In this document: positions 1-35,674 of the stretch, one piece after another | Numbering within the stretch: the stretch's first letter is position 1 | Layout: the number at the start of each line of letters is the position of its first letter | Assembly: GCA_018969935.1 (NCBI GenBank) | Contig: JAGWXJ010000003.1 | Span: 1-35,674, forward strand | Direction of reading: 5' to 3' | Source: Alphaproteobacteria bacterium | GTDB taxonomy: Bacteria; Pseudomonadota; Alphaproteobacteria; Micavibrionales; UBA1664 | Length of the DNA stretch: 35,674 nt | Program-made: the position numbers and the translations under genes | The notes under the pieces: generated by a model | Seen by the model: the letters and a program-made list of their open reading frames with translations, nothing else | What the model was told of the DNA's origin: nothing | Databases searched by the model: none

Positions 1-8
1 CTTTTTAA

Positions 9-69
9 AATAGGCTTATTCCTATTATATGGCCTATTGACGCCCCTTTAAAAGGTAATTATTCCTATT
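9..69 (+). promoter_or_regulatory. Putative sigma70 promoter overlapped by repeated CCTATT operator-like sites
   Basis: TTGACG (37-42)-17 nt-TATTCC (60-65). CCTATT at 21-26, 33-38 and 64-69; its inverse AATAGG at 9-14; direct repeat TTATTCCTATT at 16-26 and 59-69. Confidence 0.55.
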
Positions 70-88
70 GAGATAAACGGAGGTTTCA

Positions 89-685
89 ATGAAAAAGACA
101 TATATCAAAAACCATAAAAACAAGGGCATTATCTTTGAAGGCACATTCCCGAACCAGCGCGCCGCTTTGGAAGCCGCCGTCCGTGACCACGTATCGCTCG
201 CCTATGCCGATCTGCGCGGCGCACGCCTGAACAACGCAAACCTTGATGGCGCCGATTTGCGTTTCGCCCAGCTGGAAAACGCATCGCTTGTCGGCGCAAA
301 TCTATCCGAAACCGATTTCACGGGGGCCTCCCTTGGCAACGCCGATTGCAGCCTCGCCTGCCTGTGCGAATGCCGTTTACAGGATGCCGATTGTACGGAC
401 ACGGTTTTCGCAGGCACCCTCGTTGGCGGCAGCACCATCGATAATACGATTTTCACGGCGCTCTCGGCCTTTGCCTTGCCCTTTGCCGGTATAAACGCGG
501 GGCGCAACATCCTGCACCATGATGGCAGGGTTTATACATTTACGGGTGCACCCGTTGTTATCAGCGGCCTGCCCAAACGCATAGCCCTGCTGGATAACGC
601 GGTTATCATAGGCAACACGGCCTATGCGCGCGGCGGTTTTTCATCAAGCTGGCTGGCTGAATTGCAACGCCTGTGCGTTGCCTGA
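89..685 (+). CDS. Pentapeptide repeat protein
   Basis: GGAGG RBS upstream; tandem A[DN]Lxx repeats (ADLRG ARLNN ANLDG ADLRF AQLEN ASLVG ANLSE). Confidence 0.9.
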   Translation: MKKTYIKNHKNKGIIFEGTFPNQRAALEAAVRDHVSLAYADLRGARLNNANLDGADLRFAQLENASLVGANLSETDFTGASLGNADCSLACLCECRLQDADCTDTVFAGTLVGGSTIDNTIFTALSAFALPFAGINAGRNILHHDGRVYTFTGAPVVISGLPKRIALLDNAVIIGNTAYARGGFSSSWLAELQRLCVA

Positions 686-690
686 TGCGG

Positions 691-777
691 TGGTGGCCCC
701 GGCCGGAATCGAACCGGCACGCCCTTACGGACTCACGATTTTAAGTCGTGTGCGTCTACCAGTTCCGCCACGGGGCC
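691..777 (-). tRNA. tRNA-Leu (anticodon UAA)
   Basis: Reverse complement gives acceptor stem GGCCCCG/CGGGGCC, D-arm with TGGTAGAC, anticodon loop CTTAAAA, long variable arm, GGTTCGATTCC T-arm and encoded CCA; 87 nt. Confidence 0.97.
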
Positions 778-941
778 ATCATCACACCCGCGAAGATACG
801 GGAAATTGCACACGCGTCAACACAAACGCCGCCGGCAGCGGCGCGGCATGCCATTTGCGCAACCATTAAACCCTTGATTTCTGGGGGTTTGCGCCCTAGC
901 GTTTCTTCTGTCCCGTACAACAAAAAATCAGGGTGTGTGTC

Positions 942-1475
942 ATGAAACGTGCAATCATCGGCGGCGCTTTTATGCTTGCCGCAGCTATCCCCCAACCGGC
1001 GCAGGCCCAGCGCCTTTCCGTGCCTGCAGGCGTAACCCCGCTGCAATATGACCGCGATATCCCCATCGTTTCGGCGCAGGGGTTTCAGGTTGCCACGATG
1101 GAAATCAAAAATCTGGATGACGTACGCTCATGGCTCCAAATGAAACGCCGTGGCCAGCCCCTGCCCGCCAACGCCGCCATGCGCGTGAATTACTATCTGG
1201 CTGCCAACAGCGGGCTTGATAAACAGGCACCGGCCTTCGTTATCTACGCGCCCGATATTGCGCCCGCCCGCGTCCAGCAAACAGGGCCGCAGGCCTGCGC
1301 CGCCTACTTCAATACGCGCTTCGATTACCAGACCAACTCATCGGAAACTGAGGCCGATATTTTTCTGGGCACCGCAGGTTCCATGCTGGAAGCCCTGTCG
1401 CGCTACGGCTGCATAATCGTGCACAACCAGCGCCATATCCGCGAAGGGCGCATACCCGTCCTTAACAAGCCGTAA
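942..1475 (+). CDS. Hypothetical exported protein
   Basis: Sec signal-like N-terminus MKRAIIGGAFMLAAAIPQPAQA; ATG at 942 preferred over the ORF-track start at 933. Confidence 0.7.
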   Translation: MKRAIIGGAFMLAAAIPQPAQAQRLSVPAGVTPLQYDRDIPIVSAQGFQVATMEIKNLDDVRSWLQMKRRGQPLPANAAMRVNYYLAANSGLDKQAPAFVIYAPDIAPARVQQTGPQACAAYFNTRFDYQTNSSETEADIFLGTAGSMLEALSRYGCIIVHNQRHIREGRIPVLNKP

Positions 1476-2222
1476 TCAGTATTGCGGCACGGCGCCCGCG
1501 CCCTGCATCAGCGTACCTACTTCGCGTATGGCAGCCTCAACAGCCGCTTCGTCAGCCCCGCGCACCACAATCGTGGTGTGCGGCTGCTGGTTGGGCGTAA
1601 ACTTGGGGTAGGAACCGACCGTGATACCCGCATACTTGGCTTCTATGGCAGCAAGCCCGCCCGCTATAACGCTTTCGGGCACATCAGCCGATACGCTGCG
1701 GGAATGGATGACGGCACCACCCTGCAGTTTCGGCAACACGCCTTCCAGCATCGCGGCCATGATTTTCGGCACACCCGCCATCACATGCACATTCTCCAGT
1801 ATGAAACCGGGCGCCGTTGAAACAGGGTTGTCTATCAGCGCGGCCCCAACGGGGATGTCCGCCATCTTCGCGCGCCCTGCATTGATGTTCTCTTCCCCCG
1901 CATAATGCACGACAAGGCGGCGCCAGGCCTCGGCGTTACGCTCCAGCTTGGTGCCGAAAGCCTTGGCCATCGCCTCGGCGGTTTTGTCATCATGCGTGGG
2001 GCCAATGCCGCCCGTTGAAAAAACATAGGTGAATTTTTTGCGCAGCGCGTTCACCGTATCGACAATCGTTTCAATGACATCAGGCACAACCCGCACTTCC
2101 TGCACCTGTATCCCCCGCTCGCCCAGCATCTTGGCAATCGTCTGCACATTTGTATCCAGCGTGCGGCCGGAAAGGATTTCATCGCCGATAATCAAAATGG
2201 CTGCGGTGACAAGATTTTGCAT
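1476..2222 (-). CDS. CinA-like molybdopterin-binding domain protein (competence/damage-inducible protein A family)
   Basis: Motifs IIGDEILSGRTLDTN, VRVVPD, STGGIGPTHDDKT, MAGVP; start trimmed to ATG 2222. Confidence 0.9.
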   Translation of the reverse strand: MQNLVTAAILIIGDEILSGRTLDTNVQTIAKMLGERGIQVQEVRVVPDVIETIVDTVNALRKKFTYVFSTGGIGPTHDDKTAEAMAKAFGTKLERNAEAWRRLVVHYAGEENINAGRAKMADIPVGAALIDNPVSTAPGFILENVHVMAGVPKIMAAMLEGVLPKLQGGAVIHSRSVSADVPESVIAGGLAAIEAKYAGITVGSYPKFTPNQQPHTTIVVRGADEAAVEAAIREVGTLMQGAGAVPQY

Positions 2223-2266
2223 AAATAAAACCAATCGTGCTAAGGGTTCGCGGGTAAAAACCATAG

Positions 2267-2695
2267 ATGCAGGATGAAAAGATGCAAGACTGCGCATCCA
2301 CACAATTTGAAACCGCCGCAAAGCCGCAAACGTTCCGCCCTTCTGTCAGGTATGCTGTTGGCTTTAGCAAGCTGTCGTCCTACTTCGGTAAGGTCAGCGG
2401 CGCAAGCTTGGTAATCATAGGCACGACAGGCATACCCACAAGCATTCTGTATACGGCCATCACGGGCGACTTTTTAACCGGCATTTATTTCGGTTATGAA
2501 AGCCTGAAAAGCGCATTCGTGGGCGCGCTGCTGTTTACCGCAAGCCACGCCACCATCAGCGCCATCGGCACCTACAGGGAAGTCGTGGAAAATACATCCT
2601 TCGGCAAAACCTATTCGGGTTCCGAGGTTTTAATGGCCTACCACCGCAGGTTCAACGGGCAATTCACCCAGTTCAATCCGTTCCGTCTGAACTGA
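2267..2695 (+). CDS. Hypothetical membrane protein
   Basis: 142-aa ORF filling the intergenic space, with two hydrophobic segments; no recognised motif. Confidence 0.55.
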   Translation: MQDEKMQDCASTQFETAAKPQTFRPSVRYAVGFSKLSSYFGKVSGASLVIIGTTGIPTSILYTAITGDFLTGIYFGYESLKSAFVGALLFTASHATISAIGTYREVVENTSFGKTYSGSEVLMAYHRRFNGQFTQFNPFRLN

Positions 2696-2754
2696 AAAAA
2701 AGCCCACAAGACTTTGCATTTCACAAATCGGGCCTGAAAGGTTAATCTGCAGGC

Positions 2755-3561
2755 ATGAAAGACGTACAAAAACGCTCGCGGGACGGTATCCCGCTGCACG
2801 ATGCTTCCGCTTTCGCCTCCATGCGCGCGGCAGGCAAGCTCGCGGCCGAAACGCTGGACTACATCACGCCCTTCGTAAAAACAGGCGTGACAACCGAGGA
2901 ACTGGACAGGCTCTGCCACGACTTCATTACAAAGCACGGCGCCATCCCCGCACCGCTGGGCTACAAGGGCTACCCCAAATCCATCTGCACCTCGATCAAC
3001 GAAGTCGTGTGCCACGGCATCCCCGAAAAGCGCGAGCTGAAGGACGGCGATATCGTCAACATCGATGTCACGGTCATCCTCGACGGCTGGTACGGCGATA
3101 CCTCGCGCATGTACTGGGCGGGTGAGCCTTCCATCAAGGCCCGCCGCCTGACCGACATCACCTACCGCTCCATGATGGCGGGCATCGAGGCCGTAAAACC
3201 GGGCGCGACGCTCGGCTGCATCGGCCACGCCATCCAGACGCTGGCCGAAGCCGAACACTGCTCCGTCGTGCGCGATTTCTGCGGCCACGGCCTTGGCCGC
3301 GTGTTCCACGATACGCCCTCCGTGCTGCATTACGGCGAGCCGCATACCGGCGCCGTGCTGGAACCGGGGATGCTCTTTACCATCGAGCCGATGATCAACC
3401 TCGGCGACTGGCGCACGAAAGTGAAGTCCGATGGCTGGACAGCCGTCACCAAGGACCGCTCGCTCTCCGCCCAGTTCGAGCACACGATCGGCGTGACGGA
3501 AACGGGCTACGAAATTTTTACACTTTCACCAAAAAATCTTCATTTTCCTCCATATGCCTGA
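2755..3561 (+). CDS. map: Type I methionine aminopeptidase
   Basis: SICTSINEVVCHGIP, GDIVNIDVT, GDTSR, FCGHGLG, FTIEPMIN, SAQFEHT. Confidence 0.97.
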   Translation: MKDVQKRSRDGIPLHDASAFASMRAAGKLAAETLDYITPFVKTGVTTEELDRLCHDFITKHGAIPAPLGYKGYPKSICTSINEVVCHGIPEKRELKDGDIVNIDVTVILDGWYGDTSRMYWAGEPSIKARRLTDITYRSMMAGIEAVKPGATLGCIGHAIQTLAEAEHCSVVRDFCGHGLGRVFHDTPSVLHYGEPHTGAVLEPGMLFTIEPMINLGDWRTKVKSDGWTAVTKDRSLSAQFEHTIGVTETGYEIFTLSPKNLHFPPYA

Positions 3562-4240
3562 GGCCGCACCAAAGCACCACGAAGGCCATCGCGCGCGGCT
3601 CAAATCCCGCTTCCTTGATGCGGGCCCGCAGGCCCTCGCCGATTACGAATTGCTGGAATTGCTGCTGTTCATGGCCATCCCGCGGCGCGATGTAAAACCG
3701 CTGGCCAAGGCCCTGCTTGCCCGCTTTGGCGATATCGGCGCGGTCTTTGCGGCCCAACCGCACGATATGCTGGAAGTCGAGGGCATGACGGATGGCGCAG
3801 TCGTGGCCCTCAAGGCCATCGATGCCGCAGCCGCCCGCATCGGCAAGGCCGCAGTGGCCAACAAACCCGTGTTTTCATCCTACGCCCGCGTGCTGGATTA
3901 CTGCACAACCGTCATGGCCCGCGAAAAGGTGGAACAATTCCGCGTCCTCTACCTCAACCGCAAAAACATGCTGGAAGCCGATGAGGTCCACCAGCAAGGC
4001 ACCGTTGACCAATCCGCCGTCTTCCCGCGCGAGATTGTCAAACGCGCCCTCGCCCACGGCGCAACAGCCATCATTCTTGTCCACAACCACCCGAGCGGTG
4101 ATCCAACCCCCTCCGACGCCGACATCGAACTGACAGGCGAAATCGTACGGGCTATGGACCCGCTCGGGATTGTGGTACATGACCATCTGATAATCGCCCG
4201 CAACGGGCACACCAGCTTCAAAAAACAAGGACTGCTCTGA
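3554..4240 (+). CDS. radC: RadC family JAB-domain protein
   Basis: GHRARL...DYELLELLL N-terminus; HNHPSGDPTPSDAD and HDHLII motifs. Confidence 0.95.
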   Translation: MPEAAPKHHEGHRARLKSRFLDAGPQALADYELLELLLFMAIPRRDVKPLAKALLARFGDIGAVFAAQPHDMLEVEGMTDGAVVALKAIDAAAARIGKAAVANKPVFSSYARVLDYCTTVMAREKVEQFRVLYLNRKNMLEADEVHQQGTVDQSAVFPREIVKRALAHGATAIILVHNHPSGDPTPSDADIELTGEIVRAMDPLGIVVHDHLIIARNGHTSFKKQGLL

Positions 4241-5538
4241 TGATCCCCCGCTACACCCGCCCCGACATGGCCAAAATCTGGGAACCCGAGAACCGCTTCA
4301 ACATCTGGCTGGATATCGAAATCTACGCCGCCGAGGCGATGGAAAAACTGGGCGTCATCCCCAAGGGCGTGGCCGCCAAAACCCGCAAGCTCGCAAAATT
4401 CGATGTCGCCCGCATCGACGAAATCGAAAAGGAAGTCAAACACGACGTCATCGCCTTCCTGACCAACGTAGCCGAATACGTGGGCCCCGAAGCCCGTTTC
4501 ATCCATCAGGGCATGACGAGTTCCGATGTCGTGGACACCTGCTTCTCCGTCCAGTGCACGCAGGCCATTGATATCATCATCAAGGATGTTGACCGTTTGC
4601 TCGCCGCCCTTAAAAAACGTGCTATCGAGCACAAAAACACCATCTGCGTTGGCCGCAGCCACGGCATCCATGCCGAGCCCACAACCTTTGGCCTGAAACT
4701 CGCGGGCCACTATGCCGCCTTCAAGCGTTGCAAACAACGCCTCAAGGACGCCCGCAAGGAAGTAGCCGTGTGCATGATATCAGGCCCCGTTGGCACCCAC
4801 GCCTCCGTTGACCCCGCGGTGCAGGAACACGTAGCCAAAAAAATGGGGCTGGTGGCCGAAAGCGTCTCAACGCAGGTCATCCCGCGCGATAGGTACGCGG
4901 CCTACTTTGCAGCCCTTGGTGTAACCGCCAGCTGCATGGAAAATCTGGCCACGGAGGTGCGCCACCTCCAGCGCACCGAGGTGCGCGAGGCCGCTGAATA
5001 TTTCAGCAAAGGCCAAAAAGGCTCCAGCGCCATGCCGCATAAAAAGAACCCCATCCTCACCGAGAACATTTGCGGCCTCGCCCGCGTTGTCCGCATGGCC
5101 GTGGTGCCTGCCATGGAAAACGTGGCCCTGTGGCATGAACGGGACATCAGCCATAGCAGCGTCGAGCGCGTCATCGGCCCCGATGCCACGATTGCCCTCG
5201 ATTTCGCGTTGAACCGCATGGCCGGCGTCATCGAACAACTGCTGGTGTATCCAGAGAGGATGAAGAAAAACCTCAACAGCCTCGGCGGTCTGGTCTACTC
5301 CCAGCGCGTGCTGCTGGCCCTAACGCAAGCAGGCGTAAGCCGCGAGGATGCCTACCGCATCGTCCAGAAAAACGCGATGGATGTGTGGGACAGCGACGGC
5401 GAAAAATCATTCGCCGCCCTTTTAAAGAAAGACAAAATCGTCAGCAAAAAACTAAAACCCAAACAAATCGACGCCATCTTCGACAACGCCTTCTACACCA
5501 AGCACGTCGATAAGGTGTTTAAGGGAGTCTTCGGATAG
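4240..5538 (+). CDS. purB: Adenylosuccinate lyase
   Basis: MIPRY start, KHDVIAF, GRSHGIHAEPTTFG, signature GSSAMPHKKNP, WHERDISHSS. Confidence 0.98.
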   Translation: MIPRYTRPDMAKIWEPENRFNIWLDIEIYAAEAMEKLGVIPKGVAAKTRKLAKFDVARIDEIEKEVKHDVIAFLTNVAEYVGPEARFIHQGMTSSDVVDTCFSVQCTQAIDIIIKDVDRLLAALKKRAIEHKNTICVGRSHGIHAEPTTFGLKLAGHYAAFKRCKQRLKDARKEVAVCMISGPVGTHASVDPAVQEHVAKKMGLVAESVSTQVIPRDRYAAYFAALGVTASCMENLATEVRHLQRTEVREAAEYFSKGQKGSSAMPHKKNPILTENICGLARVVRMAVVPAMENVALWHERDISHSSVERVIGPDATIALDFALNRMAGVIEQLLVYPERMKKNLNSLGGLVYSQRVLLALTQAGVSREDAYRIVQKNAMDVWDSDGEKSFAALLKKDKIVSKKLKPKQIDAIFDNAFYTKHVDKVFKGVFG

Positions 5539-5540
5539 AG

Positions 5541-6287
5541 ATGGCATCTGATAACCTTCCAATAGACATCCTTGAATTCGTTACTCGCGAACAAAAGAAT
5601 TTTTTGGTTAGCCTACATAATCAAAAAGAAGAAATAGCAGCACTTCAGCATTTGCAAGGTCTTTACGAGGCTTCATTAACTCTAAAAGAAGTAGACGAAA
5701 AAGATTTAATAATAATCCAACTTTTAACTTTCATTCACTACCACTACTTATACGCAACAGCGTCTTACATGAGATGCCATTTAAACGAAGCTTACGCCTC
5801 TGGAAGGATAGCAATAGACGCCGCTTTAAATGCAGGATTAATCCTCCAAGACAGATCTCTTCAAGTTAAGTATCTAAACAGAGAAGCCCCTTTCGATAAG
5901 ACGGTACGCCATTACAAGAGCTTACCCAAAAAAGGCTTAGAAGTGCACAAGTTCATCCCTGCACTTATCGACATTAATCAGAAATGTAGCATGCTTTGTC
6001 ATGCAGATATTTCCTCATTTCTTCACAGAGTAAATATAGAAAAATCAAAAGAAACGCAGACTCTTTACGTCCAGTATTTTCAGTTTTCACAAGATAAGAA
6101 TGAATTCAAAATTCACTTTCTTCAAACAATTCAAATTTTTGTATTATGTCTTGAAATTTTTTCTGAGTTTCTTGTCGACGAAAAGAAAATACTTCCTAAA
6201 AAATGGCACGAAGAGCTTACAGAACTAGGAACAGCTATTGAGACTAAGATAAACCAATTAAGAAAACTTCTTAATACAAGCGAATAG
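5541..6287 (+). CDS. AT-rich hypothetical all-helical protein, possibly HEPN-superfamily
   Basis: 248-aa ORF with much lower GC than neighbours; R-x3-D (GRIAIDAA) and S-x3-H (CSMLCH) patterns. The fold call is tentative. Confidence 0.75.
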   Translation: MASDNLPIDILEFVTREQKNFLVSLHNQKEEIAALQHLQGLYEASLTLKEVDEKDLIIIQLLTFIHYHYLYATASYMRCHLNEAYASGRIAIDAALNAGLILQDRSLQVKYLNREAPFDKTVRHYKSLPKKGLEVHKFIPALIDINQKCSMLCHADISSFLHRVNIEKSKETQTLYVQYFQFSQDKNEFKIHFLQTIQIFVLCLEIFSEFLVDEKKILPKKWHEELTELGTAIETKINQLRKLLNTSE

Positions 6288-6318
6288 TACAGCATTTGAA
6301 ATGCTACTAATGGCAAAC

Positions 6319-6353
6319 TTGCCATTAAAGGAATATAATCCTATACTGCGGAT
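6319..6353 (+). promoter_or_regulatory. Sigma70 promoter for a leaderless-type transcript
   Basis: TTGCCA (6319-6324)-17 nt-TATACT (6342-6347)-6 nt-ATG (6354). Confidence 0.7.
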
Positions 6354-6980
6354 ATGCCCTTATCCCCCGCACCACGCCCCCAAATAAAAATCTCCAAACG
6401 AACTGATAGGCCCCTGAAAAGGGCAATAAAACCAAGGCGATGGTCCGCAGCGCAGCGGGCTGAACGCGCATTGGCCATCCGCCGCATCAGCCCGTGGGCG
6501 CACTCCACCGGCCCGCGCACGCCTTCGGGCAAATCCCGCGCATCGCAAAACGCCCTCACACACGGCCTGTCCATCGTGCTCGCGGCCCTCCGCGCGCAGG
6601 CGCGTTTCCTTCGTCACTACAAAAAACGGCAAAACAAAAAGCCCGATGTTTCCATCGGGCTCTTGCAAAAATCTTGGTGCAACGGGCTGCGCTTAGGCGG
6701 CTTGTTGCAGGTTCGTGGCGGCGTCCTTGCCGCGTTCCGATTTGATTTCGTAGGAAACGCGCTGGCCTTCATTCAGCGTGCGCATGCCTGCCTGTTCAAC
6801 CGCGCTGATGTGTACAAACACATCCTTGTCGCCGTTGTCGGGCTGGATGAAACCGAAACCTTTTTGGTTGTTGAACCATTTAACCGTACCTGTAGCCATA
6901 GTGGCCTCCTTTGTAGAAAAAGCACTCTCGTGCATGGGCGCCAAACAACAATTGCAAAGCTACCCGTATCCGAAAAATGA
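6354..6980 (+). CDS. Basic protein with STGPRTxxGK...NAxxHG motif (HGGxSTG-like family); C-terminal half runs antisense through the cold-shock gene
   Basis: [25 protein letters not shown] is a recognisable motif; good promoter. Only about the first 95 codons look like genuine family sequence. Confidence 0.55.
6631..6661 (-). terminator. Intrinsic terminator of the cold-shock gene
   Basis: GCCCGATG-TTTC-CATCGGGC (6641-6660) with an A-run at 6631-6640, read as a U-tract on the minus strand. Confidence 0.85.
6693..6899 (-). CDS. cspA: Cold-shock protein (CspA family)
   Basis: [13 protein letters not shown]1 KGFGFI, RNP2 VFVHISA; AAGGAGG RBS. Confidence 0.97.
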
Positions 6981-7072
6981 CGATGTCTTGGAAAAAGCCC
7001 GTAGGCGTAGCAAGCGGTAACGTAAGCTCTCGAATAGCCGCAACATATACCAATTGCACCCAAAGCGCAAAC

Positions 7073-8014
7073 TTAACAGCCAATCGCCTCGGCGGCGTTG
7101 CGCAAAATCTCGGCGCTGCGGGCAAGGTCCGCGGTTTCCTGCTGGTCCAGCGGCGGCACAATCACGCGGGTAACCCCGCCCGCATTGATGATGGCGGGCA
7201 GGGAAAGCGATACATCGTTAATCCCGCAAACCTGCCTGTGGCGCTGCGTACATGTCAGCAGCGCGTTTTCATCTTCCATGATGGCCTTTACCAGCCGCGC
7301 CATGCCGGACCCGATGCCGTAATACGTGGCCCCCTTCCCTTTGATGATGCGCGCGGCAGCGCGGCGCACCCCGTCATCGATATCCTGCCTGATGATGCTG
7401 GATATCGCCTTGCCCGTATCCGCCGCAAACGTGGCCAGCGGTATGGTGCCTACCGCAGCGCCGGACCAGTGCAACACTTCGCTGTCCCCGTGTTCCCCCA
7501 GCACATACGCATGGACGGAATGGCTGGATACCCCGAGGTGCTGCGCAAGCAGCGCCCTGAAGCGCGCCGTATCCAGCATGGTGCCGGACCCGATGACACG
7601 GTGGCTGGGCACCCCTTCCGCGCGGGCAATGTCGCTTGCCAGCTGCGTCATCACATCCACGGGGTTGGTGGCTATCAGCAAAATGGCATCGGGTGCCGCG
7701 CGGATGATCTGCGGGATGATCCCCCTGAAGATATCCGCATTCCGTTTCAGCAAATCAAGGCGCGTTTCCCCCGGCTTCTGGTTCACGCCCGCCGCCACGA
7801 TGATGACGCCGCAATCATGCAGGTCGGCGTATTCGCCTGCCGTAACGGGCATCGCGCGCGCAAACGGTGTTGCGTGCAAAATGTCTTCGGCCTGTGCAAC
7901 GGCTAGGTCGGGGTTGTGGTCCACCAGCACGAGGCCCGTACCAACGCCGCGCAGCACGCACGCATTCGCGCATGCGCTCCCCACATACCCTACGCCCACA
8001 ACACCTGTTTTCAT
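7073..8014 (-). CDS. ldh: L-lactate dehydrogenase
   Basis: GVGYVG Rossmann motif, NQKPGETRLDL (Gln specificity residue of LDH rather than the Arg of MDH), NPVD, DTAR, GEHGDS, KGATYYGIG. Confidence 0.93.
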   Translation of the reverse strand: MKTGVVGVGYVGSACANACVLRGVGTGLVLVDHNPDLAVAQAEDILHATPFARAMPVTAGEYADLHDCGVIIVAAGVNQKPGETRLDLLKRNADIFRGIIPQIIRAAPDAILLIATNPVDVMTQLASDIARAEGVPSHRVIGSGTMLDTARFRALLAQHLGVSSHSVHAYVLGEHGDSEVLHWSGAAVGTIPLATFAADTGKAISSIIRQDIDDGVRRAAARIIKGKGATYYGIGSGMARLVKAIMEDENALLTCTQRHRQVCGINDVSLSLPAIINAGGVTRVIVPPLDQQETADLARSAEILRNAAEAIGC

Positions 8015-8203
8015 GGCACCCTCGCCCTCTTGTTTTACGGTAAGGAAATTATTGGAACCACCCAAGATTATCCTTGATTTTTGTTAAGCCAAAAATGGCG
8101 AAAATCTGTCTTTTTGGCGTTATTTCTTTGGGGTGGAACCTCCGCGCGTTCCCGTCTGTTGTCCCTCCGTTGGATGAATGCAAAACCCATAGGAGAATTG
8201 GAA

Positions 8204-9064
8204 ATGAAAACAGTATCAGGCGCGCATTATACGGCCCCTTATCACCAGCGCACCACCCTCAAGGCCTACACCCTCGAACCGACGGAGGAGATAGACGCCC
8301 CCACGCCGCACTCCCAGCTTCCCGATAACCGCCTCCCCCACATGGAAGACGATGACGATGATGACATCAGGCACCAGCCCCCAACGCTGCCCTATGCCAT
8401 CGATGTATCTTCGCCCATGCCCTCGGCGGCGGCCTTGGCCCTGCTACCCTTCGTCGTCGCTGAAAGACAAGGCAATAAGGTGATGTATACATTTGCCCCG
8501 CCCGCAAGTGTGCGCCCCGCTTCATGGCCCTCAGCGCGCTCGCTGGGCACAGCCGACGGCGTATCCATGCAATTCGTCGAACGCACCTGGACTCTATATA
8601 GCCAGATGCTCGCCGACGCCCATCTGGAACTGGTGCTCAAGCAGGCCACGGGCGTCCTGCCCCTTACGTTGCCCGAGGCCATCGCCCTCTACCAGCAACG
8701 CCCCGAATACCAAAACCTTGCGGGAATGGAGCAGGAGGAATTCAACAAAGCCCTTGCCGAAATCATAGCTTGGAGTGAAGCCAACGGTAACCCGCCCATG
8801 GCAACACTGGCACCCGAACACATCCACGCCCTGCTATTAAGCGTCGATGGCGATGTACAGAAACGGCAGGTTATCAGGGACGCACTGGACAAACTGTATC
8901 AGCACGCCCTTAATGAGGGGTACGTAACACAAAACGTAGCAACCGCTGCCCGCATGCCCGACCACGAGTGGGATTTGCATCGCCACATGCTGCCATTCCC
9001 CCACCCGATCCAGATATTTGCAAGGCCGCAACAATCCCAACCTGCCCCGATGCCTACACCTTGA
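8204..9064 (+). CDS. Hypothetical protein resembling the N-terminal DNA-binding domains of a tyrosine integrase, without a catalytic domain
   Basis: AGGAG RBS at 8191; segment LTLPEAIALYQQRPEYQNLA...GNPPMATLAPEHIHALL...LDKLYQHALNEGYVTQNVA resembles the core-binding (SAM-like) domain. Confidence 0.7.
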   Translation: MKTVSGAHYTAPYHQRTTLKAYTLEPTEEIDAPTPHSQLPDNRLPHMEDDDDDDIRHQPPTLPYAIDVSSPMPSAAALALLPFVVAERQGNKVMYTFAPPASVRPASWPSARSLGTADGVSMQFVERTWTLYSQMLADAHLELVLKQATGVLPLTLPEAIALYQQRPEYQNLAGMEQEEFNKALAEIIAWSEANGNPPMATLAPEHIHALLLSVDGDVQKRQVIRDALDKLYQHALNEGYVTQNVATAARMPDHEWDLHRHMLPFPHPIQIFARPQQSQPAPMPTP

Positions 9065-9120
9065 GTGCTGGCCGGATAACGGGTAGTCTAGGCGCCGAAC
9101 TATTCGGGAGAACCCAGATA

Positions 9121-9672
9121 ATGAAAACCTTGCTAACCCTTGCACTCGGAGCCCTGCTCATGACCACCGCTTCTGCCTCAGCTCAGGAAAAAGCCAACCT
9201 CGTATACATGGACGTACCCGCCGGCCGCGTCGTAATCGAACTGAAACCCGATCTCGCCCCCAAACACGTGGAACGCATCAAGACGCTTACACAAAAAGGC
9301 TTCTACAACGGCATTATTTTCCACCGCGTGATTGAAGGCTTCATGGCCCAGACAGGCGATCCGACGGGCACAGGCATGGGCGGCTCCGACCTCCCCGACC
9401 TTCCTGCAGAATTCAGCAACGCCAACTTCGGCCGCGGCACCGTTGGCGCAGCCCGCAGCGCAAGCCCTAACTCGGCCAACTCGCAGTTCTTCATCTGCTT
9501 CGATGATTGCAGCTTCCTCAACGGCCAATACACCATCTGGGGTCAGGTCATTGACGGCATGCAATACGTTGACAAAATCGCCCGCGGTGAGCCGCCAGCA
9601 AACCCCGATAAAATCGTGAAAATGCAAATGGCCGTGGATGCGGAATCCGCAGCCCCTGCCGCTGCACAGTAA
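9121..9672 (+). CDS. Periplasmic cyclophilin-type peptidyl-prolyl isomerase
   Basis: Signal peptide; FYNGIIFHRVIEGFMAQTGDP, SANSQFFI, LNGQYTIWGQVIDGM; GGGAG RBS. Confidence 0.96.
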   Translation: MKTLLTLALGALLMTTASASAQEKANLVYMDVPAGRVVIELKPDLAPKHVERIKTLTQKGFYNGIIFHRVIEGFMAQTGDPTGTGMGGSDLPDLPAEFSNANFGRGTVGAARSASPNSANSQFFICFDDCSFLNGQYTIWGQVIDGMQYVDKIARGEPPANPDKIVKMQMAVDAESAAPAAAQ

Positions 9673-9681
9673 TTATATCCT

Positions 9682-11346
9682 ATGGATACAACGGCGCCCC
9701 GAAACCCCGCACAGTGGTGGAAGGGCGCCGTTATTTATCAGGTCTATCCGCGCTCCTATCAGGATAGCAACGGCGACGGCATAGGCGATTTGGCAGGGCT
9801 TACGGCCCGCCTGCCCTACATAGCATCCCTTGGCGTTGATGCCCTCTGGATCTGCCCTTTCTTTAAATCCCCCCAGCGCGACTTCGGATACGATGTATCG
9901 GATTACCGCGACATCGACCCGCTATTCGGCTCCATGGATGATTGCGACAGGCTGATTGCCGAGGCGCACAAACTGGGCCTCAAAATCATCTTCGATCTCG
10001 TTTTCTCGCACACATCGGAAACACACCCGTGGTTTGCGCAATCCCGCCGCAAACAAAACGGCATGGATGACTGGTACGTATGGGCCGACCCTAAACCCGA
10101 CGGCAGCCCGCCCAACAACTGGGTTTCCCTTTTTGGCGGCCCGGCCTGGACCTTCGACCCCATGCGCGGCCAGTATTACCTTCATAACTTCCTGAAGGAA
10201 CAGCCCGACCTGAACTTCCACAACCCGTCCGTACAGGATGCGATACTGGAAATTGTGCGTTTCTGGATGGACCGCGGCGTAGACGGCCTGCGCCTCGATG
10301 TCGTGAACTTCTACTTCCACAACCGCAATCTGGCCGACAACCCTCCACGCCCAAAGGAATTAAGCGCAGCAACCCAGTACGACAAGCCCGACCCGTACAA
10401 CATGCAGCGCCACATCCACGACAAATCCCAACCTGAAAACCTGACCTTCATCGAGCGCATGCGCGCCCTGACAGACACCTACGAAGCCCGCTTCCTGATG
10501 GGCGAGATTGGTGATGATTATCAGGTCAAACGCTCCGCCGAATACACACAAGGCCACAAGCGCCTGCACAGCGCATACTGCTTTGCCATGCTCATCGGCC
10601 TCGACATCAACCTGACAGCCGACTACATCAAATCCGCCATATTGGAGGAGCTGGAGGCATCGGGCAGCCAAAGCTGGCCCACATGGGCCTTCGGCAACCA
10701 CGATATGCCCCGCGCGGTCACGCGCATGGGCAGCCGCAATGTTGCCAACCCGGATTGGCCAAAAATGCTGATGGCCCTGCTGCTAACCCTGCGCGGCACC
10801 ATTTGCATGTATCAGGGCGAAGAACTGGGCCTGACGGAAGCTGTTCTGTCCTTTGACCAGTTGCAGGACCCATGGGGCAAACACCTCTGGCCGGTATGGC
10901 AGGGCCGTGATGGCTGCCGCACACCCTTCCCGTGGGATGACGGCATCAACGCAGGTTTCTCGCCTGCCAAACCCTGGCTCCCCATCGCACCGGACCACAC
11001 AACAAAAAACCAGAAAACGCAGCAAACAGATGCAACATCGATGCTGCATTTCACGATGGGTATGGCCACTTTGCGCAAAAACAATGCTGCGCTTAAAACG
11101 GGTGATATTGCATTCCTCGATGCACCGCAAAACTTGCTGGCATATACCCGCAAGGAAGGCAAAAACGCCTTTTTGTGCGTTTTCAACCTTCAGGATACCA
11201 CAGCCACGTTAAAACATGATCTGGATGTAAAAGCAGGCGGGCTGGCTAATCAGGCTGTTATTTCGGGCGGTACCGTAACGCTCGAAGCATTCGGATTTGC
11301 CGTTGTACCCGTTGCGTCGGAATCCATTTCCCGCGCAACAGCATAA
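9682..11346 (+). CDS. GH13 alpha-glucosidase
   Basis: YQVYPRSYQDSNGDGIGDL, DFGYDVSDY, QPDLN, GLRLDVV (nucleophile Asp), GEI, NHD, YQGEELG, RDGCRTP. Confidence 0.95.
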   Translation: MDTTAPRNPAQWWKGAVIYQVYPRSYQDSNGDGIGDLAGLTARLPYIASLGVDALWICPFFKSPQRDFGYDVSDYRDIDPLFGSMDDCDRLIAEAHKLGLKIIFDLVFSHTSETHPWFAQSRRKQNGMDDWYVWADPKPDGSPPNNWVSLFGGPAWTFDPMRGQYYLHNFLKEQPDLNFHNPSVQDAILEIVRFWMDRGVDGLRLDVVNFYFHNRNLADNPPRPKELSAATQYDKPDPYNMQRHIHDKSQPENLTFIERMRALTDTYEARFLMGEIGDDYQVKRSAEYTQGHKRLHSAYCFAMLIGLDINLTADYIKSAILEELEASGSQSWPTWAFGNHDMPRAVTRMGSRNVANPDWPKMLMALLLTLRGTICMYQGEELGLTEAVLSFDQLQDPWGKHLWPVWQGRDGCRTPFPWDDGINAGFSPAKPWLPIAPDHTTKNQKTQQTDATSMLHFTMGMATLRKNNAALKTGDIAFLDAPQNLLAYTRKEGKNAFLCVFNLQDTTATLKHDLDVKAGGLANQAVISGGTVTLEAFGFAVVPVASESISRATA

Positions 11347-11942
11347 ATCTTTTGCACAAGCGCATTCAGTTCGCGGGCGTCAGGCAACGCGTTCTCCGAC
11401 CGCCATAGCAGGAAGCATATCTCGCCATCCCCCATGAACATGACTTCGTCATGCGGACCTGCAATATCCATGAAAGACTTGAGCGCCTTGATGCGCTGGG
11501 GCGTCATCCAGGATTCCATGGCCGCACGGTTTTCCGTGGAAGACACGGCAACCTGCGGCCAATTTGCCGTGGTGGATGTATAAACCTCCGGCATCTCCAT
11601 ATCCGCAGCCATATCGGGGTGAAGATGCTTCTTGGAGATAATGAACCGTGTAGCCGGAAAACGGTTCAGATACACCTCGATATGCGAGTAAAGGCGGACG
11701 GTGCGCTCGTCCTCCGTCTGTTCAGGCTGGGTATAAATGACAATACGGCGGTTATTGAGTAGCCCGCTCACAGTAATAGGGTCGGCACTGGACCTGCCGC
11801 GCTCGAATTCCAGCTTGTAGCGGGAGGCAAATGTTTCCCACGCCTTCAGGCGCGCCATGTCGATCCCTGTCGTCATGAACATGTACGACAGCACGACAAT
11901 CGCAACCAGAACCCAGAATATGAGGCCCGCAATCGATACCAT
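11250..11942 (-). CDS. Hypothetical protein with N-terminal transmembrane anchor
   Basis: Hydrophobic N-terminus IAGLIFWVLVAIVVLSYMF followed by a soluble domain; fills the gap between GH13 and M16. Confidence 0.75.
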   Translation of the reverse strand: MVSIAGLIFWVLVAIVVLSYMFMTTGIDMARLKAWETFASRYKLEFERGRSSADPITVSGLLNNRRIVIYTQPEQTEDERTVRLYSHIEVYLNRFPATRFIISKKHLHPDMAADMEMPEVYTSTTANWPQVAVSSTENRAAMESWMTPQRIKALKSFMDIAGPHDEVMFMGDGEICFLLWRSENALPDARELNALVQKIYAVAREMDSDATGTTANPNASSVTVPPEITA

Positions 11943-11969
11943 GCGCTGATTCTGCCTGATTTGCAGGGC

Positions 11970-13328
11970 TTAGGCTACAGCCACCCTCGGGGCGCTGCCC
12001 GCCGGTATAAGCGCCCTGCCCTTGAGGCCCAGAAACTTGCCCATCTGCGCGCCCGTAAGCTGCTGGTCGTCAATATGCCCGCGGTGGTCCACAACAGGAA
12101 CGCAAGCATGGATAATATCCCTGATAACCGCCGTAGCCTCCTCGAAGGTCGTGGCCATCAGGTTTGCCTGCTCGGCCTTCACATCAGGCAGCTTACCCAC
12201 CTTTAACAGGCTGTCGATTATTCGTTGGCGGCGCATAGACATGCTTTCGGCCAGATCCGCCGCATGCTCGGCCACGATGTTGCCAATAGATTCACGGCTC
12301 AGTTCGAAGGCCTCTCGGTGGCGCTGGTCCCCGCCCATGATGTCGTGCAGTGATGACCTGATGGCCACAAGCTGCTTGCCGTAATTGTCAGGATGGCAGT
12401 TGGCCGCAATCGCCAGCACACCCTGCGTACTATTGTTAAACGGCACGATTTGCGCACCGATATCGTAAAGCTGCCCGCCCCTGAAGCGGATATCCTCGCT
12501 CAGGGCAGTCTGGAAGTACGATTCAACAAGCTCTAGCTTCGGCTTGACCATGGGATTGGCAAAAGCCTGCGAGGCATCGAACATGATGTTCATGTAAACG
12601 CGGTCGTCCTGCCTCTCAGGCATGGGGAATTTGAAATCCCGCATCATCAACTTGCCGCCAAAGCGCGGGCGGCGGTAACCGGGTTTAAGATGGCCGAAAT
12701 GTTGGGCGCAAAAAACGACATTGTCCTCGTGCGATATACCACCCGCGCTGACATACATCATGTTTTTGCCGACAACGTTATCATGCCAGAAATGCTGAAG
12801 TTGCTCGTAAGTAATGCGCTTCAGATGTTCGGGGTCACCGCCAACCGGCAACGTTGCACGGGCCGCATCCCCGTAAATGGCCTTAAGACGCGCACGCGTA
12901 GCAATCTGCTCGCGGCTGTTATGTTCTTCCTCCATCTCGTCCACGATGGGCTGGCGCTCGTGCTCGACTTGCGGTCTCGTAAACGAGCCTGATACGAACA
13001 TCCGCGCCACAACATCCATAAACTCCTGCACGCTGTCGCACCGCGCTTCGGCAAAGGCCTGTATATTATCCTTGCCTGTCGTCACGTTGCCACGAATGGC
13101 CTTGCGCTTGAGCATACGGTTGAAAGCAAGCTGGTTCATCTCGGGGTGCGCATGGGTCAGCATATGCTCCATGAAGTGGGCGCAACCTAGCTGGTCCAAC
13201 GGGTCATGGAAGCCGCCCGAAGCCAGCACAAGCGAGGCCGCAGCCTTGGGGTGCCCGGGGAAATAATCGGTAACAACGGTAAAACCATTGTCCAGAACCG
13301 TTATCTGGACCTGCTCGAAAAAGCGCAC
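11970..13328 (-). CDS. M16 family zinc peptidase (pitrilysin/processing peptidase-like)
   Basis: LDNGFTVV N-terminus, inverted zinc motif GCAHFMEHM, downstream ER..IVDEM; GTG start with AGGGA RBS. Confidence 0.9.
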   Translation of the reverse strand: MRFFEQVQITVLDNGFTVVTDYFPGHPKAAASLVLASGGFHDPLDQLGCAHFMEHMLTHAHPEMNQLAFNRMLKRKAIRGNVTTGKDNIQAFAEARCDSVQEFMDVVARMFVSGSFTRPQVEHERQPIVDEMEEEHNSREQIATRARLKAIYGDAARATLPVGGDPEHLKRITYEQLQHFWHDNVVGKNMMYVSAGGISHEDNVVFCAQHFGHLKPGYRRPRFGGKLMMRDFKFPMPERQDDRVYMNIMFDASQAFANPMVKPKLELVESYFQTALSEDIRFRGGQLYDIGAQIVPFNNSTQGVLAIAANCHPDNYGKQLVAIRSSLHDIMGGDQRHREAFELSRESIGNIVAEHAADLAESMSMRRQRIIDSLLKVGKLPDVKAEQANLMATTFEEATAVIRDIIHACVPVVDHRGHIDDQQLTGAQMGKFLGLKGRALIPAGSAPRVAVA

Positions 13329-13418
13329 GTTCCCTACCCTGTCAGATTTTTCTTATTTCAGAAAATCCTGATACGGAAACATACGAATTGCAAGTGATTT
13401 GCAGTTAATATTACGCCG

Positions 13419-13871
13419 CTATTGCAGGACAGTTGGGCTTCTGGGCGCAGGCGTTTTGACAATCGCGACTTGCTTGCCTGCATAACCTTTACTCAAACCT
13501 GCCTCTTCCATGGCTTTCTTAACGGCAGCATCGGCAAGGGCACGCATTTTTGCATCTTGCACGCTGGTATCCGTAGGCTGCCCCGCATCACCCACATCCT
13601 GCATGGCCACATCAGGTTTCAAAGGCGGCATTTTTGCGGGCTCCATGGCCGTCGGCGTGTGTGAAGCCACACTAACCACCGCCGCAATACCGGCAGCAGT
13701 CGCCGCATTCACGGCTTTATCAACCAACGAGTCAAAACCGCGCTTTGCAAGGTATTTGAACGCAACACGAATGCGTTTGCGCGCTGTTAGGTGCTTGAAC
13801 ACTTTTTTGATGCTCATGCCCGATTTAAGCGTCTTCTTTTTTCTTTTAAATCTCGTTGCACTCTTAGCCAT
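13419..13871 (-). CDS. Hypothetical protein: basic N-terminus, central hydrophobic helix, low-complexity tail
   Basis: AGGGA RBS and upstream CtrA box; MAKSATRFKRKKK...AATAAGIAAVVSVA. An alternative start at 13880 is possible. Confidence 0.65.
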   Translation of the reverse strand: MAKSATRFKRKKKTLKSGMSIKKVFKHLTARKRIRVAFKYLAKRGFDSLVDKAVNAATAAGIAAVVSVASHTPTAMEPAKMPPLKPDVAMQDVGDAGQPTDTSVQDAKMRALADAAVKKAMEEAGLSKGYAGKQVAIVKTPAPRSPTVLQ

Positions 13872-13917
13872 GATAACCATTCCCTGTATTTACATTTATG
13901 TAAATTATCAGCGGGTG

Positions 13918-13933
13918 GTTAACGGTTGGTTAA
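13918..13933 (-). promoter_or_regulatory. Full CtrA-binding box
   Basis: Minus strand reads TTAA-CCAACCG-TTAAC (TTAA-N7-TTAAC), followed by a GATAAT -10-like hexamer at 13909-13904. Confidence 0.75.
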
Positions 13934-14077
13934 TCTTCATGCCCTACATGGCGGATTCCCTAAGCCCTACCCGCACTCAGGATATCCGAGGAGTCCAAAA
14001 GTGGCAGAAACCATGGGTTTCCATAAAATTATACAATTGAATGAAACTGCTGATTTTATTTGAACTTTTTTGCGTCC

Positions 14078-16144
14078 TCAGCGCGATTTGCGCTTCTGAG
14101 GCCTCTTGGCACCCTTCTGTAACGGCCCTGCAACCGTACCCGTGAGCCCAAGATCAACGGCCTCCAGCTGGCGGATTTCATCCCTGATGCGCGCGGCCTC
14201 TTCAAACTCGAGGTCGCTGGCCGCCTTGCGCATCTGGTCTTCAAGCTTCTTGATGTGCTTTTGCAACTCGGCGGGCGACATGCCCAACGCCTCCTGCCCC
14301 GCACTGGCAACCACCACGCGGTCACCGCGCTCGTACACGCTATCCATCACGCTCGTGATGTTCTTCTTCACGCTTTCAGGCGTAATGCCGTTAGCCGTGT
14401 TCCAAGCAATCTGCTTTTCACGGCGACGCGCCGTTTCTTCCATCGCACCCTGCATGCTCTTGGTAATGGTATCGGCATACAGCACGGCCTTACCTTCAAC
14501 GTTACGCGCAGCCCTACCGATTGTCTGTATAAGCGACGTCTTGGAACGCAAATACCCTTCCTTGTCCGCATCCAGTATCGCCACAAGCCCGCACTCGGGT
14601 ATATCAAGCCCCTCGCGCAGAAGGTTGATGCCCACCAGTATGTCGTAAGCGCCCAAACGCAAATCGCGGATAATCTCGATCCGCTCCAGCGTATCCACAT
14701 CCGAATGCACGTAACGGACCTTCATCCCGTTTTCGGTCAGATATTCGGTCAAATCCTCGGCCATGCGCTTGGTAAGGGTGGTTACCAGCACACGCATACC
14801 CTTGCCTACAACACGGCGGCATTCCTCCATCAGGTCATCCACTTGGTGCTTCGTCGGGCGCACCTCGACAGGCGGGTCAATAAGCCCCGTGGGCCTGACC
14901 ACCTGCTCGGTGAACACGCCTTTGGTCTGCTCCATCTCCCAAGGGCCCGGCGTTGCCGATACAAACACCGTCTGCGGGCGCAGGGCATTCCATTCCTCGA
15001 ACTTCAGGGGGCGGTTGTCCACACACGAAGGCAACCTGAAACCATACTCGGCAAGCGTGCTTTTGCGGCTGCGGTCACCACCGTACATGCCCGTCAGCTG
15101 CGGGATCATGACGTGGCTTTCATCCAGTATCATGATGGCGTTCTTGGGCAGATACTCGATGAGCGTAGGCGGCGGCTCGCCCGATGCACGCCCCGTCAGA
15201 TACCGTGAATAGTTTTCGATACCCTGACACATGCCCGTGGCCGCCAGCATCTCCAGATCGTACGTGGTACGCTGCTCAAGGCGCTGCGCTTCCAGAAGCT
15301 TGCCTTGCGCACGCAAATCCTCAAGACGTGTTTTCAACTCCGCCTTGATACCCTTGATGGCCTGCTGCATCGTAGGCCCCGGGGTTACATAGTGGGAGTT
15401 GGCGTAAATCCGTACCGCATCCATCTTGACCGCAACATCTCCCGTCAACGGGTCGAATTCTGCAATCTCCTCCACCTCGTCCCCGAAGAAGGAAAAACGC
15501 CAAGCGCGGTCCTCGAAGTGCGGCGGCAAAAGCTCTACGGTATCCCCCCGCACCCTGAACGTTCCACGATGGAAATCGATATCGTTTCGCGCATATTGCA
15601 ACTTGATGAACTCGCGGATCATGTCCTCGCGGCCAACCATGTCGCCGCGCCGTACATCAAGCACCATGCCCTGATAATCTTCCTTGGAACCAATACCGTA
15701 AATGCAGGAAACGGACGCAACGATAATAACGTCCGGTCGCTCGAACAGCGCGCGCGTGGCCGAGTGGCGCATACGGTCTATCTGCTCGTTGATGGTGGAT
15801 TCTTTTTCAATATACGTATCGGTGCGCGGAACATACGCCTCCGGCTGGTAGTAATCGTAATAGGAAACGAAATACTCGACCGCGTTTTCAGGAAAGAAAC
15901 TTTTCATCTCCCCGTACAACTGCGCTGCCAGCGTCTTGTTCGGCGCCATGATAAGGGTCGGCCTGCGCGTCTGCGCAATCACATGCGCCATGGTGAATGT
16001 TTTGCCCGAGCCTGTAACGCCTAACAAAACCTGATCCTTCTCGCCCGCCGCAAGCCCCTTCAACAGCTCCGCAATTGCCTGCGGCTGGTCACCCGATGGC
16101 TTGAAGTCGGATACAAGTTTGAACGGCTGGTCAGCATTCGTCAT
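14078..16144 (-). CDS. uvrB: Excinuclease ABC subunit B
   Basis: [21 protein letters not shown] beta-hairpin, [24 protein letters not shown]-terminal UVR domain. Confidence 0.99.
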
Positions 16145-16162
16145 AACAGCTATATAGCCTTT
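16145..16162. promoter_or_regulatory. Putative bidirectional promoter shared by uvrB and the nitroreductase gene
   Basis: 18-nt gap AACAGC-TATATA-GCCTTT; the palindromic TATATA is 6 nt from each start codon. Confidence 0.65.
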
Positions 16163-16843
16163 ATGACCGAACTTATCTACGCCCGCAAAAACCCCGCCGT
16201 CATCGAAACGCTCTTAAAGCGCAGATCCGCCTCCGCCAAGGCCATGGGCGGCGATTGCCCCCCTGAAACCGACATCAAAACCATGCTGGAGGCCGCCATG
16301 CGCGTCCCCGACCACGGCAAACTGAACCCGTGGTGGTTTATCGTTTTCAAAGGGGATGACCGCGCCGCCTTTGGCGAAATCATAAAAACCGCATGGGCTG
16401 CGCGCGAACCGCAATCAACACCCGAAAAACTGGCCGATGAGGCAAAACGCCTGATGCGGGCCCCGCTGGTTATCGCCGTTATCTCCGCCCCCCGTGAAAG
16501 CACGGTACCTGTATGGGAACAGCAATTATCGGCAGGCGCCGCGTGCTACAACCTCTGCCTCGCCGCAAACGCCCTTGGCTACGGCGCCAACTGGCTGACG
16601 GAATGGTATGCTTTTGACCCCGCCATACGCGCGAGCCTCAAATTGCAATCAACCGAAAGCGTGGCAGGTTTTATTTATATCGGCACACCCGAAAAAGCGC
16701 CGGAGGAACGCCCCCGCCCCGCCCCCGAAACGCTACGCAACGACGACTTCAGAAACGCAACAAACCGCGGTAACGAATACGCCAAACAGGGACTTGGCTA
16801 CGTAACCCACGGCCCTGACAACAGCGTTTACAAAAGCAAATGA
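16163..16843 (+). CDS. Nitroreductase (YdjA-like)
   Basis: [48 protein letters not shown]. Confidence 0.93.
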
Positions 16844-17163
16844 AACCAAAAGAAACCTATCTCGTACTCGATACGACATTCACCGGCAAAGCCGTAGGTA
16901 CGGCATGCGTGGGCGCAGCCAGCGTATCCCTAGGTGGCCTGACCATGGAAGCAACACAGCTGGCCTGCACATTCTTCCGATTTGCCAATCCTGAATTGGT
17001 TGTATTCTCGGCCGGTATATTGGCAATGGGCTACGCCGCACACGAAACATCGGAAGGAATAGCCCCCATGCTTGGCAAACGCTTCGGCCTGCGTATCCGC
17101 GAGGTATGCGCCCCCCGCTGGGATATAACCGGCATTAACTTCAGCAAGTTCTTGCTAAAATAG
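16840..17163 (+). CDS. Small hypothetical membrane protein
   Basis: ATGA start/stop overlap with the nitroreductase gene; two hydrophobic stretches. Confidence 0.5.
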
Positions 17164-18813
17164 GCCTACGATATTGCCGTCCGCATCAAGCCCGATAGCC
17201 TCAGCTGCTGGTACGCGCGGCAGGCCCGGCATGGTGTTGATGGTACCGCATAACGCAACAATAAACCCCGCCCCAGCCGATAACCTTACATCGCGCACAT
17301 GCAGCGTATGGCCTTCGGGTGCCCCCAGTAATTTAGGGTCTGTAGCAAAACTTTCCTGCGTCTTGGCCATGCACACGGGCAAACGGCCATACCCTTCCTT
17401 GATATATTGGTCGAGCTTGGCGCGCACGCCATCCCCCAGCGTTACATCGGATGCGCCGTAAAGCTTGGTCGCCACAGCCGCGATTTTATCCGCAGGATGG
17501 TAATCATCGCCGTAAAGATATTTGGGTGCGCTAGTTGCACAAATTTTGGTAACAATCGTGGCCAGCTCCTCACAGCCCTTGCCGCCTTCCGCCCAGTGGC
17601 GGCAAAGCGCAACAGGCACGCCCTCGGCTTCCACCAGCGCCTTCAGCGTCTGCCACTCCACATCGGTATCGCTCACAAAGTGGTTGATGCCGACAACAAC
17701 AGGCAACCCGAATGACTTCATGTTGCGGATATGGCGTTGCAGGTTCGCAAAACCCTTTTTAAGCGCCTCTACGTTCTCGTGGCTCAAATCGGCTTTGGCC
17801 ATGCCGCCATGCATTTTAAGCGCGCGCACCGTTGCAACAATCACGGCGGCATCGGGCCACAGGCCCGTCTGGCGGCACTTAATATCCAGAAACTTCTCAG
17901 CGCCCAAATCGGCCCCGAAGCCCGCTTCGGTAACGGCATAATCCCCCAAGGCAAGTGCCGTACGCGTGGCTATCACGGTATTGCACCCGTGGGCGATATT
18001 GGCAAACGGCCCGCCATGGACAATGGCAGGCGTGCCTTCCAGAGATTGCACAAGGTTTGGCGCCAGCGCATCACGCAGCAAGGCAACCATGCTGCCCACG
18101 GCCTTGAGATCAACAGGCGTTACAGGTTTGCCCGAACGCGTGTACGCCACAACAATCCGGGAAAGACGCGCAGCCAGATCCTCAAGGCTTTCCGCAAGGC
18201 AGAATATCGCCATGATTTCGGATGCAACCGTAATATCGAAGCGCGAGGCATGGCGCGTTTCAGGTTTGGTACCAACCTCGATATTCCTGAGCGCGCGGTC
18301 ACACACATCAAGCACGCGGCCCCATGTGATGGTCGAGGGGTCGATATCAAGCGCATTGCCAAAATGCAGGTGGTTATCAAGCATCGCGGCCAGCAGGTTG
18401 TGTGCTGCCGTGATGGCATGGAAATCACCATTGAAATGGAGGTTGATATCCTCCATCGGAATGATCTGCGCCCGCCCGCCGCCCGTAGCGCCGCCCTTAC
18501 GGCCAAAGCACGGGCCCAGCGATGGCTCGCGCAAGGCAATCACGGTTTTATGGCCGCCCCTGTTCAGTGCATCGGCAAGGCCAATCGTCGTCGTGGTTTT
18601 ACCCTCGCCCGCAGGGGTCGGGTTTGTGGCCGTTACCAATATCAGCTTGCCGCGGGGGTTCGCCGCGATGCGGCTCTGGCACCACGCAAGGTCAATCTTT
18701 GCCTTGATGTGCCCGTAAGGAATAAGCGCATGATCTGCAATCGCAACCGCATGCGCCACCTCCGCTATCTTTTTAGGGGTAACGCTACGTGCAATCTCAA
18801 GGTCTGTCGGCAT
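17155..18813 (-). CDS. fhs: Formate--tetrahydrofolate ligase
   Basis: [65 protein letters not shown]. Confidence 0.98.
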
Positions 18814-18822
18814 GGCTAAGGT

Positions 18823-20331
18823 TTAGTCTTTCAATGGCTTCAGTGTGGGGAAGCAAATGACATCACGGATATTGGGTGAACCTGTCAAAATCATGGTCAG
18901 GCGGTCAACACCAAGCCCCCAGCCGCCGCATGGCGGCAGGCCGTACTCAAGGGCCGTCACGTAATCGGCATCCAGCATCTGCGCTTCCTCGTTACCAGCT
19001 TCGCGGGCCTTTACCTGTTCTTCAAAGCGGGCGTATTGGTCGGCAGGGTCGTTCAGCTCGGTAAACATATTCGCGATTTCCCAGCCGTTCACATACGTTT
19101 CCGTACGCTCCGTCAGGCGGGGGTTGTCGCGATGCACTTTTGCCAGCGGCGATATATCCAGCGGGAAGTCCGTCACATGCGTGGGCTGTATCAGCGTATC
19201 TTCCACCTTTTCTTCAAATACGGCTGCAACAACCTCACCCCACTTGGCGGTCGGTTCAACATGCACGCCCAGCTTCTTGGCAATCGCCCGCGCCTCGGCG
19301 GCATCGAAAATGGTCATGAAATCAATGCCCGTGGCATCCATCACCAGCCCGCACATGGATTTGCGCGGCCACTTGCCGCCTACGTTAATCGTGCGGTCGC
19401 CGTACTTGAATTCAAGCGCGCCGAATACCGTCTGCGCGATATGCTGCACAAGGCCTTCCGTCAGGTCCATCATATCGGAAACATCGGTATAGGCCTTGTA
19501 AAGCTCGGCGGATGTAAATTCAGGGTTGTGCTTGGGGCTGATGCCCTCGTTACGGAAGCAACGGTTGATTTCAAACACGCAATCAGCCAGACCACCAACC
19601 ACAAGGCGCTTGAGATACAGCTCGGGCGCTACACGCATGAAGAAATCGGTATCCAGCGTATTGTGATGCGTCACAAACGGCTTGGCCGTGGCGCCGCCAA
19701 GGATGGGGTGCAGCATCGGCGTTTCAACTTCAATCCCGCCCCATGTCTTTGTCAGGTACTCGCGCATGGCCGTCGTAATCAGGGAACGCTTGCGCAACGT
19801 ATCGCGGCTTTCCTCGTTCACAATCAGGTCCACGTAACGCTGGCGGTAGCGCTGCTCGATATCCGTAAGGCCGTGGTATTTTTCAGGAAGCGGCAGCAAA
19901 CACTTGGTCAAAAGCTGGACATGCGACACGCGCACCGATAGCTCACCGCGCGGCGTACGGCGGATTTTGCCCTTGGCCCCAATGATATCGCCGATATCAA
20001 GGGTATCGAGCTTCGCAAGTTCGTCCGCATTCATGCTGTCCTTGTGGCAAAACACCTGAATTTTGCCCGATGCGTCATGCAGGTCGATAAACATGCCGTT
20101 GTTGCGCATGGCCATGATACGGCCTGCCACCGATACTTCGTCTTCGGTTTCCGTGCCCGATGCCAGCTCGGCATACTTGGCCTGAAGCGCCCCCGCCTCA
20201 TGGGTACGGCCATAGGTATAGGCGTAGGGGTTGCCACCGGCATCACGCACGGCCTTCAGCTTGGCAAGGCGCGCGGCGCGCGGGTCGGTCAGGGTTTGGT
20301 CGGTTGCGGTCTTTTCAGCAGTTTTGGACAT
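18823..20331 (-). CDS. lysS: Class II lysyl-tRNA synthetase
   Basis: OB-fold anticodon domain (VAGRIM), [16 protein letters not shown], motif 2 [15 protein letters not shown], motif 3 GWGLGVDRL. Confidence 0.97.
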
Positions 20332-20394
20332 GACATTTCACTAAGGTTCGAATAGACTTTGTGCTGTTTTATAACAAACACGGTGGGTCCGTCC

Positions 20395-21117
20395 ATGCTG
20401 AAACATGCTCAAAAGGGTAACGTTCTCTTTATTATCCTCATCGCGGTCGTATTGTTTGCGGCCCTGACATACGCGCTTTCCAGCTCAAACCGTGGCAATA
20501 CCACCATGGACCGCGAACGCGGGAGCATCAGCGCCACCGACTACCTGAGCTACGGCCAATCCATGGAAAAAATCGTAGCCCGCATGCTTTCCAACGATAT
20601 CTCGGAAAACGGCCTCAGCTTCGAAAACACCATCTGGAAGTTCTATGACGGCACGGACGTCATGGGCGCCAACGCCAACTGCACCTCATCGGCCTGCAAA
20701 ATCTTTGACCCCGCTGGCGGCGGTCAGGAACCCAAGCTGTTTGCGGCCCAAACCGTTGCATCCCCCGCCAATACGGATGTCCAGAGCGGGCATGGCGTTG
20801 TTTACGCCCTCAAAGTCACGGGCGTAGGCACCACAGCGCACGACCTTGTCATGATGATTGCCATTCTGGACAAAAACACCTGCATGCAAATCAACAACAC
20901 CCTTGGCGTTACCAACCCTTCCAATGCCCCACCGGCTGACTCATGGTCGGGCGCCACGCGTTACACCGGCGCCTTCACCGGCCCCAATGACGCAACGGAC
21001 GAGATTGGCGACGTAGCCACAGCCATCCAGCGCAAAACGGCTGGTTGCATCACCCGCTCGGGCGGCGCTTACGGCTCGGCCGACAACTACTACTATCAGG
21101 TGCTTTACGCCCGCTAA
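20395..21117 (+). CDS. Pilin-like protein with atypical prepilin N-terminus
   Basis: QKG|NVLFIILIAVVLFAALTYA hydrophobic helix; four Cys in the globular part. Confidence 0.75.
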   Translation: MLKHAQKGNVLFIILIAVVLFAALTYALSSSNRGNTTMDRERGSISATDYLSYGQSMEKIVARMLSNDISENGLSFENTIWKFYDGTDVMGANANCTSSACKIFDPAGGGQEPKLFAAQTVASPANTDVQSGHGVVYALKVTGVGTTAHDLVMMIAILDKNTCMQINNTLGVTNPSNAPPADSWSGATRYTGAFTGPNDATDEIGDVATAIQRKTAGCITRSGGAYGSADNYYYQVLYAR

Positions 21118-21860
21118 TCCTTGGGTACGCGGGCTATGGCCAGCACATCCACCGCGGCGGCCCCTGCCTTGTAAAGGGCATCGGCGCAGGCATTCAGCGT
21201 TGCGCCTGTCGTAAACACATCATCAACCAGCAAGACTGTTTTACCTGCAATTTGGCCCACGCGCGCAGGATTGACGCGGAATGCCCCGCGTACATTCTTA
21301 TCCCTCTCCTTACGGCTTAAGCTGCCTTGAGGTACTGTCCGCTTGATACGCTCAAGGGCATCCACACACACGGGCCGCCCCAGCCGCTGCGCCAAGAGGG
21401 CTGACTGGTTGTACCGCCGCCGCAACAGCCTGAAACGATGCAACGGCACGGGCACCAGCACGTCTGCCTCGGCCAGCACATCGGCCCCCGCCTCCCGCAT
21501 CCAGGGCACAAATGCCCGTACGGCCTGCAACTGGTCACCCGATTTGTAGCGAAGGATGATCTTGCGGCTCGCATCATCATAAATCAGGGCCGCCCGCGCG
21601 CGCCTGAAGGTAGGTGGATATTCCATGCACGCGGCACATATCAGCCCCTCCGGCTGCACCCCGCCCAAATCATGGGGGAAAGGCAAGGCGCACTGGCTGC
21701 AATAGGGCTTGCGGATAAACCTGAGGGAAGCCCAGTAATCATAGGCCACGGTGCCATGGGCATCAACCTCCTGCCCTGTTGCAGGGCACAAGGGCGGAAG
21801 CAGCCAATCAAGCCCGTTTTGGGCCAGTTTCAGGATGTTTTTGGCAAGTGCGGCAGGCAT
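21114..21860 (-). CDS. comF: ComF family protein (zinc ribbon plus PRTase domain)
   Basis: PPLCP, CSQCALP, CAAC, PVPLH, RRYNQS, LLVDDVFTTGATL. Confidence 0.95.
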   Translation of the reverse strand: MPAALAKNILKLAQNGLDWLLPPLCPATGQEVDAHGTVAYDYWASLRFIRKPYCSQCALPFPHDLGGVQPEGLICAACMEYPPTFRRARAALIYDDASRKIILRYKSGDQLQAVRAFVPWMREAGADVLAEADVLVPVPLHRFRLLRRRYNQSALLAQRLGRPVCVDALERIKRTVPQGSLSRKERDKNVRGAFRVNPARVGQIAGKTVLLVDDVFTTGATLNACADALYKAGAAAVDVLAIARVPKD

Positions 21861-21882
21861 GGTCTATATCTATGCATACCAG

Positions 21883-24345
21883 ATGACCACGATGGACGAA
21901 ACACCCGCGCAACAAGCCGAGGACAGCTTTTTGAAAAGCCTGCCCCACGAAGTCGTGCTGCGCGCAAAATACATCGTATCCCACCTGCTGTTGCCTGAAG
22001 GCGCAACTGTCCTTGACCTCCAGTGCGATACGGGCGCCCTAACAGCCGCCATGGCGTATCTAAACCCCCGCCTCAACTTCATAGGTTTGGACCGTAACCG
22101 CCAACTGATCATGCGCGCCCGCGCACGGTTCAAAACGGCGCAACTTGATAACCTCGGCTTTGAAGTAGGCGATGCCCTGAACCTGCGCCGCGCTGATGAT
22201 AGCGTGGACGCCATCGTCGCTTCCAATCTGTTGGGCGATATCTACAGCCGCGGCAATTACGATGAAACCCGCATCGCCGACATGATGGGCAGGCTTTTCA
22301 AGCTTCTAAAAGCCGACGGCCTCATGGTCATCCACGATTACGCCATGCCCGAGGCGGACGAATACGTGCAAATCGAGTTCCCTGTCCCCATCCGCGACCC
22401 GCGGCATTTCAGGCTCTACGGCACCCCCATCGGCAAAACGCAAGGCGAGCGCGAAATCGAATTGCTGCAATGGTTCTCGGAAAACGCAAGCGCGCGTGAC
22501 GCCGTTAAAGGATTTTACCTTGAGGAATTGCCGCCCCATGTACCCTACACGCGCTGCTTCCGCCTGCCTGCCAAATGGGCCTACGAATTCATCATCCGCA
22601 AACAGAACATCCGCAAATTCAAAGCCAATATCGGCCACCAGCACACCTGCCTGACGGAAGCCGATTACGACCGCGTGCTTGGGCGTAACATAGGCGCGCG
22701 CATCCTGCTTACGGCCCCGCAGCGCCAGCCCCACATCACGCGCTCGCATTACGATGGCGCATTCAGGCTGTATACGGCAGAAGGCAAGGCACGCGGCTAT
22801 ATGCCAACAGGGCATATTGTTGTCGCACAAAAAATCCAGCAGGGCCGCCCCTTGCGCCTTGAGGAACTGCGCCCCTCTTCCCACGCCGCGCAATCCATCA
22901 GCATCCAGACAGTGCGCGACGAAAAGAACGGCGAGGTAGCCGATGTTGTCAGCCGCGTAACCCCGCGCGTTGAAATCATCCCCTACTTCATGGCCACCAA
23001 CGGTAGCCTGAAGGTGATATTGCAGGCGGAGGCCGAAAAGGGCATCGCCAACCTGACACCGCGCACGCGCAATAACCTTGATGGCAAACGCTGGTCCGGC
23101 CACATGGTATGTGCACCATCCCTTCCCGTTTACGAACTCGAAGGATTTGACCACGCAAGTTTGGGCGCCATCGCCCGCCTGATGATCCAGAAATTCGGCC
23201 TCACACCGCAGCACGGCAAAGGCTTTGAAGACGGCCTCAAGGGTTATCCATCCCCCGCCATGATCGATGAACGGATGGATACGATATACATCAACGTCCA
23301 GCCACCTATGGCCTTGGGCCCGCGCGCAACCAGCCCCTTCGATGAACTGCGCCTTAAGGTCTACGACGCCGAGGATGTGTTGCGTGCTACGGGCGCAGGC
23401 TTTATTCCCAATGCCTGGCTGGATATCCAGCTACAGGACCTCATGAAGCGCAACGGCCTGAAACCCAAGCCATGGCTGCACGAGGCCGTCCCCCTTTCCT
23501 ACGACCCTCCGCCCGAAGACCAGATGTTAAGGGCAGCGAAAATCCTGAAGCAGAAACCGAAGAAGCCGGAAAAACCATCCGCCAGCAAATGGGCCCCGCC
23601 CGAAAAATGGCCGGTACGCGCAGGCTCCTTCAAACCCATCCGCGGGCATGCGGGGCAGGTCACGGCCCATCGTTCGTCCTTCGTTGAACGCGGACAAAAA
23701 GACGGCGTGGTAAGGGGCCTTGCCGCCCACGACCTCGAATTCGCAAACCCGCAGGCCGACATGCAGAACATCGCGGCCATTATGCCTCTCACCGAGGATT
23801 TTCAAGGCAACACGCTGGTCGGTTTTGAATACAAGGAATTGCCAGTCCCAAGCCGCTTCGGGCAGGAAGGCCCGATGATGAACCTGCCAACCCTGCCCCT
23901 GCCAGCCAGCGTCACGAATATCGATGAAGCCCGCGCTTATATCGCCGAACAATTCGATGTCGAACTCGCGCGCGTAGCGCCGATGGGCGAGAGCTTCTTC
24001 ACGATGGTGGACCTGATGCCCCAGCGTGTTTATCCCTTTATGCTCACACGCTATCCGCGCCGCCGCAATTTAAGTATGAAGTTCAGAAACCTCTACGATA
24101 TCCTTGACCTCACGGACACGGATTTCGCCGACAGCTTCCTCTGGAAATGGGGCCTCGCCCACGCCTATCTGTGTCAGGAAACAGCGCACCAGAGCAACTG
24201 GGCCCCAAGGGCCGAAGCCCATCAGCGCGTGTTTGGCAAAAACGCAGCAAAATGGGAAAGCGCAAGCGCCAGCTGGTACAAGACCAGAAGCGCAAACGAT
24301 AAAAAGCGCATGGCATCAAACGCCCCTCGCCGCAGGCACGAATGA
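21883..24345 (+). CDS. Large class I SAM-methyltransferase-domain protein with two degenerate Nudix-like C-terminal regions
   Basis: VLDLQCDTG (degenerate motif I), FIGLD, VGDA, SVDAIV, LKADG; later YPSPAMIDE and ESFFTMVDLMPQRVYPF segments. Start 21883 or 21892. Confidence 0.8.
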   Translation: MTTMDETPAQQAEDSFLKSLPHEVVLRAKYIVSHLLLPEGATVLDLQCDTGALTAAMAYLNPRLNFIGLDRNRQLIMRARARFKTAQLDNLGFEVGDALNLRRADDSVDAIVASNLLGDIYSRGNYDETRIADMMGRLFKLLKADGLMVIHDYAMPEADEYVQIEFPVPIRDPRHFRLYGTPIGKTQGEREIELLQWFSENASARDAVKGFYLEELPPHVPYTRCFRLPAKWAYEFIIRKQNIRKFKANIGHQHTCLTEADYDRVLGRNIGARILLTAPQRQPHITRSHYDGAFRLYTAEGKARGYMPTGHIVVAQKIQQGRPLRLEELRPSSHAAQSISIQTVRDEKNGEVADVVSRVTPRVEIIPYFMATNGSLKVILQAEAEKGIANLTPRTRNNLDGKRWSGHMVCAPSLPVYELEGFDHASLGAIARLMIQKFGLTPQHGKGFEDGLKGYPSPAMIDERMDTIYINVQPPMALGPRATSPFDELRLKVYDAEDVLRATGAGFIPNAWLDIQLQDLMKRNGLKPKPWLHEAVPLSYDPPPEDQMLRAAKILKQKPKKPEKPSASKWAPPEKWPVRAGSFKPIRGHAGQVTAHRSSFVERGQKDGVVRGLAAHDLEFANPQADMQNIAAIMPLTEDFQGNTLVGFEYKELPVPSRFGQEGPMMNLPTLPLPASVTNIDEARAYIAEQFDVELARVAPMGESFFTMVDLMPQRVYPFMLTRYPRRRNLSMKFRNLYDILDLTDTDFADSFLWKWGLAHAYLCQETAHQSNWAPRAEAHQRVFGKNAAKWESASASWYKTRSANDKKRMASNAPRRRHE

Positions 24346-24370
24346 AAAAGGCGGGCCATGCCCGCCTTTT
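24346..24370. terminator. Bidirectional intrinsic terminator
   Basis: AAAAGGCGGGC-CAT-GCCCGCCTTTT between convergent genes. Confidence 0.9.
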
Positions 24371-24389
24371 GAATTTATGACCGCGTAAT

Positions 24390-24677
24390 TTAGTGGCCTT
24401 CCTTGCATTTACCGCAGCATTTATCGCCTTCACCGCATTTGGTTTCCTGCAACATGCCCATCAACTGGTCCTTGATATGGACGCGGCGCTGCTTGAGGTC
24501 CTTCTCGATATCATCGGACGTGGCACCGCCGCCATTCTCGATTTTCTCGATCTCTTTTGTAAGCACATGGTAAGCTTCCATCAGCTTCTCGAAATGCGTG
24601 TTGGATACCTTGAGTGCATGGATGGCATCCTTGTACTCCGGTAAATCGTTGACCAAAGCGTGGTGTTCTACTGTCAT
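24390..24677 (-). CDS. DUF465/YdcH-like coiled-coil protein with Cys-rich tail
   Basis: HALVNDLPEYKDAIHALK..HF..L...YH....EI...E...LKQRRVHIKDQL; AAGGAG RBS; tail KCGEGDKCCGKCKEGH. Confidence 0.85.
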   Translation of the reverse strand: MTVEHHALVNDLPEYKDAIHALKVSNTHFEKLMEAYHVLTKEIEKIENGGGATSDDIEKDLKQRRVHIKDQLMGMLQETKCGEGDKCCGKCKEGH

Positions 24678-24787
24678 GGTAACTCCTTTGTTTCAGCTCC
24701 AAGCCTAGCAATCACGCCAAAATGCGCTTTGATGAAAGTCAACAATCCGTCATTTGCGTAAACCCTGAATCCCGCTAGGTTAGGCCC

Positions 24788-27580
24788 ATGCAACCAAAAC
24801 TGCCCTATGCAACGGCCTTGGCCGTCCAGTCCGGCCAGTGGGCCGCCCTGACCCCCGATGGCGAACTGCTGTCCGGCCCGCTGGCCGATGCATCGGCATT
24901 GCCCGCAAACGCGCCGGTAATGCTGTGCCATGCGCCCTTTGTGGCCACACGCGTGGCCCTGAATGTGCCCACCATCGACGTGCTGGAACTCTTTGCCTTC
25001 GTAAAACCCGCCCGATTTTGCGTCCCGACCATCGGCGGGCTGGCGCAAGCGTTGGGCCACCCTATCCCCCAATCAGCCGAAGACGCAGCCATGTTGCTGC
25101 CCACCCTTGCGGGCGAACTGCTGGTACATCTGCAAACAGGCACGCCCGAAAGCGCGCGCCCCCAAATCATCGCGCTGGCGGAAGCCATGGGCCAGCAAGG
25201 CCAGGGATGGGGCTGGAGCCAATGGATCATCGAAGCTTTGGGCAGCACCTACGACCCCAATAAAATCACCCGCTCGCGCGATGTGCTGGCCGCATGGGAA
25301 ACCCTGCCCGAATGGGCCGATGAAGCACCACCCACCCCGGCGTCTTCCTATGGAATCACGGGCGAGGAAGCGCGTGACCACCTCCGCGATCTGGTGACGC
25401 GCCGCCGCGGCTTTGGCCGCGCTGGCGAAGGCCGTACCGCACAGGAAAATTATACCACCCGCATCATCCCCGCCTTTGCCCCCCGCGAGCAGGAGGGCGA
25501 ACCGAATGTCGTAACCGCCGAGGCCGGCACAGGCGTAGGCAAAACACTGGGCTACCTTGCCCCCGCGCATCTGTGGGCCGAAAGAAACGAAGGCACGGTC
25601 TGGGTCGCGACCTACACCCGCAACCTGCAAAGGCAAATCGATTCCGAACTGGAAATCCTGTACCCCAACGCCGAGGAACGCGCGCGCAAGGCCGTCATCA
25701 GAAAAGGGCGGGAAAACTATTTATGCCTCCTCAACTTCGATGATCTGGTCGCAGCCACCCAAACCGCGCGTGACCCGCGCACGGTCATTGCGGCAGGCAT
25801 CATGGCGCGCTGGGTTGCCGCCACCAAGGACGGCGACCTTACAGGCAATGATTTCCCCGGCTGGCTCGAAGGCCTCCTGAAATTCGAACACACGACAGGC
25901 TTGGCCGACAGGCGCGGCGAATGCATTTACGCCGCCTGCGCGCACTACAAAAAATGCTACATCGAGCGCGCACAACGCAAAGCCAACCGGGCCCATATTG
26001 TTGTCGCAAACCATGCCCTTGCACTCTCTACGCTGGCACAGGCGGAAGCAGGCGACACCCTGCCCACACGCTACATATTCGATGAAGGGCACCACCTGTT
26101 TGATGCTGCCGACAGCATGTTCGGCATCCACTTGACCGGGCTTGAAGGGGCCGAACTGCGCCGCTGGATTCTGGGTCCTGAGGACGGCAGCGGCCCCCGC
26201 CGGGCGCGCCGCGCCAAGGGCCTGAAAAAACGGATGGAAGGCTTGGTGCTCGAAACCGATGACACGGCAAAACTGATTGAACAGGCCGTGATGGCTGCCC
26301 GCGTTTTGCCCGCACCCAACTGGAAACGAAATTTCAACAGCGACACACCGCAAGGCCCTATCGAGGCGTTTTTGCAGGCCATCTACCATCAGGTAAAGGC
26401 ACACGCTAAAGACGCGCAATCCAGCTGGTCGCTGGAATGCGATATCCATCCGCTAAACCCCGATGTGATTGTAAAGGCGGACGAATGCGTATCGGCACTC
26501 AAAAACCTTCATCGCCCGCTATTTGCACTATCCCGCAACCTGCGCGAAAAGCTGGACACCGACGCCGACCTCATGAATGCGGAAACGCGCATGCGCCTCG
26601 GTTCACTGGCAACCGGCCTTGAACGCAGGGCCACCCGTGTTGTCGCCGCATGGATAGCCATGCTTGAAAACCTCAGGGAGGAAACCCCGCCCGCCTTCAT
26701 CGACTGGTTTGCAATAGAACGCAACGATGGCCGCGATTACGATGTTGGCTACTACCGCCACTATCTGGACCCCGCCATCCCCTTCGGCACCGAGCTACGT
26801 CCGCATGCCCACGGCGTACTTGTAACGTCGGCCACGCTCAAGTCATCCCGCGCCGATGACGAGCGCGCATGGATGGAAGCCGACCGCATGACAGGCATGG
26901 AAGCATTAAGCCCGCTGGCACCCGTGCGCGTGGGCATCCAATCCCCCTTCAAATACGCCGAGCAAACGCGCGTGCTGGTCGTAAACGACATCCGAAAAGA
27001 CGATATAGCCCGCATGACCAAAGCCTACGGCAGCCTTTTCAAAGCATCGCACGGCGGTGCACTGGGCCTGTTCACGGCCATCCACCGCCTGCGCATGGTC
27101 CACGAAAAACTGGCCCCCGCACTGGAAGCCCAAAACATTCCTATTTACGCGCAGCACATCGATAACATCGGCATAGGCACCCTCGTTGATATTTTCAGGG
27201 CCGAGGAAGATGCCTGCCTGTTAGGTACCGATGCCGTGCGTGACGGTGTCGACGTACCTGGCCGCAGCCTGCGCCTCATAGTCTTTGACCGCGTGCCTTG
27301 GCCACGCCCAACCATAATGCACCGCGCCCGCAAGCAAGCCATGGGCGGCAAATCCTACGAAGAGTCCCTAACGCGCATGAAGCTGCGCCAGGCCTATGGC
27401 CGTCTGGTACGCAGCCCAACCGACCACGGGGTATTCGTACTGCTGGACAGCGGCTTCCCCAGCCGCCTTGAGGATAGCTTCCCCGAAGGCGTCGCAGTCC
27501 AACGCGTACCGCTTGATGAAGCCATCCACATCACGCGTTCCTTCTTCACCCGCCCCGAGGAACAGGAAAAAGTTGCCTGA
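24788..27580 (+). CDS. DinG family ATP-dependent helicase (Fe-S)
   Basis: AEAGTGVGKT Walker A, KGRENYLC, ECIYAACAHYKKC Fe-S Cys, VVANHAL, DEGH, TSATL, DGVDVPG, QAYGRLVR. Confidence 0.95.
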   Translation: MQPKLPYATALAVQSGQWAALTPDGELLSGPLADASALPANAPVMLCHAPFVATRVALNVPTIDVLELFAFVKPARFCVPTIGGLAQALGHPIPQSAEDAAMLLPTLAGELLVHLQTGTPESARPQIIALAEAMGQQGQGWGWSQWIIEALGSTYDPNKITRSRDVLAAWETLPEWADEAPPTPASSYGITGEEARDHLRDLVTRRRGFGRAGEGRTAQENYTTRIIPAFAPREQEGEPNVVTAEAGTGVGKTLGYLAPAHLWAERNEGTVWVATYTRNLQRQIDSELEILYPNAEERARKAVIRKGRENYLCLLNFDDLVAATQTARDPRTVIAAGIMARWVAATKDGDLTGNDFPGWLEGLLKFEHTTGLADRRGECIYAACAHYKKCYIERAQRKANRAHIVVANHALALSTLAQAEAGDTLPTRYIFDEGHHLFDAADSMFGIHLTGLEGAELRRWILGPEDGSGPRRARRAKGLKKRMEGLVLETDDTAKLIEQAVMAARVLPAPNWKRNFNSDTPQGPIEAFLQAIYHQVKAHAKDAQSSWSLECDIHPLNPDVIVKADECVSALKNLHRPLFALSRNLREKLDTDADLMNAETRMRLGSLATGLERRATRVVAAWIAMLENLREETPPAFIDWFAIERNDGRDYDVGYYRHYLDPAIPFGTELRPHAHGVLVTSATLKSSRADDERAWMEADRMTGMEALSPLAPVRVGIQSPFKYAEQTRVLVVNDIRKDDIARMTKAYGSLFKASHGGALGLFTAIHRLRMVHEKLAPALEAQNIPIYAQHIDNIGIGTLVDIFRAEEDACLLGTDAVRDGVDVPGRSLRLIVFDRVPWPRPTIMHRARKQAMGGKSYEESLTRMKLRQAYGRLVRSPTDHGVFVLLDSGFPSRLEDSFPEGVAVQRVPLDEAIHITRSFFTRPEEQEKVA

Positions 27581-27587
27581 TTGAATT

Positions 27588-27827
27588 TTGGCGCAATCGC
27601 AAAACATACGTACCAACCGCATCGTCATCTGGCACGGCATGAACAACCGCGGCAAACCTGCCATCGCCTACATCAACGATGATGGCGCCGCCATAGTTGA
27701 TATTTTCAACATGCGCGGTTCTGTTTCGGAAGTGGCGGCAATGGTTGAATCCCGCTATCCGAAGGGCCTCGCGCGCCGCGGAATATTTGAGAAATTCACA
27801 ACTCTCTACAGCTTGATGCCGCGCTGA
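27588..27827 (+). CDS. Small hypothetical protein
   Basis: 79-aa ORF with TTG start 7 nt after the helicase stop; host-like codon usage. Confidence 0.5.
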   Translation: MAQSQNIRTNRIVIWHGMNNRGKPAIAYINDDGAAIVDIFNMRGSVSEVAAMVESRYPKGLARRGIFEKFTTLYSLMPR

Positions 27828-28005
27828 AATACGCGTGTAAAAAATCACGCTGCCACTAAAAAACCGTTTGCGAACCCCAGCAACTTGCCTCAAAATTTTT
27901 GAGTCGGGACAATCGTTCCGAAGCCTCAAAAAACTCTTGCATTCAATTTCAAAAAACGCTTTTTTCTCTGCCGCAGAAAGCCAGAGCCGTGAAAGGAGAA
28001 ACGTG

Positions 28006-28158
28006 ATGTTTGGTCTATCGCTCAAAATTACGGAGTTTTTCCCCGGTGATCTCACGGCTATCTTCGGCAACAAATGGCTTTGCCCCCAGCAGGAAACCGA
28101 AAAGTACAAAACCTACGGTGATTGCTACACCTGCCCCGGCACGCTGACGTTCAGCTGA
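28006..28158 (+). CDS. 50-aa small protein with CxxC
   Basis: AAGGAG (27993-27998) 7 nt before ATG; MFGLSLKITEFFPGDLTAIFGNKWLCPQQETEKYKTYGDCYTCPGTLTFS. Confidence 0.55.
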   Translation: MFGLSLKITEFFPGDLTAIFGNKWLCPQQETEKYKTYGDCYTCPGTLTFS

Positions 28159-28212
28159 ACCACCGCTTCAAAAAAATTGCATCTGGAAACCGTTAGCCCT
28201 AACTATGCGCTA

Positions 28213-29043
28213 ATGGACTCGAAGCCGTTCGACATCTGCATGCATTTCCGCGCCGCGTCTGCGCAGGTGCATGTTGTCGACCCGAAGATCGCGGGCTCTT
28301 ACGAACTGCTGGAGCAAGCGTATAACGAGATGCTTGTCACAACCTTCCCCGAGGAAGCCCCCTACGAAACGCTCGAAAAATGGCACAGGCGCCTTGAAGC
28401 CGCCGACGCTCCCTCCCGCTATATAATCGGCATCTCGGGCGAACATCTGGACAACCCGAAAAAACGCAAGCTCATGGGCCTGTTTGTCGGCATCTACTAC
28501 AAGAAGGCCGATGCGGGTGTACTGGCCTACAACATCGTAAAACCCCAGTGGCAAGGTTCGGGCTTGGGCGCGGCCCAAGTAGAAATGCGCCGCAAACTGA
28601 TGCTGGAAGCTGCAAGACAGGAAGGCAAAAAGCTCGGCGGCATCTTCGCCGAATGTAATGACCCCGCCCTGATGCCATCCTCGGAAGACGTGATGGACCC
28701 GCGCAAGCGCATCGAGATGTACGCAAAAATGGGCGGCCTTCGCGTCCCCATCAAATACAGCCTGCAACTGGGCCCCGACCCTGCCGACAAATCCGACAAA
28801 ATGATGCTGATTGCCTTCCCTCACCCCGCAACGGAGGAATATCCGCAGTACCGCTGCATCGCCGAATTCATCAGGGGGATTTATGAAGTGCGCGGCTTCG
28901 ACCCCGAAAAGCACCCCGATTTCCACCGCATGGAAAGGCAATTGCGCCGCGGCTTCCACAAAGGCAGACAGTCAACGGAAGGCTGGTTAATACCACTGGT
29001 CAACAAACAGGGTCGTTACGACCGCCACCGCTTCATCCTTTAA
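28213..29043 (+). CDS. GNAT-fold acyltransferase, uncharacterised subfamily
   Basis: Acetyl-CoA motif A: LAYNIVKPQWQGSGLG; promoter TTGCAT-17-TAACTA-7-ATG. Confidence 0.8.
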   Translation: MDSKPFDICMHFRAASAQVHVVDPKIAGSYELLEQAYNEMLVTTFPEEAPYETLEKWHRRLEAADAPSRYIIGISGEHLDNPKKRKLMGLFVGIYYKKADAGVLAYNIVKPQWQGSGLGAAQVEMRRKLMLEAARQEGKKLGGIFAECNDPALMPSSEDVMDPRKRIEMYAKMGGLRVPIKYSLQLGPDPADKSDKMMLIAFPHPATEEYPQYRCIAEFIRGIYEVRGFDPEKHPDFHRMERQLRRGFHKGRQSTEGWLIPLVNKQGRYDRHRFIL

Positions 29044-29977
29044 AGGCGATAATCCCGCCCGGCCACGCCTCGGCACCCTCGCGGCGCTTGCGGCGGATGG
29101 CATCAATCGGCACCGCCCCCACATGCACATCACCCGCATGAGTCATGCTCATGCCGTAGCTGGGCTCCGATTGCAAAATGATGCCGTCTACAGCCATATC
29201 CATCTCGCACGGGCCGTAAATGGCGGCACCCGCAAAATTGGTTTCGCGCCCCACAAGGTAGGGCGGCACGCCAACCCCGCCGACAGCCGCCACGCCCATC
29301 ATGCCCTCGACGGCCCGCGCGCGGCAATTCAGGAACACGCGGTTGTATCCTGATGGATGCATCGTCATGGAAGGCACTAGAAGCACCTCGATCCCCTCGT
29401 GCATCAGGGCATGCACCACAGCCGATTGCTGGACATCAAGGCATACAAGCACGCCCACCTTCACGCCGTTCAGCATGAATGACGATATTGTCTGCCCGCC
29501 CTGCATGTTGTCGCCCTGCTCGTCCAGCTCCCACGGCGTCAGCACCATCTTGTCCTGCGTCAGCACCAACGTGCCATCAGCCCCGAAGACATAGGCGCGG
29601 TTGAAATACCGCGTCAGCGCCTCGTTCTTGCGGGTGTCGTTAAACTGTTTGAAATACGGCTCCGGATACGGCTTGGGCGCCCGCACGGGATACGAGCCCG
29701 CCAGAATCGCCAACCCCGTTTTTTTGGCAACGGCGGCAACGCCAGCCAACCCCGCTTCGTTTTGTGACTCCGTCCACTCGAAGCCGTCACCCGCCTTCAG
29801 ATCCTTCGGCGCAAACTGGTACCAGTGCACGCATGCATATTCGGGCAGCACCAGAATGTCCGCATTCTGCGCCTTTGCGGCTAATGCCTTTTCTTCGAGA
29901 AGCGCAATCCACGCCTCCATCGAAGCGACGGGAAACGAAAAATCGATAGGCCAGAGGGCAACGCGGAAATCAGTCAT
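29033..29977 (-). CDS. Carbon-nitrogen hydrolase (nitrilase superfamily)
   Basis: Catalytic triad E (VLPEY), K (QDKMVLTPWE), C (VCLD); RARAVE. Confidence 0.9.
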   Translation of the reverse strand: MTDFRVALWPIDFSFPVASMEAWIALLEEKALAAKAQNADILVLPEYACVHWYQFAPKDLKAGDGFEWTESQNEAGLAGVAAVAKKTGLAILAGSYPVRAPKPYPEPYFKQFNDTRKNEALTRYFNRAYVFGADGTLVLTQDKMVLTPWELDEQGDNMQGGQTISSFMLNGVKVGVLVCLDVQQSAVVHALMHEGIEVLLVPSMTMHPSGYNRVFLNCRARAVEGMMGVAAVGGVGVPPYLVGRETNFAGAAIYGPCEMDMAVDGIILQSEPSYGMSMTHAGDVHVGAVPIDAIRRKRREGAEAWPGGIIAFKG

Positions 29978-29999
29978 CCGGATAGGTTAATTTTTTTCT

Positions 30000-30029
30000 T
30001 TGACAGGGGGTAGAAAATATTTGTATCAC
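30000..30029 (+). promoter_or_regulatory. Sigma70 promoter of the polyamine operon leader
   Basis: TTGACA (30000-30005)-18 nt-TATCAC (30024-30029); predicted start near 30036. Confidence 0.65.
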
Positions 30030-30160
30030 GCCCCTAATTGACTCATAATGTGAGTCATCACGTACGTGCCTCTGGCCTGAAATAGTGGTTTATGTAACGG
30101 CGTAAAACTTGGGTTGAATTGGGGACCAAGCCCCACAACTTTGAATTAGGGTTTTATGTC

Positions 30161-30280
30161 ATGATCACTTTTACAACTGCCTGGGGCCACACGCCCCCCA
30201 TAGGAATGGAAATTGGTTCTTCCACTCACCTGATTGGGCACGGCGTGCTTTCGCACGCATCGACCCGTCGCAACGGATAA
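30161..30280 (+). CDS. Putative 39-aa leader peptide (uORF) of the ornithine decarboxylase operon
   Basis: Hand translation: MITFTTAWGHTPPIGMEIGSSTHLIGHGVLSHASTRRNG*; AGGG 9 nt upstream; below the ORF-track length cutoff. Confidence 0.6.
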   Translation: MITFTTAWGHTPPIGMEIGSSTHLIGHGVLSHASTRRNG

Positions 30281-30356
30281 ACGGTCAAGGCTTTAGAACT
30301 TCCGGCTTTTAATATGGCCGGGGGAACGAAGCCCTATCCGCTTTCCTCGATGGAGA
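30243..30356 (+). promoter_or_regulatory. Structured cis-regulatory leader RNA (possibly related to the alphaproteobacterial speF leader)
   Basis: Stems GCGTGC/GCACGC, CCGT/ACGG, CGGATA/TATCCG, GGCTTT/GAAGCC, CTTCCGGC/GCCGGGGG, and TTTCC/GGAGA over the RBS. Confidence 0.55.
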
Positions 30357-30364
30357 TGCGCACG

Positions 30365-31570
30365 ATGTCAAACATCATCACCCCCCAAAGCTTTGCCAAC
30401 CGCACGCCGCGCCAAGTGGCCCTGCCCCCTCATGCCTATACGGGCGAGGTATCGGACGTTGTGCGCCAGCTGGCCCCCGTCAACCCGCTGTACATCATGT
30501 GGCCGGAACGCATTGCCGAAGCGGCAAAACAATTCCTGACCCAATTCCCCGGCGAAACGGTTTACGCAACCAAATGCAACCCAGACAAAATCGCGATCCA
30601 GACCATGTATCGCGCTGGCGTCCGCGCATTTGATGTCGCCTCCATCGGCGAGGTCCGCCTCGTCCGCAAGCTGGCCCCCAAAGCCAAGCTGTACTTCATG
30701 CACACCATCAAGTCGCCCGAGGCGATTGCCGAGGCCTACAAGGTCCACGGCGTCCGCGCCTTCGTGCTCGACAGCATGGATGAGCTTTACAAGATCATGC
30801 GCGCAACCGAACTCGCTCAGGACCTCGAGCTGTTCGTGCGCATGGCCCTGCCGAAAAACAGCAAAGCCCAGATCGACTTCTCGACCAAATTCGGGGCCCT
30901 GCCCTACGATGCAGCAGACTTGCTTAAAGCCTGCCGCCCCGTAGCCTCGCGCCTTGGCCTCTGCCTGCACGTGGGCACCCAGTGCACCGACCCTGCCGCC
31001 TACAAGCGCGCAGTGAAAGTGGCGGCGCAAGTGCTCAAGGCATCCAAAGTATCCATCGACGTCCTCGACGTTGGCGGTGGCTTCCCCGTGGAATACCCCG
31101 GCTCCCAGCCCCTGCCCCCGTTCCAGGATTTCGTGGACACCATCACGAGCGCCCTCAAGGCCCAGAAGATGGATACCATCCCCCTCATGTGCGAACCGGG
31201 CCGCGCGCTCGTGGCCAACGCCGTATCCCTCGTGGTGCGCGTGGAAGGCCGCAAGGGCAACCTGCTGCACATCAACGACGGCACCTACGGCGGCCTCTTT
31301 GACGCGGGCGCCCAAGTGCGCGCGCGTTATGCCACCAAAGTCATCTCGCGTAACGGCACCGCCCGCCGCGAGCAGGATCTCGTCCCCTACCGTTTCGCAG
31401 GCCCTACCTGCGATTCCATCGACATGATGAAAGGGCCGTTCATGCTGCCCTCCGACATCGTGGCAGGCGACTGGATTGAAATTCAGACCATGGGCGCCTA
31501 TTCTCAGGCCCTGAGGTCGAACTTCAACGATTTCGGTCACGCCGACCAAATCGTGATGAAAAAGATTTAA
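30365..31570 (+). CDS. Fold-type III PLP-dependent ornithine (/lysine) decarboxylase
   Basis: YATKCN (PLP Lys), FDVAS, KFG, HVGTQ, DVGGGF, EPGR, NDGTYG, GPTCDSID, GAYS; GGAG RBS at 30352. Confidence 0.92.
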   Translation: MSNIITPQSFANRTPRQVALPPHAYTGEVSDVVRQLAPVNPLYIMWPERIAEAAKQFLTQFPGETVYATKCNPDKIAIQTMYRAGVRAFDVASIGEVRLVRKLAPKAKLYFMHTIKSPEAIAEAYKVHGVRAFVLDSMDELYKIMRATELAQDLELFVRMALPKNSKAQIDFSTKFGALPYDAADLLKACRPVASRLGLCLHVGTQCTDPAAYKRAVKVAAQVLKASKVSIDVLDVGGGFPVEYPGSQPLPPFQDFVDTITSALKAQKMDTIPLMCEPGRALVANAVSLVVRVEGRKGNLLHINDGTYGGLFDAGAQVRARYATKVISRNGTARREQDLVPYRFAGPTCDSIDMMKGPFMLPSDIVAGDWIEIQTMGAYSQALRSNFNDFGHADQIVMKKI

Positions 31571-31580
31571 GGAGAAAAAT

Positions 31581-32807
31581 ATGGATAGCGTACTGATTAT
31601 CGGCGCCGGCGGCGCAGGTTCGGTTGTGGCCAAAAAATGCGCCATGAACCCCGATGTGTTCAAGAAAATCCACTTGGCGTCCCGTACGCTCTCGAAGTGC
31701 GAGGCCATCGCGCGCGAGTGCAAAAGCACGGTCACGACCTCGCAGGTGGACGCCGATGACACGCAACAGGTCATCAAGCTCATCGAAAAGGTGAAGCCCG
31801 ATCTGCTCATCAACATGGCCCTGCCGTATCAGGACCTCACGATCATGGATGCGTGCTTGGCAACAGGCGTCCACTACATGGACACCGCCAACTACGAACC
31901 CAAGGACGAAGCCAAGTTTTCCTACAAATGGCAGTGGCCCTACCACGACAAGTTCAAGGAAAAAGGCATCATGGGCGTGCTCGGCTGCGGCTTTGACCCC
32001 GGCATGTCCAACATCTACTGCGCCTACGCTCAAAACCAGCTGTTCGATGAAATCCATACCATCGATATCGTCGACTGCAACGCAGGTGACCACGGCCACG
32101 CCTTTGCCACCAACTTCAACCCCGAAATCAACATCCGCGAGGTAACCCAACGCGGCAAATACTGGAAAGACGGCCAGTGGATTGAAATTGATCCGCTCTC
32201 CATCGCCTGCATGGTCGATTACCCTGAAGTCGGCCCCAAAAAGTCTTACCTGATTTATCACGAGGAAGAAGAGTCTCTGGTCAAGAACATCCGTGGCCTC
32301 AAGCAAATCCGCTTCTGGATGACCTTCTCGGATAACTACATCAAGCACCTCGATGTCCTGCAAAACGTGGGCATGACCCGCATCGACCCCGTTATTTACA
32401 ACGGCGTCGAAATCATCCCGCTGCAGTTCCTCAAGGCCCTGCTGCCCGAGCCGTCATCCTTGGCTGAAAACTACACGGGCAAAACCTCCATCGGTTGCAT
32501 CTTCGAAGGCACCAAAGGCGGTAAACCCGTTAAAAAGTTCATCTACAACGTCTGCGACCACGCCAAAACGAACACCGAACTGGGCGCACAGGCCGTGTCC
32601 TACACCACGGGCGTACCAGCAGTCACGGGCGCGATGATGATGTTCAAAGGCATCTGGAAGGGTGCGGGCGTGTTCAACGTAGAACAACTGCCGCCCGAGC
32701 CGTTCATGGAAGAAGTGGCCAAACAAGGCCTGCCGTGGCACGTCAAGGACCTCGACGCCAAAACAGAAGCCGAACTCAAAGGCGCAAAAGAACTCAAAGC
32801 CGCATAA
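31581..32807 (+). CDS. Carboxy(nor)spermidine dehydrogenase (saccharopine dehydrogenase family)
   Basis: IIGAGG, NMALPYQDL, YMDTANYE, GFDPG, FATNFNPEINIRE, HEE, QAVSYTTGVPA; AAGGAG RBS; adjacent to nspC. Confidence 0.93.
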   Translation: MDSVLIIGAGGAGSVVAKKCAMNPDVFKKIHLASRTLSKCEAIARECKSTVTTSQVDADDTQQVIKLIEKVKPDLLINMALPYQDLTIMDACLATGVHYMDTANYEPKDEAKFSYKWQWPYHDKFKEKGIMGVLGCGFDPGMSNIYCAYAQNQLFDEIHTIDIVDCNAGDHGHAFATNFNPEINIREVTQRGKYWKDGQWIEIDPLSIACMVDYPEVGPKKSYLIYHEEEESLVKNIRGLKQIRFWMTFSDNYIKHLDVLQNVGMTRIDPVIYNGVEIIPLQFLKALLPEPSSLAENYTGKTSIGCIFEGTKGGKPVKKFIYNVCDHAKTNTELGAQAVSYTTGVPAVTGAMMMFKGIWKGAGVFNVEQLPPEPFMEEVAKQGLPWHVKDLDAKTEAELKGAKELKAA

Positions 32808-32809
32808 GC

Positions 32810-32839
32810 AAAAATCCCCGCTACGGCGGGGATTTTTTT
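32810..32839 (+). terminator. Intrinsic terminator between the dehydrogenase gene and nspC
   Basis: AAAAATCCCCGC-TACG-GCGGGGATTTTTTT. Confidence 0.88.
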
Positions 32840-32875
32840 ATGGCGCAAGCCCTAACCCCGCACTATCTTTTCAAC

Positions 32876-34063
32876 ATGAAAAACGCATCCCGCCTGCCAC
32901 TCGCAACCATGCACACACCCGCCTATGTCGCAGATGTGGCAGCCATCCGCCAGAACCTCGAACGTGCTGACAAAATCCGCAAAGGCGCTGGCTGCAAGGT
33001 GCTGCTGGCCACCAAGGCGTTTTCGTTTACCGCCCTCTTTCCCATGATGCGCGACTATCTGGACGGCACGACCGCCAGCGGCCTCTACGAAGCCAAAATG
33101 GGCGCTGATTACTTCGGCAAGGAAATCCACGTCTACGCCCCCGCCTACACCGATGCCGAACTGGAAGGATTGGCAAAGCTGACCGACCACATCTACGTGA
33201 ACTCCCCATCCCAGCTCGCACGCTACCTGCCCATCCTGAAGGGCAAGAAAATCGGCATCCGCATCAACCCCGAATATTCGCTCAGCACCGTCGGCGGCGA
33301 GCTTTACGACCCCTGCGCCCCCTGCTCGCGCTTCGGCACCCGCAAGGACCAGCTGGATGATTTGCCGTGGGAACACATCCACACCCTCCATGCCCACGTC
33401 CTGTGCGAAAGCCGTACCGCCGCGGGCACTATCGGCCTCATCGACACCCTCGATGAAAAATTCGGCGCCTACGTTAAACGCGTTAAAGCCGTGAACTTGG
33501 GTGGCGGGCACTTCTTCAACGATGCCGGTTTTGAAATCGAGCCACTAATCGCCCGCATCAAAGCCTTCCGCGAAAAATACGGCGTCGAAGTCATCCTCGA
33601 ACCCGGCGGTACGCTTGTGTATGATGCGGGTTATCTGGTTACATCCGTCATCGATGTCCACAAAAACGGCGATACGCAAATCGCCATCCTCGACAGCTCG
33701 GCTTCCTGCCACATGCCCGACATCATCGAAACCAACGGCGAATTCACGCCAGAAATTGTCGGCGCAACCCGCGACCTGATGGATGGCGCATACCCGCACC
33801 ACTACCTCATGGGCGGCAAAACCTGCATGACGGGCGACTTCATCGCAACCGCCTACGCCTTCAGGGAACCACTCAAAATCGGCGATAAAGTCGTCTTTTG
33901 CGACCAGATGCAATACAGCTTCGTCAAGGACACCACCTTCAACGGCACCCCGCTGCCCGATATGGCTGTCCTGCACGAAGACGGCCGCTACGAAGTAGTC
34001 CAGACTTACGGTTACGAAGACTTCCTCCGCCGCGTCGGCGGCCCCGTCAAAATATCAATGTAA
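32876..34063 (+). CDS. nspC: Carboxy(nor)spermidine decarboxylase
   Basis: TPAYV, LLATKAFS, TASGLYEA, RINP, YDPCAPCSRFG, HVLCE, NLGGGH, LEPG, CHMPD, TTFNG; start 32876 (32840 possible). Confidence 0.93.
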   Translation: MKNASRLPLATMHTPAYVADVAAIRQNLERADKIRKGAGCKVLLATKAFSFTALFPMMRDYLDGTTASGLYEAKMGADYFGKEIHVYAPAYTDAELEGLAKLTDHIYVNSPSQLARYLPILKGKKIGIRINPEYSLSTVGGELYDPCAPCSRFGTRKDQLDDLPWEHIHTLHAHVLCESRTAAGTIGLIDTLDEKFGAYVKRVKAVNLGGGHFFNDAGFEIEPLIARIKAFREKYGVEVILEPGGTLVYDAGYLVTSVIDVHKNGDTQIAILDSSASCHMPDIIETNGEFTPEIVGATRDLMDGAYPHHYLMGGKTCMTGDFIATAYAFREPLKIGDKVVFCDQMQYSFVKDTTFNGTPLPDMAVLHEDGRYEVVQTYGYEDFLRRVGGPVKISM

Positions 34064-34555
34064 CCAGTCTTCTGATTGTAGCTTCGATAGCTCGCAGCAG
34101 GGTTGCCCGCCTAACAGCTTGTCAAAAGTAAACACGGGCGAGTTGTTGTATGCCAGCTGCGGCCATGCCGTTTGCGTAAACCCGCTGGCCTTGTAAAACT
34201 GCGCAAGGCGCGTGCCTTCAAGCTCCATCACCGTCGTCCAGATCAAAAAGCGCGAAGCCCCGCGCGCCGCTGCCTTGGCCAGCATCTCGTTCAATATGGC
34301 TTTGCCTAGCCCCTCGCCACGCCGCTCGGGCGCTAGGGCATACCAATCCATCCAGATATCGCCCGGATACTGCCTGAGGCCATAAATACCGCAGATGCCA
34401 AATGCGCCGGCTTGGTCACAAACAAGCCAGCGTTCATAGCCAACCACCTTGGCAGGGTCGGTCGTGTGGGAATCCTTTGGAAACAACGCCCTGAAAAGGC
34501 GCAGATATTCTTCCAAATTCGTGTCATTTACGCTAACAAGGCTGTAACTGCTCAT
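34055..34555 (-). CDS. GNAT family N-acetyltransferase
   Basis: GICGIY, WMDWYALAPERRGEGLGK motif A, FYKASGF motif B; TAAAAT 7 nt before ATG. Confidence 0.85.
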   Translation of the reverse strand: MSSYSLVSVNDTNLEEYLRLFRALFPKDSHTTDPAKVVGYERWLVCDQAGAFGICGIYGLRQYPGDIWMDWYALAPERRGEGLGKAILNEMLAKAAARGASRFLIWTTVMELEGTRLAQFYKASGFTQTAWPQLAYNNSPVFTFDKLLGGQPCCELSKLQSEDWLH

Positions 34556-34572
34556 GTGAAGGATTTTACGCG

Positions 34573-35586
34573 ATGACCGCACAAATAACCATCCCGCCCG
34601 AGTGGGCACCGCAAAAGGCGATCTGGACCGCATGGCCCGCCAACCGCGAGGAATGGAATGACGATCTGGATACCCCGCGCCATGACGTGGCAAACCTCAT
34701 CCGTGCGCTTGCCCCCACCAACAAGGTGATGCTGCTCGTCCATGATGCCGAGGCCGAAGCCAGCGCCAAAGCAGCCCTAGGCGATGCCGCCACCTACGTA
34801 CCCGCCAAATACGGCGACATCTGGCTACGCGATACCGGCCCTATTTTTGCCAACGGCCCAGAAAACAATCACGTGGCCCTGCGCTTCAAAACCAACAGCT
34901 GGGGCGGCAAATACGACCTGCCCGATGACGCAACGGTAGGCGACACCATCGCCAACACCGCAAACAAACCCATCAAGCCCTTCCCCTTCGTGCTCGAAGG
35001 CGGCGCGGTAGACCACGATGGCAACGGCACGGTACTGACCACCAAACAAACCCTCCTCAACCCCAACCGCAACGGCTGGACAAAGGAACAAGGCGAAGCC
35101 GCGCTGAAGGAAGCCTTGGGCGCCCGCAAGGTCATCTGGATAGACGAAGGCCTGCTGAACGACCACACCGACGGCCACATCGACAACATCGCACGCTTTG
35201 TGGCGCCGCGCCGCGTCGTCTGCCAAGCCCCCGCCGATGCCGATGACCCGAATGCGCAAACGCTCAACGCCATCGCCGCCACACTGGAAGCCGCCACCGA
35301 TGCCGACGGCAATAAACTTGATGTCATCCGCATCCCCGGCGTTGGCAAGTATGTGAACCCCGAGGGCGGTATCTCCCCCGCCTCCTACATGAACTTCATC
35401 ATCGCCAACGGCGTGGTGGTTGTGCCCGTCTACGGCACCAAAACGGAAAGCGCGGCTTTGGCAGCCCTGCAAAACGTATTCCCTGACCGCAAGGTCATCG
35501 GCGTCAACTCCCGCGGCCTTCTGGGCAGCGGCGAGATGGGCGGCGGGTCCTTCCACTGCATCACCCAACAGGAGCCTGAACTATGA
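34573..35586 (+). CDS. aguA: Agmatine deiminase family protein
   Basis: PPEWAPQ, DIWLRDTGP, EGG, NPNRN, DHTDGHIDN, ASYMNF, GGSFHCITQQEP. Confidence 0.93.
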   Translation: MTAQITIPPEWAPQKAIWTAWPANREEWNDDLDTPRHDVANLIRALAPTNKVMLLVHDAEAEASAKAALGDAATYVPAKYGDIWLRDTGPIFANGPENNHVALRFKTNSWGGKYDLPDDATVGDTIANTANKPIKPFPFVLEGGAVDHDGNGTVLTTKQTLLNPNRNGWTKEQGEAALKEALGARKVIWIDEGLLNDHTDGHIDNIARFVAPRRVVCQAPADADDPNAQTLNAIAATLEAATDADGNKLDVIRIPGVGKYVNPEGGISPASYMNFIIANGVVVVPVYGTKTESAALAALQNVFPDRKVIGVNSRGLLGSGEMGGGSFHCITQQEPEL

Positions 35587-35674
35587 GAAAAACATATCTA
35601 CTTACTATACTGGCATCTACGACACTTCTTATAGCCGCTTGCACAAAAGATGCCGAAGTTGAAATTGCAAAATG
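35583..35674 (+). CDS. Putative lipoprotein, truncated by the window end
   Basis: ATGA overlap with the aguA stop; MRKTYLLTILASTTLLIAAC contains a lipobox. Confidence 0.65.
   Translation, partial: MRKTYLLTILASTTLLIAACTKDAEVEIAK

What the first reader, a model, noticed from the sequence alone, without database searches (positions are those of the whole stretch)
30161..30280. Candidate novel leader/arrest peptide controlling polyamine biosynthesis
Seen: a 39-codon uORF, MITFTTAWGHTPPIGMEIGSSTHLIGHGVLSHASTRRNG*, in a ~330-nt leader that is strikingly long for this compact genome, ending 84 nt before the decarboxylase start. It is His-rich, has a PP pair and ends in tandem Arg codons (CGT CGC) two codons before the stop. 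Knowledge: in gammaproteobacteria the arrest peptide SpeFL senses ornithine to induce speF; eukaryotic polyamine enzymes are controlled by uORFs; an unexplained speF leader motif is catalogued in Alphaproteobacteria. This peptide does not resemble SpeFL, and it precedes a different (fold III) decarboxylase. Inference: an independent ribosome-based sensor of ornithine, arginine or polyamines that gates the ODC-CASDH operon.
Basis: partly seen in the sequence, partly recalled or inferred. Interest (0 to 1): 0.85.

Follow-up and report, generated by a model that had tools for sequence, protein, structure and literature searches.

The report
Conserved uORF in polyamine-gene RNA leader
The short upstream reading frame before this polyamine-synthesis operon is real and conserved, but it sits inside an unrecognised relative of a known alphaproteobacterial regulatory RNA leader, and the RNA fold looks more like the switch than the peptide does.

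Summary
The 39-codon uORF (30161-30280) is exactly as described. An ORF of this length is not above chance: 857 of 2000 shuffles of the leader hold one. Conservation is what makes it real.

The uORF follows a 51-nt 5' RNA domain (30058-30108). That domain shares its core with the ar45/Smr45C sRNA, the 5' part of Corbino's speF element, yet no Rfam model detects it.

A helix then pairs the Shine-Dalgarno sequence with the linker (30103-30110 with 30149-56). This holds in 70 of 74 unique leaders, with different sequences in different lineages.

The AUG after that helix starts a short uORF in 28 order-level and 15 class-level leaders. In 23 and 6 leaders it starts a long ORF, in most cases the ornithine decarboxylase (ODC) itself with an N-terminal extension.

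Close relatives show an in-frame excess of synonymous change (pN/pS 0.52, against about 1.2 in the other frames). This suggests the uORF is translated.

Across the class the peptide is not conserved. The predicted Arg-Arg motif is not conserved either. A weaker ending, S-x-R-x-[N/I]-G-stop, recurs in six peptides.

Best reading: a translated expression platform of a speF/ar45-type polyamine leader. A ligand-sensing arrest peptide remains a minority possibility.

The parts
30000..30029 (+). Promoter-like TTGACA (30000-05), 18 nt, TATCAC (30024-29). Inferred transcription start near 30036.
   Evidence: Read by eye. Relatives have TATAAT-like boxes 8-12 nt before the conserved core. The scan found 0 promoters at its own threshold.
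30039..30057 (+). Genus-specific 5' hairpin UGACUCA-uaaug-UGAGUCA
   Evidence: There are compensatory changes in L003 (UUAACUCCA..UGGAGUUAA) and G:U pairs in L004, which points to RNA rather than a DNA operator.
30058..30108 (+). Conserved 5' RNA domain: P1 (ACG:CGU, CGU:ACG, GC:GC) plus P2 (UGGCC:GGUU(U)A) with a variable tip. It is homologous in its core to ar45/Smr45C, the 5' stem of the speF element.
   Evidence: R1 model hit of 57.5 bits, E 2.8e-15. 94.2% of cells are paired against 21-47% for slid partners, and 3 pairs change on both sides. The same core lies just 5' of RF00518 hits and inside RF02347 hits.
30103..30116 (+). Anti-SD linker UAAAACUU (30103-10) plus GGGUUG (30111-16)
   Evidence: The MFE fold pairs 30103-10 with 30149-56, and 30111-16 with 30136-41. 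The same arrangement occurs in 70 of 74 unique leaders, against 38% with a shuffled linker.
30120..30135 (+). Hairpin H1: UGGGG-accaag-CCCCA
   Evidence: Compensatory changes within the genus: GAGG/CCUC in L003 and GGGU/ACCC in L004.
30148..30156 (+). Shine-Dalgarno AGGG and the 3' strand of the SD-sequestering helix
   Evidence: The spacing to AUG 30161 is 9 nt.
30156..30164 (+). Mini-ORF AUG UCA UGA, whose stop overlaps the uORF AUG
   Evidence: Present in L001 and L002. L004 has AUG UAG. Absent in L003 and L084. Probably incidental.
30161..30280 (+). The 39-codon uORF
30179..30202 (+). Conserved codons 7-14 (AWGHTPPI). They overlap hairpin H2: GGGGC (30183-87), cacac, GCCCC (30193-97).
   Evidence: Identical peptide in 4 of 5 other genus leaders, with F for I in L003. 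The changes are mostly synonymous: GGC/GGA, ACG/ACC, CCC/CCA/CCT, ATA/ATT. Support for H2 is only moderate.
30260..30280 (+). C-terminal codons S-T-R-R-N-G-stop
   Evidence: Related ends: STRLNG (L002/P0002, P0003), SGRLIG (P0004), SSRVNG (L053), TSRING (L085). L053 and L085 use different Ser and Arg codon families.
30299..30324 (+). Spacer hairpin CUUCCGGCU-uuuaauau-GGCCGGGGG
   Evidence: There is one compensatory pair in L002 (GCGGC..GCCGC). Function unknown.
30352..31570 (+). ODC-like fold-III PLP decarboxylase. SD GGAG at 30352-55, start at 30365.
31581..34063 (+). Carboxy(nor)spermidine synthase-like gene (31581-32807) and carboxy(nor)spermidine decarboxylase-like gene (listed ORF 32735-34063; true start uncertain)
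   Evidence: NF043000 scores 422 bits (cut-off 800). TIGR01047 scores 388 bits (cut-off 409).

Best explanation
The uORF is the translated expression platform of an unrecognised relative of the alphaproteobacterial speF/ar45 polyamine leader. Transcription starts near 30036. A conserved 5' RNA domain (30058-30108) is followed directly by an anti-SD strand. That strand pairs with the Shine-Dalgarno sequence (30103-10 with 30149-56) around hairpin H1, so initiation at AUG 30161 is off unless the fold is opened. Shown here: the shared core of the 5' domain, the conserved SD-sequestering helix, the fixed distance to the AUG, the conservation of the uORF and its coding-type substitution pattern. 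Inferred: an unknown polyamine-related signal acts on the 5' domain or the early-translating ribosome and sets how often the uORF is translated. Also inferred: uORF translation then passes that decision on, positively, to the ODC-CASDH-CANSDC operon. The positive sign is argued from sister lineages. There the same AUG makes ODC directly, or the uORF stop abuts the ODC start, or the uORF runs through or up to a terminator-like hairpin. How the relay works in this genus (Rho, RNA processing or unmasking of the ODC start) is not resolved.
For: (1) Shared core with the known leader. Six canonical speF loci carry TCGCACGTGCC..[insert]..AAGCAACGACGG just 5' of the RF00518 hit. Rfam's ar45 model covers that stretch in L041 and L043. 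My model R1, built only from Micavibrionales leaders, hits that place in 5 of 6 canonical loci (E 3e-4 to 0.14). del Val 2012 describes Smr45C/ar45 as matching the 5' region of speF and as always syntenic with an ODC gene (passages).
(2) Structure of the 5' domain. 94.2% of cells are paired against 21-47% when the partners are slid.
(3) SD sequestration. The SD guanines pair with the first 22 nt of the linker in 70 of 74 unique leaders, against 38% with shuffled linkers. The helix sequences differ between lineages: UCCUUUUUGG:CCGAGAGGGA, UAAAACUU:AGGGUUUUA, AUCUUGUAG:CAUAGGGU.
(4) Distribution. R1 hits 61 of 151 order genomes, mostly as one copy, and 20 of 151 class genomes. An ODC-like gene lies downstream in 49 of 53 loci. 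AdoMetDC and a class-I GATase follow in two others.
(5) The AUG. An SD-AUG lies 37-59 nt after the element in 22 of 23 class-level loci. The ORF is short in 28 of 51 unique order-level leaders and continuous with ODC in 23.
(6) Translation. In 27 non-independent pairs from 8 groups, pN/pS in frame is 0.52 for codons 1-18 and 0.60 overall. The two other frames give 1.0-1.26.
(7) Relay. The uORF stop overlaps or lies within 17 nt of the ODC AUG in 8 leaders. Others have a terminator-like hairpin plus U-run inside or just after the uORF.
(8) The window leader folds better than all 100 shuffles (z -4.09).
(9) Weak hint. Short contigs from RNA libraries of two studies cover 30075-30285 at 95-99% identity, while none of the laid contigs covers the ODC gene as a whole.
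Against: No Rfam family matches the window leader, not speF or ar45 even at E<=10. So the link to the known leader rests on my own model and on by-eye comparison. No intrinsic terminator is predicted in the window leader. Pairing between the uORF and the ODC start region is no better than with shuffled sequence (fractions 0.08-0.66 in 6 genus leaders), so the relay step has no support in this genus. Hairpin H2 is only weakly above composition: mean z -0.91, 31 of 72 below -1, and 64% paired against 40-56% slid. The pN/pS pairs are related to each other and were aligned as proteins, which favours frame 0, mainly after codon 18. Between G000 and G004 the uORF has pS 0.03 while ODC has pS 0.62. 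That shows constraint at nucleotide level, or recombination, which the coding model alone does not explain. The signal is unknown. [quoted passage not shown]
Confidence: 0.55

Rival explanations
1. Ligand-sensing arrest peptide. The nascent uORF peptide, with the ribosome, senses ornithine, arginine or a polyamine. It stalls either early at WGHTPP or at the stop after S-T-R-x-N-G, and the stalled ribosome sets ODC expression.
For: There is an in-frame synonymous excess. AWGHTPPI is kept within the genus through synonymous changes, and WGHEPP, WGQNP and GHTPIP occur in more distant leaders. S-x-R-x-[N/I]-G-stop recurs in 6 peptides from two families, with different Ser and Arg codons in L053 and L085. 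P0003 keeps TAWGHTPPIGMExGSSTHLIG and STRLNG while the middle of the peptide varies. In several lineages a terminator-like hairpin starts within about 10 nt of the uORF stop, which would suit a stall at termination. The speF RNA alone bound none of six candidate ligands in vitro.
Against: Across the class the peptides share little beyond a Gly and a Pro or Ser, which follow from the G-run and C-run of H2. The residue before Gly is W, R, G, L, E or Q, while its last two bases stay GG. That is the reverse of a coding pattern. Four of six genus-level uORFs end differently, at 27-28 codons. The same leader drives ODC directly in 23 order-level leaders, and drives unrelated ORFs (MLMDILTHAPAA..., AdoMetDC after a 10-codon ORF, a GATase). 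There is no match to any peptide family. The near-identity at synonymous sites between G000 and G004 points to RNA-level constraint.
Confidence: 0.2
2. RNA-only element. The leader is a riboswitch, a protein- or Hfq-bound RNA, or an sRNA precursor. The uORF is an untranslated or irrelevant by-product of a structured, G+C-rich RNA.
For: An ORF of this length occurs in 43% of shuffles. Nucleotide-level conservation exceeds what coding needs. ar45/Smr45C is an Hfq-binding sRNA in S. meliloti. RNA-library contigs cover only the leader. Six canonical speF leaders show no AUG-initiated conserved uORF at the matching place.
Against: An SD at proper spacing plus an AUG is kept 37-59 nt after the element in 22 of 23 class loci. 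The AUG demonstrably starts a real protein in the fused lineages. pN/pS is frame-specific. In 8 leaders the uORF stop abuts or overlaps the ODC start.
Confidence: 0.18
3. DNA operator. The invariant CACGTG-containing core just after the promoter is a binding site for a transcriptional repressor, and the rest of the leader is neutral.
For: GCACGTGC is a palindrome sitting at about +1 to +10 of the inferred start in most lineages.
Against: In this genus the core is GUACGUGC, which stays self-consistent only with G:U pairs. The core pairs with a partner strand 30-90 nt away, across variable inserts, with changes on both sides. In S. meliloti the corresponding RNA was detected experimentally. This reading does not explain the SD helix.
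Confidence: 0.05

Closest known systems
speF leader (Rfam RF00518; Corbino et al. 2005) together with ar45/Smr45C sRNA (RF02347; del Val et al. 2012)
   Same: Both lie in the 5' leader of alphaproteobacterial fold-III ODC genes. Conservation begins at the transcription start. Both have a stem with the invariant core CGYACGUGYC...GYAACGRCG and a variable insert at the tip. A CUU-rich linker, a hairpin and a purine-rich GA(A/G)AGG box follow.
   Different: No Rfam model scores the window leader. There is no terminator after the first stem, so a separate ar45-like sRNA is not expected. The 80-nt bulged stem-loop of RF00518 is replaced by an SD-sequestering helix plus an AUG and an ORF. Six canonical leaders show no AUG uORF at that place.
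odc1 (uORF-25-1) motif, Brewer et al. 2021 (PMC8632094; section 19 read in full)
   Same: Both are alphaproteobacterial ODC leaders in which the RBS is locked in the 3' shoulder of a long hairpin and a short conserved uORF is part of the element. The authors likewise propose control of translation start.
   Different: odc1 has two UUG starts 2 nt apart, and an 11-codon uORF of fixed length that overlaps the main ORF out of frame. Here a single AUG opens an ORF of 10-55 codons, or ODC itself. I could not compare sequences, because the supplements are closed and no Rfam family matched. Identity or kinship with odc1 is therefore untested.
SpeFL-speF ornithine-sensing arrest peptide of gammaproteobacteria (Herrero del Valle et al.; only the search listing and the start of the abstract were seen)
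   Same: A short ORF upstream of an ornithine decarboxylase gene, with the idea that leader translation sets polyamine synthesis.
   Different: The enzyme fold and operon differ (fold III with CASDH/CANSDC). The peptide hits no family. A structured 5' RNA domain precedes the uORF. The peptide is not conserved across the class. Details of SpeFL's motif are recalled, not checked.
Classical ribosome-mediated attenuators and translationally coupled leader ORFs (trpL, tnaC type; recalled)
   Same: A short leader ORF whose translation is read out downstream. Some relatives carry a hairpin plus U-run inside or just after the uORF.
   Different: There are no regulatory codons for a cognate amino acid. 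Initiation of the leader ORF itself appears to be gated by an upstream RNA domain. No terminator is predicted in the window.

Membership tests
speF leader (RF00518) | Covariance-model match at or above 37 bits | tested here: not met
   No hit in the window at gathering score or at E<=10 on 29900-30450. 0 of 41 relatives are over the cut-off. Positive control: 5 of 151 class genomes are over the cut-off.
speF leader (RF00518) | Sits in the 5' leader of an alphaproteobacterial COG0019-type (fold III) ODC gene | tested here: met
   Micavibrio-like MAG titles; 49 of 53 loci.
speF leader (RF00518) | Conservation starting at the transcription start, running into a stem topped by a variable insert (Corbino's text) | tested here: met
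speF leader (RF00518) | About 80 nt of long bulged stem-loop after the first stem | tested here: not met
   In the window the first stem is followed by H1 inside an SD-sequestering helix, and then by an AUG.
ar45 / Smr45C sRNA (RF02347) | Covariance-model match at or above 40 bits | tested here: not met
   No hit at E<=10 in the window leader. None at E<=0.5 in 9 Micavibrionales loci, while L041 and L043 score 53-58 bits. None at E<=0.01 in 20 class loci.
ar45 / Smr45C sRNA (RF02347) | Core hairpin CGCACGUGCC ... GCAACGACGG | tested here: met
   reciprocal R1 hits in 5 of 6 canonical loci; consensus line.
ar45 / Smr45C sRNA (RF02347) | Outer GCCC/GGGC stem plus U-run that ends a sRNA of about 148 nt | tested here: not met
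   No such stem or U-run follows 30108, and the terminator scan is empty.
ar45 / Smr45C sRNA (RF02347) | Hfq binding | not testable with these tools
   Reported for S. meliloti only.
SpeFL-type arrest peptide | Sequence membership in a known leader-peptide family | tested here: not met
   0 families in NCBIfam at E<=1 and 0 in Pfam at E<=10. I did not verify that these libraries hold a SpeFL model.
SpeFL-type arrest peptide | Ligand-dependent ribosome arrest | not testable with these tools
   Needs toeprinting or Ribo-seq.
odc1 motif (Brewer 2021) | RBS sequestered in the 3' shoulder of a long hairpin upstream of ODC | tested here: met
   (70 of 74 leaders).
odc1 motif (Brewer 2021) | Two UUG starts 2 nt apart and an invariant 11-codon uORF | tested here: not met
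   There is an AUG start, and uORF lengths run from 10 to 55 codons.
Leader-peptide transcription attenuator | Terminator and antiterminator overlapping or following the leader ORF | tested here: inconclusive
   None in the window. A hairpin plus U-run was read by eye in L007, L051, L053, L085, L108, L128-130, L132 and L133.

The most novel reading that the evidence does not exclude
A leader family that spans much of the Alphaproteobacteria (Micavibrionales and 19 further sampled families) controls polyamine genes through a translated short ORF placed right after the ar45/speF-type RNA domain. The true sensor would be the ribosome engaged on that ORF: nascent peptide plus in-ORF hairpin, responding to a polyamine. 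That would explain why the speF RNA bound no metabolite in vitro for 20 years. The canonical Rhizobiales speF/ar45 pair would then be a derived form that lost the ORF.
Probability: 0.2. Interest if true: 0.8.

Novelty: new variant of a known kind. Interest (0 to 1): 0.6.

Why it matters
The speF element has been an orphan regulatory RNA since 2005. These data tie a large set of leaders that Rfam does not catch to its 5' (ar45) domain: 61 of 151 order genomes and 20 of 151 class genomes sampled. In these relatives the domain sits directly in front of an SD-sequestering helix and a start codon, which opens either a short uORF or ODC itself. That points to one regulated step, translation initiation or early elongation at one defined AUG. 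It also gives compact constructs (about 130 nt plus the ORF) for ligand screens, toeprinting and reporter work. Natural uORF, fused and other-gene variants separate the roles of RNA and peptide. The regulon (ODC, AdoMetDC, a GATase) points to a polyamine-related signal.

Tried and rejected
Rfam: speF, ar45 and all other families gave no match to the window leader, to 41 relatives for RF00518, to 9 related leaders or to 20 class loci.

Promoter and terminator scan of 29800-30500: 0 and 0.

Long-range pairing of the uORF with the ODC start region as a coupling device: the best duplexes were no better than with shuffled start regions, with fractions 0.08, 0.185, 0.43, 0.275, 0.365 and 0.66. MFE partners of the ODC SD also differ among the six genus leaders. 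Rejected as unsupported.

H2 as a strong structure: mean z is -0.91 and 31 of 72 fall below -1. The fixed-register count is 64% against 40-56%. I keep it only as moderate.

Phase argument: the G-run is always read as NGG GGN, and the AUG-to-run distances of 17, 20, 23, 26 and 29 nt were read. I did not turn this into a statistic, because the lineages are related and the fused forms must keep frame anyway.

A conserved AUG uORF in six canonical speF leaders: not seen.

ORF length as evidence: rejected.

RNA libraries: only contigs were available, not reads. Parts without cover, contig ends and depth are no evidence. X18 runs on past 30285.

Supplements are closed. Corbino's speF alignment and Brewer's odc1 alignment, which could show whether odc1 or older speF alignments already include these leaders, were not seen.

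'Not in print' rests on searches, and on term look-ups in PMC13285730 and PMC10117765 (no ODC, speF or Smr45C mention).

Rows dropped: L012 and L131 (no AUG found at the expected place); L014, L059 and L083 (contig cut); L152 and L155. L013 and L015-L017 (family f8) lack the core upstream of the ODC orthologue and carry another conserved leader. R1 hits in f8 genomes lie on other contigs and were not examined.
Full report
OBSERVATION. It lies between a divergent CN-hydrolase gene (29033-29977, minus strand) and three polyamine genes: a fold-III PLP decarboxylase, a carboxy(nor)spermidine synthase-like gene and a carboxy(nor)spermidine decarboxylase-like gene. The decarboxylase most likely starts at ATG 30365. 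GGAG lies at 30352-55, and the closest relative L002 has a stop in the longer 30314 frame. The 84-nt spacer and the leader of about 330 nt are therefore right. The ORF by itself means little: 857 of 2000 dinucleotide shuffles of the leader hold an ATG ORF of 39 codons or more.

WHO AND WHERE. The genome is a 1.85-Mb assembly of 200 contigs. Its ODC relatives in named records are Micavibrio-like MAGs. Using the ODC protein as an unbiased handle, I fetched upstream regions from relatives.

THE LEADER IS A RELATIVE OF A KNOWN ONE.
- Rfam finds nothing in the leader, not even at E<=10. RF00518 (speF) is over its cut-off in 0 of 41 relatives.
- The upstream regions nevertheless share a nearly invariant core right after a TATAAT-like box: (A)CGYACGUGYC-UAUGGCC...[variable]...GGUUAUGYAACGRCGU.
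- RF00518 does find 5 of 151 class-level genomes over its cut-off. Just 5' of those hits lies the same core, TCGCACGTGCC..AAGCAACGACGG. Rfam's ar45 model (RF02347) covers that stretch in L041 and L043.
- Corbino et al. 2005 (passages) describe this for speF: conservation from the transcription start into a stem topped with a variable insert.
- del Val et al. 2012 (passages) showed that in S. meliloti this 5' part is the Hfq-binding sRNA Smr45C/ar45, always syntenic with an ODC gene.
- I aligned 34 unique Micavibrionales 5' domains (A2). A P1/P2 structure gave 94.2% paired cells against 21-47% for slid partners, with 3 pairs changed on both sides.
- From that alignment I built model R1. R1 scores the window at 57.5 bits. 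It finds the expected place in 5 of 6 canonical speF loci (E 3e-4, 4e-3, 0.012, 0.024, 0.14; none in L044).
- R1 hits 61 of 151 order genomes, mostly once per genome, and 20 of 151 class genomes sampled one per family. None of 20 class-level loci matches any Rfam family at E<=0.01.
- A fold-III ODC-like gene lies downstream on the same strand in 49 of 53 R1 loci. Of the four exceptions, one leads to AdoMetDC, one is fused to a class-I GATase, and two are cut by contig ends.

WHAT FOLLOWS THE DOMAIN. The linker right after P1 pairs with the Shine-Dalgarno sequence around a hairpin (H1). In the window this is 30103-10 with 30149-56, and 30111-16 with 30136-41, around H1 at 30120-35. In MFE folds of linker-to-AUG segments, at least two SD guanines pair with the first 22 linker bases in 70 of 74 unique leaders, against 38% after shuffling the linker. 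The paired sequences differ between lineages, which amounts to covariation at the level of whole helices. H1 shows compensatory changes within the genus. An SD-AUG follows 37-59 nt after the element in 22 of 23 class-level loci.

uORF OR ODC ITSELF.
- Among 51 unique order-level leaders, the AUG opens a short ORF in 28. In 23 it opens an ORF continuous with ODC, carrying N-terminal extensions such as MTDDLxxGGQxASICxFSLS.
- At class level the count is 15 short (10-55 codons), 6 long and 2 cut.
- Both forms occur within one family. One genome, G007, has one of each before two ODC paralogues.
- In the window's own genus the same leader also drives an unrelated ORF of 162-163 aa with no Pfam hit. 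This is the second copy in G001, and the only copy in G002.
- A dedicated sensor peptide is therefore not required for the leader to function.

IS THE uORF TRANSLATED, AND IS THE PEPTIDE SELECTED?
- The uORF is present in all 5 genus genomes whose ODC 5' region is assembled, and in L084. Codons 7-14 (AWGHTPPI/F) are kept, with the differences mostly synonymous.
- Over 27 non-independent pairs in 8 groups of close relatives, pN/pS is 0.52 in frame for codons 1-18 and 0.60 overall. The two other frames give 1.0-1.26. The first 18 codons align without gaps apart from a single one-codon gap in L003, so alignment bias is small there. This supports translation with moderate selection on the peptide.
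- Against a specific sensor peptide: across the class the peptides share only a Gly and a Pro or Ser. These follow from a G-run and a C-run (hairpin H2, 30183-97) read in a fixed phase. The residue before Gly is W, R, G, L, E or Q, while its last two bases stay GG. H2 itself is only moderately supported.
- Between G000 and G004 the uORF has pS 0.03 and pN 0.03, while the adjacent ODC has pS 0.62 and pN 0.09. In this sub-lineage the whole uORF is held at nucleotide level, either by RNA function or by recombination. Coding alone does not explain it.

THE C-TERMINUS. The Arg-Arg is not conserved, since L002 has Arg-Leu. Four genus-level uORFs stop at 27-28 codons with ...RQRA...RKRA...LKRA and ...LVNA. 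But S-x-R-x-[N/I]-G-stop recurs: STRRNG (window), STRLNG (L002/P0002 and P0003), SGRLIG (P0004), SSRVNG (L053) and TSRING (L085). L053 and L085 come from a lineage with about 56% ODC identity. They use AGC/AGG where the window uses TCG/CGT. This is a small but real hint of peptide-level selection next to the stop codon, and it keeps the arrest-at-termination idea alive for this sub-family.

HOW THE DECISION REACHES ODC.
- In 8 leaders the uORF stop overlaps the ODC AUG or lies within 17 nt of it. That would allow direct coupling.
- In L007, L051, L053 and L085 a hairpin plus U-run lies inside the uORF. In L108, L128-130, L132 and L133 it lies just after the stop. These were read by eye. Either placement would allow ribosome-dependent antitermination.
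- Together with the fused forms, all of these give the same sign: more translation from the gated AUG means more ODC. I therefore infer positive coupling in the window as well.
- In the window itself no terminator is predicted. The uORF-to-ODC-start pairing is no better than with shuffled sequence. The spacer hairpin 30299-30324, with one compensatory pair in L002, has no assigned role. This step is open.
- Short contigs from RNA libraries of two studies cover 30075-30285 at 95-99% identity. Two of them, from one study, end at 30277 and 30282, and one from the other study runs on. This is a weak hint that the leader is transcribed in close relatives, and nothing more.

COMPARISON WITH WHAT IS KNOWN. 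The leader works like a translational riboswitch or attenuator. By its core sequence and structure it is kin to ar45/speF-5', but it fails the Rfam membership tests for both families. It lacks the ar45 terminator and the speF bulged stem-loop. Six canonical speF leaders show no AUG uORF at the matching position. The odc1 motif of Brewer et al. 2021 (section 19 read in full) is the nearest published idea: an alphaproteobacterial ODC leader with the RBS locked in a hairpin shoulder and a conserved uORF. Its defining features, two UUG starts 2 nt apart and a fixed 11-codon uORF, are not met here. I could not compare sequences because the supplements are closed. SpeFL is an analogy only. I found no paper describing an AUG uORF behind an ar45/speF-type domain (searches; look-ups).

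VERDICT. The best reading (0.55) is a translated expression platform of a speF/ar45-type polyamine leader gated by an SD-sequestering fold. The rivals are a ligand-sensing arrest peptide (0.2), an RNA-only element with an incidental ORF (0.18) and a DNA operator (0.05). Novelty: a new variant of a known kind. The signal sensed remains unknown.

Noticed in passing
L113:726-1313 (G001) and L020:773-1364 (G002); window 28015-28143: Within the window's genus a second copy of the same leader (5' domain, H1, SD, AUG) drives a 162-163-aa ORF with no Pfam hit (MLMDILTHAPAA... / MLMTMVLAAPAA...). In G001 an intrinsic terminator follows it, and then the ODC leader. In G002 this is the only copy, and a different decarboxylase (34% identity) follows. 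The window itself has only a weak match (E 0.005) at 28015-28143.
   Followed up: partly
L151:1791-2261 and L138:561-1448 (class-level loci): The same leader type precedes an S-adenosylmethionine decarboxylase (after a 10-codon ORF) in one family. In another it is fused to a class-I glutamine amidotransferase. The regulon therefore looks polyamine-wide, not ODC-only.
   Followed up: partly
L013, L015, L016, L017 (family f8), about 60-140 nt upstream of ODC: These ODC orthologues lack the R1 core. They share another conserved leader (...TATAACCT.AA.TATGAGGGTCG...GGATGCC.TCTA..CAAGAACAAC...). R1 hits in the same genomes lie on other contigs.
   Followed up: no
L115 (G194) compared with L007/L120 and L123 (same genus g20): In L115 the uORF frame, including the GFFYA stretch that encodes the U-run, runs on into ODC as a 446-aa ORF. 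Its congeners have a 55-codon uORF plus a separate ODC. This is either a natural fusion or an assembly indel.
   Followed up: no
window 30156-30164: A two-codon mini-ORF, AUG UCA UGA, ends on the uORF start codon (AUGA overlap). It is shared with L002. L004 has AUG UAG instead.
   Followed up: partly
window 32735-32807: The listed GTG start of the carboxy(nor)spermidine decarboxylase-like ORF overlaps the preceding gene by 73 nt. The family match begins at residue 60, so the true start is probably further downstream.
   Followed up: no
window 694-777 (-): A tRNA gene with a long variable arm (Rfam RF00005, 61.4 bits).
   Followed up: no
window 30075-30285, runs X15-X18: Metatranscriptome contigs of 151-243 nt from wastewater and bioreactor libraries match only the leader and uORF at 95-99% identity. 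They show variants at 30249-30252 that change residues 30-31, the variable middle of the peptide.
   Followed up: partly
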